Of a stretch of 64,000 nucleotides of DNA, positions 1 through 64,000 are shown one piece after another; position 1 is the stretch's first letter; every line of letters begins with the position of its first letter. The DNA is from Nitrosopumilus sp. GTDB taxonomy: Archaea; Thermoproteota; Nitrososphaeria; Nitrososphaerales; Nitrosopumilaceae. Where the stretch lies: positions 160,001 to 224,000 of the forward strand of contig CBDBGZ010000004.1 in the NCBI GenBank assembly GCA_965205425.1. The letters run 5' to 3'. Under the pieces are notes generated by a model, which was not told where the DNA came from, ran no database searches, and saw only the letters and a program-made list of their open reading frames with translations. A program made the translations under genes and the position numbers.

Positions 1-118
1 CAGCCATCATCCATTTCATCAATTAAAATTTTCATGTATTACGATGACATAATTTCAATATTAGTGTAAATAAACAGCGAATGATCAAGTACTTATTTTC
101 AATAATTTATGAAAAATC

Positions 119-352
119 ATGGATGTAAAAGAGGAAGATACATCAGAAGAATCTAAGAAAAACCACATATCATATTATAAATCACTAACCAAGGTCATCA
201 CGGAAATTCAAGAAGAAAAAAAACAAGAAGGTGAACCAGCAATCATAAGTCATTTGGATAATAGAATCGATGCAATGGAGAAAGACAAAAAAAGAATAAG
301 AGACATGTTTCCAGATATCAAAGAAGAGGAGTGGGATGGCAACACCAACTGA
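119..352 (+). CDS. small hypothetical protein
   Basis: 77-aa ORF overlapping the next ORF; host-like composition. Confidence 0.6.
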   Translation: MDVKEEDTSEESKKNHISYYKSLTKVITEIQEEKKQEGEPAIISHLDNRIDAMEKDKKRIRDMFPDIKEEEWDGNTN

Positions 353-542
353 AAAAAATCACAATAAACATCTAGATTTACTCCATGACTACAAAATTCA
401 CCTAGTAAAGTACATAGAAATTTTAGAGAAAATGGATAAACAATCAGAATTTGCAAAAGAATGGAATCAATCCACAATTAAAGAAAGAAAACAAGAAATT
501 CAGGTAATAGATAAAATTTTAAAAAATTTAATACGATTTTAA
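336..542 (+). CDS. small hypothetical protein
   Basis: 68-aa ORF coupled to the upstream ORF and converging exactly on the next gene. Confidence 0.6.
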   Translation: MATPTEKNHNKHLDLLHDYKIHLVKYIEILEKMDKQSEFAKEWNQSTIKERKQEIQVIDKILKNLIRF

Positions 543-890
543 TTAGGATTTTTGTGTTAAATCATAAAGAGTTATACAAAAACCATCTACATGTTCAGAA
601 GAAACACCATCAAACCATGCAAGTTCTTTATCTATGCTAAATCCTTGAAAATCATATTTAGAATTTGATTTAACATAATCAATTTCAGATTGAATTAATT
701 TTTGAATTGCTTCTTTGTCATTTTTATTTAATTCATAGTTACAGGTCATCATATCAATCTGAATGAAATAGTTGTCATGAACAGGATTGGTTTTGGCCTT
801 GATAAATGGCCTATTTTGTTGTTGACATTCACGATAATGTTTGTCATATTCAAACATCTTTGAATCCCCAAGATATTTGTGAAATACCAT
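543..890 (-). CDS. hypothetical protein
   Basis: 115-aa ORF. Confidence 0.65.
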   Translation of the reverse strand: MVFHKYLGDSKMFEYDKHYRECQQQNRPFIKAKTNPVHDNYFIQIDMMTCNYELNKNDKEAIQKLIQSEIDYVKSNSKYDFQGFSIDKELAWFDGVSSEHVDGFCITLYDLTQKS

Positions 891-920
891 AATTTGGAAG
901 AAAGAAGTAAGTAAATAACC

Positions 921-1298
921 CTAAAGGTCAGCAGTAATTTTTTTGATTTTTGTAATTAATCTGATTTTAGTATTAATTGGCATTTCAGGCTCCATTGTAA
1001 AATATACAATATTTCTCTTGGTGTAAATTACCATTTGAGAAACTTTTTCTCTTTCAACATGGACATATCTTACTTTACCAAGAGATCTGTCAAATTCTTT
1101 TCTCATAGAACGTCTTTGTGCAACTTGTTTACAGAAATGTTCTTCTTCTTTTTGAGATTTTAAATTGGTTTTTCCTGTTTTCATAATGGCTTCTCGAATC
1201 TTCCCTTTTGGATCAATAACTGCTGCAAATCTCATTTTATTATCTAACTTGAGAATTTTTTGAACAACATCAAGTAAATCAACTTTTTTCTTTGCCAT
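921..1298 (-). CDS. thaumarchaeal roadblock-like (DUF6659-type) protein
   Basis: MRFAAVIDPKG and EFDRSLGKVRYVHVEREKV motifs typical of this expanded thaumarchaeal family. Confidence 0.7.
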   Translation of the reverse strand: MAKKKVDLLDVVQKILKLDNKMRFAAVIDPKGKIREAIMKTGKTNLKSQKEEEHFCKQVAQRRSMRKEFDRSLGKVRYVHVEREKVSQMVIYTKRNIVYFTMEPEMPINTKIRLITKIKKITADL

Positions 1299-1400
1299 TC
1301 TAAATTAAAAAAACAATATGCTAAATAAAAACCATCAAGTGTTTTAAAAATACAAATTTCTCAAGACAGGATTAAATTTCATTATTTATACAGAAAATAG

Positions 1401-2018
1401 ATGAAAGAGGAGATTTCAAAAGTGCTAAAAGAATTAGAAACTCAATCTAGTCTTGAAAAAGCAAGAAAAGTTGAAGTTGCCCCACAAGACAGAATGCTTG
1501 CAATTACTAAAGAAACAGGGGAATTCTTAAACATGATTTTGCGCCTAAAAAATGCCAAAAATATGCTTGAAGTTGGAACATCTACAGGATATTCAACAAT
1601 TTGGTGTGCAGAAGCCATTACTGAAAAATCAGGCAAAATCATTACAATTGAAAAAAATCCAAGCAAGATCAAAAGAGCTAATGTAAATTTTCAAAAATCT
1701 GGACTTTTAGAATCAATTATGATTAAAGAGGGGGAGGCAATCAAGATACTAGAAGAACTTAACACACACGAAAAAAATAAGAATTTTTTTGATCTAGTTT
1801 TAATTGATGCAGATAAAGAAAACATAATTGAATATTTTGACTTGATTCTACCCATGGTATCTTTAGGAGGGCTAATAATTACAGACAATATGATCTATCC
1901 TGAAAAATACAGACAGGAAATGAAGAAATTTTCAAACTATGTAAAAACAAATCCAAATTTAAGAACAATTACATCAACCATTGGGAACGGGGAGGAAATT
2001 ACAATTAAAATAAAATAG
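1401..2018 (+). CDS. O-methyltransferase (family 3)
   Basis: LEVGTSTGYST SAM motif, FDLVLIDADK, GGLIITDN. Confidence 0.9.
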   Translation: MKEEISKVLKELETQSSLEKARKVEVAPQDRMLAITKETGEFLNMILRLKNAKNMLEVGTSTGYSTIWCAEAITEKSGKIITIEKNPSKIKRANVNFQKSGLLESIMIKEGEAIKILEELNTHEKNKNFFDLVLIDADKENIIEYFDLILPMVSLGGLIITDNMIYPEKYRQEMKKFSNYVKTNPNLRTITSTIGNGEEITIKIK

Positions 2019-2021
2019 TTA

Positions 2022-2930
2022 GGTGATTGTAAACCTATTGCCCCCAAACTAATTTTATGTAATTATTGGAAAAAACTATCAATATCATTGAGCTATCCAA
2101 AATAGTTTCAGATAAATCAACATCATTAAAATTTCTGTGTAAAAGATTCAACAGTACAAGTTCTGTATGTTGTCCCAAGTGTGATTCTCCAAAATATTAT
2201 CTGATGAGCAGAGGGAATTTGAGATGCAGTAAATGTAAGACAAACTACAAACCATTCTCAGATACACAGTTTGGCATCATCAATATTGATTATCCAAAAT
2301 GGTTGGTTCTAATCAAACTATTTGATCTTGGGATTAGTGCAAGACGTGCAGCAAAAGAAGTTGGTGTTAGTTATCCTACCGCACTGCATTCTTTTGACAT
2401 CATGAGATTCTCAATACTTGAAGAACAATCCAAAACAGATGATGTTCTAAAGGGTCAGATTGAGGCTGACGAGGTACTATTTTGGAGGAAAAAGAAAGGG
2501 AAATCGTGGCAGAGGATCTAAAAACAAAACTATTGTATTTAGAATTTTAGAGAGAAATGGAAAAGTTCATGTTGAGATTGTAAAGAACGTAAAGGCCAAG
2601 ACACTTCTTACAAGTACTATCAAGAAAGTAAAGAAAGGAAGCATTGTGTATACGGACAAGTGGAGAGGATACAATTCGCTAGTTTTCAATGGCTACAAGC
2701 ATCTCTCAATAGACCACAGCAAGATGTTTGGCAAAGATGATGTGTACATAAATGGAATCGAAGGGTTTTGGAGTTTTGCAAAAGAGAACATGGCAAAGCA
2801 TCATGGTGTCAGTCCAGGTAAATTCTTGTTGTACATCAAAGAGATGGAATGGAGATACAACAACAGAGATGGAAGATACTTTCTCATTATTGCTTGATTA
2901 TATGTTGGTGGTGAATAATTGATAATCACC
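2022..2930 (+). mobile_element. IS1595-family IS, frameshifted transposase (2066-2521 and 2460-2897)
   Basis: Ends ggtgattgt...ataatcacc; Zn ribbon, EADExYFGGK, TDKW, INGIEGFWS motifs; intact paralog at 54041-54946; no TSD seen. Confidence 0.9.
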
Positions 2931-2946
2931 TTAATTTAATTAATCA

Positions 2947-3705
2947 ATGACAACAAAACTAGCAATTTCATCTATCTTTGCAATTCTGTTTGTTGGGATT
3001 ATAATTCCTATCTTTGCAGACCAAATGAATAACCCTGATGATGATGTAGCCCCGGCACCTCCAAGTATTGGAGCTGACATTCCCTTAACCTACTTTGGTC
3101 CAGCACCAAGTGATGTACAAAAGGAATTGATTGGTCCATACCAGTTACTAAAATCTGGTCAGATTGATCTTGATGAGGCAACAATCACTTTACCATTGTA
3201 TAAGGGTCTGGTTCGTGATGGCTTTGATAAATACAAAACTGTCTGGTATATCTTAACTGATACAACTGACAAAGGAAATGCAGAAGCTTTAGGGTTGAAT
3301 CATTCACCCAAGCTAAAGTATTCTGAAATATCACAATCAATAAGATATGCAAAAATAAATGAAAACGCAGAACTTGTGTTTACTAGAGGCATGGTTGATT
3401 TCTCACCTGAACGAATCGTATCTCCTGGTATTGATTCACCATTCCCTCCAGAAATCTTTCAGCCAGGATCTGTAGGTGATGAGCATTATTCACCGTTGGT
3501 ACTGGTAACTAACGCAGGACGGGAAATATACAATGCACCAATGATCGCAGCAGGTGATGGATTCTCATACTGTGATGGAACGCCTGATTATTCAAAAGTA
3601 CATGATAAGGTAGTGGCGTTTTGTCCTGAAGAGGGAACAGTTACCATAAAACTAACACCTGGGTTTAGCTTTGCAAGACCCGTGCTGTATATCAGCACTG
3701 AGAGC
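2947..3705 (+). pseudogene. N-terminal part of a secreted protein interrupted by an IS (C-terminal part at 9062-9489, minus strand)
   Basis: Signal-peptide-like start; frame ...YISTES continues as NHPLDATLEG... at 9484 on the minus strand, sharing 5-bp AGAGC. Confidence 0.85.
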
Positions 3706-5024
3706 CAGTAGATAGGAAAGTGCTCAATTCGGATCAAAAAATAACGATCATTTTCTCAAATTATTCAGATAGAAAAAGCTTGATGAAAGTATGTCACTCC
3801 ATCAAATATGCATTGTACTTCATTTGATACCATGACACACCAAGGCGTGATACTATCTAAAGCATTTGAGATTATCACTAAAATAATGTACAATATCTTA
3901 TTGTTTCCATGCTCTAGTAAAAATAACTCACGGTTCCACAATGCAGACGCACATAATTCTATCATGTCATTGTGTTTGGGAAATTCATATTCTGAATCTG
4001 GATTAAAGAGACTGGCAATGGAATCAGATAATGCTTCTCCAACTGGTTTCATGGTTGAGAAAAATCATATCAAAAATATCACAAAAAACAATGCAAATTC
4101 AATTACATCGTTCACTGGATAGTACCATATCAAAATTACAAGAATTGGGAGTATTGGAACAACCAGTTACTGTAGCAATTGACAAACATCTAATCCCAAG
4201 ATATGACAAATTGCCAAACCATTCTTTAATAAAATCAAAATCTAAAAACAGTACTACTCATTTTGAGAGTTACTGCACCATGCAGTGCGTTGAAAAAAGA
4301 ATCAGGGCTCAATTAGGTTGTTATCCTTTGTATGACAACATATCAAATGCCGATTTTGTGCGTAAATTACTCTCTGATGGCATCAATAATGGAATCAAGA
4401 TTAAACTATTGCTAGTGGATAGGGAGTTTTTCACAGCTGGAACAATTTCAGAAATAAAACAAAGGAATTTAAAATTTCTAATGCCTGCAAAAAAGAATTC
4501 TCGAATCAAAGATGCAATTGTACAATACGTTAATGGAGATAGAAAGTCAATCTCGCCATACACAATAAAATCATCATCAGGACATGTAGAATCATTTAAT
4601 CTAGTTATTCTGCCAAACAAAAATGCAAGAAAAAAATCAGATATTATTGATCAGTATGTTGTGTTTGCAACAAACGTTTCACCAAAAGAAATATCATATA
4701 ACATACAAAACATTCCAACTGATTACAAGAAACGTTGGGGAATTGAAACAGGCTATGCATGTGTGGGAAGGTTCAGACCAAAAACCACCAGTTCAAACCA
4801 ATCCATAAGATTGTTGTATTTTTACTATTCATTGATTTTGTACAATGCATGGATAATTGCTAATTTGATTATCTCAGAAGAAACTAATGTAAAAAATTAC
4901 AAACCAATAATATCAATTGAAATTCTCAAATATTTCTTTGTAAAGATAATTATTCATTACTTTAGAAATAACAAAAATAATTATTTTCTAGAATGTGTAA
5001 TTTGATGTACTTTCCCATCTACTG
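3706..5024 (+). mobile_element. ISH3-like (IS4 superfamily) IS, copy 1; transposase split 3808-4122 / 4031-5005
   Basis: IRs cagtagataggaaagt / actttcccatctactg; AIDKH, LLVDREFF, YKKRWGIETGY motifs. Confidence 0.9.
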
Positions 5025-5229
5025 AATTAAAGATCGATCTTAAGATCGAAACATAATTTCTTATTGTTGTAAATTCAGATGTAAAATAGTGATTAGATCA
5101 CCAAAATGCACCAGCAGGGTCTAAAGTATAATTTCTATGGAAAATTATTCGTGTCCAAACCATACAATTTAAAAAAATGCAATTTGAAGAAGATCCATAT
5201 TTCATGATGTGTGTGCTAGATCACTAGAA

Positions 5230-5750
5230 TGCACCAGAACCGCAGTAGATGTGAAATCTAAACAGATCACAGGGATTGATATTACAGATGACAAGTCACA
5301 TGATTCAAAACATTTCATATCGCTAGTTGAGCAATCAAAACAGTTTGGCAATGTCACTAAAACTTTGGCTGATGGTGCATATGATACAAAGGATAATTTT
5401 TCATATCTGTATTATGATAATGATATTCTACCTGCAATTAAAACAAGAAAAAACTCATCAGTTGTAACTGATTGTTATCCTCGGAGAAAGTCCGTTTTGG
5501 CACAATTGTATAACTTGGATCTATGGAAGCTCAGCGTAAGCTATGGGGATAGATGGATTGTAGAGGGAGTATTCTCTGTATTCAAAAGAATATTTGGAGA
5601 GCATGTGACATCGCACAAGAGAGAAAACATGATTCATGAATTGAAAATGAAAGTTTGTCTGTACAATAAAATGATTGCAATGCAATAGAATCAGAAATGA
5701 TTTCAAAGCATCAAAGAGTGTTGATGGTTATTTGGGGTTGGGAAACAAAG
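5230..5750 (+). pseudogene. IS5-family (IS903-like) transposase, C-terminal remnant
   Basis: AVD..HDSK, LADGAYDT, YGDRWIVEGVFS motifs; N-terminus missing. Confidence 0.8.
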
Positions 5751-5763
5751 TAATTATTTTGAT

Positions 5764-5812
5764 AATAGAAAAAAGAGATTAGCGCGTTGGCCTAACCTAC
5801 CTAAGAACTAAC
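5764..5812 (-). ncRNA. putative small antisense RNA complementary to the anticodon arm of the tRNA-like gene at 5846-5916
   Basis: 5795-5810 is identical to 5870-5885; on the minus strand it is followed by a GGTTAG/CTAATC hairpin and a CTCTTTTTT tract; transcription is inferred. Confidence 0.5.
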
Positions 5813-5845
5813 ATTATTAGTTTAGTGTTTTTTAATATACTTTGT

Positions 5846-5916
5846 GGGCCTGTAGCGTGACGGTCACGTACCTACCTAAGAACTAGGAGATTTGGGTTCA
5901 ACTCCCAACAGATCCA
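5846..5916 (+). tRNA. atypical tRNA-like gene, anticodon AAG, Ala-type acceptor stem
   Basis: GGGCCTG/CAGATCC+A (G3:U70, C4xA69 mismatch); D arm GCGT-GACGGTC-ACGT; anticodon arm CCTAC-CTAAGAA-CTAGG; T arm TTGGG-TTCAACT-CCCAA. Confidence 0.75.
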
Positions 5917-5974
5917 CGACTTTTAATTATGATTTATGTCAGGTAATTACTTTCCCAAGTACTGATGTTATTAG

Positions 5975-6022
5975 AATAGAAAAAGAGATTAGCGCGCTGG
6001 CCTAACCTACGTGAAACCTAAC
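5975..6022 (-). ncRNA. putative small antisense RNA complementary to the anticodon arm of the tRNA-like gene at 6055-6125
   Basis: 6005-6020 is identical to 6079-6094; same hairpin and T-tract as in unit 1. Confidence 0.5.
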
Positions 6023-6054
6023 GTTATTAGTTCAGATTTTATAATAAACTTTGT

Positions 6055-6125
6055 GGGCCTGTAGCGTGACGGTCACGCACCTACGTGAAACCTAGGAGAT
6101 TTGGGTTCAACTCCCAACAGGTCCA
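6055..6125 (+). tRNA. atypical tRNA-like gene, anticodon GAA, Ala-type acceptor stem
   Basis: GGGCCTG/CAGGTCC+A with G3:U70; D arm GCGT-GACGGTC-ACGC; CCTAC-GTGAAAC-CTAGG; canonical T arm. Confidence 0.8.
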
Positions 6126-6133
6126 CACTATAA

Positions 6134-6301
6134 TTAAGGTAAAAATGGTTTATGTTTTGCAGGAAATGCATCTCGTTTTTCTAGAAATACTCGTTCTTTT
6201 TGTGAATACCTACATCTCACATTATTGGTTGGAATTAGACGTGAACCCATACGAATCATGATGAATTGTTTTTGTGGGTTTGAAGCTGTGAGTTTTACCA
6301 T
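6134..6301 (-). CDS. 55-aa ORF (MVKLTASNPQKQFIMIRMGSRL...) behind an IS66-type left end
   Basis: Read manually (ATG 6301, TAA 6134); sits where the IS66 transposase start would be. Confidence 0.35.
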   Translation of the reverse strand: MVKLTASNPQKQFIMIRMGSRLIPTNNVRCRYSQKERVFLEKRDAFPAKHKPFLP

Positions 6302-6428
6302 TATTGTTGCAAAATTCTTCTCTGATCTAACTATTCGATATATCTAGGCACGACCTAAACACACACAGAGTCTCCATTATTGCTTGAAAATTCTTCTCTG
6401 ATCTAAATTATTCGGTTTAATCTAGGCG
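6299..6428 (-). mobile_element. two nested IS66-type left-end remnants
   Basis: IR gtgtgtgtttaggtc at 6352-6366; 6375-6428 nearly identical to the IS66 leader at ~48458-48512. Confidence 0.75.
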
Positions 6429-6612
6429 TTATCTTTTGTTCTGATTATCCATGATACTTTGACTGGATCTAGTTTCCGCATATCCTATGATTCTTACCTC
6501 TGTTCCATACGTATCGTGATTTTAGTCTAGAAATGGAGATGAAAACATAAATGAATCAGACTGTATGTAAAATTATGCAAAAAGTGGTACTAAAAACAAG
6601 GGTCCATTCCAG

Positions 6613-8109
6613 ATGATATCTGACAAGACAGTAATTTTTTGTGTCTTGATAATATCAATAGCAGTTGGTCTACAGCCTTTTGAGGATTTTTTTGACCAGT
6701 TAGCAGAAAATATTTTTTATAATTCTACAACTGATATTGGTTTGGAGTTTATTGCAAAACAAGACAATTTACGCAGTGAATTATTTGATAACATAAATAA
6801 TAATGATTATTTTTATGAAAAAATAAAACATACAGATGTATACAAAGCATTTATTGAGAAATACCCTCATTCAACTTTAACACTAAAGCATGCTGATAAT
6901 GATCTTTTAGAATTTGTTTTATACCATGTATACTCTAATGAACCACTTTCAGTTATTATGATAACCTTTGAGGTATCATTAGAGGAAGGTTTCATAAATA
7001 CTAGCTATGACTGCATCGGTGATAACAGTGCTAATATTTACTATAAAATGCCTACATTGTTTTGGATAAACTCTGATCGTTGTCTTCATACTATGAATAA
7101 TAAAATTACTTCATACCATAATGATATGCCAATATTTAATGATCATCATACAATGTTTTTCATCAATGATACTTTTGATGGTGATCTTGAGGGGTGGAAA
7201 TTTTGGTCAGGATTCCCAAAATATACCTTGGAAATAGATTCAAAAGCGGTACACCTTAGTGGAGATAATTTTGTAACCCATATAGGTTTGGAAAAAAATG
7301 TGAATGTATCTAACCTAACTAACAAAGAATTAATCTTATCATTTGATTATAGAGTAAAATCAGATACTTCAGATAGTACAGTCACCAATTCGAAACTCAT
7401 AATTTATGATTCAGATTACAATGAATTATTTAAAGAAAGTCTTGTATCAGGAGGAATAAAGGATACTGGTTGGCAAACATACCAAAAAAATATTTCAAAA
7501 TTCATCACAGGAGAAACACAAATCAAAATTGTTCTAAGTTTACAGGATAATTGGATATATAATCATAATCAACATGCTTGGTTCGATAATATTTACCTTA
7601 TACAAGATAATTCAAAAGAGATAATTTTTGATACGTTTGATGGTGATCTTGAGGGATGGTCTCTATGGACTGGTAAAATAGGTTATGAATTAATCCATGA
7701 TTCTCAAGCTGCAATGATTAGTGGAAATAGAGTATCATCTGTTAATGGCATACAAAAAACTGTAGATATCTCAGAATTAAAGAATAATTCTCTTACGTTA
7801 TCTTTTGATTATAGAGCAACTTCAAATTCTGCTAAAATTGATGTAACAAATGTTCTAGTTTCTATCTACGATGCAGAATCATACAAGCTGCTTTTTGAAC
7901 ATTATTTTATAAGTGGGGGAACAAAGGATACTGGTTGGCAAAAATATGAAAGAAATATTTATGAACATGTTAGGAACTCAGATAAAATTATTATCGCCTT
8001 ATCTAGTATAGATAATTCATCTGAAGATTCTAAACATAAGAACTGGTATGATAATATACAATTATCAGATAAAATTAGCATGGATCTAGATACTATCACA
8101 TATGAGTGA
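6613..8109 (+). CDS. secreted/membrane-anchored protein with two tandem carbohydrate-binding-like beta-sandwich repeats
   Basis: N-terminal hydrophobic segment; duplicated DTFDGDLEGW...LSFDYR...SGGxKDTGWQ...W(F/Y)DNI. Confidence 0.7.
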   Translation: MISDKTVIFCVLIISIAVGLQPFEDFFDQLAENIFYNSTTDIGLEFIAKQDNLRSELFDNINNNDYFYEKIKHTDVYKAFIEKYPHSTLTLKHADNDLLEFVLYHVYSNEPLSVIMITFEVSLEEGFINTSYDCIGDNSANIYYKMPTLFWINSDRCLHTMNNKITSYHNDMPIFNDHHTMFFINDTFDGDLEGWKFWSGFPKYTLEIDSKAVHLSGDNFVTHIGLEKNVNVSNLTNKELILSFDYRVKSDTSDSTVTNSKLIIYDSDYNELFKESLVSGGIKDTGWQTYQKNISKFITGETQIKIVLSLQDNWIYNHNQHAWFDNIYLIQDNSKEIIFDTFDGDLEGWSLWTGKIGYELIHDSQAAMISGNRVSSVNGIQKTVDISELKNNSLTLSFDYRATSNSAKIDVTNVLVSIYDAESYKLLFEHYFISGGTKDTGWQKYERNIYEHVRNSDKIIIALSSIDNSSEDSKHKNWYDNIQLSDKISMDLDTITYE

Positions 8110-8175
8110 AATCTTGATGATTTCTAGAAAGTCCAATCCACGTAATACTTGTAAAATCTAAATTATGCTTGCAAC

Positions 8176-8645
8176 TTATCCTAAAACACTCCAATACATC
8201 AAAATTGATGCAAGGTAAACAAATCCCAGACAAGTCTCATAGTTCTTCTCATATCTGATTGCAGTCCTATGAAATCCACACTTGAGCCATGCAAAGAATC
8301 TTTCAACAACAAATCTTGTTTTGTTGTAATTGTTTTTTAGATTTTTTGCTATGATGTATTTGAAATTACTCCTGTATGGAATATAACAATCCATTCTATG
8401 ACATCTGAGATAATATCTAATGTATTTTGCATCATACCCTTTGTCTGTATATGCTGACACTATTTCTTGTATGGAACCATCATCCAAATATTCTGAGATA
8501 TTTTCTAACACATCAATGAATTTAGTATTATCGTGTTGATTTGCAGAACTGGTTCTAATTGAGATTGGCAGTCCATTTGATTCTACAGCAACATGTATTT
8601 TTGTGCCTAAAATCTTCTTGAATCCATCACATCCTATTTCATCTC
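8176..8645 (-). pseudogene. IS5-family transposase, C-terminal part
   Basis: GTKIHVAVES, TDKGYD, RFVVERFFAWL, RYEK motifs. Confidence 0.8.
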
Positions 8646-8673
8646 TCTCCCCTCCCCCCAGCCTGTTCAGCTC

Positions 8674-8815
8674 TCATTTGTTGAATTGGCTGGTTTTGCA
8701 GAATCTTTGCAAAATTTCTGCAGGTCCTGAATCAATTAACATCACATTAAGGGATGTCTCAGGTGTCTGTACTAGATGGCCAAAACACCATACCTTTGCA
8801 ATGACTGCCGTATGA
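8674..8815 (-). pseudogene. thermonuclease (SNase-like) fragment
   Basis: VIAKVWCFGHLVQTPETSLNVMLI matches the 20690-21009 protein. Confidence 0.7.
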
Positions 8816-9061
8816 ACCGCCTGTCCGTCCGTCATCTGTATCGTACATTGCAGTACTTCCAACAGGCATTGTTTTTGTATGCTAAGTTTGCACGCAACAG
8901 CCAAGTGTCGTATAATTTGAGATGATGATTATAATATACGAAAATTTAATTCGGGCATTTCCATCTGTTTATGGTTATTCTCTGTTCCAACTGACGGTGC
9001 ATTGCCAAAAATATTGTCTTGATTTTTTTGGAGATATTTTGCTAAAAAAAGAAAAGAGTGT

Positions 9062-9489
9062 TTATAAAAATCTAAACACAATTGGACAGTTAACTATTAT
9101 ACCTGTACTGCCAAACTCTCCACCATCAGGACCTGTAATCCATCCTTGCTCTACAAGGCCTAATATTTGGAATTCCTCAGTAACCCTAGAGTCATAGTGT
9201 TTTTCTAGTGCCTCATCCGTCCAAAATCCTAGATTAACATCCCAAAGCGGTGAGTAATCAGTAGCTATAGTTGGTATTCCACCTAACACGTTTAGTGGAG
9301 ATCTATGATCAACAATTGCTGAATTTAATCCCTGTCTTTGTGGATTTTTATCACCTGTTGGACCATTAGCCATTACAAAGATTCTCTCAACTGCCGAGAA
9401 TGCGGAATCATCACCACCTATTGGGATTTTTCCTAGAGACGGTGTTAGTGTTGCACCTTCAAGTGTTGCATCTAATGGATGATTGCTCT
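9062..9489 (-). pseudogene. displaced C-terminal part of the gene starting at 2947
   Basis: Open from the IS end at 9489: ESNHPLDATLEGATLTPSLGKIPIGGDDSAFSAVERIFVMANGP...NCPIVFRFL. Confidence 0.85.
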
Positions 9490-10809
9490 CAGTAGATGGG
9501 AAAGTAACTCAAGTTACACATTCTAGAAAATAATTATTTTTGTTATTTCTAAAGTAATGAATAATTATCTTTACAAAGAAATATTTGAGAATTTCAATTG
9601 ATATTATTGGTTTGTGATTTTGTACATTAGTTTCTTCTGAGATAATCAAATTAGCAATTATCCATGCATTGTACAAAATCAAGGAATAGTAAAAATACAA
9701 CAATCTTATGGATTGGTTTGAACTGGTGGTTTTTGGTCTGAACCTTCCCACACATGCATAACCTGTTTCAATCCCCCAACGTTTCTTGTAATCAGTTGGA
9801 ATGTCCTGTATATTTTCAGATATTTCTTTTGGTGAAACGTTTGTTGCAAACACAGCATACTGATCAATAATATCTGATTTTTTTCTTGCATTTTTGTTTG
9901 GTAGAATAACTAGATTAAATGATTCTACATGTCCTGATGATGATTTTATTGTGTATGGCGAGATTGACTTTCTATCTCCATTAACGTATTGTAAAATGGC
10001 ATCTTTGATTCGAGAATTCTTTTTTGCAGGCATTAGAAATTTTAAATTCCTTTGTTTTATTTCTGAAATTGTTCCAGCTGTGAAAAACTCCCTATCCACT
10101 AGCAATAGTTTAATCTTGATTCCATTATTGATGCCATCAGAGAGTAATTTACGCACAAAATCGGCATTTGATATGTTGTCATACAAAGGATAACAACCTA
10201 ATTGAGCCCTGATTCTTTTTTCAACGCACTGCATGGTGCAGTAACTCTCAAAATGAGTAGTACTGTTTTTAGATTTTGATTTTATTAAAGAATGATTTGG
10301 CAATTTGTCATATCTTGGGATTAGATGTTTGTCAATTGCTACAGTAACTGGTTGTTCCAATACTCCCAATTCTTGTAATTTTGATATGGTACTATCCAGT
10401 GAACGATGTAATTGAATTTGCATTGTTTTTTGTGATATTTTTGATATGATTTTTCTCAACCATGAAACCAGTTGGAGAAGCATTATCTGATTCCATTGCC
10501 AGTCTCTTTAATCCAGATTCAGAATATGAATTTCCCAAACACAATGACATGATAGAATTATGTGCGTCTGCATTGTGGAACCGTGAGTTATTTTTACTAG
10601 AGCATGGAAACAATAAGATATTGTACATTATTTTAGTGATAATCTCAAATGCTTTAGATAGTATCACGCCTTGGTGTGTCATGGTATCAAATGAAGTACA
10701 ATGCATATTTGATGGAGTGACATACTTTCATCAAGCTTTTTCTATCTGAATAGATTGATTGAATAATTGATAGTTTTTGATCTAAATTGAGTTACTTTCC
10801 CATCTACTG
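9490..10809 (-). mobile_element. ISH3-like IS, copy 2 (inverted)
   Basis: IRs cagtagatgggaaagtaactc at both ends; transposase near-identical to copy 1, same split. Confidence 0.9.
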
Positions 10810-11356
10810 AAAAACCCAAAATTCTTCTCATAAATCACAGTACCGTAATTTACGGTATTGTTTGTTAAAAATGGATCGTTATGATCGCATATTGTGATCA
10901 TTTCAATCCATAATGATCATCATCATTACTTGACCAGATATCACGAAAGGATAACTGTGGACAAGATTACATTATTGTAGAAAAGTGATTTTGCCCAAAA
11001 TGAAATGATTTACTCTGATATGTTATCCTCATAGATTCTCTTTAGTTTGGAGCTACATGTAGGACACTGTTGCTTGCTATGAATCGTACTGCATTGGGCA
11101 CAGCAAAACTCTGTAGAATTAGAATTTTGATTCAGTCTTGCTATCTGCTCTTGCAGTTCAGCAATCTTTTTCTTGTTTTCTTCAGCATCTTGCTGTTGTT
11201 GTTTGAGAAATGATTCATGTCTCGTAAGTATGGAATCTTTATTTTGATCTGCAATTTCTTTTGCTTTGAGTTTTGCCAAGGCATCATTGAGTTCAATCTT
11301 TAAAGAATCTGAATCATCATTTCCTGATACAACGTTTGAGAATTTTGTAAATATGT

Positions 11357-12497
11357 GAGACATGGGCATAACTAATTCTAATTTTTGAGTCAATTCTCAA
11401 ATTATTCAAATAGAAAAAGCTAAGGATCTTATCATGTTTTGTTCATTGTAATGTCAAAACAAATGAAAATCCCTAACAAGATTCTATCGGAATCATTTCT
11501 TATTGGTATTTTGTATTTGGTGGGAATGTTGTCTTTGTATGAAGAGATACTGAAACCTGGTAGACCGTACGTATACTCTACAATTCTAATGGTACAGCTG
11601 TCCATCATAAAATCTTGGATGAGAATTCCTAGTAACAATACATTACATTATTTCCTTTCAATCAAACCTTCCAATGACAAACTGCTCAAGGTTTGCAAAT
11701 TAACTCAAATTCCAGACAGAAGAACTATTGACAGACGATTTCAATTTCTACCAATTAGTGACATGATTAGTACCATGGGCAACAAATTCATCTCAGAGGG
11801 ATTGGTGGAAAATGTTTCAGCATCAGGGGATAGTTCAATGCTAAAAGCAGATGGTCCAGTATGGCACAAATCAGACATAAGGAACAATCGTCTACCAATC
11901 CCAGGAATTGATACTGATGCAAAATGGGGTTTTTCAAAATCAAAGGGTTGGATATTTGGATACAAACTGCACATGAGTTGCAGTACTGGAAAACTGATAG
12001 TTCCATTGTCTGCTGATGTCTCAACTGCAAATGTTTCTGATGGTAAAATGTATGAAACGTTAGTCAAACCACTTGCAGGACTGGTTGAAAATATTTTATG
12101 TGATGTGCCATATGATGATAAATCATTATATCAGTTTAGTGATGAGAGACATTTGAGATTGATTTGTTCTATCAAAATATATCCATCAACACCGCCAGAG
12201 CGAATCAAACTTGCAGATTTTTATAATTCTGTACAAGGTCAAGAGTTGTACTCACAAAGAAAAGTCTCAATTGAACCTTTATTTGAAATATTCAAAGATA
12301 CGTTCAACATTAGAACTGTACATGTGAAAGGATTTGACAACGTGAAATCATTTGTATTGGTTTGTGTGTTGGTGTATCAACTTGTAGTATATTACAACTG
12401 TATAATTGGAGCAGAAAATCCAAGAACTGTAAAGAGAATGCTTTGCTGTTAGGAAATGACTGAGAGTTATTTTTGTAAATAATTATGCCCAAGTCTC
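11357..12497 (+). mobile_element. DDE IS (IS982/ISNCY-like), transposase 11439-12452
   Basis: IR gagacatgggcataa / ttatgcccaagtctc; 8-bp TSD aaatatgt; DSS, GYKLH, RKVSIEPLF motifs. Confidence 0.9.
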
Positions 12498-13860
12498 AAA
12501 TATGTTTAGTCGCTTGGAAGCTTTAGCATATTCCGTTCTTATGCTGTCTGGGAATAATTTTGCTTGTTTTTTGTAAGAGTTTTTTGGTTTGTGTCCCACC
12601 ACTTCTTCTACTACATCTTCACGGCAATTACAATCAGTTAAAACAGATACCAATACATCACGAATCTCATGTGAATCCATATTGTAGATATTTTTTTCGT
12701 TGGCAGTCTTACCGATTATTTTTAATATTCCTGCTCTTGTGGCAATTCTATGAAAAGCATGACTTATCCACCAATCAGTAATTGGTTTTCCAAATTTGTT
12801 TAAAAATATTGGTTCTCCAATTTGTATATCTTGTTTTGTCTGCTTTTTTCTGAAATCAAGATACCTCTGTAATTCATAAACTGCATCTCTATCAAGACAT
12901 CCAATATGGTTGTAATCTACTTTGATTCTTACAAGGGTGATTGGTACAGGGCATTTATTGAGATCCCATGAATTGTAATTTTCAGAACCAAAATATTTGA
13001 CTAGTTGTTCCAATGCTTCAAAATTGAATCTATCGGCCAATGTTGCTCGGTCCAATCCCCTATGAAATTTACATAAAAATAACGCTTTTTCCATTATTGA
13101 GGGTTTACCGACAGTCAAAAATTTCATCAAATCAGATAATGTCATACTTTGTTCTTCTATGGTATTGTTGTTTGTGATTGTCGGATCATATTGAAAATTA
13201 ATCTCTTGTTCATTTTTTTCAAAATATGATACTATTGCAGATTTGATCAACGTTAATGAACTTGCTTTAAAATTTGAATGTTTTTCATCAAGAAGATATT
13301 GTTTTATGATTCGTATGATTGTCTTTTTTTCTATGAATGGTCCTTCTAAAATGTTTAAAATTTCCTCCACATTTTGAAATTGTCTATATTCAGTTTTTTG
13401 CGTGAATGCACTTTCATCAATACGATGCAGAGTTTGAATTTTGAATCTCCTTTCATTATTTTCAATGTCTGGTGATGTAAGCCATTTGTTAAAATTCCAT
13501 AATTGACGTAAATATGCTTTTTTGGTACTATTTTGTGCTGTTTTGGCATTTTTTTGTCTATTTCCCCTTAATTGAGATTGCCAGTATTGAATTGATTTTA
13601 TCTGTATAAACCATGTAGGAATATGTGTATCATCAATTCTTTCAACCATATTGTTGTCTTTGGCAAATTTCATCATTTTTTGACTTTTCAGCAATGCACT
13701 TTCTTTTTTATTATTACATATTTTTAAAAGGATTTTTTTATTTTTCTCAAATAATGAATTTGCTGTAACTGTTTCGCCAATTTTCGGGAAACATATTTTT
13801 TCAAATGTCATTGGAAATTCTTGATTATCTGTAATAACTGTATAGAGGTATGACTGTTTC

Positions 13861-14889
13861 TGTTGTATCCCAAAATCAGTTCGTCCCTTATTTGACATCG
13901 TATTCTTCTCCTGTCTGCTCATCAATAACTCTTGTTCCTTTCTCTGGCATCTTTCTTGCATATGCCTTTGCAGGGGTCTCAAGATTATCCCAGTCAAGTG
14001 ACATGTGTGGCTTTATGTGATTGTACCAGTGGACCAGCTCATCAATGGTGCCAAACCATTTCTGCTTTCTCTGAATCTCGCCGTGAAATCTTTCGAGCTT
14101 GCCATTGGTTTGAGGATGGTTCACTCTTGCCATGATATGCTTTATCTCTAATTTTACCAGTTCTTGCTCAAACTGGGATGCTCCTTTTCTCTTGTATTCT
14201 GATTGGTTTGCATAAAACTGGGAGCCATGATCAGTTAGAATTGATGCAGGCCTACCGTGCTTTGCAATTGCCTCATGTAATACTACAAGTGCGTTATCTG
14301 TTGTTGCCTCTGCAAACACTCCATGAGAAACGATAAACCTTGATGCGTCATCCTGGTAGCATAAGAACCATCTGCCATCATCTAGCTTCTTCCAGTCAGT
14401 ATGCCACATGGAGTTTGAATATGTCCTCTCGTATCTAACCCACTTTCGTCTTCTCCTCTTCTTTGGCTGAGCTTCTGCCAACCCTTCATCTCTCATAATT
14501 TTGTGTATGGTATTGTGAGGTATGTGTGTTCCAGTAGTATCAATTATTTTCTCCAAGAATACTGCAGAACACCTGAACTTTTCAAATGCTGACTGGACAG
14601 TCTGTACCATCTGCTCTGTGATTATTCCCTTTGGCCTTCCAGGCTTGCCTAGAATCGGAACTGCACCAGTACGGCTATACCGTGAGTAGAGTTTCTGCAC
14701 CCACCGAACAGATATCTTCATGGATGAGGCTACGTCTGCGTTCTTGGCACCATCCTCTTTTGACTTGATTATCCAGGATATCTGGATTGGATCTAATTTT
14801 TGCATAATCTTGTGATTCTTTCCTCTTTTCCAAACGTATCTTGACTTTAGTCTGGAAATAATGGGGTGAACTAATTTGAGGATAATAGA
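13861..14889 (-). mobile_element. IS481-like IS type A, transposase 13888-14805
   Basis: WHTDWK, DDASR, TDHGSQF, QTNGKLER; 15-bp direct repeat aggtatgactgtttc on both flanks. Confidence 0.9.
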
Positions 14890-14912
14890 AGGTATGACTG
14901 TTTCACATACAT

Positions 14913-15956
14913 TCTATCTTTTCCGGAAATTAGTTCACCCCTTAACTAGGAGAGCATCATTCCCATACTATCGTATGCGTGGGTATCGTGGCATACCTAT
15001 GGTAAAGTTAGATGAGAATAAGATCAGGTGGATTATACAATCTAAAAATGAAAAAGTCAAGAATTTAGATATTTCAGTAATCCTCAAGATAACGCCTAGA
15101 AGAGTACAACAAGTCTACTCTCAGTACAAAAAAACCAAAAAGATTCCCACACTCAAAAGACCAGGGCGTCCAAAAAAGCCAGTCACTGTACACGAGATAG
15201 AGCTAGTCAAACAAGTTCAAGAAAAATTTCATACAAACGCACTATACCTTGAGAAAATCATATCAAAATTGTACAATACCAAGATAAACCACAATCGCAT
15301 CCACAAGATTATGCTAGATGAAGGATTATCAGTTGAGCAACCACGGAAAAAGATGAGAAGAAAGTGGATCAGGTATGAACGTGAATATTCAAATTCACTG
15401 TGGCATACTGACTGGCACACAATACATGATTCACGCTGGGCAGGAAAACAACTAATTGCATTTGAAGATGATGCCTCACGATTTATCACGGGTTTCGGAG
15501 TGTATGATGAGGCAACATCTGTGAATTCTTCTGAAGTACTATCTGATGCAATAAAGAATCACGGTAGACCAGCATCTGTACTATCTGATAATGGAAAACA
15601 GTTCACATCAAATGTCAATACTCTTGATCATAACAAGCCAGTAGACTTTGAGCAGCAACTAATGAGACATCACGTAAAGCACTCTCGTACAAGAGTGAGA
15701 CATCCACAAACAAATGGTAAGCTAGAAAAGTTCTGGGATATCTTTGAGTGTAAAATAGAATACTTTGAGTCAGTGGAGCAGTTTATGCATTGGTACAATC
15801 ACATTAGAGTTCATGGCGCACTAGACTTGGATAACATGGAGACACCATCTGATGCGTATCACTCCAAGATGATAACAAACGAAATACTCATAGACCCAAG
15901 CATTCTATGGAGGAATTACTCATGAAAGTGACACGAAATAATTTCTGGAAAGAACA
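14913..15956 (+). mobile_element. IS481-like IS type B, transposase ~14999-15925
   Basis: WHTDWH, SDNGKQF, QTNGKLEK; near-identical copy at 32097-33140. Confidence 0.9.
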
Positions 15957-16116
15957 AATTTACTGTTCTTGCAAAATACTGATACATATTCAAATTAAAT
16001 TTGTGCGTTCTAAAATATTCCATAACTGTATGCCTCATCTCACGAATAGATTCATAAAATTCTGATTCAACATTAACATGTTTGCACTGTCTCCAAATCT
16101 CTTCAATCATACTCAA
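15957..16116 (-). pseudogene. IS630-family transposase C-terminal remnant
   Basis: IEEIWRQCK...FYESI motif. Confidence 0.6.
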
Positions 16117-16171
16117 ATGTGGAGAACCTCTCAGAATTGATTTATATGATAAAATAAAAAGTCAAATTAGC

Positions 16172-16579
16172 ATGAGCCAAGAAAATCCATCATCTACAAA
16201 CAATGCTTTTGTTCAAACAGACGATCTATATTCAATATACGAACAAACTACTCTGAAATATTTTGAGAATGTTAGAAAGAACTATCCACAATACTTTCAG
16301 GCACTGACTAATTTCCAGCAAGAATGCATAAAGACATTTGAGAATACCATACACACCATGATTAAAACACAACAAAACTATGCCAAACAATATAGCATGA
16401 ATAGTATAATTTCAACAGATGCAAAAAATACAATATCAGAGTGCACCTCACAGATGATTCAGGCAAGTGATATAAATTCCAAAATCAGAAAGACCGTACT
16501 TGATACGATGACTGAAAATCTCAAAGTTTTCAATGACAGTGTAAAGTCATTTGCCGATGTATCCAAGTCTGCAAACTAG
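16172..16579 (+). CDS. thaumarchaeal helical (phasin-like) protein
   Basis: YPQYFQALTNFQQECIK pattern; likely start MSQENP. Confidence 0.55.
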   Translation: MSQENPSSTNNAFVQTDDLYSIYEQTTLKYFENVRKNYPQYFQALTNFQQECIKTFENTIHTMIKTQQNYAKQYSMNSIISTDAKNTISECTSQMIQASDINSKIRKTVLDTMTENLKVFNDSVKSFADVSKSAN

Positions 16580-17068
16580 AAAAAAATCATATCTGATGAA
16601 ATGTTAAATTTAATTTTTTATTTTACAAATCATTCCAAGCTAGAGACATTCCAAGCTAGAATGAATCTTTTTTATTTTCATAAAATTAGTTCTTTTATGA
16701 TGTGACGTTATTTTTTGTTTTATGAATTGTAATGTAGTAGAATCATGACTGTATTTCTCAGATTCTACTAATTTTAGAAAAAACAATGAACTGAGGAGAT
16801 GTTGCAAAGACTAGGCCCACGTGCATTTAATTTTATTTACATTTAATTTTTTGATTTTAGGATAAAATTAATTTAAAATTTCAGGACTGGGCCCCCTTGC
16901 ATCTCAAATTAATTTCAATGTAAAATGAGATTAACTTTTCATTTTTAAACTTCATTCCGGGATTCTCATGCGATGTCACATTAATTTCAGGTATTGTGCT
17001 GGGATTATTCCATTTCAGAAAAGTTTTGTATCCATGAAATGATAGTACAGTGTAAATAGAGTCAATTT

Positions 17069-18535
17069 ATGAAGGTGTACAATAACATGAATTATACAAA
17101 AAACAATCAAAAAATGACTTTCTTGTTTGCTGGAATAATTGGTATGATGATATTACCATTTGGTACAATGAGCGATACTTTTGCCCAGAGTGAACCCGGT
17201 GAGGATTCTACAGGCAAGACAGGACCAGTTGGAACTGTAAATGAATCTGCTGATATCAAATTACAGGAATTAGAAAAAAAACAACAGGATCTAAAAAACA
17301 AACATCATGCAATAAATGAGGAATTCAACAGTACCAATTCAACTAAAAAAATTATAGAATTAAAGTCAGACTACATCCAGACCATCAAAGAACTCAACGT
17401 CATATCTTATGTAGAGCCTGAAAGAGATTACCTTGCAGAATGGACAGCATTGGATTCAACAATAATGGATCTTGAGGACAAACAAATAGAGGAATACTCT
17501 GAGCAAAGACAGCAAATAATTGATGCCCTATATCAGCAAATGCATCAATTGGATCAAGATAGTATTGATTCAATGAAATTAGATCCACACGTTAAAGAAG
17601 AACTAGAGTCCTTAGAATCTGAACTAATTGCCATGTATTTTGACCATACTGCTGATATCTATGTCGGAAAGTCTTCTGTGATATATCCTTACATTGATCA
17701 TGAGCAACAAAATGTGGTTCTTTTGATTGACGAGACCAAAACACTTGATGTAAAAGATATTTCATCAATTTCAATTGCACAAAATGTGCTTGAAAATTAC
17801 AATGTAACTGTTGCCTTTACAACATTTACAGAAATATCGTGTTCCAATGTCACTTCTGACTGTGATCCTCTAATTGGAGGCATATCACTTGCCAGAGATG
17901 ATTCAAGAAATTCTCTTGCAGGAAGTGTGGGATTTAGAGCCAAAGACAGTAGTAACAATGTTGGTTTTGTAACTGCAGGACATGTAGTTCAATATAGGGA
18001 TTCCACAAACACGCAGATGCATCAACCAGTTGGCGGTTCTGTAGTTGGTACAATCTCAGACAATGGTGATATGGTATGCTATACTGCTGGTGGAGTAGAC
18101 AGTGGTGAACAAACAAGCAACAACAAAAACTGTGACTTTGCATTTGTCAAGATGAACCGCGGTGTATCAATCAATGATGACATATACAAGTCATCTAGAA
18201 GCACATATGATATCAACAGTATGGCAACTGAATCCAATCATCGGGAAGGAAAACTGTTGAAATGGGTTGGTGCAGTAAGTGGGGTACAGCAGGGCAGAAT
18301 CAATGCTTGTCATAATCTTATCCAAGTATGTTCCATTGAAGTGAATTCTCACCCTAGTACTGGTGGTGATAGTGGCGGCCCTGTATTTGAAGGGAGAACA
18401 GCTTCACGAAATACATTCACTGCAAATATTTTTGGCATTAATACTCACATTGCAACTATTAACGGTGAAAACTTGTTCATATACGAACCATCATACAAAA
18501 TCATGGATGAACTAAATCTTAGACCATATCATTGA
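17069..18535 (+). CDS. secreted chymotrypsin-like (S1) serine protease with long pro-region, copy A
   Basis: Signal peptide; GFVTAGH, CDFAFV, GGDSGGP triad motifs. Confidence 0.85.
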   Translation: MKVYNNMNYTKNNQKMTFLFAGIIGMMILPFGTMSDTFAQSEPGEDSTGKTGPVGTVNESADIKLQELEKKQQDLKNKHHAINEEFNSTNSTKKIIELKSDYIQTIKELNVISYVEPERDYLAEWTALDSTIMDLEDKQIEEYSEQRQQIIDALYQQMHQLDQDSIDSMKLDPHVKEELESLESELIAMYFDHTADIYVGKSSVIYPYIDHEQQNVVLLIDETKTLDVKDISSISIAQNVLENYNVTVAFTTFTEISCSNVTSDCDPLIGGISLARDDSRNSLAGSVGFRAKDSSNNVGFVTAGHVVQYRDSTNTQMHQPVGGSVVGTISDNGDMVCYTAGGVDSGEQTSNNKNCDFAFVKMNRGVSINDDIYKSSRSTYDINSMATESNHREGKLLKWVGAVSGVQQGRINACHNLIQVCSIEVNSHPSTGGDSGGPVFEGRTASRNTFTANIFGINTHIATINGENLFIYEPSYKIMDELNLRPYH

Positions 18536-19143
18536 TCCTTTTTCTTTTTTGTTCTATTTCCTTATTGTTTCTTTTACATATTCCAGTATCTTACGGAATA
18601 GAAGAAAGTCTGTCTGTTTTAGGGCCTGGCAACTACAATGACACACGATATCTTTTTTATTATAATGTGGAAAACTCTACAGTAATTGACAAGCAAGATC
18701 CATATGATGATTTTTCTTTTGGATTCAATACAACATTGAATACAGATGGGTTTATGAAGTTCAAGGCTCCAAAAAACTATCCATATGATCAGACATATGA
18801 TCCTGTTTGGGCTTTTTTTACATTTATGAATGGCACTAGAGGTGATATTATTCTTGACAAACACACGGTATTGCCAAATGATTGTTTTTATGAAGTAGAT
18901 GTGTTTGTAGGAGACATTAGAGATATTGCATTTTTTACTATATGGGCTCTTTCACTTGATCTTGTTTATCACCCATTAGATGTTCCAGACAAATGTCTCT
19001 CTCAGACCATTGAAGGATACAAAACTATGGATGATTCTCACGCTATGGAAATATGGAAAAACATACGAGGGGAATCAGTATCTGTTTTTTCATCCTCTGT
19101 TGAGAAATTAATTCAATGGGGATATCTTGTAGAAAAACAATAA
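18532..19143 (+). CDS. secreted partner protein of protease A
   Basis: Overlaps protease stop; signal peptide; paralog of 34738-35322. Confidence 0.75.
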   Translation: MILFLFCSISLLFLLHIPVSYGIEESLSVLGPGNYNDTRYLFYYNVENSTVIDKQDPYDDFSFGFNTTLNTDGFMKFKAPKNYPYDQTYDPVWAFFTFMNGTRGDIILDKHTVLPNDCFYEVDVFVGDIRDIAFFTIWALSLDLVYHPLDVPDKCLSQTIEGYKTMDDSHAMEIWKNIRGESVSVFSSSVEKLIQWGYLVEKQ

Positions 19144-19541
19144 AAATTACACTGTTACATCTTAGGTCGTTTTTACCAATTTCCCCATTTTCAAACTAGT
19201 GTTACATTCGGTTGGTAAAGTGTTACGTTAGGGTGATAAATTTACAATAATTCAAAATAAAGACAATCTTGAATCTATTCCTAAATAATTATAGTCATAG
19301 TTCAGGTAAAGAACAGACTTCGGTTATTTTTTTCCAGTTAAAAGAAATATCTGGTTTTCCTTTGGTTGTTTCTATCAAAGACAAAGATCGCCACAATATG
19401 AATTCATATTTGAGAAATCATACTCTGCTATAGCGAAAAGATAAAGTTCGTGAACTAAATAATCCCAAAACAAAAAACTTTTTGATCAGTTAACCCAACA
19501 AAATACATGAACAAGTTAGAATCACTTGAAGCAGCATACAA

Positions 19542-20687
19542 TAGTTAAGGCATTAAATATTTGAATAATTTCACAACTCGAACGTCTCCATTATCTAGTC
19601 TCTTCTGCATGTGTTTTCTCATCTCAGTTCCATTTGCAAAGAATGTATTGGCATTACCATTTTTCTCCTCTCTCCACTGTACCTCAATTGGATTGAGTTC
19701 TGGAGTGTATGCAGGAAAATATCTAATTATTACTTTATTTTTTGGTGCTTTGAGAAATTCTTTTACTCTGAGACTTTTGTGGTATGATGCATTATCTGCA
19801 AATAATAACAGTTTCTTACCAAATTGTTTTTGTAGTGACTCTAAAAAATCAAGAAATGAGTCTGTGTTTGATTTATCATAGAATCTGCAAAAAAATACGC
19901 CGTCATCCCCCAATGCACCAAATGATTGAAACTTTTCTCGAGTATAGTTGATTTTGGTTTGTGTATTTTTTCCTTTTAGATACCAGCCTTTTTTGATATT
20001 TGGAGCTATCTTGTTTGTTGACTCATCCAGACATAATGTGGTGTATCCCAATTTGGAATATTTTTTGATACTCCTTTTTGCGTTTTTTTAAAACGGGTTT
20101 GTTCCTCTTTTGAGGCTGATTTGTGATGAGTCTGTCTTGGTTTTTAGATGAGAATCCGATACGGTGCAGCAATTCACGCATTCCTCTTGCAGAGTATAGT
20201 GTGTTGTATTTTTTATTCACATGTGTGATTACCATTCTTGTACTCCACATGAATTGGTTAAATCCAAACTTTTCTGGACCTGAAATTAGATCATCTCTTA
20301 ATGACACTAGTTGTTTTTTTATCTAAGAAACATCTAGAGCCAGAATATTCCTTGCGGCGTGATGCAGATATTCCCTCTCGGTTCATTTGGTTTAACCAAT
20401 TACTAAGAGTTGATGGTATGATATCAAGACTGATGCATATTTGAGAATATGTCATGTCTTGTTTGCGTAGAATTGCAGCCTTTAGTCTTATCTTTGCTTT
20501 TGCATTTTTTTCATTCTTGCATGTTTTTCTTAAAAAATTAATGCTTGTACCTTTCATGAATTGATTCCCAGAGGAAACCTTGGATTGTCTTGTACTCTTT
20601 GACATGGTTTCATGAATTGATTCTACGATCTAGATCTTTTGGGTTAAAATACTTGACAGTTTATTCAGAATTTATATGCCTAAACTA
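19542..20687 (-). mobile_element. IS630-family IS with fragmented transposase (20291-20605, 20023-20307, 19545-20051)
   Basis: LDES, DNASYHKS, PAYTPELNPIE; imperfect IR tagtt(a/t)aggcat; TA at 20688-20689. Confidence 0.85.
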
Positions 20688-21009
20688 TACTCTGGATGTT
20701 GACGGAGTCAGAATAAGACTTGCACTAGTGGACACGCCAGAACGAGAGGAACCAGGATATGCAGAAGCTACTGCATTCACACGCCACAACTGTCCAGTTG
20801 GAAGTACGGCAATGTATGATGCAGATGACGGACAAACTGGCGGCTCTTATGGCAGAGTAATTGGCAAGGTGTGGTGCTTTGGACATCCAGTGGAAACACC
20901 AGACACATCACTGAACGCGATGCTGATTCATGCAGGACATGCAGAAATATTATCCAGATTCTGCAGTGCCAGTGAGTTTAGTTCAGACGATTGGACAAAC
21001 TGCCAGTGA
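20688..21009 (+). pseudogene. thermonuclease (SNase-like), 5' end lost at the IS630 junction
   Basis: TLDVDGVRIRLALVDTPE, YGRVIG, LNAMLI..GHA. Confidence 0.8.
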
Positions 21010-21036
21010 GGTCTCTTCACACAAATATTTTTTTTT

Positions 21037-21115
21037 TGACCTGACAATCCTTCCAAACCCGTATTATCTTTGATTGTACAATCAAAGGCTGACAGGCAGA
21101 CGGGTGTGAGAAAGG
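21037..21115 (+). repeat. structured intergenic repeat type A, copy 1
   Basis: CCTGACA...TGACAGG, ACCCGT...ACGGGT, hairpin 21068-21087. Confidence 0.8.
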
Positions 21116-21149
21116 CAAATGGTGTTTGAGACACCAGAAGGTAAAAAAA

Positions 21150-21527
21150 ATGGGAATGTACGATACAGTAATAGCAACAGTGACATGTCCCTACTGCAAC
21201 AATTCATATCTCCATGAAGACATCCAGACAAAATCATTTGTATGTGATCTCTCAGAGATATATGAAAAGGATGACACACGACATCTCAAAGGCAAAAACG
21301 GCAGACAAAACGCATTTGCCAACATCAAAGACATTGATTTTCCAGGCATTACATCGTGCCAAATGTGCAATGCATATTTGGACGTCACATGCAAGATAAG
21401 GAGATACATCCTCATCAAGGCAATAGTTACAGGAATGAAGACAAAAACCAATGGGAAAAATCCTCATGTTCTAAATTTGAATCCTGGAACAAAATTTGCA
21501 GTAGAGAATCAGTTTTTACGAAAATAA
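21150..21527 (+). CDS. Zn-finger hypothetical protein
   Basis: MGMYDTV..CPYC..IQTKSF..CQMC. Confidence 0.7.
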   Translation: MGMYDTVIATVTCPYCNNSYLHEDIQTKSFVCDLSEIYEKDDTRHLKGKNGRQNAFANIKDIDFPGITSCQMCNAYLDVTCKIRRYILIKAIVTGMKTKTNGKNPHVLNLNPGTKFAVENQFLRK

Positions 21528-21553
21528 AAACAACCCCACAACTTTTTTTTATG

Positions 21554-21620
21554 TGACCTGACAATCCTCTCAAATCCTGCATCATTCCATATGGAACTGA
21601 CAGGCAGACAGGTGTGGAGA
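21554..21620 (+). repeat. structured intergenic repeat type A, copy 2
   Basis: tgacctgacaatcc...ctgacaggcagacaggtgtg; hairpin ttccatatggaa. Confidence 0.8.
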
Positions 21621-21653
21621 TGGTACAGATGCTTGCAGCATCATACAAAAATC

Positions 21654-22037
21654 ATGAAAGAGAAAACAACAAACAAAGTAAGAACCAGTCTAGTGCGAAA
21701 ACAAAACGTGATATTTGTGGCAATGGTAGCAGTTGGGTCATCCCTAACTGTCATGAGTCAACTAACAGATTCGCGACTGCTAAGTGAAGGCATAGCCTTT
21801 ATTATAGTTGGGTTTGTAGGTATGTTAATGTCTTGGACCACGATGGATATTGGCACAAGTATCAAAGAGGCAATATATGATGTTGGCAGACAAAACATGG
21901 TCGCATTGGAATCCATTGCATCATCTCAGAAAGAGATAGCATCTTCTCAAAAGGAGATGGGCAAGTCTCTCAATGAGATCAAAGACATTCTAGGTACACA
22001 TACTACAATTCTAGAGAACCTAGAGAAAAAAGACTGA
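21654..22037 (+). CDS. two-TM membrane protein with C-terminal coiled coil
   Basis: Two hydrophobic segments, IASSQKE heptad repeats; likely start MKEKT. Confidence 0.7.
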   Translation: MKEKTTNKVRTSLVRKQNVIFVAMVAVGSSLTVMSQLTDSRLLSEGIAFIIVGFVGMLMSWTTMDIGTSIKEAIYDVGRQNMVALESIASSQKEIASSQKEMGKSLNEIKDILGTHTTILENLEKKD

Positions 22038-22062
22038 GTTTTCAAAAACCCACAATATTTTT

Positions 22063-22138
22063 TGACTGAGTCATGCACTCCAAACCAACATTATTTGTAG
22101 CAATACAAATCGACTCAGCGAGCTGGTGTGAGATGTGT
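22063..22138 (+). repeat. structured intergenic repeat type A, copy 3 (diverged)
   Basis: CTGAGTC...GACTCAG, hairpin atttgta-gcaa-tacaaat, tggtgtgaga. Confidence 0.7.
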
Positions 22139-22145
22139 AAAGAAG

Positions 22146-22298
22146 ATCAAAATAGATTTTCAAAACATTCCTACAGGACTGTACTGCGGTTTCATCCAAG
22201 CGATGAATCCAAACAACAGTTCTCATGACAGGAATCGTACTGCTGGAGACGTTACTACCAGATTATAGGAGGTTGAACCTTTATGGTCCAACAAACAA
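22146..22298 (+). repeat. structured leader repeat type B, copy 1
   Basis: Homologous to 24650-24799 through AGGAGGT and the ATG GTC CAA CAA ACA start. Confidence 0.8.
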
Positions 22299-23113
22299 GT
22301 GAAAGTGAAATCACAAAAATCAATTCACATCAAAAAACAATACAATACATGACAGATATGGCATCATCCATATGTGCAATTCAGGCAGAGCATGCACATC
22401 CCTTGAACAAGGAGTCATACCTCACATATACAGAAACAGAAAAGATACTGTACAAGATGCTTACTGAGAACACGGGGGCAAACATACTTGATTCGGGAGG
22501 AGCATATGGCAGACACTGGCAGCAAAACCGCGGGATTGCCGACTTTAAGAGCATACCTAGTGTGAAAATCCACAAAATGTATGGTGCAGCAAAACACGTC
22601 TTTGCAATAGTTAACGATATTGCAACGTATGACAAGGCAGTAGACTGCAAGTTCCACAAGTTTGCAGCAGCACCAGAAAATCGAGACAAATTATGGGTTG
22701 AGAACATGGAAGAGTTTGCTGAGACGTATAACGAGGATGATTGGATGAAAGATCATGGCGCAAACACATACGGTTTCGAGTCCTATTGTGGCAACCAGGA
22801 AATGCAGTACGATTTTCTCACAATAGATGGCTACACATACATCGTCTTGCAATTCCATGGAGGATGCGACATACGCGGAGGATACACAACACCGCACGTC
22901 TTTAGATGCGACTATGATGATTTCATAATTGCAAGCACACAGGTATCCATTAGCTGCATGTGTAACTGTGCATATTCTGACGGCTTTGACTGGACTGCTG
23001 AATCAGGAGATGACATAGAGTTCTCATGGGATGACGGATTACACCAAGACTGGAACTGGAAGAATGATAACACATTGTTGTGCAGTAAATGCAAAGAAAG
23101 GGTTGCAGCATAG
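22283..23113 (+). CDS. mobile-element hypothetical protein
   Basis: 276 aa; DSGGAYGRHWQQN and HGGCDIRGGYT motifs, Cys-rich C-terminus; AGGAGG upstream. Confidence 0.8.
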   Translation: MVQQTSESEITKINSHQKTIQYMTDMASSICAIQAEHAHPLNKESYLTYTETEKILYKMLTENTGANILDSGGAYGRHWQQNRGIADFKSIPSVKIHKMYGAAKHVFAIVNDIATYDKAVDCKFHKFAAAPENRDKLWVENMEEFAETYNEDDWMKDHGANTYGFESYCGNQEMQYDFLTIDGYTYIVLQFHGGCDIRGGYTTPHVFRCDYDDFIIASTQVSISCMCNCAYSDGFDWTAESGDDIEFSWDDGLHQDWNWKNDNTLLCSKCKERVAA

Positions 23114-23569
23114 TTGGTCATAAACAGCACATGTCCTAACTGCAAAGGAACCGGAATCTTTGAGACCTGTACTGAATGCGGTACAAGCAAACACCATGAT
23201 GCAAGATGCGAGTATTGTGCAGTCAAAGGCCATGAGCAGAGCATACAGCAAGGAAAAGACTGCATGATGTGCGGCGGATGGGGCAGGATACACAAATCCC
23301 AAAGTATGGAGATGCGAGATGCAGAAAAGGAAAACAGGGTTCCAATATGCATCGCATGCAATCACGAGGTACGCTCCATAATACAGACACAGTACGAGTA
23401 CATCGACTGGAGTTATTCTAAGAACTCAAAGAGTTATGTGAAAGGAGGATATGACGGTGATTCAGAAAAACCAGTGCATGACTGCAAAGAAAAAGGATGT
23501 GCATGTGAGTATCAGACGTGGGACTTTCTAGATGAGAACTCTGAATGTGATTTGGGGGTGGCATTCTAA
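23114..23569 (+). CDS. Cys-rich Zn-finger protein (CxxCxGxG repeats)
   Basis: CPNCKGTG, CMMCGGWG; abuts neighbours. Confidence 0.7.
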   Translation: MVINSTCPNCKGTGIFETCTECGTSKHHDARCEYCAVKGHEQSIQQGKDCMMCGGWGRIHKSQSMEMRDAEKENRVPICIACNHEVRSIIQTQYEYIDWSYSKNSKSYVKGGYDGDSEKPVHDCKEKGCACEYQTWDFLDENSECDLGVAF

Positions 23570-23883
23570 TGTCTGAAGAAGGATTTGAGACTATAGCCCA
23601 GATGAAACTCCGACATCTTCCAAATGATGCAGAGCTAATGATACAAAGACAGAAAGGCTCCATGATACCTGATGACAAGGTACAGTTCGGACTGCCATCT
23701 ACATTTGTAAACCAGGACAACGGACAAACAGTATGGAATAGAGGACCATCAATCCAGCTCGAACAGATACCAGAGTTAATTCAGATGCTGCAAAAGGCAT
23801 ACGAGAAATATTCTAAAAAGAAATACTCTGATGCAAAGTCTGAAAGAACGCACACCTTTGCAGACATTTACGAAAATGACTGA
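23569..23883 (+). CDS. hypothetical protein
   Basis: 104 aa, TAATG coupling. Confidence 0.7.
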   Translation: MSEEGFETIAQMKLRHLPNDAELMIQRQKGSMIPDDKVQFGLPSTFVNQDNGQTVWNRGPSIQLEQIPELIQMLQKAYEKYSKKKYSDAKSERTHTFADIYEND

Positions 23884-24052
23884 TGCAAAGCGTCCTGCAA
23901 GGATACAATGTCTGATGGAAAAACATCATTAGGCAATGCCCGGGATAGCATCAGGCAGAGAAAGCACAAAAGAGCACTCAAAAAGGTTAGACAGGAATTA
24001 AACCGCATTCTTGATTCCTAATCTTTTTTTAGGATGCAAAAATAGAATAGAC

Positions 24053-24298
24053 ATGTCTGAGACAAAAACCCTCAATCCTTTTGAGCATCTTCCAGAAGAC
24101 AAGCTGGAGATAATCAGAAAGGATTTTGAGCAAAACAACTACAGATCAGATACTTTTGAGGAACATCTAAAGTCATTGCATGAAGATGATATGATTCCAG
24201 AAGAAGTACTAGATATAATCGAGGTCAGAAAAAGCAAGGATTGGAAGACATTTTCCTCAGCTGAAGAATTGTTAGAAGAATTACATAGAGATGACTAG
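24053..24298 (+). CDS. putative antitoxin
   Basis: Acidic, ends KTFSSAEELLEELH; overlaps the toxin gene. Confidence 0.7.
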   Translation: MSETKTLNPFEHLPEDKLEIIRKDFEQNNYRSDTFEEHLKSLHEDDMIPEEVLDIIEVRKSKDWKTFSSAEELLEELHRDD

Positions 24299-24560
24299 CT
24301 GGAAGATAAAAAAAGAAAATACTTTCAAAAAACAATACAAAAACATTGGACACAATAGACAGTCTATTGCAGATAAAGCAATTCTAGAACTTGCAGCATC
24401 TTCAAATCCTGCAAATCTTGGAAAATACAAACAAAGCAACAAAGTCTTTGCATATGAACTTGGAAAAAATGATCGCCTAATCTACACCTTGGATTATTTT
24501 CACAATGAGATAATCCTACTTCGAGTGTGTGACCACAAGTCAGTCTATGGCAAAGACTAG
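24291..24560 (+). CDS. RelE/ParE-superfamily toxin
   Basis: 89 aa, basic; FKKQYK, DRLIY, ILLRVCDHKSVY. Confidence 0.8.
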   Translation: MTSWKIKKENTFKKQYKNIGHNRQSIADKAILELAASSNPANLGKYKQSNKVFAYELGKNDRLIYTLDYFHNEIILLRVCDHKSVYGKD

Positions 24561-24649
24561 ACAAAACAAATTTTTTGAACAAAACGCCTGGAACTCATAG
24601 CATTTCTAAGATAATTATCTTTAGAATCAAATGAGTTTTGGTACAGAAA

Positions 24650-24799
24650 ATCAAAACAGATTTTCAACATTATTCCTGAGAATTACAAGTAAAATATCTC
24701 AAAGAGATATTCTGAAAGTAATTCTCATATGGGAACCGTTCTACTGAAAACGTTATTTCAGAATAACAGGAGGTTGAGCCTTTATGGTCCAACAAACAA
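24650..24799 (+). repeat. structured leader repeat type B, copy 2 (preceded by a long hairpin at ~24588-24641)
   Basis: tgagaattac...gtaattctca, aatatctc-aaa-gagatatt, ctgaaa-acgtta-tttcag. Confidence 0.8.
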
Positions 24800-25653
24800 T
24801 ACAAAAAACAAAAGAAAAACAGATGAATCAATCAAAACAGATTCTAGAAAAACTAGTAAAAAGTTTTGAAAATCCAGAACTGTTACAAAATGCAATCCTC
24901 AAAACATTTCTGGACCCGATTGATGTGCCGCAAAACAGGTATTCCAGAGCAAACAGAATACTACTTGCAATCCAAGGCGCATATGATGCAAGAGGAAGTG
25001 CCACATGGAGGCAACTAAACCGCTTTCCACTGGATTGGTCAAAAAAAGTGTTCATCATGATGCCAAGAACACAGAGAATCAAAAACAGCGACAAAGACGA
25101 GAAAGACAACAAAGAAGAGAAAACAATAACTGCAGGATTTTTCTTCAAGGGTCTGTATGATGCAGAGAACACATACGGTACGGGAAAAAACTCCAAGATA
25201 GAATATGTGAAAAATCCACCAAGGACACTGCCACCACTAAGTGATGTCGCAGAGAAATGGGGAGTCAAAATACAATACCAGGTAAGACCCGATGCATGGG
25301 GATCATATGATCCAGCAAACAACAAAATCCAGCTAAGCACAGACAATGCAGGGACATTCTTTCACGAGTTAGCACACAAGGCACATGAGAAAATTGATGG
25401 AAAACTCAAAGGAGGTCAAGACCCACAACAAGAGGCAATTGCCCAGCTAAGTGCAGGAGTGTTGTCTCAAATGTATGATCATACCATTGATCTTGAGACA
25501 TTTGAGTACATCAAAGAATACACTCATGATGATCCAGAAAAAGCAATGCAGTTAATCCGCAAAGTATTGCACAAGACAGGCCAGGTTCTGGAACTGATTC
25601 TTGAAACTACATCATACCAAAAAACAGATGCAGTCAAGGAGGGCGTAAAGTGA
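24784..25653 (+). CDS. ArdC-like antirestriction protein (ssDNA-binding domain plus HExxH metallopeptidase-like domain)
   Basis: YSRANRILLAIQ...ATWRQLNR; GSYDP...I; FFHELAH; EAIAQ. Confidence 0.8.
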   Translation: MVQQTIQKTKEKQMNQSKQILEKLVKSFENPELLQNAILKTFLDPIDVPQNRYSRANRILLAIQGAYDARGSATWRQLNRFPLDWSKKVFIMMPRTQRIKNSDKDEKDNKEEKTITAGFFFKGLYDAENTYGTGKNSKIEYVKNPPRTLPPLSDVAEKWGVKIQYQVRPDAWGSYDPANNKIQLSTDNAGTFFHELAHKAHEKIDGKLKGGQDPQQEAIAQLSAGVLSQMYDHTIDLETFEYIKEYTHDDPEKAMQLIRKVLHKTGQVLELILETTSYQKTDAVKEGVK

Positions 25654-25722
25654 TGAAAAGCATGCTGCCAAAGGCATTTCTCACAAACTGGAACAAAAAG
25701 AAATGATTCAGCCGGACTTTTA

Positions 25723-26091
25723 TTGCTGATGACAGTCGGAACAGAACTGCTAGGCAACATCTTTGATGTCCTGATACATAACAACTCCAAGCAAAAGATT
25801 CTCAGACGTCTGTACTGCGAATCAGGCCATCCGGCAGCAAAGGCATATGGATTTGTCAATGGCACCACCAGAGCAAAACTGGAGCTAATAATTCCAAAGT
25901 GCAAAGACTGCAAGCATCAAAAACTAAGACATATCACCATGGTGCTAGTCTTTGAGGAGCTTGCACGTCTCAACAAATCCAATTTGCTAGGAGAGTTGCA
26001 TAGACAGATAGGCGGACCTGCAAAATACGCATCCAATCTATGCTGCAAAAAAACACAGGAAATGATCCAAGAAAAAGGATCATTCAAGTGA
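25723..26091 (+). CDS. hypothetical protein, start uncertain
   Basis: 122-aa ORF co-oriented with the cluster. Confidence 0.45.
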   Translation: MLMTVGTELLGNIFDVLIHNNSKQKILRRLYCESGHPAAKAYGFVNGTTRAKLELIIPKCKDCKHQKLRHITMVLVFEELARLNKSNLLGELHRQIGGPAKYASNLCCKKTQEMIQEKGSFK

Positions 26092-26951
26092 AAGAAAAAT
26101 CACTTTATAAAAAAACAAACTATTAGGGAAATCCCCCTGATGATTCAGTGATGTATGAAATGATCCTCAATACGAGGTGTTATGCATCACTGTTGCTCAA
26201 TTGTACCGTTCCACAGGAACTGTACTGTTGGGTTGGCTTTATCGCTAGTCGGTATTGCCGAAACCACAAAACGTCTCATCTCAACAAGAGATGATTCTAT
26301 ACAGTACTGTACGATACGTACAATACTGTGAATTGTGGTTGGGGAAAAATAAACAATTCAAATAAAGTATCTCATCCCCCATTCAAAGATGAATCTTTGA
26401 TGTGTTTATGCAAGACATACAGGCTATGTTCTGATGAATACGACTCATAATGTATTTGGTGAAAACCAATCATAGGGGTATCCTGCAATTGGGCAATCAT
26501 TTGTTGTTGTGGCGTTAGCTGGAAATTACAGCTGGAAATTATAGCCAAAGATTGTATTCCCAGTAGATCCTAAATGTTATTTATGGGATATTCCAAATAA
26601 TGAATTATCTTTGTGAAGAGAGTGGCCCAGACCTATAGTAACAGTCGCCTCTTCTGAAGAGAGAAATTAACAATATACAATGAATAATTCTCTCAATCTT
26701 TACATCATTTCAAATCACCATCTAAAACCCACATATATCACATGGAACTATATTGGTAATGTCACTGGCTAGATTAGGGAAATATCCAATACCCTCAAAC
26801 AGATTTTACATTGTATTGTCATGGTTATTTGATGCCAGTGGCAAATGACTCTAAAAAATAACTTGTACCAAACGTTTGGCAAAAGTTACATCCAAAGAAG
26901 GACGATGATGATTTCTGCCCTTTAAATTCAATTTTTCCCATGATATAATGT

Positions 26952-27347
26952 ATGTCAAAACTCCAGGTATTCTGTAAAACAAAAAAGGAAATCTATGGCA
27001 TACAAAGACATGACTCGTATAATGTTGTAATCCCCTACAGAACAGCAGAGGATATGCATGTACAAGACGGCATGGTATTGCACGCTACGGCATCAGAAAA
27101 AACTGGTACGATACGACTGCACAAAAAGGAATTAAAAGATTCCACTCCAGTCAAAATCAGACAGAGGTTAACCAAAGTGTACAAGAATCAAAGATACCAT
27201 TCCACAAGGATTACCATACCGATTCACATCGTAAGGCAATTGCACCTGCAAAAAAATGACGAACTAGACATTGACTGCAGAGCTGGTACCATAATCATAA
27301 AGTCAAGGACAAAAGACAAGAGAAGACCAAGGGCGACATACTCGTAA
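26952..27347 (+). CDS. double AbrB/SpoVT-type DNA-binding protein
   Basis: SYNVVIPY..AEDM..GMVL and RITIP..IVRQLHLQKNDELDI. Confidence 0.75.
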   Translation: MSKLQVFCKTKKEIYGIQRHDSYNVVIPYRTAEDMHVQDGMVLHATASEKTGTIRLHKKELKDSTPVKIRQRLTKVYKNQRYHSTRITIPIHIVRQLHLQKNDELDIDCRAGTIIIKSRTKDKRRPRATYS

Positions 27348-27420
27348 TTAGTCACCTGTGCAAAGTTACAACAGAGAATTCAGCAGGTATGCTTTTATGA
27401 TATGGTAATATCAAAGCCAC

Positions 27421-28401
27421 ATGAAACTAGGCGCAGTCCTTGCAGGTATAATATTTGCAGTTGTTTTGATTACAAGTGTTGCAATCCCTGCACATGCCGA
27501 ATATCTCTCACCCAAAAAACAGCTAGAATCAGGAGTATTACCTGAGGATATACAGTGTAATGAAGACAAAATATTGATAATTAGGGATAATGGTAAAATG
27601 GCCTGTGTCTCACCATCAACTGCAGAGAAAAAGCTCTGGAACATCATACAGACAGAATTCATGCCAGAAATGATTCCATCAGAAAAAGACACTATCGATA
27701 CTCCAATAGAATCTACAACCATCACACTAAGTGTCACATCTGATACAGAGTTTGCAGATGATAAACGAGAGATAAAACGATCCATACTACAACGAGCACC
27801 TGCACCATGGCCAATGTATGATAAAATCATAAACAGTACCACAGGTTTGATAGTTCCAGGACCTGCCGGAGCATTAGGTCTGCAAACAACTCCACACGAG
27901 AAATATTCTCTAAATCACAAAGTTGGATTATATCTAGAAGACTGGATGCCAACACACATTCCAGAGGGTCAAAAATTACTATACGCAGATACTGATTACA
28001 ATGCTTTTGAGGTAAATGGAAGAGACTATGAGAGTCACAATGCAATTTACCAGTTTGTTCCAACATCATTTGTTTTGAATCCTGGCATAAACAGTCATGA
28101 CTTGAAAGTGTCGCAAGGATTTACAGTCAATATAAAACACAGAACATTACCATTTGATTCTGTAGAAGATGGTATTGAGTATCTTAAGGAAATTGATGAA
28201 ATACAACCAGGTAGTTATGGTGGTTATCGTGATATGACTCGTGATGGGAAAACAGTGTCGGCATTTGAAGGTGGAAATGATCTAAATCACTATCAAGCAA
28301 CAGTCTACTTTCAACCAGATGAAAATACTAGTATAGGTATCCATTCAAATTACCACACACTGGATGAACTAATTCCTGTTTTTAACAGCATAATGAAATG
28401 A
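27421..28401 (+). CDS. secreted protein with thaumarchaeal SPKKQ...C...CVSP domain
   Basis: Signal peptide; LSPKKQLESGVLPEDIQC...ACVSPSTAEK. Confidence 0.75.
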   Translation: MKLGAVLAGIIFAVVLITSVAIPAHAEYLSPKKQLESGVLPEDIQCNEDKILIIRDNGKMACVSPSTAEKKLWNIIQTEFMPEMIPSEKDTIDTPIESTTITLSVTSDTEFADDKREIKRSILQRAPAPWPMYDKIINSTTGLIVPGPAGALGLQTTPHEKYSLNHKVGLYLEDWMPTHIPEGQKLLYADTDYNAFEVNGRDYESHNAIYQFVPTSFVLNPGINSHDLKVSQGFTVNIKHRTLPFDSVEDGIEYLKEIDEIQPGSYGGYRDMTRDGKTVSAFEGGNDLNHYQATVYFQPDENTSIGIHSNYHTLDELIPVFNSIMK

Positions 28402-31370
28402 TGATTAGACTCTTAATTTTATCTGCAATTATTTTTGCATTGGGTGTGACATCACTTGGTCAGGATGCCTTTGGAATACTGGGATGCGATGATCCCCACT
28501 GCTATGCATTATCTCAATCAAGCAGATCCTCACCTGTTGATGGCATCAGATACACATTGGATTCTCCGGATTTGTACGTTGATAGAAATCAATGTGTCAA
28601 CATTGCAGTTTCAACAGGTTGGCTAATCACAACAACAGGTGAATGGATAGAAAGCGGCGTTACAAAAGGCCATGTTGAAAATGTTGGCTGCGTTACAAAA
28701 TTAAGCACATATTATGCATTTAATAATGTTGTAAACAACAATGATCATTACCAAGAATACCTAGTACCAAACGGAAGAATAGATCCTGGGGATGACATTA
28801 ATATCGAAATCAAGAGATCAGCATTGCAGCCAAAAAGCTCAATTCAGGTCTTTGTAACAACGCCTGACTATTCCAGTCAATTTCCAACAGCACAAATCAG
28901 CATGAATCCTGAAAATACATACTATACCGATTACGGAATAGAGGGAACAATTTCGGCTACCGATGAGTATTCCTCAATTCCAATGAGCAAGTTTACTGAC
29001 ATGAAGATAAGACAAAACGATTCATGGTTGAATTTGCCATCTAGTGCAACTGTGATCACTTTGAACACAATTGATGCTCTTTATGTCACAAGTACTGCTG
29101 AGGGATATATCGGTAAGAAATGTGGAAACAACTCATTTATTGCAGGAACCGTACTGTCCCTTGACTGCAACAACATAGCTACAAGAAACCAGATTCCAAC
29201 TCCTGAAAATATCATAGTTAACACAAACACAAAGAGACCGTACACCATACATCTAAACGCAGTAGACACAGACAAGGACTATCTCACATATAATTTGGTA
29301 GAGCATCCAACAAACGGAAAACTAAACCATACAAATAAAGCAAATGATTTGATCAACACAGATGGGGACTCTTCCCAGTTCATCTACACACCAGCTAGTT
29401 CCACTCCGGAATCGGATACCATAAGATACTCTGTAACTGATAAAAGACTTGGACACACAAGGGAGGGATTAATAACAATTATGGGACCAACCCCTGCAAA
29501 TACGGTACCAAGCATAGTAGATGACTTTGCATTTGCATTGACAGGAAATACCATCCACTTTACATGGACTCATCCTAACAATGGTGGTTCAGACATTACA
29601 TCTTATCAGGTAGAGAGATCAAGGGATTCTATAGTATGGGCATTACATGGCATCCATTCTGAAACTACAACAAGCTTTGATTATACCAGGTAGCCAGGAT
29701 ATGACCAATACTTTAGAATATTTGCAAATAATGACATTGGAGCATCAGCACCATCAAATGTTTTACATGTGTACATCCCAGATACGACACCGCCTAACAT
29801 CACAATACAAAAACCAAGGACTGGCTCCACCATCATTATCCCTGATGTGACAGTATCAGGAAGCATCTATGAAGGCATGAGCTCAGGCATTGAGAACATT
29901 AGAATTGCAGTTGATGGCACCACCAGCACCACACCAATAACTACTACAATACTGGCCCAAGATACAACTGTAAACTTTGAATCTGTACTAACCGGACTGA
30001 CAAATGGCATCCACACCATAACAGCTTCTGCAGAAAACCAAGACGGACTGCGAGGTACTGACAGCACAACTATAACAGTTGATGCGCCAGTTCCAAAGAC
30101 TGTGACCTCTTTCTCAGATGACTTTGAGGGAACAATGTCCCAATGGAATCTATCTACAGAAGATGACGAATACTGGAGTATCAGAGATTCTCCTATTGTT
30201 ATGATACCTGACTCTGCACCTGCAAACAAGGTTGCAGGAACTGAGGACTGTGACGATGTATGTGTCATGAGCATGGTTGATAATGTAGATCTAACACAGA
30301 TGGAGTCGCCAACACTAAGCTTTTACAGGTTTGTTGGAACAGGCGCTGACATTAGAGACCAAGAGGGAATTGTATCATACGTCTCAACAAACGGAGGAGA
30401 CACGTGGAGGATACTTGAGCGATTCACTGCCGATGAATCCGAAGATGACGGAATATGGCACAAGGAAAAATATGACCTGAGTGCATATTCTACCAGTGCA
30501 CAGTTTAAGGTAAGATTTGATGCAGTCTCAAGTTCTAACAGTGAGGATACTGAACTTGATGATGTTGTCATTTATGACGCAGACAGACTTGCAGACACTA
30601 CACCTCCAGTAATCATGCCACCTGATGATAAAATAATCAATGCTACGGCAAAACTCACACCAGTTACTCTGTCTCAGTTAGGAGTAGCAACAGCTATAGA
30701 TAATATCGATTCAACTGTGAGAGTTACAAATGACATCCCATCATTATTCCCACTTGGCATTACCACAATAACATACACAGCTACTGATAATGCTGGAAAT
30801 ACTGCAAATGCCACACAATCAGTAATTGTTGTAGATACAACCCCTCCGGTATTTACAGGCGTATCTGAGGATATCATTTCAGGAAATGATCTGGCATTTC
30901 CAATAGATTATCTCAAACCCACTGCAACTGATAGTGTAGATGAGGACGTATCAATGAGTTGCAATCCATCTAACATACACAATACAGGACAAACCACCAT
31001 CTATTGTATTGCAACTGATGACTCGGGCAACTCTGCTGAGACCTCATTTGAAATAACAGTTCCACAAGATTCAATATTTACACTAGAATCAATTACAACT
31101 GATTCGTGCAGTGTACAGGTTCAGCTTGGCACCACAGTAGAATTCTCACTTGAGCAATGCAATTCAGAGTATGCTGGAATAACATACAGCTCTATCCCAC
31201 GCCACATGTATTACGGTTCAGTAGCAATATCTCATGATGGTACGACACTACTCATTACAGCACCAGACTCTGCAGAGTCCCATTTACATGCAGATGAATT
31301 TGGAGTAACAATTAATCATACGGCATACAACCAGCCAAGAGTCGATGTTTCAGTGATATACTATGAATAG
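28398..31370 (+). pseudogene. ~990-aa surface protein (neprosin-like N-domain, Ig-like, FN3, HYR-like domains) with one in-frame TAG at 29691-29693
   Basis: ORFs 28398-29693 and 29769-31370 are in the same frame; FN3 motif continues across the stop; DTTPP/HYR-like repeats. Confidence 0.75.
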
Positions 31371-31415
31371 TAATACCTCATAACCGTTTACACACAACAA
31401 ATACCAAAACTATCC

Positions 31416-32096
31416 AGAAGACCTCTTGCGTAATTACAAACAAAATCTTATCTTTCATTGAATTTAATTTCAAATAATTTCTAATCTTATGGAATCACAA
31501 CAAACTCTTGTTTCCATCTTGTCTTGAAATTCACAATTCCACATACGATGTCACTTATTGCATCATATCTGCACAATCTATTCCTAAATGTCTCAGAATT
31601 AATCCTAAACTTTTTGATTTGAGAGATAATATGTTCTACTTTTATTCGGATTCTTGACTGTATCTTGTTCCATTCCTTTTGATGTATGGTCAGTTTTTTT
31701 CCTTTCTTTTTCTTGTATGGTAGAATGCTTGTCTGTTCTGGAAAATCTTTTTCCACTCCCAAATACCCAAGGTCATAAAATATCATCACATCTTCGTGTA
31801 GTGTAGGATACTTTATTTTCAGTATGGCATAATCATGTTTTTTACCTGGAGAATGTGGGGGTTTGTGGATTATCTCACCTTTCTGGTTTATGGTGATTTG
31901 GTTTTTTATTGTGTGTTTTTTCTTTTTGCCTGAATAGTGAGTCTTTCTTTTCTTTTTGTTCTGGGGTCTTGGGATTTGCTGCTCTGTCCCATCAGTCATT
32001 GCAATCAATTCTGGAAAGAACAGTTGGAGTTGCTGTACATCATTTATTTTTTTAGAATCAGAGTATAGTTTTGCAGGAATAGGAACTGTTTTTCTT
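31416..32096 (-). mobile_element. IS5/ISL2-like (DDE_Tnp_4) IS truncated by IS481
   Basis: DGTEQQIPRP, YSGKKKKHTIK, DLGYLG, RIKVEH. Confidence 0.8.
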
Positions 32097-33140
32097 ACTA
32101 TCTTTTCCGGAAATTATTTCACCCCTTAACTAGGAGAGCATCATTCCCATACTATCGTATGCGTGGGTATCGTGGCATACCTATGGTAAAGTTAGATGAG
32201 AATAAGATCAGGTGGATTATACAATCTAAAAATGAAAAAGTCAAGAATTTAGATATTTCAGTAATCCTCAAGATAACGCCTAGAAGAGTACAACAAGTCT
32301 ACTCTCAGTACAAAAAAACCAAAAAGATTCCCACACTCAAAAGACCAGGGCGTCCAAAAAAGCCAGTCACTGTACACGAGATAGAGCTAGTCAAACAAGT
32401 TCAAGAAAAATTTCATACAAACGCACTATACCTTGAGAAAATCATATCAAAATTGTACAATACCAAGATAAACCACAATCGCATCCACAAGATTATGCTA
32501 GATGAAGGATTATCAGTTGAGCAACCACGGAAAAAGATGAGAAGAAAGTGGATCAGGTATGAACGTGAATATTCAAATTCACTGTGGCATACTGACTGGC
32601 ACACAATACATGATTCACGCTGGGCAGGAAAACAACTAATTGCATTTGAAGATGATGCCTCACGATTTATCACGGGTTTCGGAGTGTATGATGAGGCAAC
32701 ATCTGTGAATTCTTCTGCAGTACTATCTGATGCAATAAAGAATCACGGTAGACCAGCATCCGTACTATCTGATAATGGAAAACAGTTCACATCAAATGTC
32801 AATACTCTTGATCATAACAAGCCAGTAGACTTTGAGCAGCAACTAATGAGACATCACGTAAAGCACTCTCGTACAAGAGTGAGACATCCACAAACAAATG
32901 GTAAGCTAGAAAAGTTCTGGGATATCTTTGAGTGTAAAATAGAATACTTTGAGTCAGTGGAGCAGTTTATGCATTGGTACAATCACATTAGAGTTCATGG
33001 CGCACTAGACTTGGATAACATGGAGACACCATCTGATGCGTATCACTCCAAGATGATAACAAACGAAATACTCATAGACCCAAGTATTCTATGGAGGAAT
33101 TACTCATGAAAGTGACACGAAATAATTTTTGGAAAGAACA
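32097..33140 (+). mobile_element. IS481-like IS type B, copy 2
   Basis: Near-identical to 14913-15956. Confidence 0.9.
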
Positions 33141-33310
33141 CAAATGAAATTAACTTTTCATCATAACGAATCAATTCGTAGAATTAAATTTAATTTCATT
33201 CCAGGATTCTCCCAGACATGCATTAATTTTAGGTATTTAGAGCCTTGTTTTGTATCCATGAAATGATAGTACCGTATAAATATTGATAATTTCGATAGTG
33301 ACACAATAAT

Positions 33311-34738
33311 ATGAATAACATAAAATATACGCTACCGTTTTTGATGCTAATTTTGTTTGTTCCTGTAGCAATGAGCGATACTTTTGCTCAAGGTGAACCC
33401 GGAGAGGATTCTACAGATAAGATAGGGCCAGTTGGAACTGTAAATGAATCTGCTGATATCAAATTACAGGAAATAGAAGAAAAACAACAGGATCTAAAAA
33501 ACAAACATCATGCAATAAATGAGGAATTCAACAGTACCAATTCAACTAAAAAAATTACAGAATTAAAGTCTGATTATATCCAGACCGTCAAAGAACTAAA
33601 TACTTTATCTTATGTAGAGCCTGAAAGGAATTACCTTGCAGAATGGACTGCATTGGATGCACAAATTATAATTCTCGAGGAACTGCAATGGAATAATTAC
33701 ACAGAACCAAGACAGGTAATGATAGATGGACTATATGAACAAATGAATGAGATTGAGCAAGAGAGTATTGCCTCCATGGTCTTAGATCCTGCAGATAAGA
33801 CCAAACTATATAATTTAGAAATGGAATTACACAATAAATACTCCAACCCTGATCACGAAACTTTTGTCAGTAATGAGTTTGTAGAGTATGCATATGTAGA
33901 TCATGTGCAAGAGAAGGTATTCCTTGTAATTGATGAAAACAAGGCACTTGCAGAAAATGGTATTTCATCCATACTTGTTGCACAAAATGTAATGGATGCT
34001 GTTGGAATTGATAATATAACAATAGACTTTGCAGAGATTACCCCACTAAGATGTAACAGTGTGACATCTGATTGTGATCCACTTATTGGTGGAATCTCAA
34101 TTGGAAGGGCAGATTCACCAAATGATCATTCAGGTACCATCGGATTCCGAGCTAAAGATAGTAGCAATAATAAAGGATTTGTAACCGCAGGCCATGCAGT
34201 TCAATTTGAGGATTTTACTAATACTGTAATGCATCAACCACACACCAGTACATCAATCATAGGCACAATTCCAAGCAATGGCGATGATGTATGCTATACC
34301 GGAGGCGGTGTAGATAAAGGTGAGCGAACTATAAATGGCAAACCATGTGACTTTGCATTTGTAAAAACTGCTAGAGGCGTATCAATTAATGATGATATTT
34401 ACAAGTCTCCAAATAGAACATATGACATTAATGCATTAGCTATACCATCTGATCAAGTACGCGGAACAATGCTAAAACTTGTCGGCTCCAACAGCGGAAC
34501 AGTTACAGGTTCGATACAAACTATTCTTTCAATTAGCGACAGAGTTCTGATGACTGTGCATTCTCCTGCAATTGCTGGAGATAGTGGTGGACCAGTATTC
34601 AAATCATCCACAGGTGCTAGAAATACATCAACTGCTGAAATATTTGGTATTGTACTCAGCTCGCATGGTATTGCACGCATTATGTATGAACCTGTAGATA
34701 AGATAATGACAGAGTTGAACTTGAGACCATACCATTAA
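33311..34738 (+). CDS. secreted S1 serine protease, copy B
   Basis: GFVTAGH, CDFAFV, AGDSGGP; paralog of 17069-18535. Confidence 0.85.
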   Translation: MNNIKYTLPFLMLILFVPVAMSDTFAQGEPGEDSTDKIGPVGTVNESADIKLQEIEEKQQDLKNKHHAINEEFNSTNSTKKITELKSDYIQTVKELNTLSYVEPERNYLAEWTALDAQIIILEELQWNNYTEPRQVMIDGLYEQMNEIEQESIASMVLDPADKTKLYNLEMELHNKYSNPDHETFVSNEFVEYAYVDHVQEKVFLVIDENKALAENGISSILVAQNVMDAVGIDNITIDFAEITPLRCNSVTSDCDPLIGGISIGRADSPNDHSGTIGFRAKDSSNNKGFVTAGHAVQFEDFTNTVMHQPHTSTSIIGTIPSNGDDVCYTGGGVDKGERTINGKPCDFAFVKTARGVSINDDIYKSPNRTYDINALAIPSDQVRGTMLKLVGSNSGTVTGSIQTILSISDRVLMTVHSPAIAGDSGGPVFKSSTGARNTSTAEIFGIVLSSHGIARIMYEPVDKIMTELNLRPYH

Positions 34739-35322
34739 TGTTCATACCTTTTCTTTTTATTTTATTTGTAGTATCTCTTTCGTTAATCCAATTATCATAT
34801 TCAGTTGAGAATAACTGGAAAGAAATTAATGTTGATTCGAGACTTGATAACCAAACAAAATATATCTTTTATTATAATTCTGAAGGCATTGAATTGATAG
34901 ATGTACAATATTTTACTGATTTCCCGTCACCTGGTTTCGTATTTAACACAACACAAGTCATAGACAAACAAGCACAGATCAAGGCACCTAGAAATTATCC
35001 AGTAGATTCACATCAGGAATGGATTATAGTTACAGACATTAGCGGTTCTTATGAATATGAGGAAAGTGATTGTTTTTACACTTACACGATTAGTACAATA
35101 AATTCAAAAGTGTTAGATTTTGGATATTATACAGTGCTTGCAGCTGACCTAGACGAAGTTGAAATACTCCAAATACCTGATTACTGTTTACCTCATACTA
35201 TTGCCAACTATCCTCAAAGTATGAAAACATATGAGAACATTAGAGGAGAACAGGTGAATGTGTATTTATCATCAGTTCTAAAGTTGTTGGAGAGAAATTA
35301 TCTTGTTGAAGCAATAAACTAA
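34738..35322 (+). CDS. secreted partner protein of protease B
   Basis: TAATG coupling; shares KAPxNYP, DCFY, PDxCL, NIRGE with 18532-19143. Confidence 0.75.
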   Translation: MFIPFLFILFVVSLSLIQLSYSVENNWKEINVDSRLDNQTKYIFYYNSEGIELIDVQYFTDFPSPGFVFNTTQVIDKQAQIKAPRNYPVDSHQEWIIVTDISGSYEYEESDCFYTYTISTINSKVLDFGYYTVLAADLDEVEILQIPDYCLPHTIANYPQSMKTYENIRGEQVNVYLSSVLKLLERNYLVEAIN

Positions 35323-35452
35323 TTGCACGATGTTTTCTTATTTTGCTCAAGACGTGTCACATATACCTCGGAGCATAATTCTTTGCAATTTTTCAAAACA
35401 AATAGCAATACTTTTTGATCAGTAGTTAGAAATAATTTCATGGACATCACAA

Positions 35453-35955
35453 ATGACGAGTTACTCCAGGGCCTACAAAAAAGAAAAGTACGGTAAGAAA
35501 AAGGAAAGACTGCATGCAATGTGTAAGATTAAAATCAACGAATCCACAATTGCTGAAACTGCCAACCAAATGTTTTGTACATACAATTCTGTAAGGAATT
35601 GGCTTGATTCATTTGAAAAATACGGACTAGAGGGCCTGGAGGATCTCCCTCGTTCTTGCCGTCCACCATTAATTTCACACAAAAAATTACAAAAAATAGA
35701 GCGTACATTTAAGAAAATTTCAGACGGCATGACTCCAAAAAAACTGATACAATTCATATTTTACAGAACACGCATTACATATCATATCACTCATGTTGCG
35801 TCGTTTGATGCACAAATGGAATCTAAAACCAAAGGTTCCACAAAAGGTACATGTACGAGCAGCATCCAAGGATACATGCCGCAAGTGGAAAAACCGCATC
35901 ATTTCACGCATAGAAAAGGCAAAAAAGAAAGGTTTTACAGTATTCATCCAAGACG
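35453..35955 (+). pseudogene. IS630 transposase N-terminal part, frameshifted and cut by another IS
   Basis: HTH, GLEGLEDLPRS.RPP, ends at FIQD at the IS junction. Confidence 0.75.
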
Positions 35956-36981
35956 GGGTGTGTCCTAAAACTATCCTCTAACATGTTTTGTAACCCCCAT
36001 CAAATTAACAACTCGTATGTTGTAACAAATTACACGCAACGCCAACTCTTTTCTTTGAACCAACTTGTTTTTTGATGACAAGCTATTTCCAAAGATTCTT
36101 TTGAGTACTGCAAATACTGATTCAACAAGTGACCTCTTGTGATAATGTCTGTCAAATTCATCTTGATTGTCCTGGAATAATGTTATCATTTTTTTCCATG
36201 ATGCAGAGCCTTTGGGATTTCTAACTGTGTTCTTCTTTGGTTTGATGTATGGTATCTTTTGCAGAGTAGCTACCATATTGCAAATGTCTCGTGACAAATA
36301 TGCAGGATCTGCACAAAAATCACCAATTCCCTTTGGAATGTCTTTGATTAGTTTTTTGAGAATTGGTGCATCACCACGAGTTCCTTTAGTAATGTCAAAA
36401 GATACTATTGCCATGGACTGTATTGCAATTAGGATGTGCAGTTTTAGATATAATTTCTTGGATTTGTGCGTGTTTGTCTTGATGTCAAACCAAGCCTCAC
36501 ATCTTTTGGTACCAAATCCTGAACTGTCAGGAGCTATGTCTTTTTTTTGATTGGTTCTGTGAGTTTTGCGTTTACCTTTTTCAAATAAGGCATTGGAATT
36601 CTTTTTAGACTGTCATTAATGACAGTCTTGCTTGGTGCTTTTTTGAGCTCCATTATTTCCAACAGATCCGGCCTTGATCTCAAGTGGGACTCCATGGAAC
36701 GATAATCCAATCCAAACTTTACCTTTAGCATTGCACACATTATCTTTGCTTTTGTTGGAAATGCAGGACGTCCGCCTGTCTTTGGTTCCCATGGTGTATC
36801 CATACTCCAAACTGTCTTCTTTACTTTCTCCAAGAATAGAATCTCCTCATCCTTGCGATATGTGCCATATACTTGCCAGTCTCTTTTTGATTTGTTTTGC
36901 ATAGTTGTTGTGATTCCATGCGATCAATATGTTACAGAATTGAATAAAATTGTTATATTTGTCTACTTTTAGGACACACCC
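35956..36981 (-). mobile_element. IS5-like DDE IS with two-frame transposase (36534-36902 joined to 35971-36550)
   Basis: IR gggtgtgtcctaaaa / ttttaggacacaccc; DSSGF, ADPAY, YHKRSLVESVF; A8 run at the frame junction. Confidence 0.85.
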
Positions 36982-37069
36982 GCTGGAACCAGTACAGTCT
37001 CAATAAGAAACAGAATTCATGAATTTAAAATAAAATTGGATTTGTTTTCCACATTAATTTAATTCAGAT

Positions 37070-37363
37070 ATGAAGGAAATGAATAATGCATCTAGAGATA
37101 GTGAGTTCAAGATACAACTATCAGTAGAAGACATTAACAAATTAGATGATGTAATTAAAGGCACAAGTAATAATTCAAAATCAATTGAAAAGTCAAGTGA
37201 AATGAAAACCAATAATGAAAATAATCATAATACAGCCAAGGGATTAAGATTACTTAATGTATGTACAAGTTGTGAAACTGAATTTATTCCAAAAAACAGC
37301 ATGATTTATGAAAAAATATGCAAATCATGTATAGAAAAAGAATCTAATGAAAAGAAAGTCTAG
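37070..37363 (+). CDS. hypothetical protein with C-terminal Zn finger
   Basis: CTSC...CKSC. Confidence 0.5.
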   Translation: MKEMNNASRDSEFKIQLSVEDINKLDDVIKGTSNNSKSIEKSSEMKTNNENNHNTAKGLRLLNVCTSCETEFIPKNSMIYEKICKSCIEKESNEKKV

Positions 37364-37551
37364 ACAGTACTAGGGTTCTTCTTTTTCATCCAGATTTGTT
37401 CATTAATTTCATGACATTTACAATCAGATGCCTTTGCTTTGCAATTAGTTTGGTGTAATAGTTTTTTACATTTGTTACATGCAGGATCTCTCCAACTAGC
37501 TTGATTTCCACAATTTGCACAATACAAAGTTAGTTTCTCCAAGTATGACAA
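37360..37551 (-). CDS. small Cys-rich protein
   Basis: CANC...CNKC. Confidence 0.45.
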   Translation of the reverse strand: MSYLEKLTLYCANCGNQASWRDPACNKCKKLLHQTNCKAKASDCKCHEINEQIWMKKKNPSTV

Positions 37552-37936
37552 TCAGTTATTGATTGAAAGTTTTGTTTTGATAATAGATTTTTTAACATAC
37601 ATAATTAGGGCATACTAGCATATAAGATACAAAATTTCATAATCCACAATTTTACGTAGCTGAGTAGTTAAATCAGTTCAAATCTCTCACATGATATATG
37701 AAGATTAGGTAGAGGTAAAATAATAATGAAAGATATTGGATAATTCTTTGACAGAATTAAAACTACAAAGGTATACATGAACGATATGGGAATAATTGAT
37801 ATGGCTAAGAAATTACCCAAAGGACATAACATTGGTGGCGGCAATAGACAGAAAAGATGTCAAGAGTTTAAAAAAAATAAATCTGATTAGAATTAGCGAT
37901 TTTTGTTAGAATACTTTTTTCCTTTTTTGATATTCA

Positions 37937-38004
37937 GTAGATGTTGTTTTAATTTGATATTCTTTGATGTAGATGTTGTTTTAATTTGATATTCTTTGAT
38001 GTAG
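37937..38004. repeat. 32-bp tandem repeat, 2 copies plus 4 nt
   Basis: gtagatgttgttttaatttgatattctttgat x2. Confidence 0.9.
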
Positions 38005-38475
38005 GTGCCTTCAAAATTACTTTAACATAGATTCAAGATTGTGATTACTTCTAGGAATCCCGTCACCTTTTAACAATCCTTTTTTCGTGAGGTATACTCT
38101 ACAATAACCCTGAACTAATCAAGGAATAGTTAACTATCATCATTATGCGTTCTCAAATAACAAAATCTTTGGATTACATTCAAGACCGTTCTCTCAATGT
38201 TAACTGCGTTAAATACAGGGGGGGAGGGGGGGTACTCTGTTTTGGTTGTAACTCAGGCGATACGTCTAGTTTTCTTGTAAACTAACTGGCATTGAATAAT
38301 CAGAGAGAGAAGAGAGACACGCATATCGAGTCAAATCAGGTATGAAATCATGAAGATATCGAGAATTAGAATAAATTAATGGAAATGAAGAAAGATTCTA
38401 CAAATTGTTACATCCATTCAGCACCCCACATAGAAGAAACACATCGAGAACTAAAACAGGATTGAATGTCGAGAA

Positions 38476-39063
38476 TTATTTAGAATATTTTTGAACTTCA
38501 TCATTGAAAAGTTCAACATATCTGTTAGGTAATTCTAATCGAGGTTCTTTACCTTTTAGACATACTGTATCAATACCAAGTACACGAATTACAGTAAATG
38601 GAGATTCATCAGAATATGCCAGAGGTTTTAGCCAATCTCTAACAGTCTTTACATGAGCACCTGAAATACGCGCTCCACCATTTACAACTTCAGACAATGG
38701 TAAATGATAATTGTTTTCAGCTATTTTATTAGAAAACCAAGCTAGGAAAATTGGATGTTTTTCTAGATTTGTTTTCTGAGATGCAGATAATTCATTTTCG
38801 TATGCGAGGATTGTTTTCTTGCTAAATTCTTCTAAATGATTACAGCTATGACACATGAATCTAATTACATCAGGATTCATCATTCCCATATCGTATCTCG
38901 TATGATGTAATTCAAAACCTCCTGTACGAGTTACAGGATCAAATGGTTTTAGATTACATTCATCCAAAGTCTTTTGACAATGACTACAAACTTCAGGATA
39001 TCTCTTTTGTGTTTCTGGATATACTTGAGCTCGTTGATTTTGACTAAGATTGGGGTTGGTCAA
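38476..39063 (-). CDS. HNH-like Zn-binding protein with helical C-terminal domain
   Basis: CSHC...ELHH...MCHSCNH. Confidence 0.65.
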   Translation of the reverse strand: MTNPNLSQNQRAQVYPETQKRYPEVCSHCQKTLDECNLKPFDPVTRTGGFELHHTRYDMGMMNPDVIRFMCHSCNHLEEFSKKTILAYENELSASQKTNLEKHPIFLAWFSNKIAENNYHLPLSEVVNGGARISGAHVKTVRDWLKPLAYSDESPFTVIRVLGIDTVCLKGKEPRLELPNRYVELFNDEVQKYSK

Positions 39064-40263
39064 AATCTATTTTCCTTGGTTTTGAATTTGCAACAGTTAG
39101 TAATTTTTGTGCAGTTGCAAAGTGTTCATTATTAATTTCTGCACCAATAAATTGACGATTCTGAGTTACTGCTGAAACCCCAAATGTACCGCTTCCAAGA
39201 AACGGATCATAGACAATTTCATTTTCTATTGTAAGATGTTTTATGTAATAGTCAGATTCCTTTGTGGACTGTGCCCACTCATGCAATTCTTTACCCTGAA
39301 ATTCGGACTTTATTACATCACGCACAAACTCACCCTCATACTTTCCCTTCGTAAACCACAGCATTATCTTGCAGGCAACCAGGATTTTTTTGCCAAACAC
39401 TGATGCAGATGGACCAGAATGTAGAACAGTTAATGGCCAATGGAATTTTAATCCATATTTTTCCATCATATTACCGACTTTGAGAATATTTCCTTGTCCG
39501 ACATAGCAAACTAAGGAACCACCTTCACGTAGAACTGTGGATGCTTGTTTTGCCAAATCTTCGTAAAGATGTAAAAATTTGTCATGATATGGAGGGTCCG
39601 TCAAAATTAAAGATACAGAGTTTGGTAATACAGGTACAGACTGAAATTCCAGATTGTAAAGTGTTACAGTATCAGGAAGATTAATCTGAATTTTTTTAAT
39701 CTCTTCCTGACGTTCTTCTCTTTTTTTATTTTTGTTTAAATCACGGTAAACTTTACTGATAGTTTTTTCTCCACTGTTAATTTTTCAATCTCTTCTTTTG
39801 GGGCTTGATCTAAAACTATTGTGCCCTTTTCATATGTACTTCCTGAAACATGAGCTTTTTTACCCAATAACTCTCTTGTTTTGCCTGAAGGTGTGGTAAT
39901 ATTACCACCCCTTCCAGCTTCACTCATTCTTTCTTTAGCTTGGTCTGCATAATGAGATTCAAGTTTTCTAACTATCTCAATTCTTTGAAGAGATGTTAAT
40001 TGTCTTCGTTTGAGATTGCATTCACCAACAAAAATTATTTCATCAGTTTTTGTATCAAATTCTTTGATAGTTGCCCTTGGTTGTATTCCTAATTCTTTGC
40101 AAATTTTAAATCTATGATGACCGTCTAAAATTACACCTTCCTTGTTTGTTACAATTGGCATCCATAACCCTTGGTCTTTGATGGATTTTTTCAGAGAATC
40201 ATAATCCTCTTCTAGTAAAGGAGTTACCAGTTTTTCATAATCTGGATTTATTGAAAGATTCAA
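39044..40263 (-). pseudogene. ParB/Srx-domain plus N4/N6 DNA methyltransferase fusion, frameshifted at ~39781-39785
   Basis: ILDGHHR and NLKRRQL; the alternative frame runs KINSGEKTISKVY...LILTDPPY...DPFLGSGT. Confidence 0.8.
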
Positions 40264-40422
40264 GATTTTGTCTCTTGTTTTGTCTTAAGATTGTAGATTT
40301 TTTTGGCACCAAACAGGAGAGATTTGTCATCAAAGTGAGATTTGCAAAAAAGAATGGGCAATCCGTGCGTAAAATGTGCGATATACTGTTTTTCATCATC
40401 ACAACAATATCTAAAAAGAATT

Positions 40423-40605
40423 TCACCCAGTATTTTCCATCTCCTGTATATTTTGGATTAAAGGACCATCAACAGTTGCAAGGGCATTTTTTAATAGAAT
40501 CTTGTATGCGAGACTGGTAGCAAGACAACCACGTTTCTCATTAATTTCTGAAATTAGTGTTAACGGCAAAGAGAGAGTAATACTTTTTGTTTTATAGTTA
40601 TGCAA
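40423..40605 (-). CDS. small RHH-like DNA-binding protein
   Basis: KSITLSLP..LISEINEKRG pattern. Confidence 0.5.
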   Translation of the reverse strand: MHNYKTKSITLSLPLTLISEINEKRGCLATSLAYKILLKNALATVDGPLIQNIQEMENTG

Positions 40606-40680
40606 TAATAGATAAAACCCCTTTACAATAAAGGTATTATTATAATAGTTTAAGAAATATTTAAGATTGTAAATTTGATA

Positions 40681-41928
40681 TTATGTTTGTAATACAAAAA
40701 GTTCAGGATTGTTTTGTATGAATTTTTTTATTTCACCAGGAAGAGATTTTTGTGTAATTATTGGCATGTCAGACTGCTTTTCAAAAGATTTCATCTGAGA
40801 TTGTAAATTTGACACTGTGTCATTCAATGATTTATTCAATTTTTGTTGTTTTTCTAATTCATCAATTTGTTTTTGTTTTTTCAAAAGTTCCAAGTGTTGT
40901 CGTTCCGTAGGATCAATAGTTAGTTCAGGGATAGCCTTTACGAATTCAGCATAGCATTGTTCTCGAGTTGGCTGAAGATATGTTCCATCAAGTCCACGCT
41001 TATGAGCCATTAGTTTCTCTGCAATATTTGAATTGACATTATTGTTTAGTTTCAGAGTAGTGTTGAATCTTTTTCTGAACATGTACACTACAGCCTTGTT
41101 GTATCGATGTCCTTTTTTCTCACGTTTCAAACCAGATTTATCATATACTTTTTTGAGTACAGTATACATGGCATGCAGTGTCATGTGATTGTACTTTGAC
41201 ATGCGAGATACAGACCCAAAGATGGGAGAATCATCATCTAAAATTTCATTTCGTATGTGTTTGCGCCAATCAAAATATCTATCCAGTGCTTTTGTAGCTT
41301 CAGGAGTCAAAAAGACCCAGTATGATTCATTGGATCCTTCATAGACTTTAAGCCCATAGCAATATTTTGTATTAGACAAATTGTCGGGATCTGGCAAATA
41401 TACCAGGTGTTTCAGGCGTAAAATTGGGTCAAGGAGCCCAGACGGCCTTATTCCAGTAGATGCTAGAAAATGAACTAATGCAATATCTCGCGGGAGTTTG
41501 CACACTTGAAGAATATTTTGAATCTCATCAATAGTTACAGGAGTATTTCCAAATTGTTCTGAATTATTTTTCTGTATTGACTTTCGTACTAGTTTTTTGT
41601 GCCAAATTTTACGATTCATCTCAAAGAACAACTCCACAGGAGCTAAAAACGCATTGATGCTTTTTGGTTTTAATGTTTGATTCAACTCAAAGACATATTC
41701 TTCCAACATATCAGTAATTTTATCAGAATCAAAATTAGTTAACGATGTGAAATTATCAACATCAGAGATTTTTTTATTTGTAAATAGAAATTTCATAAAT
41801 CTGTCTAAACCATAAACATATGATCGTCTAGTTGCATGAGTCTTTATAGAATTGTAGAATCTACGATAATGAATATTATTTTTAGACATTTGTTTTGCAT
41901 GTTCTAATTGTTTTAGACTACTTACCAC
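40681..41928 (-). CDS. tyrosine recombinase/integrase (intact)
   Basis: STGIRP, FRKRF, LMAHK..Y; C-terminal coiled coil. Confidence 0.9.
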   Translation of the reverse strand: MVSSLKQLEHAKQMSKNNIHYRRFYNSIKTHATRRSYVYGLDRFMKFLFTNKKISDVDNFTSLTNFDSDKITDMLEEYVFELNQTLKPKSINAFLAPVELFFEMNRKIWHKKLVRKSIQKNNSEQFGNTPVTIDEIQNILQVCKLPRDIALVHFLASTGIRPSGLLDPILRLKHLVYLPDPDNLSNTKYCYGLKVYEGSNESYWVFLTPEATKALDRYFDWRKHIRNEILDDDSPIFGSVSRMSKYNHMTLHAMYTVLKKVYDKSGLKREKKGHRYNKAVVYMFRKRFNTTLKLNNNVNSNIAEKLMAHKRGLDGTYLQPTREQCYAEFVKAIPELTIDPTERQHLELLKKQKQIDELEKQQKLNKSLNDTVSNLQSQMKSFEKQSDMPIITQKSLPGEIKKFIQNNPELFVLQT

Positions 41929-41985
41929 ACAACTAGGTACAAGAGGTTAATTAAAAATGGCTGTTTTTGTACCAGTTAATTGTTA

Positions 41986-43131
41986 TCATTGTACTTCAAT
42001 ATCTAGAAAATCAAATTTTTGACACATACAAGGAGTATCAAGAATTTTTGAAATTCCAGGAGCAATATTATCACTAATTACAAATCGTTTGATAGGAAGT
42101 CCACCCTCAGCCTGAATGTTCAAAGTAAACATATTCTTTGAGATTTTTTTGTATTTGACTTGAAAAATTTTCTTCTCAGAGCGTTTTCCAGATTTCTCAT
42201 AAACTACGATAGGGTTGAGAGTTAAATCTTTTAATTTTTTTAAATATTTAGAATCAACTTGAACTTCAGTTGAAATTGTTATTTTGATGGTGGAAGTAAA
42301 TTTCAAAGATTTTTTTGGAGATTCATAGACCAACTTCAAATTGGACAAATCTATCGTGTTAGTTGTGATATTAGATAATTTTACTTTTCGTTTTAATGGA
42401 TTTTGTATTTTAACAAAAAATGGCCTACCAGTTCCTAGAACTAAACTTGAATGATCTTCACCTCCAATCCAAGTAAATTTTGCAGTAGTTCCACCAAATT
42501 TTTTGAAAATTAATTTTGAGATGGCCCCTTCAACACTATCATATTCTGCAATACCATGAAAATTACAAATCCTACATCCTTTACCGGAACAATTATCACA
42601 AGACTTTTGTTTTTGTGGAAAACCTCGTTGTTGTTTTACATACCTGCCTGAAATGACGATAGATTTTGAGCGTAAATGACACAATTCATCTTTAAAATTT
42701 ACAGTGAAAGTTGTTTCAGGATCTATATGATCTATTGTTTTCTTTGTTTTTCTAGAAAATAAAATTCCTAGTTCTTTAGTAATGTCTGTCTTTACACTAT
42801 CTATGCCCTTTAATTTGAATTCAGAACGAATGAAATCATCTCTATCAACAATGGAGGGTTTGATCATAGCACCAACACTAAATGTTGTGAAAGAATAGGT
42901 TGATGAAGCATCTATCATTAATTTTAGAAAATGATGTAGGTTATCAAATAGATTTTTACAAACATAGCATTTTTCAGAAGAATCTAACTTTTTGTGTAAT
43001 TTTTTCCCCAATACTTTGTTTGAGGATAGATGCAGTTGTTTGGAAAATAATCGCCCTAAACAATGATCACATAAATCATATTTTTTTAAAATTTTATCTG
43101 CAATAGGAATAATTTCTGAATAAGTAGACAT
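41986..43131 (-). CDS. pus10: tRNA pseudouridine(54/55) synthase Pus10
   Basis: CDHCLGRLF, GRYVK.RG.PQ, GGED, GTGRPF, EGGLPIK. Confidence 0.9.
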   Translation of the reverse strand: MSTYSEIIPIADKILKKYDLCDHCLGRLFSKQLHLSSNKVLGKKLHKKLDSSEKCYVCKNLFDNLHHFLKLMIDASSTYSFTTFSVGAMIKPSIVDRDDFIRSEFKLKGIDSVKTDITKELGILFSRKTKKTIDHIDPETTFTVNFKDELCHLRSKSIVISGRYVKQQRGFPQKQKSCDNCSGKGCRICNFHGIAEYDSVEGAISKLIFKKFGGTTAKFTWIGGEDHSSLVLGTGRPFFVKIQNPLKRKVKLSNITTNTIDLSNLKLVYESPKKSLKFTSTIKITISTEVQVDSKYLKKLKDLTLNPIVVYEKSGKRSEKKIFQVKYKKISKNMFTLNIQAEGGLPIKRFVISDNIAPGISKILDTPCMCQKFDFLDIEVQ

Positions 43132-43157
43132 GTTTGAACTGAAATTTAGGTATGAGA

Positions 43158-44486
43158 TTATCCTAATCCCATTTTTCTAAGAGTCCCTTGCATTTGACGA
43201 CCTTTTGAAGCCTTCATCATATTCTTAGAATTTTTATAATTTTTGATTAATTCTTTAACTTCACCTTCAGGCCATCCAGAACCGCGAGATATTCTTTTGA
43301 TTCTAGATGAGTTAAGTAATCCTTCAGGATCTGCTTTTTCTGCTTTGGTCATACTTTGAATGATGAATCTCCATTTTGTAACTCTGCCTTCCATTTGATC
43401 AACTTGATCACCTTTTACCATTCCAGATAAACCAGGCATACTATCAAGAATTCCTTGTAATGAACCCATTTTACTGACTTCTTCTAATTGTGAAAGGAAA
43501 TCTTCCATGTTCATTTTTCCACTAGAAATTCTTTTCATTCTAACGTCATCTCCTTCATTTTCTAATCGTTTAGCCAAATCTAATACAGCTTGAATATCAC
43601 CCATTCCAAGTAATCTTCCAACAAATCTAGTAGGGGAGAATTTTTCTAAATCATCAATTCTCTCACCAGTTCCTATGTACATTATTTGTGCACCAGTAGC
43701 GGCAGATGCTGCAAGTGCACCACCACCTTTTGCAGAACTATCTAATTTTGTAATAATTACACCACCAACTGGGATAGTTTTATGGAATGCTTCAGCTTGA
43801 TTGAAACATTGTTGCCCAATGGTTCCATCAATTACAAGTAAAGCTAAATCAGGATCTGCTACTTTGTTTATTCTTTCCATCTCTTCAAGTAAATTTTGTT
43901 CTTCTTTATGACGACCAGCAGTATCAATTAGAATAACATCCAAAGTTTGACCTGCAAAATGTTTTAAACCATTTTTTACAATACTAGGAGAATCTTTGTT
44001 ATTTTCTTCTCCATAAACTTCAACATTTGATTTTTCACACATAGTTTTTAGTTGTACTAAGGCACCAGGTCTGTAGGTATCAGCCCCTACAACCCCGATT
44101 TTGTATCCCTGTCCAGTTAAAAATTTGGCAAGTTTAGATGCCACAGTAGTTTTACCACTGCCTTGAATTCCCAGTAAAATTATCTTATTTTGTCTATCAG
44201 GTTTGAAATCAAAATCAGACTCATTTCCAAGTAATTTTGATAATTCGTCATAGAGGATTTTTACGATATGATCTTTACGAGAAAGTCCAGGTGGAGGAGT
44301 TTCATTTAGAGCACGATCCTCAAGATTTTTTGTGATTTGTAATACTAGGCGTACATTGACATCTGATTGCAATAATGCCCTTTGAACATCTTTTGAGAGT
44401 TCTTTGATTAGTTCCTCATCAATTCCCGAAGATTTTACAATTTTTTTGATTGCATCACCTAAACTAGTCTTAAGACCATCAAGCAT
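43158..44486 (-). CDS. srp54: signal recognition particle protein Srp54
   Basis: GIQGSGKTT, DTAGRH, TKLDSSAKGG, M domain. Confidence 0.97.
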   Translation of the reverse strand: MLDGLKTSLGDAIKKIVKSSGIDEELIKELSKDVQRALLQSDVNVRLVLQITKNLEDRALNETPPPGLSRKDHIVKILYDELSKLLGNESDFDFKPDRQNKIILLGIQGSGKTTVASKLAKFLTGQGYKIGVVGADTYRPGALVQLKTMCEKSNVEVYGEENNKDSPSIVKNGLKHFAGQTLDVILIDTAGRHKEEQNLLEEMERINKVADPDLALLVIDGTIGQQCFNQAEAFHKTIPVGGVIITKLDSSAKGGGALAASAATGAQIMYIGTGERIDDLEKFSPTRFVGRLLGMGDIQAVLDLAKRLENEGDDVRMKRISSGKMNMEDFLSQLEEVSKMGSLQGILDSMPGLSGMVKGDQVDQMEGRVTKWRFIIQSMTKAEKADPEGLLNSSRIKRISRGSGWPEGEVKELIKNYKNSKNMMKASKGRQMQGTLRKMGLG

Positions 44487-45168
44487 TGTAATTCAATTCC
44501 GCATCCACTATTTCAAACCTTCCTCTATATCCATCCCAATTTTTTTCAGCTTGGTTAATTTTGATCGAATGTGAAAACAAAGGACAATTTATTACAAAAG
44601 TTTCAGCCTCGCCACCTTCAAAATTTAAATTAAATCCAAATTTTTCAGATAATGATTTCAACAAAACAATATCAGGTTTTGAAATAATTTTTCCCAACCA
44701 AGAATCATCCAATCCATCAGAAGATACAGTAGTCATTATAAAATCGAATTTTGAATTTACTAATTCATTCATATAAAATTCGGGTTCAGTATCCCATAAT
44801 GGAGAAATTACATTCAAATTTAATTTTGTGCAGATATTTTCAAATTTTTCTTTTTGGAATTTACTTTTAATTCCACCATGAACTAATCCATCTATTTGGT
44901 ATTGATCAATTGCACTTTGCAATAAATTTTCCATTAATGATAATTCATCATCAGTTTGATCAGAGTTTGATGTAATGGTTAATTGTGGAATTTTCATTGA
45001 GTCAGACTGTAGTTTTGTCCATTTCATGTTTGGATGGTGGAGTAGATGACTCTCATCAGACTTTGGAAAAACACTCAAAAGGCATTTAATTTCATGTCCT
45101 TGTTTTTGTGCCAGATAGATTGCATATGTACTATCTTTACCACCTGAAAAAAGGGAAGCTAATTTCAT
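44479..45168 (-). CDS. dph6: diphthine--ammonia ligase
   Basis: SGGKDS PP-loop, EGGEAETFV. Confidence 0.88.
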   Translation of the reverse strand: MKLASLFSGGKDSTYAIYLAQKQGHEIKCLLSVFPKSDESHLLHHPNMKWTKLQSDSMKIPQLTITSNSDQTDDELSLMENLLQSAIDQYQIDGLVHGGIKSKFQKEKFENICTKLNLNVISPLWDTEPEFYMNELVNSKFDFIMTTVSSDGLDDSWLGKIISKPDIVLLKSLSEKFGFNLNFEGGEAETFVINCPLFSHSIKINQAEKNWDGYRGRFEIVDAELNYNA

Positions 45169-45281
45169 ATTCTAAAAAATATTTAATTCAATAAATTTAA
45201 AAAATTTATTGAAAAAGATGCTTCAATACTCATAATCGTCATCACCAAATCAGACGGCTTTTCCGATAATCATCAGCATCC

Positions 45282-45695
45282 TCAATCGCTTTTAATGCGC
45301 ATTATTTTAGTTCTATCCATAACAACCCAGTATTCTACATTTTGACCATTTTCCAATTTACCTTTGACTTCATCATCAATCAAAGAAATGTCAACAGTCT
45401 CAAATGATTCAGAATCCATAACTTGTATGGTATCACCATTAATTGAGATAATTTGACCAACTTTTTTGTTAATCATTGGAATGTGAATTTGCATACTGAC
45501 AGGGCCTACATGAGGTCTTTTTTGACCATCAAAAATTCCTTGACCGACAATTCTTGCTTTTGCTGCACCGTGTTTACCTGGTTTTGAAGTATCATATTCT
45601 ACAATTTTACATGGCTCTCCACTAGGTTGATCAGAGTGAGGCAATAGAATGTATGATCCAATTTTCAATGAACCAAGATCAGATGGTTTACTCAT
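45282..45695 (-). CDS. eif5a: translation factor eIF-5A
   Basis: SKPGKHGAAK hypusine motif. Confidence 0.97.
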   Translation of the reverse strand: MSKPSDLGSLKIGSYILLPHSDQPSGEPCKIVEYDTSKPGKHGAAKARIVGQGIFDGQKRPHVGPVSMQIHIPMINKKVGQIISINGDTIQVMDSESFETVDISLIDDEVKGKLENGQNVEYWVVMDRTKIMRIKSD

Positions 45696-45789
45696 GAAAA
45701 ACAGTTTTTGGTCGAATATTTAACGTTTACACACGTAAACCAAGTAGAAAATAATTTTGAAATTACAATTGAAAAAAACAATCAGTCAC

Positions 45790-46908
45790 TATACTTCCTA
45801 ACACAAGTTCATCAACCATCTTCTCGCCGTATTACTTGAGAATGTCTAAATTGAATCGTCTGGTTCTGTAATATTTGGAGATGTTATTTTTTAGATTACT
45901 TGGAGATGGCAGATACTGTGAGACCAACAAATTGTATTTTCCTTAGCTTTCATACTTTCTCAACTGCATTAAACTGTGGTTGAGCCTTTTGGAGACCAAT
46001 TCAATAGAATATCATTGCATTCTCATCAAGATATTTTTGTACTAGTTTTGATCTGTGTTGTGGTGCTCAGTCTGCATAGACTAGAATCTTGCCAAACTTT
46101 CTGTGCAATTCCTTTAGATAATCCAAAAAAAACAGTACTGATCAAATTTTTTATATTGTCTGAATAATTGTCTGCAGTCATGAGTCAGTGCACCAAAAAT
46201 GATTGTCTTTTGATGTGACCCGTTTACTAGAATAATTGGACGTGTTCCTTTCTTTATCGCCCACACATCTTTTTTCTAAATAATGCATCAGCAGTAAAGA
46301 TGGACTCGTCTTGTGCAAGAACTGTAAACTCTTCTCTGCTATTTTTGAGGCTATTTGTTCTTTGGAGTTTCTTAAAACCAGAGTTTTTCCTCAATACTAG
46401 CTGAATTTACAAATCTTTTTGCTGCAACCTTTGGAACAAATCCCACCTGTGTAATAATCTGTACACATGTACCTCATTATATTTTACACCTGATTTTTGA
46501 TAAATCAGATTCATCACTTGTTTTGCACTCCAGCCTGACTGGTTTTCTGCAATTTGCAGTTGGATGCTGACTAGTTTCTTTTTTGGCATATGCATACTAG
46601 TTGGCCTTTGGATCCTTGGTTTGTCATACATACCATCTATTCTTCTCTCCCTCTTTGAATCTATCTAACCATTTGTATGCCCATGAACGTACACGCCTAA
46701 GACTCTTTGCAACATGTGATGCAATCTGTTTGTCAAGTAAGACTTGTTTTATCAAAAATAATCTCTCTTTTACCTTGACGTTCTTTTCATTTTTGTATGC
46801 TTGAATTAATTGTAAATTATTCATGGTTTGATGTGTAATGTTTTGATCAATATGGCATTTGGTAAAATAAATTAGGTGAATGGATCATAAAATTTTGTTA
46901 GAGAGTAT
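45790..46908 (-). mobile_element. degraded IS630-family IS
   Basis: EKNVKVKERL HTH fragment, AQDESIF, KGSTTV/NAVE remnants; tatact...agtata ends. Confidence 0.75.
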
Positions 46909-47139
46909 ATGCCGAATTCAAGAGAGTAAATGAAGTTACAAAAATAGAATTAACGCCAAAATCATTAAGAATGATTTTTGTTGAAAGGTGCATTGACTGT
47001 AACATTGACAAAAATGTGATTGACATATTTGAGGGTCGAACCCTAAAGGTGTTCAATCCAAAATTTATAGAAACTATTCCCCTGAGAGACTAAAAGAACA
47101 TTACAACAAAGTTGAAGAGTCTTTGATTTTGTGAATAAT

Positions 47140-48012
47140 TCAAAGATTTGAAATTTCATCTAGAATTGTATTTGCAAATCTTCTTTTTGCATTTTTAGTT
47201 TTTATAATTTTTTTCAAGTGTGGGATTAATTCTTTGTCTCCAAAGGATAGTTTTAACACATTATAATATTCCAGTATAGTAGAATCATTTTCCTCACAAG
47301 ATATTTTCTCCATCATATTTTCTGCCCTTGATATTTTATCTTCAAGTAAAAGATGACTCATTGCATGTTGTAAAAATATCTGTACTATCTCACCATGTCT
47401 TGGTTCAATTGATACTGTTAATCTGAATTTTGACATTTTTTCAAATTCTGAAATAATTTTTTGTGTGGTACTGTCAAATTTCATGTAATAGCGTTGCATT
47501 AATGGTGATACCTGACGTAATAAGATTTCATCGAATTCATAATTTTTTGATAGGTTTCTTTCTGCATCAATGACTAGTTCTATTATTACAAATACAAACC
47601 TCAAAGGATCTCTTATTTCAGATTTTTTATACTCTACAGGATAATTTGTAAACATTTGATTTAGCAGGTTAATTGCATGTGCTGATAGTAAGCCTCTTTT
47701 TTTGTCAACATTGAGAGTTTTGATTATTTTTAGTAGGATTACAGAAAATATAGAATAATTCTTCGCAGATGCTCCGTTATTTTTCAAACATTGAATCTCA
47801 AAATTATTTGCAAATTCATCTAGAATTTTTGGAATTTGTTCAGTTTGTTCTATATTTCTGAAATTGATTATTTTGCCTGTGTCTTCTTTTGATGGGAATA
47901 GTGGACTTGCTAGTTTTAATGCACTTTGGATTGATGTTAATTTGCTTTTGTTTCCCTTACCGTATTTGCTTTTTTGTAGGGCTTGAATTGATTTAATCAA
48001 TGAATCATGCAA
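47140..48012 (-). CDS. hypothetical protein
   Basis: 290-aa ORF, host-like composition. Confidence 0.75.
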   Translation of the reverse strand: MHDSLIKSIQALQKSKYGKGNKSKLTSIQSALKLASPLFPSKEDTGKIINFRNIEQTEQIPKILDEFANNFEIQCLKNNGASAKNYSIFSVILLKIIKTLNVDKKRGLLSAHAINLLNQMFTNYPVEYKKSEIRDPLRFVFVIIELVIDAERNLSKNYEFDEILLRQVSPLMQRYYMKFDSTTQKIISEFEKMSKFRLTVSIEPRHGEIVQIFLQHAMSHLLLEDKISRAENMMEKISCEENDSTILEYYNVLKLSFGDKELIPHLKKIIKTKNAKRRFANTILDEISNL

Positions 48013-48442
48013 TGTTTTACCATGAAATTTCTTTTTGATAAATGTAGATATTAAATAAAAAATAAAAAATATGCAAGTAGAGTATTCTACTTTGCAATTA
48101 TGGTTTGTCTTTTCATCAGTTCTTTTCTGTCTACGTTGATTGTGTATTTGCCACGACCGTAAGGCTCAGGCGGTATAGGGATTTGCTGACCTACCATCTT
48201 TATCGTGTCATTTCCGAATTTATCAATCAATGAATTCTTTGACTGTTTGTTTAGAGTCCATACTCCGAATAATTTATAAAATTCTGACTTTCTATATATA
48301 CCAGTGTTTCCACTCCACGTATAATTTTAGAATCTTTATTTTTCTTCTTCAAAATGATTTCTGGAAAAAATATTATTCAGGATATATGATCATATTGTAA
48401 TCACTAGTGCTAATATGGAATTGTGCTTTTATAGAAAAAATG

Positions 48443-49810
48443 GTATGTGTTTAGGTCACGCCTAGATTAAACCGAATAATTTAGATCAGAGAAGAATTTT
48501 CAAGAAATAATGGACTCTAAACCGTGCAAAAACTGTGATGATTTGGCAAGAAAAAATATAGAATTGGAAATCAAAATCAAGCAGCTGGAATCAAAATTAT
48601 CTTACTATGATAACCCAAACTCTCCGCCATCATCTGATTCTCTCCATTGGAGGAAACAAAAGAAGAACAGAAAATCAAACCATCACAACAAACCAGGACA
48701 AAAGCCGGGACACAAGGGAACAACTACTAATTTCAAACCAACAGAGACCATTCTTCACAAAACAGACCAATGCTCAATATGTAGCAGCAAGAAGATAGAA
48801 CAAACCACACAACAAACCAGAATCATTGCAGAAATTCCAAAACCGCAACCAGTTATCATAACCAAACACGTAATCCACTCATACTTTTGCAACAACTGCG
48901 GCAACACAACGACATCTGATTGTGCAATACCCCAGAAAGGAAATTTGGGATTTAATTTGACAGGGATCATACTATCTCTGTGGTCAGCTAGAATTACACT
49001 AAGAAACATTGCAAAGATGCTTCAATCATTTTATTGTATAAAAATATCTGCAGGTACAATCAACAATTGTCTGTGTAACACTTCTGCAGCACTAGAACCT
49101 GTCGTAGAGAAAATCAGAGATGACATCTGTGCCTCAAAATCTGCGCATTTTGATGAGACAAAATATTCCATTCATGGAAATACGGGATGGGTATGGACTG
49201 GAGTGAACCAGAACTCGTGTTTTATCACAGTTGAGAAAAGTCGAGGCAAAAATGTGTTACAGAAACATTTCCCATCATTTGCAGGAGTTGCAGTCTGTGA
49301 TGGATGGATGCCATACCATATGTTTAGTATCAGACAGAGGTGCTGGGCCCACATACTGCGTGAGGCAAGACACACATCAGAAAAACTAGAAACAGACAAT
49401 TCTACCTCATTGTATCAATCTTTGAAAGAATTGTTTGTATACATCACATTATACAAAATAGAAAAACCAAATTATTTTCTGTATGATTCTGCCATACTGT
49501 CATTGGAGCAAATCCTGTTACAATATACTGATGATGAATCATTACAAAAATTTCTAACCAAGATTAATAACGCAAAGAATAACCTGTTCACATTTTTGCT
49601 ATATCCAGGAGTGGAACCAACAAACAATGCAGCTGAGCGTGCATTACGAGAGTCAGTAATTTGTAGAAAGATTCGTGGATGTGTTAGGAATGAGAAGGGT
49701 ATGAGAATGTTTGGAAATTTAATGAGTTGTATTATGACATGGAAGGTTAGGAATTGCAATATTTTAGATGAAATTGTGAAATATGTGTGAGTCTGGACCT
49801 AAACACGTAC
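48443..49810 (+). mobile_element. IS66-family IS (single-ORF type), transposase 48510-49790
   Basis: IR gtatgtgtttaggtc / gacctaaacacgtac; 8-bp TSD aaaaaatg; NSPPSSD, DET, QRCWAHILR, TNNAAERALR. Confidence 0.93.
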
Positions 49811-50251
49811 AAAAAATGTATAATCAACTTATGAAACAAACACGAACCTTAAACAATTATAAATCCAAAACTAAGCGTACGAATATGGCAAGCAGTATTC
49901 AATTAGTCAAAGATGGTGGTTTTGGGAAATACCAAAAAAGTGAAGGTAAAATCGCATGCAATTACGCAAACGCAGATTTAGCGGTAAAAGCAATGTTAAA
50001 ATTCGTTGAAAAAAAAGCCAATAGATGAGATACGCAGTTTCCCTTTCTAATATTTTTAAAGAACAGTTAGCACATATTGTAGAATTTGATACTCTAACTA
50101 ATTCTAAGAAAGTAATTCAAAATACTAAGCAAACGGCTAAAGAATTAGAAACAATGTAAAGATCAGGAATATCTATGCAAACAACACGTATTCGTTCACC
50201 TGTAACTGGAACAAAGTATATTGTAGTTTATCGGGTAGTCAATAATCCCCA

Positions 50252-51142
50252 TGACCAATTACAGAATTGTAAAACTCTACGAGTTTTATTCTCTCTGGCG
50301 GCGTATGTTGGTATTGTTTTATTGAAGTAACTAGTCTCAGATTTTTTTTGTTGCTAAATTGATGCAGTGAACCGTTGTCATATGCAGGATCACATGAGAT
50401 ATTCTCGACAAATCCTGCAAGATTCAGTTAGTATTTCATACATCTTCTTGTCGTCATAAACATTTGCAGTTGAGACATCAGCAGATAGTGGAACAACCAG
50501 TTTGCCAGTACTACAACTCATATGCAGTTTGTACCCAAATATCCAACCCTTTGATTTTGAAAAACCCCGTTTTGCATCTGTGTCAATTCCTGAGATTGGA
50601 ATTCTATTCTTTTTCATATCTGACTTGTGCCATCTGGACCTGTAGCTTTTAGCATGGAACTATCCACTGATGTAGATATGTCATCGACTAGTTTATCGGA
50701 GATAAACTGATTTCCCATATTACTGATTATATCACCAATTGGCAGAACTTGAAATCGTCTGTCAATGGCTCTTCTGTTTGGAATTTGAGTTAATCTGCAA
50801 ACCTTGAAGAATTTATCATTGGTACCCTTAGTCAAAAGAAAATAATGTAATGTATTGTTGTTTGGAATTCTCATCCATGACTTTATGATGAACAGCTGCT
50901 GTACCATCAGAATTGTAGAGTATAAGTACGGTCTACCAGGTTTTCAGTATCTCCTCATACAAAGACAACATTCCCACCAAATGTAACACACCAATAAGAA
51001 ATGATTCCGATAGAATCTTGCCCTAGGGATTTTCATTTGTTTTGACATTCCAATGAACAAAACATGATAAGATCCTTAGCTTTTTCCATTTGAATAATTT
51101 GAGAATTGACTCAAAAATTAGAATTAGTTATGCTCATGTCTC
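50252..51142 (-). mobile_element. degraded, truncated copy of the IS982/ISNCY-like IS
   Basis: Similar to 57565-58708 with several frameshifts; one IR at 51128-51142. Confidence 0.85.
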
Positions 51143-51475
51143 AAATACACAAATTTCATGAAATATCTCCACTATTGAAAAACAAACTGAAACCAAAATT
51201 ACAACAAATCTAAATATAAAAAGAGGAGATGAAAATGTAATCATTGCAGACCAAAAGTTATTTTAACATTTTCCCTATGCACTGAATGCTTTGTAATAAT
51301 GCTGGTGATTGCTAATCTGTCATCTTTAAAATCAAATGCAGTCTTTGTGTTTGCTAAAAAGAGATTTTGTAGTGATAATATTCCCACCAGTTATGTGTGG
51401 CAACAATTCCATACAAATCTCCTTTATCACTACTCTCAATAACAGTACCACAACATTTCCTCAATTCATCAAACA

Positions 51476-52786
51476 TCAAGAAGATGGATCGTATAATTTA
51501 CCCATAAACAAAATTGCGCCACTGTCATTATCTTCTATTAAGAACAAGAAAGGATGATCTGCTATGAATTTTGGTGGAGGTGGGGGTCCACTCTCACGGA
51601 AGGTGGTAATGGTAGTTACTGCAGTAGCTTCTGTTCCCTCTTCGTTTACCTTGACATATGCATCCTGGGTTGCTTTAGAAACATAGAGTGGACCAAGAGA
51701 CGATGGGCCAATTCCTGTAAGATCAGAAGTGTGCTCATCAAATACATCAAGCATTCCCAAAGCTATGAGATGCTCATTTAGAAAATAATTTGTCTTCATC
51801 TCAAACTTTGGCATCGATACAACAACTGGTGTACTGGACATACTTTTATTCCATTTTTGTATCTGTTGTGCAGAAAGAACATTCTCCTCAAAGTGCTGTA
51901 CATCTAGACTCTCAGGCAATATCACCAGCATGGATAGTCTGTCACCCTCGTATGGCAACCTTAGCACCTGTGCCCCATCAGAGTGAGTGTAATTAAATGA
52001 AGAACGCTGATTCATAAAATCAGCCTTTACACTTGATGTGGCATTTTGTCTAAAGTCTGACTCTATTGTATCCTCTACTGAAAACTGGGAAAGCCATGTT
52101 CCCTTAAAATAAATGGCGTTGTTAATTACCATGGCAGTTGTGGGTTTCAAATCTCCGGGGATTACAACTTTTGTGATTTTGTCATTAGTCTTCTCTGAGG
52201 CCCATTGGTTTATTGTTTCGGCACTGCCCTCAGCATCAGAGCTAAAATCAAGTATTTCAGCAGTTGCAATGTATGTTTTATCTGCAATATCTAGGTATTT
52301 GGGGTATGGTGAGAATATATTGGCAATCCATAATGCGTTTGCAACTTGTAGTGTTGCATAAGGATCATCTGGGTTTAGTGCTGATATCATATGGGCAATA
52401 GAGTTGTGACGTAAAAATGCATCAGGTTCAAATCCAAACACCTGTTCTATCTGTTTGGCAGTATTTTCTCGTGCACCCTCATACAGTAAAGAAAATGCAG
52501 TATACATGCCAGTAGGTGAGAAAAAAATATTCTCATCTGTTGATATCTGTTGGTAAAACTTTACTGCAAATTCGTTATTTGATTGGGCAATTTCTCTAGA
52601 GATTGCAGTATAGTTGTGGTTCAGGCTTGAGGCATCCAGTATCATATGATCATATTCATCTGCAACAGAATTATCTTTCATTGTATCATTTGATGTTAAA
52701 ACATCAGGACCAGATATACCAAGTACAACAGATACAGCTATTATGGATACTATAGCAGATATCACTATTAGATATTGCTTATTCAT
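51476..52786 (-). CDS. serpin (serine protease inhibitor) with N-terminal signal/anchor
   Basis: NIFFSP, NAIYFKGTW, VNEEGTEATA hinge, FIADHPFLF. Confidence 0.95.
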   Translation of the reverse strand: MNKQYLIVISAIVSIIAVSVVLGISGPDVLTSNDTMKDNSVADEYDHMILDASSLNHNYTAISREIAQSNNEFAVKFYQQISTDENIFFSPTGMYTAFSLLYEGARENTAKQIEQVFGFEPDAFLRHNSIAHMISALNPDDPYATLQVANALWIANIFSPYPKYLDIADKTYIATAEILDFSSDAEGSAETINQWASEKTNDKITKVVIPGDLKPTTAMVINNAIYFKGTWLSQFSVEDTIESDFRQNATSSVKADFMNQRSSFNYTHSDGAQVLRLPYEGDRLSMLVILPESLDVQHFEENVLSAQQIQKWNKSMSSTPVVVSMPKFEMKTNYFLNEHLIALGMLDVFDEHTSDLTGIGPSSLGPLYVSKATQDAYVKVNEEGTEATAVTTITTFRESGPPPPPKFIADHPFLFLIEDNDSGAILFMGKLYDPSS

Positions 52787-52866
52787 TGGTATTCTCTCCA
52801 GATTCTGGTATGACTATGGCATATGGTTCACGCTCATGGTTATCTGTATCATCGTACACATCAACC

Positions 52867-53902
52867 TGTTGTATCCCAAAATCAGTTCGTCCCTTATTTG
52901 ACATCGTATTCTTCTCCTGTCTGCTCATCAATAACTCTTGTTCTTTTCTCTGGCATCTTTCTTGCATATGCCTTTACAGGGGTCTCAAGATTATCCCAGT
53001 CAAGTGACATGTGTGGTTTGATGTGGTTGTACCAGTGGACCAGCTCATCAATGGTGCCAAACCATTTGTGCTTTCTCTGAATCTGCCGTGAAATCTTTCG
53101 AGCTTGCCATTGGTTTGAGGATGGTTTACTCTTACCATGATATGCTTTATCTCTAATTTTACCAGTTCTTGCTCAAACTGTGATGCTCCTCTTCTCTTGT
53201 ATTCTGATTGGTTTGCATAAAACTGAGAGCCATGATCAGTTAGAATTGATGCAGGCCTACCGTGCTTTGCAATTGCCTCATGTAATACCACAAGTGCGTT
53301 ATCTGTTGTTGCCTCTGCAAACACTTCATGAGAAACGATAAATCTTGATGCGTCATCCTGGTAACACAAGAACCATCTGCCATCGTCTAACTGCTTCCAG
53401 TCAGTATGCCATAGTGAGTTTGAATATGTCCTCTCGTATCTAACCCACTTTTGTCTTCTCCTCCTCTTTGGCTGAGCTTCTGCCCCCCCCCTTCATCTCT
53501 CATAATTTTGTGTATGGTATTGTGAGGTATGTGTGTTCCAGCAGTATCAATTATTTTCTCCAGGAATACTGCAGAACACCTGAACTTTTCAAATGTAGAC
53601 TGGACAGTCTGCACCATCTGCTCTGTGATTATTCCCTTTGGCCTTCTAGGCTTGCCTAGAATCGGAACTGCACCAGTACGGCGATACCGTCGTGAGTAGA
53701 GTTTCTGCACCCAACGAACAGACATCTTCATGGATGAGGCTACGTCTGTTGCGTTCTTGGCACCATCCTCTTTTGACTTTATTATCCAGGATATCTGGAT
53801 TGGATCTAACTTTTGCATAATCTTGTGATTCTTTCCTCTTTTCCAAACGTATCTTGACTTTAGTTTGGAAATAATGGGGTGAACTAATTTGAGGATAATA
53901 GA
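52867..53902 (-). mobile_element. IS481-like IS type A, copy 2, frameshifted
   Basis: Similar to 13861-14889 with indels; no TSD. Confidence 0.9.
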
Positions 53903-54014
53903 AGTCTTTTAATTTGTAAAAATCTTTAAAGCGATCAAGATTCTTGATATATTCTATTTTAGTTGCTTTGGATTTTATGTCATTTTCAAATAATAACAGT
54001 GATCTTTGCTTCAT
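53903..54014 (-). pseudogene. N-terminal fragment of a third tyrosine integrase
   Basis: MKQRSLLLFENDIKSKATKIEYIKNLDRF resembles FYNSIKTHATRRSYVYGLDRF of 40681-41928. Confidence 0.6.
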
Positions 54015-54040
54015 ATTGACACTATAGAACAAATTTACTA

Positions 54041-54946
54041 GGTGATTATCAATTATTCACCACCAACACATAATCTAACAATAATGAGAAAGTATCCTCA
54101 TCTCTGTTGTTATATCTCCATTCCATCTCCTTGATGTACAACAAAAACTTTCCTGGACTTACTCCGTGATGCTTTGCCATGTTCTCTTTTGCAAAACTCC
54201 AAAACCCTTCGATTCCATTTATGTAAACATCGCCTTTACCAAACATTTTGCTGTGGTCTATTGAGAGATGCTTGTAACCATTGAAAATTAGAGAATCATA
54301 TCCTTTCCACTTGTCCGTATACACAATACTTCCTTTCTTTACTTTCTTGATGGTGCTTGCAAGAAGAGTTTTAGCTTTGACGTTGTTTACAATCTCAACG
54401 TGAACTTTTCCCTTTCTTTCCAGTATGCCAAATACGATGGTCTTGTTCTTGGCACCTCTGCCACGATTTCCCTTTCTTTTTCCTCCAAAATACGCCTCGT
54501 CAGCCTCAATTTTCCCTTTTAGTTTCTTGTCAGATTCTGCTAGATGATACAGTATGGCATATCTAATACAATCAAAAGCATTTAGTGCAGTTGGATAACT
54601 GACATCCGCTTCTCTAGCTGCACGTCTTGCACTAATCCCAAGATCAAATAGTTTGACTAGGGCCAACCATTTTGTAAAATTAATGTTGATGATATCAAAC
54701 CATGTTCCAGCAAACGGTCTATAATTTGTCTTGCAATCTTTGCATCTTAGTTTCCCTCTTGAAATAATATAGTAATTCTCAGAGTTACATGATGAACAAT
54801 GAATTGTGTTTTTCTTTTTGAATTGGTTGCAGAGAAATTCCAATGCCGTTGATTTGTTGTGAATTATTTTAGATAACTCAATTATGTTGATTGTTTTTTC
54901 CAATAATTACTCAAAAATAGTTGGTGGTAATAGGTTTACAATCACC
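54041..54946 (-). mobile_element. IS1595-family IS, intact transposase 54049-54903
   Basis: ggtgatt/aatcacc ends; 8-bp TSD atttacta. Confidence 0.93.
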
Positions 54947-54989
54947 ATTTACTATTATACTTGCCTTGCACGTAGAAACTTTAACTTTT

Positions 54990-55601
54990 CTACTTTAGTT
55001 GATCAAGAATTGATAGACTCATCAAATTGGTCATCGTCATTCCTTTTCGATTAATATCCCGTCTAGTTTGATCACAGTATTTCTTTACACTTTGATGACT
55101 CTTTTCACTAGCAACTTCTATCACTACAATATTTTCAGAGTAAGGAAATGTAAATTTTGATGTGTTTAAGCAAAATGTGTTCATATTTCCTAATCCTGCT
55201 ATCTCAATTTTCTCTCTTTTTAGTAAAAGATTAGCAATTTCTTGTAAATCCTCACCATCATCACCATATTCTAAATAGTATACAGAGACAAAATTTGTAT
55301 CTCCCTGAACTTCTCTTTGAAAAAGATCATCTTTGATATTGAACATAAAAGAAGTTTTTTCTTGGTTGTGTGCTTCAAGATCTTTTGAAATCTGTTCACT
55401 GTCTTTGAATTTGGCTAAAATGTAATGATTTGTAGAATCTGAAAAGTATGGTTTGCTTTCAGTAGAAAAGGTACCAGTTACAAAATATAATTTTTCAATA
55501 TTTTTTGAATTAGTCCAAGTTTCTTTTAGTTCAACAGATTCATGATTATGCAAATAAGGTGCACAAACATATCCAGAATAAGACAATGCTAGTTTGGACA
55601 C
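54990..55601 (-). CDS. hypothetical protein
   Basis: 203-aa ORF in core context. Confidence 0.75.
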   Translation of the reverse strand: MSKLALSYSGYVCAPYLHNHESVELKETWTNSKNIEKLYFVTGTFSTESKPYFSDSTNHYILAKFKDSEQISKDLEAHNQEKTSFMFNIKDDLFQREVQGDTNFVSVYYLEYGDDGEDLQEIANLLLKREKIEIAGLGNMNTFCLNTSKFTFPYSENIVVIEVASEKSHQSVKKYCDQTRRDINRKGMTMTNLMSLSILDQLK

Positions 55602-55711
55602 GATATTTTCAACATCTTTTCAGGGTATTTATGTTTATGAGATCAAAACGATCAATATCAAAAAACCACCTACGATAGTTTTTTAATAGTAGAGATCTTC
55701 GTTTTTTTTGT

Positions 55712-55838
55712 CCCGTGGTAGCTCAGCCTGGTAGAGCTTCCGGCTGTAGTTGTTGGCTTTAGATGGCTGACCGAAAAACAGCATATCAGGCATACAGAAA
55801 CCGGGTTGTCGGTGGTTCAATTCCGCCCCGCGGGACCA
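55712..55838 (+). tRNA. tRNA-Tyr(GTA) with a 50-nt intron at 37/38 (55750-55799), CCA encoded
   Basis: CCCGTGG/CCGCGGG acceptor (C1-G72, A73), anticodon GTA 55746-55748, BHB helix CTGT/ACAG. Confidence 0.93.
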
Positions 55839-55927
55839 CATATTTTTTTAAAACAATCTTAAAAATAATAAAAAGATAGACTAGTTTAAGAAAACAAAAT
55901 GAAATCTTAAATTAAGAAATTTTTTGC

Positions 55928-56122
55928 CTATGCTGATTTTTTGACTTGTTGTGCTGCTGGGCCTTTTTGACCTTCGCCTACTACAAACTCGACTTTATCG
56001 CCTTCGTTGATGAATCCGTCAACATCTGATTTGTGAACAAACAGATCGTCTCCACCTTCTCTTTCAATAAAACCAAAGCCTTTTGTTCGGTTGAACCATT
56101 TTACAGTTCCTGTTTCTGACAT
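55928..56122 (-). CDS. cold-shock protein
   Basis: GTVKWFN.TKGFGFI, LFVH. Confidence 0.93.
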
Positions 56123-56189
56123 TACCTTGAAACAATATATTCACTATATTAACTAAAGCATCAAGATGAAATTGAGTTACAGGTGAAGA

Positions 56190-56501
56190 TCAGAAATCTT
56201 TTGCAATGTGATTATTGTCTTTAAGCCATTCAACTTGTGGAAGAGTGAATCTCCAAACAATATCTCCACGTTCACTCTCTTTAAAATCCCAAGGGGCAAT
56301 AATTACAATATCGTTATCTCTGATCCAAACTCTTCTTTTTAGCTTGCCTCTAATTCTTCCACGTCTAGTAACATTATCATCACATTTGATCATTACATTT
56401 TCTCCCCCTAGCATTTTCAATACACGCCCAAATAGTTCACCCTCTTCAGGTAATCGAATTTCTTTTAGTGCACTTTCATTTTTTACTTGGCGCTTACCCA
56501 T
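56190..56501 (-). CDS. eif1a: translation initiation factor eIF-1A
   Basis: RGRIRGKLKRRVWI, PWDF; start placed at MGKRQ. Confidence 0.93.
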   Translation of the reverse strand: MGKRQVKNESALKEIRLPEEGELFGRVLKMLGGENVMIKCDDNVTRRGRIRGKLKRRVWIRDNDIVIIAPWDFKESERGDIVWRFTLPQVEWLKDNNHIAKDF

Positions 56502-56607
56502 AATGCTCATTATCATTATGAGCATATAACTTGTAGGGTTTTTGTAGAAACCAAATTTAGCATATTTCATTCACAAGAGATTTTTATCTAGATTTCACAA
56601 GAAAAAC

Positions 56608-57171
56608 ATGGAATTTCGATGCATCGATGATTGTTCTCAATGCTGTATTGAAAGGGAGTATTATCCAAGTAAAAAATTTGGAAAAATTGGAGTTTTGATT
56701 TTACCAGAAGAAAAAGATAGAATTGAAAAACTTGCAATAGAAAATGGAATTGAAATTAAAATTTTGCCAAGGATAGGTATTTCTGATAATAAAAATTTAG
56801 AACCAACAAAAGTTTTAGCATATCAATTAATGGGATCTGAGAAAAATGGGAACACATGTCCATTTTTAGATATAGATAGTGGTAAAAAATCACCACATGG
56901 AGGTTTCCCATGTAAAATTTACAATGAAAGACCACTTGCATGTTCAGCATATCCACTAATTGAATCAGAACCAATAACACTTGATGAAAAATGCAAGTTT
57001 TGTAAAGAAAATGGCAATGCAGATAAAAATCTAAATTCAGAAATAGAATCACTCTTAAAAATTAAAGAAAAGATGATCCCAGATTCTGGACATGTTTGGA
57101 GATATGCAACAAATGTTGGAGAGCCAGAAGATCAAGAGATGATGACATCAGGATGGATTTTAGAAGAGTAG
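56608..57171 (+). CDS. YkgJ-family Cys-cluster protein
   Basis: CSQCC, CPFL, CKIYNERPLACSAYP. Confidence 0.85.
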   Translation: MEFRCIDDCSQCCIEREYYPSKKFGKIGVLILPEEKDRIEKLAIENGIEIKILPRIGISDNKNLEPTKVLAYQLMGSEKNGNTCPFLDIDSGKKSPHGGFPCKIYNERPLACSAYPLIESEPITLDEKCKFCKENGNADKNLNSEIESLLKIKEKMIPDSGHVWRYATNVGEPEDQEMMTSGWILEE

Positions 57172-57245
57172 GTATTCTCAAAAATAAGAATTAGTGTAAA
57201 TTCAACCAAAAATTCAAAAGGCATTACAACTTTGGTTTGATATGA

Positions 57246-58850
57246 GTGAAGATGCAATGGTCAAATCTAGACAAAGTTGATCAAAAGATTATTGAAATTC
57301 TCAACAACAATGCCATAACGCCATCAAAAGAAATTGCATCTGAATTAAAAAAATCTGGTCATGATGTATCAGATAGAACAATAAGAAAAAGAATTGGGAG
57401 ATTAGAAAAAAGTGGAATCATCAAAAGAATACAAAGCAGTTCTTACAGATGTAATCAGGAATTAATGAATATCAAGCAGTTTTGATGAAGATCAAGCCTT
57501 TCAAATCACTAGAAGCAGTCAAAGACTCTATCAAAGATTTCATGACTAAACTAGACAGTTATCTGAGACTTGGGCATAACTATTTACAAAAATAATTCTC
57601 AGTGATTCCCTAACAGCAAAGCATTCTCTTTACGGTTCTTGGATTCTCTGCACCAATTGCACAGTTGTAGTAAACTGTCAACTGATACACAAGAACACAA
57701 ATCATTACAAATGATTTGACATTGTGCAATCCCTTTACAGGCAATACTCTGATGTCAAAAATATCTTTGAGATACTCAAATAGAGGTTCAATTGAGACTT
57801 TTCTATCTGCATACAGCTCTTGACCAATTACAGAATTGTAAAACTCTACGAGTTTTATTCTCTCTGGTGGCGTATGCGGGTATTGTTTTATTGGAGTAAT
57901 TAATCTCAGATTTTTCTTGTTGCTAAATTGATGCAGTGAACCATTGTCATATGCAGGATCACATAAGATATTCTCGACAAATCCTGCAAGAGATTCAGTT
58001 AGTATTTCATACATCTTGCCGTCATGAACATTTGCAGTTGAGACATCAGCAGATAGTGGAACAACCAGTTTGCCAGTACTACAACTCATATGCAGTTTGT
58101 ACCCAAATATCCAACCCTTTGATTTTGAAAAACCCCATTTTGCATCTGTGTCAATTCCTGAGATTGGAAGTCTGTTTTGCTTCATATCTGATTTGTGCCA
58201 TACTGGACCTGCAGCTTTTAGCATTGAACTATCCACTGATGCAGATATGTCATCGACTAGTTTCTCTGATACAAACAGACTTTTCATATTACTGATTATA
58301 TCACCAATTGGCAGAACTTGGAATCTCCTGTCAATGGTTCTTCTGTTTGGGATTTGAGTTAGTCTGCAAACCTTGAGCAATTTATCATTGATACCTTTAG
58401 TCAAAAGAAAATAATGTAATGTATTGTTGCTTGGAATTCTCATCCATGACTTTATGATGGACAGATGCTGTACCATTAGAATTGTAGAGTATACGTACGG
58501 TCTACCGGGTTTCAGTATCTCTTCATACAAAGACAACATTCCCACTAAATACAAAATACCAATAAGAAATGATTCCGATAGAATCTTGCTAGGGATTTTC
58601 ATTTGTTTTGACATTACAATGAACAAAACATGATAAGATCCTTAGCTTTTTCTATTTGAATAATTTGAGAATTGACTCAAAAATTAGAATTAGTTATGCC
58701 CATGTCTCAGTTATCTCCTAGTCTCAAACATGGAAAGGAGAATAGAACATGTTGGTTTTACTGCAAGTTAATTCTGAGAAAACAAACACATCACAAAAAA
58801 GAGTAGAGAAATTTTCTGATGAATTAATAGATTACAGAATAAATGAAATC
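57246..58850 (+). pseudogene. Lrp/AsnC regulator, frameshifted and interrupted by an IS
   Basis: LDKVDQKIIEIL...SDRTIRKRI.RLEKSGII; frameshift near 57425; IS at 57565. Confidence 0.75.
57565..58708 (-). mobile_element. IS982/ISNCY-like IS, transposase 57610-58626
   Basis: Same IRs as 11357-12497; 8-bp TSD agttatct. Confidence 0.92.
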
Positions 58851-58879
58851 GACATTAAAGATGTAAACATTTTGAATAT

Positions 58880-59482
58880 GTCTCTACTTTTATTGTAACA
58901 AAGAATATTCAGATTCTGCAATATCTATTGCTTTTTTTAATTCATCAATCCCATATCAAAAAGTACTACGGATTCTTTATTATCTGAAAATATTTGCTTA
59001 CAACCTTTTACACCATCTTTCCCATTTTCAAAGACATGAATTTCAGAATATCCTAATTTTTCTGCAGATGTTTTTAATTTCATAGCAATTGTTTTACTGT
59101 CATCATTGATCACAATAGGTCTAGCAACCTAAATTGAGGTTTGGATAATTGTTTTAGCTTTTTGATAGGTATCTTTAGCTTTATCAAATTCACCTAAACT
59201 CAAAAGACATTTGGAAGCACAAAGTAATGCACTTTTTACATTTGTAGAATTTTTTTCATTAGAATATTTTAAAAATAAATCACTTGCTTCTTTAATTTCA
59301 TTTTCAGAATCTTTTCCTTGACGTGTTCTATATTCTCCTGCAAGCATATACAATAAAGCTGATTTTAGAAGTTCAGATTTTTTTATTGATTCAGCTTGGT
59401 TTAGTAAGAGATTATGAGCAGTGATGAATTGTTTATTTTTAAGATGAGCAAGTGCAACCTCACAATTTGTTTTAGTATCCAA
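58880..59482 (-). pseudogene. helical-repeat plus receiver-domain protein, broken (TAG at 59129-59131 and further damage)
   Basis: After the stop the frame reads VARPIVINDDSK...FENGKDGV...VVLFDMGL. Confidence 0.6.
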
Positions 59483-59534
59483 TAGAAATACTCAAATTTT
59501 TTTCTGTCATAAAATTTTGTAGTAATATTTTGAA

Positions 59535-60587
59535 TTAAGGATTGATTACTGCACGACCAATAATTTTTCGTGCTTTGAGATCCTCCAAAGCAGTATTGGC
59601 CTCATCAAGAGAATATCTTTTAGAAATAACTGGATTAATTACACCTTTTCTTGCAAGATCAAGAAGTTCTACCATGTCATTATAATTTCCAGTGTATGCA
59701 CCTTGAATGGTTATTGATTTTAGAGGAATTGTTACAAGAGATAATTCAAGAGAACCGCCAAATAATCCAACTAGAACAAGATTTCCACGTTTTCTTAAAA
59801 CAGCTAAACCAGTTTTTACTGTTGGTGGAGCATTTACAAAATCAATTACACTATCAGCACCTTTATCATTACATATTGAAAGAATTTTTTGAACAGTATC
59901 AGCATCTTTCGAGTTTACAGTAAAATGAGCACCCATTTCTTTTGCAGTTTCTAATTTTGCATCATCCAAATCAACACAAATAATTTTAGCATCAGTAATT
60001 TCACTGGCAATTTGAACTCCCATTAATCCTAATCCACCAGCACCTACAATTACAATAAACTCAGGAGAGTTTTGATTTGCTTTTTTGACTGCTGTATATG
60101 CTGTTAAGCCAGAACAAGCCAGAGAAGTGGCAGCATCAGGATCCACACCATCAAGTTTTGCCAAATATTTAGAGTCAGGAATTAAAGTATAATCAGCATA
60201 ACCGCCATTTTGGAAAAGACCCATAGATTTTGGTGTATCACATAGATTTTCATTTCCTACTTTACATGCAGGACATTCTCCACATCCCATCCAAGGAAAT
60301 ACCAAAACATCATCACCCACTGAAACATTAGAAACATTTTCTCCAATTTCTTCAATAGTTCCAACAATTTCATGGCCAGGTGTAACAGGGTATTTTACTC
60401 CTCTATCAGTAACTTTCAAAAATTGACCATCTCCAAGATCATATCCACCCTCCCACAAGTGTAAATCACTATGACAGACGCCTTCAGACTGTACCTTTAG
60501 TAGAACCTGAGTTCCTTGAGGATTTGGATTTTCAGATTCAGATATAGTAAGAGGTTCATTTGGGCTTGGAATTCGGGCAGATTTCAT
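59535..60587 (-). CDS. adh: Zn-dependent alcohol dehydrogenase
   Basis: GVCHSD, GHE, CGECPAC..C, GAGGLG. Confidence 0.93.
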   Translation of the reverse strand: MKSARIPSPNEPLTISESENPNPQGTQVLLKVQSEGVCHSDLHLWEGGYDLGDGQFLKVTDRGVKYPVTPGHEIVGTIEEIGENVSNVSVGDDVLVFPWMGCGECPACKVGNENLCDTPKSMGLFQNGGYADYTLIPDSKYLAKLDGVDPDAATSLACSGLTAYTAVKKANQNSPEFIVIVGAGGLGLMGVQIASEITDAKIICVDLDDAKLETAKEMGAHFTVNSKDADTVQKILSICNDKGADSVIDFVNAPPTVKTGLAVLRKRGNLVLVGLFGGSLELSLVTIPLKSITIQGAYTGNYNDMVELLDLARKGVINPVISKRYSLDEANTALEDLKARKIIGRAVINP

Positions 60588-60618
60588 AGTAGGGATTTTT
60601 GCCCTAACAATATAAGAG

Positions 60619-61359
60619 TTGACTGGATGTGAGAAAAAAATAGAGCCATTAGATATTATTGAATATCCAAAGATGAATTATGTGAGTGAAACGCAAACTC
60701 CAGATAGTATTTCTCAAGAACCTGTGAATATTCTATTTAGTCCATCATCAGTAGTTAAAAAAGATGTTTGGGAAATTGATCTAATACAAATTTTAGATTT
60801 ACTAATTAAAATTCTAGATAAAACAGGAAAGAAAGATCTTAAAGTGGCAGGAATGGCTGCATTGTCATCATCATTAATCTATAGAATGAAAGTAGAAAGT
60901 ATTTTTGCATTACAAAAAGTAGCAATGGAGAAAAAGCCAATGCATCAAAGAACAGATGTAGATATTGAACTAATAGATATTCCATATAGACATGAATCGA
61001 CATATCCTGTATCATTAGATGATTTGTTAGGGTTATTACAAAATCTCATAGGTACTATTGCAAATCCACAATCAAGAAGAAATAAACAATTAGAGATAGA
61101 ACCAATAGAAGCACCAGACTTTCAAGAATTTTTCATCTCTCTAGAAAACATCATTGGTAAATACGAAGATTTGATTATAAAGAAAATAGGAGCAGTAGGG
61201 CATGGATTATTACAAGAAATAATAGCAGACCTTGATCAAGTAGATTCTATCAGATGTTTCTTTGCAGCATTGTTTTTGGCAAGAGACCAAAAGGTAGACT
61301 TGGAACAAGTAGAAGACGATATCAAGATTATTGTTATGAAAGAGGAATTAAAAAATTGA
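60619..61359 (+). CDS. scpA: segregation/condensation protein ScpA (true start probably ~60682)
   Basis: DVWEIDL, FFAALFLA; adjacent to scpB. Confidence 0.85.
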   Translation: MTGCEKKIEPLDIIEYPKMNYVSETQTPDSISQEPVNILFSPSSVVKKDVWEIDLIQILDLLIKILDKTGKKDLKVAGMAALSSSLIYRMKVESIFALQKVAMEKKPMHQRTDVDIELIDIPYRHESTYPVSLDDLLGLLQNLIGTIANPQSRRNKQLEIEPIEAPDFQEFFISLENIIGKYEDLIIKKIGAVGHGLLQEIIADLDQVDSIRCFFAALFLARDQKVDLEQVEDDIKIIVMKEELKN

Positions 61360-61378
61360 TAAATAAAGAGGATGTAAA

Positions 61379-61951
61379 ATGGTAAAAGTTGAGAATTTAG
61401 TAGAAGCAACTGCCAGAATAGAGGCAGCACTGTACTCTGCAGGAAGACCATTACGAATTGAAGACATCATTAGAGCTTCAGGCACAGAATCTAGAACAAA
61501 AACACTAGATTTACTCAGCGACATTATGAAAAAGACAAAGTCAGCATTCAAAGCATTAGAAATAGTGATACTTCCAGATGGATCCTATGTAATGCAATTA
61601 AAACCAGAATACAGTGCAACTGTCAAAAGATATGCTTCAAAACCAGTTCTTCCAAATGCTACACTAAAGACATTATCTTACATTGCTTACAGTCAACCAA
61701 TTTCATCAAAACAATTAGTTGAAACAAGAGGATCTGGGGTTTATGCACATCTCAAAGAATTAAGACAGTTAGATTACATTAGCCATCAAAATGTAGGTCG
61801 ATTAAAAATTTACACAACAACAGAAAAATTCCAAAAATATTTTGGTATTCAAGGAGATGTGGAAGATCTAAAACAAAGATTATTCTCCAAAGTAAGAAAA
61901 ACAGCAAACAGACAAACAGTCACGTCCCCAATTGCTACAGAAGTAAACTAA
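61379..61951 (+). CDS. scpB: SMC-Scp complex subunit ScpB
   Basis: IEAALY, TLSYIAYSQPI, YTTTEKF..YFG. Confidence 0.93.
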   Translation: MVKVENLVEATARIEAALYSAGRPLRIEDIIRASGTESRTKTLDLLSDIMKKTKSAFKALEIVILPDGSYVMQLKPEYSATVKRYASKPVLPNATLKTLSYIAYSQPISSKQLVETRGSGVYAHLKELRQLDYISHQNVGRLKIYTTTEKFQKYFGIQGDVEDLKQRLFSKVRKTANRQTVTSPIATEVN

Positions 61952-62019
61952 GGCAATTTTTTAACTCAAGGCTAATTTTTTGCGTTTTGTATAAATTAGA
62001 GTAATTCAGACATCATTTC

Positions 62020-62403
62020 GTGAGAAAATCCGTAGAGAACTTGGCAACTAGTAAAATTACTGGAGGAAGAAGAGTTCCACTAAGAATCAGAAGAAAATAC
62101 GAAACTGATAGATATCCAAACGAGCCAATCAACGGAGCTCAAGTTACAGTTACAAGAAGAATTAGAGGTAATAACAAAAAAACAGCTTTAAAATCAATTG
62201 ACTTTGTTAATTTAGCAACAGGTGAAGCTAAAGTAAAGAAATCAAAAATTATCAAAGTGTTAGAAAATGCTACAAACAATGATTACAAAAGACGTGGCAT
62301 CATTACAAAAGGTGCAATACTTGAAACAGCAGAAGGAAAATGCAGAGTGGTTTCAAAACCAGGACAAAACGGAATCGTTAACGCAATTTTACTAAAGGAA
62401 TAA
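62020..62403 (+). CDS. rps8e: 30S ribosomal protein S8e
   Basis: KITGGR, RGNNKK, IITKGA, PGQNGIVNA. Confidence 0.96.
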   Translation: MRKSVENLATSKITGGRRVPLRIRRKYETDRYPNEPINGAQVTVTRRIRGNNKKTALKSIDFVNLATGEAKVKKSKIIKVLENATNNDYKRRGIITKGAILETAEGKCRVVSKPGQNGIVNAILLKE

Positions 62404-62404
62404 A

Positions 62405-62704
62405 ATGAAAGATTACGAGCATGTCGTAATCTGGTTGGATTATTTCAACAAGAATTTAAAAAAATCTAAAGGAAGACGATTAGGATTAGAAAAATGTGTT
62501 TTTGATCCTTCGTTAAAAGAATTATCTGATGCAACAAAAGCAAGCGGATTAGAAATTACAGAGATAGATGACAAAGTGAGATTTCCAAAAAAGCCGTTTG
62601 TAAGGTCAGGCTATGTTATTGTACCAAAAGGATCCTCTAAGACAAAAATTCTTAACAAAATTTCTGAAAAGTTAGTGGCAAAAAGATTCAAACAGTCAAA
62701 ATAA
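62405..62704 (+). CDS. srp19: signal recognition particle protein Srp19
   Basis: IWLDYF...KGRR...P; typical position after rps8e. Confidence 0.9.
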   Translation: MKDYEHVVIWLDYFNKNLKKSKGRRLGLEKCVFDPSLKELSDATKASGLEITEIDDKVRFPKKPFVRSGYVIVPKGSSKTKILNKISEKLVAKRFKQSK

Positions 62705-62778
62705 AATGAATTCTAGCTCTTAGCTAAAGTAAAGTTGACAGAAGTCTATGAAAAGAATACAATAATTAGTAATTCTAA

Positions 62779-63045
62779 TTGCAGGAGGTAGGCGAAATAA
62801 TGCACCTAGCCGGTAGTGGCAGGGTAATCATTCAACTATCAACAGAATTAGTTGAAGGACAAATACTCTGTGACGAAAAGGGAACTAGAGTTGCAAAAGT
62901 AAATGAACTAATAGGTCCAGTAAAAAGACCGTTTGCGTCAGCAACGCCATTAACAAACAATATTAAAAAATACATTGGCAAAAATGTTTTCGCATCTCAA
63001 GAATCTCCTGCTAACAAACCAAAAAAATTTAGGAGAAGAAAATAA
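62779..63045 (+). CDS. gar1: H/ACA RNP component Gar1/Naf1
   Basis: VNELIGPVKRPF; between srp19 and tfb. Confidence 0.85.
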   Translation: MQEVGEIMHLAGSGRVIIQLSTELVEGQILCDEKGTRVAKVNELIGPVKRPFASATPLTNNIKKYIGKNVFASQESPANKPKKFRRRK

Positions 63046-63998
63046 TGAACATACAAGAAAAACAAAACTGTCCTGAATGTAAATCTACATTAGTAGATGA
63101 CATGCAGAATGGTGAAATCATCTGTTCTGGTTGCGGCGTAGTAGTCGATGATCAGATTGCAGATTTTGGTCCAGAAACCATTAGCTCAAACTTCGAAGAC
63201 AAGATGAAGCTTGCAAGAGCAACCGGACAAACAACATATTCCCAACATGATTTGGGAATAACTACTGAGATTTCAATCAGTGCAAAAGACTTTAGTGGAA
63301 AAACAATCAACCATGATGTCGCAAATCAAATGCACAATCTCAGAAAGTGGCAACAAAGAGTAAGAGTTTCCTCACCAAGAGAGAGAAGATTAGCAAATGT
63401 TTTAACAAAAATGGGTGAAACATGCGATGGTCTTAGTCTTTCAAAGAATGTTTTGGAAACTGCATCTATGATATACAGAAACTTGGATGGACATGTTGAT
63501 GTGAAGGGAAAATCAGTAGTTAGCATTACAGCTGCTACAATCTACATGGCATGCAAACAATGTGATGTAGTAAGATCATTAGAAGAAATTTGCCGAGGAA
63601 TTTGTCCAGCAAAAGATGTTAAATCAAAAACAAAACTTGCAGCTAGATACTATCGAACCATGGTAATGGAAATGGGACAATTACATGCCCCAGTTGTAAC
63701 CATGGACAAATACATCTCAAAGATAGCAAACATGACACAGACTGAGGTCAGAGTTGAAAGACTAGCCTTGGAAATTGCTGAAAAAACCAAAGACAGCAGT
63801 ATTGCGGATGGAAAGGCTCCAAACGGAATTGCCGCAGCATATCTGTATGTAGCATCTGTCCTACTTGGTCAAAATGTCCTACAAAGAGACGTTTCAAGTA
63901 TTGCAGGAGTCACAGAAGTCACTATCAGAAATAGATGTAAAGAAATTCTAACATGCTACAAACTCAAAATTACTTTGAGACCATCTCTGGCCAACTAA
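63045..63998 (+). CDS. tfb: transcription initiation factor IIB
   Basis: CPEC/CSGCG Zn ribbon, cyclin repeats, GVTEVTIRNR. Confidence 0.96.
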   Translation: MNIQEKQNCPECKSTLVDDMQNGEIICSGCGVVVDDQIADFGPETISSNFEDKMKLARATGQTTYSQHDLGITTEISISAKDFSGKTINHDVANQMHNLRKWQQRVRVSSPRERRLANVLTKMGETCDGLSLSKNVLETASMIYRNLDGHVDVKGKSVVSITAATIYMACKQCDVVRSLEEICRGICPAKDVKSKTKLAARYYRTMVMEMGQLHAPVVTMDKYISKIANMTQTEVRVERLALEIAEKTKDSSIADGKAPNGIAAAYLYVASVLLGQNVLQRDVSSIAGVTEVTIRNRCKEILTCYKLKITLRPSLAN

Positions 63999-64000
63999 TT

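What the first reader, a model, noticed from the sequence alone, without database searches (positions are those of the whole stretch)
5764..6125. Tandem tRNA plus cognate anti-anticodon cassettes: candidate RNA-only tRNA/anti-tRNA system
Seen: two ~160-bp units (5764-5916, 5975-6125) differ mainly in the 7-nt anticodon loop. About 35 nt upstream of each tRNA-like gene is an exact 16-nt copy of that gene's own anticodon arm: ACCTACCTAAGAACTA (5795-5810 = 5870-5885) and ACCTACGTGAAACCTA (6005-6020 = 6079-6094). The upstream copy therefore changes together with the anticodon, which simple duplication does not explain. On the minus strand the copy lies behind an AT-rich TATA-like stretch (TATATTAA / TTATAAAA) and is followed by a GGTTAG/CTAATC hairpin and an oligo-T tract. 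Known: oligo-T tracts terminate archaeal transcription. Inference: each unit makes a ~45-nt divergent RNA that pairs only with its own tRNA and could neutralise or control it, like a type I antitoxin. Alternatives are a co-transcribed leader decoy or a template for anticodon switching.
Basis: partly seen in the sequence, partly recalled or inferred. Interest (0 to 1): 0.95.

Follow-up and report, generated by a model that had tools for sequence, protein, structure and literature searches.

The report
Mis-decoding tRNA genes with matching antisense RNAs
Two odd tRNA genes look built to carry alanine but read phenylalanine or leucine codons, and each sits beside a tiny gene for an RNA that can pair only with that tRNA's anticodon arm; this looks like a new RNA-only control or poison-antidote module.

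Summary
Both 16-mers are exact, each occurs only twice in the 2.2-Mb genome, and independent DNA runs bridge the units.

In 23 low-GC homologous cassettes (21 distinct targets) the copy always tracks the anticodon arm. The small module has one fixed order: TATA-like box, about 20 nt, anti-anticodon segment, hairpin, oligo-T. It lies divergently upstream (as here), tandemly downstream, or convergently. It is therefore an independent gene for a roughly 45-nt antisense RNA. It is not a leader, an att scar or a C/D-box guide.

The partner tRNAs keep a covarying 7/5 cloverleaf with an invariant G3·U70 and A73, the alanine identity set. Their anticodons are never alanine (GAA, AAG, GUC, GAU).

Among 170 cloverleaf tRNAs with an alanine-type acceptor end, from public genome, viral and metagenome collections, 19 of 25 with non-alanine anticodons have a complementary neighbour. 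Only 2 of 145 true tRNA-Ala genes do. Bacterial versions use sigma-70 promoters.

Best reading (about 0.5): an alanine-charged, mis-decoding tRNA is held in check by its own antisense RNA. This would be a toxin-antitoxin-like cassette carried on mobile DNA.

Expression, charging and toxicity are untested. Seven literature searches found no description of such a system.

The parts
5846..5917 (+). tRNA-like gene 1: 72 nt, anticodon AAG, G3·U70, A73, no long variable arm; C4·A69 mismatch in the acceptor stem; C31·C39 mismatch
5870..5886 (+). target 1: anticodon arm (positions 26-42 of the tRNA) complementary to small RNA 1
5813..5820 (+). ATTATTAG, TATA-like box for tRNA-like gene 1, 25 nt before G1; same position as the boxes of this genome's canonical tRNA genes
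   Evidence: inference
5832..5839 (-). TATATTAA, TATA-like box for small RNA 1, 21 nt before the guide; it lies between the tRNA's own box and the tRNA's 5' end
   Evidence: inference
5766..5811 (-). predicted small RNA 1, about 45 nt: guide 5811-5795, hairpin 5797-5777, U-run from 5774
6055..6126 (+). tRNA-like gene 2: 72 nt, anticodon GAA, G3·U70, A73, intact acceptor stem, C31·C39 mismatch
6079..6095 (+). target 2: anticodon arm complementary to small RNA 2
6023..6030 (+). GTTATTAG, TATA-like box for tRNA-like gene 2, 24 nt before G1
   Evidence: inference
6041..6048 (-). TTTATTAT, TATA-like box for small RNA 2, 20 nt before the guide
   Evidence: inference
5977..6021 (-). predicted small RNA 2, about 45 nt: guide 6021-6005, hairpin 6007-5987, U-run from 5984
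6170..6290 (+). decayed third unit: remnant of the guide/TATA region (ACCTAC..CACATTATTGGTT) and the first ~20 nt of a tRNA-like gene (TTTGTGGGTTTGAAGC)
5209..5688 (+). truncated DDE transposase ORF directly upstream. Reads from other copies or strains carry a different flank from about 5753, so an insertion sequence probably abuts the cassette there

Best explanation
Each unit is a two-gene RNA cassette. Gene A is a structurally sound tRNA with the universal alanine identity marks (G3·U70 and A73) but the anticodon of another amino acid: AAG in unit 1, GAA in unit 2, and GUC or GAU elsewhere. AlaRS does not read the anticodon, so this tRNA is predicted to be charged with alanine. It would then insert alanine at Leu (CUU) or Phe (UUY) codons, an effect that damages proteins across the proteome. 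Gene B has its own TATA-like box and ends in a hairpin plus oligo-U. It gives an RNA of about 45 nt whose first 13-18 nt pair with the 5' strand, the loop and part of the 3' strand of its partner's anticodon arm. Pairing would stop that tRNA from decoding. The frequent 31·39 mismatch, which leaves an effectively 9-nt loop, should ease invasion by the guide. A stable tRNA restrained by a short, presumably short-lived antisense RNA has the logic of a toxin-antitoxin (addiction or abortive-infection) module, and the cassettes sit in mobile-element contexts. In the window the two promoters interleave, so initiation of the two genes may be mutually exclusive. Shown here: the anatomy, the co-variation, the identity marks, the anticodon bias and the distribution. 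Inferred: transcription, alanylation, mis-decoding, toxicity and the relative RNA half-lives.
For: (1) Guide and target track each other in 23 low-GC cassettes with 21 distinct targets. Contiguous pairing runs are 10-18 nt and always span the anticodon loop. Over 31 distinct cassettes x 15 positions there are 411 Watson-Crick, 26 G·U, 10 A·C and 18 other cells. (2) The module has one fixed internal order but four placements relative to the tRNA. A hairpin followed by T5 or more occurs in 15 of 15. (3) Specificity: cognate duplexes average -23.3 kcal/mol and non-cognate ones -11.1 in a 14x14 matrix. Each 16-mer has no other site in the genome. (4) The tRNAs are under structural selection: 92% of cells are paired against 72% in shuffles, and 15 of 21 pairs show compensatory changes. 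(5) In the window's own genome G3·U70 occurs in 10 of 53 ARAGORN-called tRNAs. These are the 3 tRNA-Ala genes and the 7 cassette tRNAs, and none of the other 43; all 10 have A73. Acceptor pairs 4-7 covary while 3:70 stays G·U. (6) Among tRNAs with an alanine-type acceptor end in public collections, a complementary run of 12 nt or more lies within 200 nt in 19 of 25 with non-alanine anticodons. The figure for alanine anticodons is 2 of 145 (Fisher 5e-18; relatives are not independent). (7) Bacterial examples put consensus-like TTGACA-17-TATAAT promoters before the guide and hairpin terminators after it. (8) Orphan small-RNA modules exist beside truncated or missing tRNAs (L022, L023). Of the 7 intact tRNA-likes in this genome, none lacks a partner. 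(9) Distribution is patchy: 4 of 61 genomes of the genus. Neighbours are transposases, a weak tyrosine-recombinase match, and a VirB4/TraD-like ATPase in a relative. (10) Literature: AlaRS relies on G3:U70 and ignores the anticodon, and 36 of 60 tRNA-Ala anticodon variants slowed yeast growth (PMC10543346, abstract).
Against: No transcript has been seen for either gene. Alanylation is inferred from identity marks only. tRNAs with GAA and A73 could also be charged by PheRS, which would be harmless. The 31·39 mismatch (12 of 21 sequences), C33 in some GUC loops, and A34 may make poor decoders. Unit 1 has a C4·A69 mismatch and may be inactive. The window's hairpins are not significant on their own. 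Archaeal promoter calls are by eye against this genome's tRNA genes. The pattern used for public collections fixes GGG...TCCAC, so G3·U70 is an independent observation only in the 10 members found by BLAST or ARAGORN. Six of 25 non-alanine tRNAs showed no run of 12 nt or more within 200 nt. The evidence for mobile-element context rests on weak domain matches.
Confidence: 0.5

Rival explanations
1. The antisense pair is real, but the tRNA is not a poison. One possibility is a conditionally used decoder, with regulated or adaptive mistranslation, or supply of a tRNA by a mobile element. Another is a non-translational alanyl-RNA that, for example, binds AlaRS or another factor. In either case the small RNA acts as an on/off switch.
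For: All the anatomy and co-variation evidence applies equally. Allo-tRNAs with G3:U70 and non-alanine anticodons were proposed as missense suppressors and/or regulatory RNAs (PMC5389517, passages). The weak anticodon stems could mean low decoding activity.
Against: There are 7 mutually orthogonal copies in one IS-rich genome. Distribution is patchy (4 of 61). Orphan small-RNA modules occur beside broken tRNAs. These features fit selfish modules better than a housekeeping regulator.
Confidence: 0.2
2. The pair controls a mobile element's replication, copy number or integration. Either the tRNA-like RNA is a primer or recognition structure and the antisense RNA its inhibitor (ColE1 RNA I/RNA II logic, recalled), or the tRNA-like gene is a portable integration site.
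For: In one relative the cassette abuts a VirB4/TraD-like ATPase at the border with core genes, and a truncated second copy sits beside a fragment of the same gene. In three bacterial loci an ORF that by eye looks like an integrase N-terminus (no family search was run on it) starts right after the tRNA-like gene.
Against: This reading gives no reason to conserve G3·U70/A73, a full cloverleaf and anticodon-loop geometry, or to exclude alanine anticodons. The window holds two intact tandem cassettes plus a remnant, with no replication gene beside them.
Confidence: 0.1
3. The upstream copy is part of the pre-tRNA leader (a same-sense decoy), or is kept identical by gene conversion as a template for anticodon switching.
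For: In the window the copy is same-sense and only 35 nt upstream of the tRNA.
Against: In at least 10 other low-GC cassettes, and in the bacterial ones, the copy is reverse-complemented downstream behind its own promoter. Differences are G·U-biased, which identity by conversion does not predict. The tRNA's own TATA-like box lies downstream of the copy, so the copy would not be in the transcript.
Confidence: 0.04
4. The copies are scars of site-specific integration into a tRNA gene (att repeats), or chance products of duplication.
For: Integrases often target anticodon loops (recalled). The region is rich in IS elements, with a weak recombinase match at 12483-13997.
Against: The repeat is the arm alone, with no tRNA 3' half attached, and the two copies are 59 nt apart. 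Inverted orientation in the second class cannot arise from integration. There are 21 distinct co-varying pairs.
Confidence: 0.03
5. The small RNA is a C/D-box guide for 2'-O-methylation of the tRNA anticodon arm.
For: Archaeal C/D small RNAs do target tRNA anticodon regions (recalled).
Against: There is no C box (RTGATGA) or D box (CTGA) in either predicted small RNA. Rfam finds only tRNA here at E up to 1. The guide sits at the very 5' end and is 13-18 nt long.
Confidence: 0.02

Closest known systems
Type I toxin-antitoxin systems (e.g. hok/sok; recalled)
   Same: A short antisense RNA from its own promoter pairs with, and neutralises, the product of the neighbouring gene. Copies are orthogonal and associated with mobile elements.
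   Different: The target there is an mRNA for a small toxic peptide. Here the target is a tRNA and there is no ORF.
RNA-RNA (type VIII) toxin-antitoxin pairs such as CreT/CreA (PMC8501985, start of abstract seen in the listing)
   Same: Toxin and antitoxin are both RNAs, the system acts on translation through tRNA biology, and it occurs in archaea.
   Different: CreT sequesters a host tRNA and is repressed by a CRISPR-like guide together with Cascade. Here the putative toxin is itself a tRNA, masked by direct base pairing, and no Cas link was examined.
Mistranslating tRNA-Ala anticodon variants (PMC10543346, abstract) and natural allo-tRNAs with G3:U70 (PMC5389517, passages)
   Same: Alanine identity combined with a non-alanine anticodon. 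Such tRNAs mis-insert alanine and can slow growth. Allo-tRNAs were noted near toxin-antitoxin and transposon genes.
   Different: The yeast variants are engineered, and allo-tRNAs have 8/4 or 9/3 arms. Here the fold is 7/5. The allo-tRNA paper does not use the word 'antisense' (0 occurrences).
tmRNA tRNA-like domain
   Same: G3·U70, alanine charging, and the GGG...TCCAC ends. The bacterial ~70-nt relatives that lack a D arm hit the two ends of the Rfam tmRNA model, but below its gathering score.
   Different: The window RNAs have a real anticodon arm and no tag reading frame. The only hit is noise: tmRNA_permuted, E 0.55.
ColE1 RNA I / RNA II copy-number control (recalled)
   Same: A short antisense RNA recognises loops of a structured RNA, and sequence variants define specificity groups.
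   Different: That antisense RNA is cis-encoded across a replication primer. Here it is a separately encoded guide against a tRNA.

Membership tests
tRNA (Rfam RF00005) | Score above the gathering threshold; cloverleaf supported by covariation | tested here: met
   46.8 and 49.2 bits against 29. 92% of cells paired, 15 of 21 pairs compensatory.
tRNA-Ala (identity set) | G3·U70 wobble pair and A73 | tested here: met
   Both window genes and all 7 cassette tRNAs of this genome have it; elsewhere in the genome only the 3 tRNA-Ala genes do (10 of 53).
tRNA-Ala (decoding) | Anticodon NGC | tested here: not met
   AAG and GAA in the window. GAA, AAG, GTC and GAT in the 23 cassettes.
tRNA-Ala (charging) | Aminoacylation by AlaRS | not testable with these tools
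   Inferred from the identity marks only.
tRNA-Leu (archaeal) | Long variable arm | tested here: not met
   72 nt with a 4-nt variable region. This genome's canonical tRNA-Leu genes are 86-88 nt.
Type I toxin-antitoxin | Antisense RNA with its own promoter and terminator, complementary to the neighbour's product | tested here: met
   Sequence level only.
Type I toxin-antitoxin | The toxin is a small protein | tested here: not met
   The target is the tRNA anticodon arm. The only ORFs of 50 aa or more overlapping the units are 6085-6261(+) and 6134-6301(-), which cross tRNA 2 or the remnant and were not examined further.
Type VIII (RNA-RNA) toxin-antitoxin | An RNA toxin whose effect is cancelled by an RNA antitoxin | not testable with these tools
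   Pairing is shown in silico. Toxicity is unknown.
C/D-box small RNA | C (RUGAUGA) and D (CUGA) boxes flanking the guide | tested here: not met
   Rfam.
Integration (att) repeat at a tRNA gene | Direct repeat that includes the tRNA 3' part and flanks an element | tested here: not met
   Only 16 nt of the arm, with 59 nt between copies. The second class has the copy inverted.
tmRNA | Rfam tmRNA model above threshold; tag reading frame | tested here: not met
   No conserved frame in the small RNAs, judged by eye.
allo-tRNA | 8/4 or 9/3 acceptor/T-stem arrangement | tested here: not met
   The 7/5 arrangement is supported, with covarying 49:65 (UA 10, CG 6).

The most novel reading that the evidence does not exclude
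A previously unrecognised, cross-domain class of RNA-only poison-antidote modules. The poison is an alanine-accepting tRNA, or in candidate-phyla and other bacteria a ~70-nt tmRNA-like mini-tRNA without a D arm. It carries the anticodon of another amino acid and corrupts the proteome by inserting alanine. The antidote is a short antisense RNA that masks its anticodon arm. The cassettes travel on mobile elements in ammonia-oxidising archaea and in diverse bacteria, and diversify into orthogonal pairs.
Probability: 0.4. Interest if true: 0.95.

Novelty: categorically new. Interest (0 to 1): 0.9.

Why it matters
If this reading is right, a tRNA itself can serve as a selfish or defensive weapon, and mistranslation can be an evolved effector mechanism rather than an error. 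It would add a toxin-antitoxin type that needs no protein at all. It would also give the first dedicated natural "anti-tRNA" RNAs, and a ready set of orthogonal tRNA/antisense pairs for synthetic biology. It would explain why tRNA genes with "wrong" identity persist in genomes and metagenomes. Annotation pipelines currently label these genes as ordinary tRNA-Phe, tRNA-Leu or tRNA-Asp. Even if toxicity fails, a co-evolving small RNA aimed at a tRNA anticodon arm, present in both archaea and bacteria, is a new regulatory principle that can be tested directly.

Tried and rejected
- **RNA evidence.** No RNA holder was listed for the stretch. The one read-laying run therefore used DNA contigs only.
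- **Earlier notes of this scan.** Nothing by place, by sequence or by words.
- **Viral, plasmid and phage collections.** The tRNA pattern in IMG/VR gave 30 loci. By eye these are mostly ordinary phage tRNA-Ala, and none has the cassette. Two terminator-type patterns gave 133 viral loci, none with a family-like tRNA. Distant BLAST of 5753-6130 found no match in plasmids or phages. These searches are limited by their patterns and do not show absence.
- **Crude anticodon caller.** It mis-registered loops and was replaced by ARAGORN.
- **Duplex energy as a discriminator.** It failed in GC-rich genomes: 51 of 145 tRNA-Ala reached -18 kcal/mol. It was replaced by contiguous-run counts.
- **Split or two-piece tmRNA reading.** Rejected, because the window small RNAs end at the oligo-T without a conserved frame.
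- **C/D-box guide, att scar and leader decoy.** Rejected; see the rival explanations.
- **A protein gene always linked to the cassette.** Only IS copies (IS630-like, DDE_Tnp_1, IS110-like) recur near the 6 cassette loci of this genome that were compared; the IS-family names are my reading of the printed sequences. No dedicated partner protein was found.
- **The 498-aa ORF at 6613-8109.** No Pfam, PHROG or NCBIfam match.
- **The three long-arm 'Phe-gaa' tRNA-likes.** No partner within 500 nt; runs of 8-11 nt are chance level.

Full report
**What is in the window.**

ARAGORN calls two 72-nt tRNA genes: Leu(aag) at 5846-5917 and Phe(gaa) at 6055-6126. Rfam's tRNA model scores them 46.8 and 49.2 bits against a gathering score of 29. 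They belong to two ~210-bp tandem units that align at 86% mean column identity. The differences cluster in the anticodon loop and in a stretch about 35 nt upstream of each gene.

Each 16-mer occurs exactly twice in the 2.2-Mb genome, and the window's two 16-mers share no 12-mer with any other site. Unitigs from four DNA runs (two studies) cover 5771-5906, 5883-6009 and 5981-6118/6164 with 0-1 differences, so the arrangement is real DNA. A decayed third unit follows at about 6170-6290.

The surroundings are full of insertion sequences. DDE transposase ORFs lie at 4031-5005, 5209-5688, 8176-8511, 9509-10483 and 11439-12452. An IS1595-type pair lies at 2066-2897. There is a weak tyrosine-recombinase match at 12483-13997.

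**The copy tracks the anticodon arm in relatives.**

BLAST of unit 1 found a third copy in the window's own genome (C9:454069-454222) and copies in three other genomes of the genus. In each one the arm differs and the upstream copy differs with it.

A scan of all 53 ARAGORN tRNAs of this genome showed that only this family has such copies. The scan also revealed a second class. Four further 72-75-nt tRNA-likes (anticodons GTC x3 and GAA) carry the reverse complement of their arm about 35-55 nt downstream on the same strand.

Read in the antisense direction, both classes have the same module:
- a TATA-like box;
- 19-25 nt of spacer;
- a guide complementary to the arm;
- a hairpin;
- a run of five or more T.

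The hairpin sequence differs between subfamilies (for example GGTTAGGCC..GCGCTAATC, TTAGTTC..GAACTAG and AGGCTA..TAGCCT). It is nevertheless present and followed by the T-run in 15 of 15 cases, and the antisense-sense fold is the more stable one in 11 of 15.

With pattern scans added, I collected 23 low-GC cassettes with 21 distinct targets. Their contiguous pairing runs are 10-18 nt. One of them has the module convergent on the opposite strand downstream. Some bacterial ones have it upstream on the same strand. A module that keeps its internal order while changing place and strand is an independent gene, and in every placement its product is antisense to the tRNA.

**Evidence for selection on RNA pairing.**

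Over 31 distinct cassettes and tRNA positions 27-41 (465 cells) there are 411 Watson-Crick pairs, 26 G·U, 10 A·C and 18 other cells. Most of the non-Watson-Crick cells lie at the ends of the window. Transition differences favour the G·U-compatible kind 26 to 10 (binomial p 0.011; the cassettes are related, so this overstates the case).

Cognate guide-tRNA duplexes average -23.3 kcal/mol, against -11.1 for non-cognate pairs in a 14x14 matrix. Every guide of this genome prefers its own neighbour, although the D2 guide comes close on D1 (-18.6 against -19.7). None of this genome's guides has a comparable site on the canonical Phe, Asp, Leu or Ala tRNAs; the best is -19.9 against -28.6 cognate.

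**Promoters (inferred).**

The canonical tRNA genes of this genome have a TATA-like box about 38 to 25 nt before the mature 5' end. The tRNA-likes have ATTATTAG (5813-5820) and GTTATTAG (6023-6030) at that position.

The small-RNA boxes are TATATTAA (5839-5832) and TTTATTAT (6048-6041). They lie 21 and 20 nt before the guides and fall between the tRNA's box and the tRNA itself. The two promoters therefore interleave, and I infer that only one of the two can initiate at a time. The spacing rule for archaeal promoters and termination at oligo-T are recalled knowledge.

No RNA run was listed for this stretch, so no transcript is shown.

**What the tRNAs are.**

A 21-sequence alignment supports a standard 7/5 cloverleaf:
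- 92% of cells are paired, against 72% in shuffles and 36-47% when partners are slid.
- 15 of 21 pairs have compensatory changes.

They are functional RNAs, not pseudogenes.

Acceptor pairs 4-7 covary, but pair 3:70 is G·U in all 21. In the window's own genome G3·U70 occurs in 10 of 53 tRNAs: the three tRNA-Ala genes and the seven cassette tRNAs. All 10 have A73. The public-collection pattern fixes these ends.

G3:U70 is the main AlaRS determinant in all three domains (PMC6451123, start of abstract seen in the listing). [quoted passage not shown] Yet the anticodons are GAA (10), AAG (7), GTC (5) and GAT (1), and never alanine.

The AAG genes lack the long variable arm that archaeal tRNA-Leu needs (recalled; canonical Leu genes here are 86-88 nt). 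The prediction is alanine on tRNAs that read Phe, Leu, Asp or Ile codons.

Three peculiarities stand out:
- Pair 31:39 is unpaired in 12 of 21 sequences.
- Some GUC loops have C33.
- Unit 1 has a C4·A69 mismatch and may be impaired.

**A test beyond the family.**

I scanned public genomes, viral contigs and metagenomes for tRNAs with an alanine-type acceptor end. This gave 224 distinct hits, which I classified with ARAGORN. The table shows how many have a contiguous complementary run of 12 nt or more, within 200 nt of the gene, against the 19-nt anticodon-arm window.

| Class of hit | Total | With a run of 12 nt or more |
|---|---|---|
| Cloverleaf, alanine anticodon | 145 | 2 |
| Cloverleaf, non-alanine anticodon | 25 | 19 |
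| No cloverleaf called (~69-70 nt, no D arm) | 54 | 27 |

For the two cloverleaf classes Fisher's test gives 5e-18, but relatives are not independent.

The GC-rich cloverleaf examples are bacterial in style. They have TTGACA-17-TATAAT-like promoters before the guide and hairpin terminators after it. Their anticodons include GTC, GAG, CAT, AAC and CCT.

The hits without a cloverleaf match only the two ends of Rfam's tmRNA model, below its gathering score. One of them lies on a 223-kb contig titled Patescibacteria. Their partner RNAs also have sigma-70-like promoters and terminators. I did not establish their anticodons reliably.

**Context and distribution.**

The pattern hits 4 of 61 sampled genomes of the genus. 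The window's genome has 7 copies and the other three have one each, all with non-alanine anticodons. BLAST of unit 1 gave unit-length matches in 3 other genomes out of the 300 other genomes of the family that were searched.

In one relative the cassette sits between core genes and a 590-aa VirB4/TraD-like ATPase. A truncated second cassette lies beside a fragment of the same gene (the domain matches are weak). In this genome the six cassette loci that were compared lie among IS copies.

Two loci keep the small-RNA module beside a truncated or absent tRNA (L022, L023). None of the 7 intact tRNA-likes here lacks a partner.

**Interpretation.**

The shown facts fit a cassette in which a mis-decoding, alanine-accepting tRNA is kept silent by a dedicated antisense RNA. 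The mobile, multi-copy, orthogonal and decay patterns fit toxin-antitoxin logic.

I put about 0.8 on "a real, co-evolving small-RNA/tRNA pair". I put about 0.5 on the full mechanism of alanine charging, harmful mis-decoding and antidote. The rival explanations, and the reasons for rejecting some of them, are listed separately.

**Novelty.**

Seven full-text searches found no description of a small RNA aimed at a tRNA anticodon arm, or of a tRNA acting as a toxin with an RNA antidote. The library covers open-access papers and bioRxiv only.

The nearest items found were:
- allo-tRNAs with G3:U70 near toxin-antitoxin genes (PMC5389517, passages; a review, PMC7609411, passages);
- CreTA (PMC8501985, listing);
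- engineered tRNA-Ala anticodon variants (PMC10543346, abstract).

Supplements of these papers were not opened.

Noticed in passing
own genome C8:120792-120883(-), C9:254931-255020(-), C9:901280-901368(+) (outside the window): Three 89-92-nt tRNA-likes (CGTCAGG...CCTGACG) have a long variable arm and anticodon GAA. A long arm suggests Ser- or Leu-type identity on a Phe anticodon, which would be another possible mis-decoder. No complementary neighbour lies within 500 nt (runs of 8-11 nt). One of them lies 430 nt from a cassette.
   Followed up: partly
L042, L188, L209, L233, L192, L241, L278 and others: About 70-nt bacterial RNAs have an alanine-type acceptor stem and a T arm, no D arm, and one long hairpin whose loop looks like an anticodon loop. 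Each is followed by a consensus-like sigma-70 promoter, a small RNA complementary to the hairpin (and often to the 5' region as well), and a terminator. Rfam tmRNA matches their ends only, below threshold.
   Followed up: partly
window 6170-6290: Decayed third cassette: a guide/TATA remnant and the first ~20 nt of a tRNA-like gene.
   Followed up: partly
window 5921-5930: TTTTAATTAT lies just after tRNA-like 1. It resembles the (G/A)TTTAATTAG box that drives the downstream small RNA in the second class, but no guide follows it. It may be a relic of a downstream module.
   Followed up: no
window 55712-55835 (+): Rfam tRNA hit of 124 nt (44.1 bits) that ARAGORN did not call; probably an intron-containing tRNA.
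   Followed up: no
window 4031-5005 (+) and 9509-10483 (-): Two 324-aa DDE transposase ORFs in inverted orientation bracket the cassettes; each is 97-99% identical to copies elsewhere in the genome. An IS1595-type gene split into two frames lies at 2066-2897.
   Followed up: partly
L252, L254, L247 (metagenome loci): In these bacterial cassettes the small-RNA gene lies upstream on the same strand. An ORF that by eye looks like an integrase N-terminus (no family search was run) starts a few bases after the tRNA-like gene, as at genomic-island borders.
   Followed up: no
window 6613-8109 (+): 498-aa ORF next to the cassettes with no Pfam, PHROG or NCBIfam match.
   Followed up: partly

What the first reader, a model, noticed from the sequence alone, without database searches (positions are those of the whole stretch)
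5846..6125. tRNA-like genes with alanine identity but Leu (AAG) and Phe (GAA) anticodons: potential mistranslators
Seen: both have G1-C72, G2-C71, G3:U70 and A73, a 4-nt variable region and a canonical TTCAACT T-loop, but anticodons AAG (5878-5880) and GAA (6087-6089). Both also have a C31xC39 mismatch, G instead of A at position 14, and a D arm that can extend to GCGTGA/TCACG(C/T). Known: G3:U70 is the main AlaRS identity element and AlaRS does not read the anticodon; true tRNA-Leu has a long variable arm; A34 anticodons are essentially absent from archaeal tRNA sets. Inference: if charged, they would insert Ala at CUU or UUC/UUU codons, which would be toxic or antiviral. Otherwise they may be decoys, for example for anticodon nucleases. 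Copy 1 has a C4xA69 mismatch and may be decaying.
Basis: partly seen in the sequence, partly recalled or inferred. Interest (0 to 1): 0.88.

Follow-up and report, generated by a model that had tools for sequence, protein, structure and literature searches.

The report
Alanine-type tRNAs paired with anti-anticodon RNAs
Two tRNA genes in a marine ammonia-oxidising archaeon are built to accept alanine but carry leucine and phenylalanine anticodons, and each sits beside a small gene whose RNA would pair exactly with that tRNA's own anticodon arm, a two-RNA module that seems not to have been described before.

Summary
5846-5917 (anticodon AAG) and 6055-6126 (GAA) are well-folded tRNA genes with G1-C72, G2-C71, G3:U70 and A73.

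About 35 nt upstream of each gene, on the opposite strand, lies a small transcription-unit-like module. It consists of an AT-rich box, then about 21 nt, then 17 nt complementary to that tRNA's own anticodon stem-loop, then a hairpin and a T-run.

The genome (Nitrosopumilus) holds 7 such tRNA-likes, and all 7 have a cognate partner. No canonical tRNA has an adjacent partner of this kind. In related genomes, 22 of 25 newly found members picked by tRNA body alone have an adjacent cognate partner.

In a pooled set of 36 units:
- G3:U70 is kept in 35 and A37 in all 36.
- Only six anticodons occur (Phe, Leu, Asp, Ile).
- The duplexes hold 521 Watson-Crick pairs, 46 G:U pairs and 2 mismatches.

Best reading: these are alanine-accepting, wrongly decoding tRNAs whose anticodon arm is masked by a dedicated antisense sRNA. 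The module may work as an RNA-RNA toxin-antitoxin or addiction system on mobile DNA. Expression, charging and toxicity are untested, and no RNA run was listed. I found no description in print (six literature searches).

The parts
5769..5811 (-). Predicted anti-anticodon sRNA 1. The 5' 17 nt (5811 down to 5795) are complementary to the anticodon arm of tRNA-like 1. A hairpin follows (about 5798-5776), then a U6 run (5774-5769).
   Evidence: Sequence; the two units repeat each other; fold with a single-stranded 5' part plus hairpin; duplex of 17 bp (16 WC + 1 G:U), -27.2 kcal/mol against a non-cognate median of -12.1. Transcript ends are inferred. No RNA data.
5814..5821 (+). TTATTAGT, a candidate TATA box of tRNA-like 1 (-32 to -25 from G1). 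It lies inside the region between the sRNA's own box and the sRNA start.
   Evidence: Read from the sequence. The same ACTAATAA/TTATTAGT element stands at the same place in many units. Inference only.
5832..5839 (-). TATATTAA (minus strand), a candidate TATA box of sRNA 1. It starts 28 nt (first base to first base) before the antisense segment.
   Evidence: The AT-rich octamer sits at flank positions about 6-13 and the antisense starts at 31-37 in 30 of 36 units. Inference only.
5846..5917 (+). tRNA-like 1: alanine-type acceptor (G3:U70, A73), anticodon AAG, loop CUAAGAA, C31xC39, C4xA69.
5918..5965 (+). Remnant of the promoter of a second, downstream-type sRNA module (5918-5944), cut off by a 30-nt stretch (5936-5965) that resembles an insertion-sequence end.
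   Evidence: In L076 and L079 the same sequence runs on into a complete hairpin/T-run sRNA directed against a GUC-type arm. The 30-mer recurs at 5 other genome sites and resembles the IS end at 5008-5025.
5980..6021 (-). Predicted anti-anticodon sRNA 2. The 5' 17 nt (6021 down to 6005) are complementary to the anticodon arm of tRNA-like 2, followed by a hairpin and a U5 run (5984-5980).
   Evidence: Duplex of 17 bp (16 WC + 1 G:U), -28.2 kcal/mol.
6041..6048 (-). TTTATTAT (minus strand), a candidate TATA box of sRNA 2.
   Evidence: Same geometry as in unit 1 and other units. Inference only.
6055..6126 (+). tRNA-like 2: alanine-type acceptor with all 7 pairs intact, anticodon GAA, loop GUGAAAC, C31xC39.
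   Evidence: MFE cloverleaf -29.3 kcal/mol, z = -2.99..

Best explanation
Each unit is a pair of RNA genes. Gene 1 is a tRNA that keeps the full alanine identity set and a working cloverleaf but carries a Leu (AAG) or Phe (GAA) anticodon. Elsewhere in the family the anticodons are GAG, CAG, GUC and GAU. If charged by the single AlaRS, it would insert alanine at those codons. Gene 2 is a roughly 45-nt sRNA made from its own promoter. In the window it is divergent and upstream; in a sister type it is downstream on the same strand. Its single-stranded 5' end is complementary to positions about 26-42 of its own tRNA partner, followed by a hairpin and a U-tail. Pairing would start at the 7-nt loop and open the weak anticodon stem (4 bp plus a 31x39 mismatch). 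The result is a 13-20 bp duplex that hides the anticodon from the ribosome and leaves the acceptor/T-arm free. I read the module as a tRNA 'effector' held in check by a dedicated antisense 'mask'. The most likely role is an RNA-RNA toxin-antitoxin or addiction (possibly abortive-infection) module carried in mobile, IS-rich DNA: a stable mistranslating tRNA held down by a labile sRNA. Shown: the gene architecture, the cognate complementarity and its co-variation, and conservation of the alanine identity, A37 and the anticodon. Inferred: transcription of the sRNA, duplex formation in vivo, and alanylation. Speculative: toxicity and the toxin-antitoxin role.
For: (1) Cognate pairing in the window. 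The 4 loop differences between units 1 and 2, and the 2 between unit 1 and the third genomic copy, are all mirrored in the upstream element. (2) Genome-wide. In a 10-mer test within 250 nt, 6 of 61 ARAGORN calls have a copy of their anticodon arm nearby, and a seventh has one with a G:U. These are exactly the 7 tRNA-likes with G3:U70 and a non-alanine anticodon. They are 7 of the top 8 of 52 tRNAs scored (long or intron-bearing calls left out) for flank complementarity. (3) Unbiased test. Of 25 new loci picked in other genomes by a covariance model of the tRNA body, 22 have the cognate antisense within 100 nt, 2 have it about 345 nt away, and 1 has none. (4) Controls. 3 canonical tRNAs, 6 canonical tRNA-Ala of other genera and 27 tRNA-Ala on viral contigs have none. 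(5) Pooled 36 units. The cognate flank is best or equal best for 32 of 36. The duplexes hold 521 WC, 46 G:U and 2 mismatches, and start at flank position 31-37 in 30 of 36. Deviations from perfect complementarity are nearly all G:U, as expected for RNA-RNA pairing. (6) The sRNA has a 3' hairpin whose stems differ in sequence between units, followed by a T-run at flank position about 70-79. (7) The module occurs in two orientations relative to the tRNA, but always with the antisense 3' of the AT-box. That fits a separate transcript. (8) Identity and decoding features are conserved: G3:U70 in 35 of 36, A73 in 34 of 36, A37 in 36 of 36, Y33 in 36 of 36, and six anticodons only. (9) Context. The units are multi-copy and differ in specificity within one genome. 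They lie among IS elements and are patchy, found in at least 16 of 150 genomes of the genus. (10) sRNA modules without an intact tRNA partner exist. G3:U70 is reported as sufficient for AlaRS recognition (PMC11415595, passages). RNA-RNA toxin-antitoxin pairs are known in archaea (CreTA; PMC11610964, passages).
Against: There is no expression, processing, charging or toxicity data. Several features are poor for decoding: C33 in 10 of 36, G32 in 7 of 36, frequent 31x39 mismatches, A37 where the genome's own tRNA-Phe and tRNA-Leu have G37, and A34 in 7 of 36. Copy 1 has a C4xA69 mismatch. Two tRNA-likes have no cognate sRNA anywhere in their assemblies (L091, L164). In L091 the upstream region, and with it the presumed promoter, is replaced. 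Promoter boxes and transcript ends are read from the sequence only. The restricted anticodon set could partly reflect common descent. No protein partner or phenotype ties the module to addiction or defence. IS-rich surroundings also fit neutral, decaying DNA.
Confidence: 0.4

Rival explanations
1. The same two RNAs serve the host rather than a selfish element. The cell would release the tRNA from its sRNA mask under particular conditions to introduce alanine at Phe, Leu, Asp or Ile codons in a controlled way.
For: All the structural evidence above fits.
Against: The distribution is patchy (at least 16 of 150 genomes of the genus). The units are multi-copy with divergent specificities and sit in IS-rich regions. 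This looks like accessory or selfish DNA, not a conserved physiological circuit.
Confidence: 0.12
2. The tRNA-like does not decode. Its anticodon arm is only a docking address, and the complex of alanyl-tRNA-like and sRNA is the active particle, for example a two-piece tmRNA-like rescue RNA or an alanine donor for a non-ribosomal reaction.
For: The duplex would leave the alanine-accepting acceptor/T-arm free. tmRNA is also an alanine-accepting tRNA-like RNA (recalled). C33, G32 and 31x39 mismatches suggest relaxed decoding constraints.
Against: The anticodon triplet and A37 are conserved although the stems and the sRNA co-vary freely, which a mere address would not need. The sRNA is about 45 nt, and I saw no reading frame shared by the two module types on reading their sequences. 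ARAGORN finds no tmRNA. Rfam tmRNA_permuted scores 16.5 bits against a gathering score of 47. No conserved protein partner was found.
Confidence: 0.1
3. The antisense copy acts as DNA, not as an RNA. It could be a binding site or promoter element, or a footprint of the way the units duplicate. No sRNA is made.
For: There is no RNA evidence. In the upstream type the copy overlaps the region where the tRNA's own promoter must lie.
Against: The module keeps one internal order (AT-box, about 21 nt, antisense, hairpin, T-run) in both orientations relative to the tRNA. The hairpin is kept by compensatory changes. Departures from complementarity are 46 G:U against 2 mismatches, whereas drift of a DNA copy should also give A:C.
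Confidence: 0.1
4. These are decaying tRNA pseudogenes or repeats carried along by insertion sequences, with no function.
For: The neighbourhood is IS-rich, and the window segment lies between two inverted 1303-nt IS copies. Broken copies exist (L066, L067, L068, L079). Copy 1 has a C4xA69 mismatch.
Against: The cloverleaf shows strong covariation (0 of 500 shuffles reach it). G3:U70 is invariant, and the pairing with the sRNA is kept across units only 71% identical and across four genera.
Confidence: 0.08
5. They are decoys for anticodon nucleases.
For: None beyond the odd anticodon loops.
Against: A decoy should mimic the host tRNA's anticodon arm. These arms differ from the host tRNA-Phe, tRNA-Leu and tRNA-Asp arms and are matched by their own antisense RNA instead. 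No nuclease gene is linked.
Confidence: 0.03

Closest known systems
Natural or mutant mistranslating tRNAs with G3:U70 (human tRNA variants charged by AlaRS; PMC11415595, passages). Also tRNAs whose body and anticodon disagree: nematode nev-tRNAs and Streptomyces tRNA-ProA (both recalled, not read here).
   Same: An alanine identity set, or another isotype's body, is combined with an anticodon of a different amino acid. AlaRS does not read the anticodon.
   Different: Here it is a conserved multi-copy gene family in archaea, and each member has a dedicated antisense sRNA gene against its anticodon arm. I know of no such partner for the known cases.
RNA-RNA (type VIII) toxin-antitoxin pairs such as CreTA of Haloarcula (PMC11610964, passages), and type I antisense antitoxins.
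   Same: Two adjacent small RNA genes; an antisense RNA would neutralise a potentially harmful RNA; archaeal host; translation would be the target.
   Different: CreT sequesters a tRNA, and CreA works through Cascade on the creT promoter. Type I antitoxins pair with a toxin mRNA. Here the presumed toxin would be a tRNA and the antitoxin would pair with its anticodon arm. Toxicity is not shown.
Plasmid ColE1 RNA I / RNA II copy-number control (recalled).
   Same: Recognition starts between complementary loops. RNA I has a cloverleaf-like shape. Loop changes create new specificities.
   Different: In ColE1 both RNAs come from the same DNA read in opposite directions, so complementarity is automatic. 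Here the two segments are separate DNA and must co-evolve. There is no replicon context.
tmRNA, including two-piece forms (recalled).
   Same: An alanine-accepting tRNA-like acceptor with G3:U70; two RNA pieces held together by pairing.
   Different: Here there is a full anticodon arm with a conserved anticodon, and no tag reading frame or pseudoknots. ARAGORN and Rfam give no tmRNA call.
Archaeal box C/D guide sRNAs that pair with tRNA anticodon arms, and bacterial T-box leaders that pair with the anticodon (both recalled).
   Same: A separate RNA pairs with a tRNA's anticodon region.
   Different: The sRNA has no C/D boxes (read from the sequence; no Rfam family). The duplex is 13-20 bp, far longer than a T-box specifier. 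The partner is a private, non-canonical tRNA and not a housekeeping one.

Membership tests
tRNA (Rfam RF00005) | Cloverleaf with acceptor, D, anticodon and T arms, supported by covariation | tested here: met
   46.8 and 49.2 bits against a gathering score of 29; ARAGORN; 95.9% of cells paired, 16 of 21 pairs changed on both sides, 0 of 500 shuffles reach this.
tRNA-Ala (identity class) | G3:U70 wobble pair with G1-C72, G2-C71 and A73 | tested here: met
   Both window genes. Invariant in 15 of 15 aligned members. In this genome found only in the 3 tRNA-Ala and the 7 tRNA-likes, out of 59.
tRNA-Ala (identity class) | Alanine anticodon (NGC) | tested here: not met
   AAG and GAA. In the family: GAA 16, AAG 7, GUC 7, GAG 3, CAG 2, GAU 1.
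tRNA-Ala (identity class) | Charging with alanine by AlaRS | not testable with these tools
   One AlaRS gene is present in the genome. Needs in vitro charging or charged-tRNA sequencing.
tRNA-Leu | Long variable arm | tested here: not met
   The variable region is 4 nt. The genome's real tRNA-Leu genes are 86-88 nt and carry the arm.
tRNA-Phe (this genome's type) | GAA anticodon, A73 and G37 | tested here: inconclusive
   Copy 2 has GAA and A73 but A37. The canonical tRNA-Phe (contig C2, 10466-10540) has G37 and an unrelated acceptor. Charging by PheRS cannot be excluded.
tmRNA | Tag reading frame and pseudoknots joined to the alanine-type acceptor | tested here: not met
   No tmRNA from ARAGORN. 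tmRNA_permuted scores 16.5 bits against 47. The sRNA is about 45 nt, and I saw no frame shared between the two module types on reading the sequences.
Box C/D guide sRNA | C (RUGAUGA) and D (CUGA) boxes flanking the guide | tested here: not met
   Neither box is in the predicted sRNAs (sequence). No Rfam family matches that region at E <= 10.
RNA antitoxin / RNA toxin pair (type I or type VIII-like) | Adjacent genes for a harmful RNA and an RNA that neutralises it specifically | tested here: inconclusive
   Adjacency and specific complementarity are met. Harmfulness and neutralisation are not testable here.
RNA antitoxin / RNA toxin pair (type I or type VIII-like) | Stable toxin, labile antitoxin, growth arrest when the antitoxin is lost | not testable with these tools
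   Needs half-life and expression experiments.

The most novel reading that the evidence does not exclude
This would be a new kind of toxin-antitoxin system built only from RNA. The toxin is a stable, alanine-charged tRNA that misreads Phe, Leu, Asp or Ile codons. The antitoxin is a short-lived antisense sRNA that hides the anticodon. Diversified, mutually orthogonal pairs would spread on mobile DNA of marine ammonia-oxidising archaea, acting as addiction or abortive-infection modules.
Probability: 0.3. Interest if true: 0.95.

Novelty: categorically new. Interest (0 to 1): 0.88.

Why it matters
If the module works as read, tRNA identity mismatch is a maintained, gene-encoded activity with its own dedicated control RNA, not only an accident or a disease allele. 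Three things would follow. It would add a tRNA to the short list of RNA toxins. It would be the first dedicated antisense regulator known to me that acts on a tRNA's anticodon arm. It would also give a natural set of orthogonal tRNA/anti-tRNA pairs that could serve as switches for controlled amino-acid substitution. The hosts are among the most abundant archaea in the ocean, so the system may also bear on how their mobile elements persist or how they resist viruses. Even if the toxin-antitoxin reading fails, the strict co-variation of two separate RNA genes in more than 30 loci needs a functional explanation.

Tried and rejected
- **RNA runs.** One search for public sequencing runs listed no RNA holder, only 4 holders not on record as RNA (kind unknown) from 2 studies. 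Expression could not be examined, and read laying was not used.
- **BLAST of the whole unit.** In 150 family genomes it found only one relative. Motif and covariance-model searches were needed instead.
- **sRNA 3' motif GCTAATCTCYTTTT.** It gave 51 matches in 41 of 401 genomes, but many were chance hits inside genes. About 20 control matches were seen, and only 12 of the 30 fetched loci held real modules. I do not use it as a census.
- **Genome-wide 12-mer search for further targets of the antisense.** It gave chance-level hits for all tRNAs and was uninformative.
- **Global identity of the tRNA body to canonical tRNAs.** Uninformative (second part).
- **Viral contigs.** The tRNA pattern found 27 ordinary tRNA-Ala genes and no member of this family.
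- **Other families of the class.** Only canonical tRNA-Ala were found in the loci examined.
- **Conserved protein partner.** None. The only recurrent neighbours are transposases (DDE_Tnp_1, and IS630-like DDE_3 in 8 of 27 loci). ORF 6613-8109 has no Pfam or NCBIfam match and no homologue near the other units.
- **Readings considered and rejected:** split or permuted tRNA, integration (att) footprint, box C/D guide, T-box-like leader and tmRNA. Reasons are given in the report.
- **Ser-type (long variable arm) GAA tRNAs of the same genome.** They have no antisense partner, so they form a separate family.
- **Literature.** Six full-text searches found no description of such pairs.
Full report
**What is at the coordinates**

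ARAGORN finds two 72-nt tRNA genes: 5846-5917 (anticodon AAG) and 6055-6126 (GAA). Rfam's tRNA model scores them 46.8 and 49.2 bits against a gathering score of 29.

- G1-C72, G2-C71, G3:U70 and A73
- a 4-nt variable region and the T-loop TTCAACT
- G14
- C31xC39 in both copies
- C4xA69 in copy 1 only
- a D arm that can extend to 6 bp (fold)

The window is contig C4:160001-224000 of a 2.2-Mb, 33% G+C archaeal genome. Earlier notes of this scan and the titles of related public records place it in Nitrosopumilus.

The two genes are tandem copies of a roughly 210-bp unit. About 35-51 nt upstream of each tRNA, the + strand repeats that tRNA's own anticodon arm:
- ACCTACCTAAGAACTAA at 5795-5811
- ACCTACGTGAAACCTAA at 6005-6021

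The four positions at which the two anticodon loops differ are changed in the same way in the upstream elements. A third copy elsewhere in the genome (contig C9, complement 454069-454140) has two further loop changes, and these are mirrored as well.

Read on the minus strand, the element has the shape of a small gene:
- an AT-rich octamer (TATATTAA at 5839-5832; TTTATTAT at 6048-6041)
- about 21 nt of spacer
- 17 nt complementary to the tRNA's anticodon arm (about positions 26-42)
- a hairpin
- a U5-6 run

The spacing from octamer to antisense fits an archaeal TATA box with transcription starting at the antisense segment. This is my inference from the geometry, not a measurement.

**The whole genome shows a class**

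A 10-mer test within 250 nt flags 6 of the 61 ARAGORN calls as having a copy of their anticodon arm nearby. A seventh call has one with a G:U difference. These seven are exactly the tRNA-likes that combine G3:U70 and A73 with a non-alanine anticodon: AAG twice, GAA twice, GUC three times.

In this genome G3:U70 occurs in 10 of 59 tRNAs examined: the seven plus the three true tRNA-Ala. By duplex energy against 400-nt flanks on both strands, the seven are 7 of the top 8 of the 52 tRNAs scored (long or intron-bearing calls left out). Canonical tRNAs, and the genome's Ser-type GAA tRNAs with a long variable arm, have no partner.

In four of the seven, the same module lies downstream on the same strand as the tRNA. 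It has an AT box (TTTAATTA), about 22 nt, the antisense, a hairpin ending in CTAGCC, and a T-run. The module therefore keeps its internal order in two different orientations relative to the tRNA. That argues for a separate transcript and against a leader, a trailer or an integration footprint.

**Relatives**

BLAST found one 71%-identical unit in a genome of the same genus. It again has a matching antisense, and it shows compensatory changes in the acceptor stem (5:68) and the D stem. Motif scans added more units.

On an alignment of 15 tRNA-likes:
- The cloverleaf has 95.9% of cells paired.
- 16 of 21 pairs are changed on both sides.
- 0 of 500 shuffles reach this.
- Pairs 1:72, 2:71 and 3:70 never vary, while 5:68 and 6:67 take five and four pair types.

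Because the wobble pair is never "repaired", the alanine identity element itself appears to be under selection.

**An unbiased test of the pairing**

I built a covariance model from the tRNA bodies and searched 150 genomes of the genus.
- True tRNA-Ala scores 61.2 bits in most listed genomes.
- Higher-scoring 72-75-nt hits occur in at least 16 of the 150 genomes. They have up to 7-8 copies per genome, mostly in the larger genomes.
- I fetched 25 loci that had not been used before. Of these, 22 have a cognate antisense within 100 nt in one of the two canonical arrangements, 2 have it about 345 nt away, and 1 has none.

Controls:
- Three canonical tRNAs fetched alongside score 15-18, against 25-40 for the 22 adjacent cognate pairs.
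- Six canonical tRNA-Ala of other genera score 16-19.
- 27 tRNA-Ala on viral contigs score at most 24.

Three further genera of the family carry real units. Hits in other families of the class were canonical tRNA-Ala in the loci examined.

**Pooled figures for 36 units**
- The cognate flank is the best or equal-best partner for 32 of 36. The exceptions are beaten by near-identical units from other genomes.
- Duplexes are 9-20 bp and hold 521 Watson-Crick pairs, 46 G:U pairs and 2 mismatches.
- Duplexes start at flank position 31-37 in 30 of 36.
- The script counted G3:U70 in 34 of 36. One miss (L062) is a one-base register slip of mine, since alignment A2 shows G:U there. The true figure is 35 of 36, and A73 is 34 of 36.

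Nearly all departures from perfect complementarity are G:U and not A:C. This is what selection on an RNA-RNA duplex predicts, and not what drift of a DNA copy predicts. Two cautions apply. The local-alignment scoring trims terminal mismatches, and many G:U pairs are shared by descent.

Duplex energies for 16 units were -19.7 to -28.2 kcal/mol for cognate pairs, against medians of -8.5 to -15.6 for non-cognate pairs.

The sRNA's 3' hairpin is kept with quite different stem sequences and is followed by a T-run near flank position 70-79 in most units. Examples of the stems are UUAGUUC/GAACUAG, GGCUA/UAGCC, GUAACUC/GAGUUAC and UAGCAUAG/UUAUGCUA.

**Is the anticodon only an address?**

Probably not. 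Among the 36 units the anticodons are GAA (16), AAG (7), GUC (7), GAG (3), CAG (2) and GAU (1). Position 37 is A in all 36 and position 33 is always a pyrimidine (U 26, C 10).

GAA recurs in both module types and in different body subfamilies whose anticodon stems have diverged completely. The sRNA could follow any change, so this conservation points to a constraint from outside the pair. Codon reading is the obvious candidate.

Against efficient decoding stand C33, G32 in 7 units, frequent 31x39 mismatches, A34, and A37 where this genome's own tRNA-Phe and tRNA-Leu have G37.

**Context**

The window's units lie in a 4.5-kb segment between two inverted 1303-nt IS copies, 98% complementary, encoding a DDE_Tnp_1 transposase. 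Other units also sit among transposase genes. An IS630-like DDE_3 transposase is within 1.5-2 kb in 8 of 27 loci, but no other protein recurs. The genome has a single AlaRS.

Broken or orphaned pieces exist:
- sRNA modules next to truncated tRNA-likes (L066, L067, L068)
- orphan downstream-type sRNAs (L076/L079, L080)
- a remnant of such a module's promoter at 5918-5944 in the window, cut by an IS-end-like 30-mer
- two tRNA-likes with no cognate sRNA in their assemblies (L091 and L164). L091 has also lost its normal 5' flank.

**Mechanism proposed**

- *Shown:* two adjacent RNA-gene-like elements whose complementarity is specific, co-varies and is conserved, and a tRNA with conserved alanine identity, A37 and a restricted anticodon set.
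- *Inferred:* the sRNA is transcribed. Its single-stranded 5' end nucleates on the 7-nt loop and invades the weak anticodon stem. The resulting 13-20 bp helix keeps the tRNA off the ribosome and leaves the acceptor/T-arm free. G3:U70 is reported as sufficient for AlaRS recognition (PMC11415595, passages).
- *Speculative:* tRNAs are long-lived and a short sRNA is not, so loss of the locus or shut-off of transcription would unmask an alanine-inserting tRNA. That is the logic of toxin-antitoxin addiction or abortive infection.

Several features fit this reading: multiple orthogonal specificities per genome, patchy distribution, a mobile-DNA setting, and what looks like a surplus of orphan sRNAs over orphan tRNAs. 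The numbers for the last point are small and the two sets were ascertained differently.

An RNA-RNA pair of this general kind (CreTA, type VIII) is known from a haloarchaeon. It works differently (PMC11610964, passages).

In the upstream type, the two candidate TATA boxes are interleaved: each lies between the other box and that box's start site. Initiation of the two genes might therefore be mutually exclusive. This is a reading of the sequence only.

**Comparison and novelty**

The genes are members of the tRNA family and carry the alanine identity set. They fail the anticodon criterion for tRNA-Ala, the long-arm criterion for tRNA-Leu, and the G37 and acceptor pattern of the host's tRNA-Phe. 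The sRNA matches no Rfam family, has no C/D boxes and carries no tag frame.

Six full-text searches and passages of two reviews and one paper on thaumarchaeal mobile elements turned up no description of a tRNA with a dedicated anti-anticodon sRNA gene. The library lacks most subscription-journal papers, so prior description cannot be excluded. Resemblances to ColE1 RNA I/II, tmRNA, T-box leaders, nev-tRNAs and tRNA-ProA are recalled, not read here.

**Limits**
- No RNA run was listed for the locus, so expression, ends, processing, CCA addition, charging and any phenotype are untested.
- The genome counts are samples of the groups searched.
- Related genomes are not independent observations.

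Noticed in passing
window 3723-5025 and 9489-10791: Two copies of a 1303-nt insertion sequence (324-aa DDE_Tnp_1 transposase) lie in inverted orientation and are 98% complementary. They bracket a 4.5-kb segment that holds the two tRNA-like units, transposase fragments and ORF 6613-8109, an arrangement like a composite transposon.
   Followed up: partly
window 6613-8109 (+): A 498-aa ORF with no Pfam or NCBIfam match. It has an internal 67-nt repeat (7429-7495 and 7894-7960, 76% identical). No homologue lies near the other units of the genome.
   Followed up: partly
window 5936-5965: A 30-nt stretch that resembles the IS end at 5008-5025. It recurs at 94-97% identity at five other places in the genome (contigs C5, C8 and C9), so it may be a solo IS end or a MITE end.
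   Followed up: partly
window 6298-6330 and 6374-6406: A 33-nt direct repeat (CCATTATTG..AAAATTCTTCTCTGATCTAA). A similar stretch lies about 250 nt downstream of the GUC-type unit on contig C2, so this is another short repeated element of the region.
   Followed up: no
window 55712-55838 (+): A tRNA-Tyr(GTA) gene with a 50-nt intron. Rfam and ARAGORN with introns allowed both find it, but the default ARAGORN run missed it. A second, near-identical copy lies on contig C6.
   Followed up: partly
They have no antisense partner. One lies 430 nt from an alanine-type GUC unit.
   Followed up: partly
L079 (G177), about 1296-1439 in the tRNA's orientation: An alanine-type GAA tRNA-like is interrupted by about 36 nt together with a duplication of its positions 8-42. 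It is followed by an intact orphan sRNA directed against a GUC-type arm that was not found in that genome's hits.
   Followed up: partly
genome contig C9 489600-491295 and 747883-749142: With introns allowed, ARAGORN calls 'tRNAs' here with introns of 1.2-1.6 kb. These are probably false positives.
   Followed up: no
window 12483-14805 (-): A 504-aa ORF with a weak tyrosine-recombinase match overlaps the start of a 305-aa rve-type integrase/transposase ORF. Together with IS1595- and DDE-type transposase genes at 2066-2897 and 11439-12452, the first 16 kb of the window are dense with mobile-element genes.
   Followed up: no
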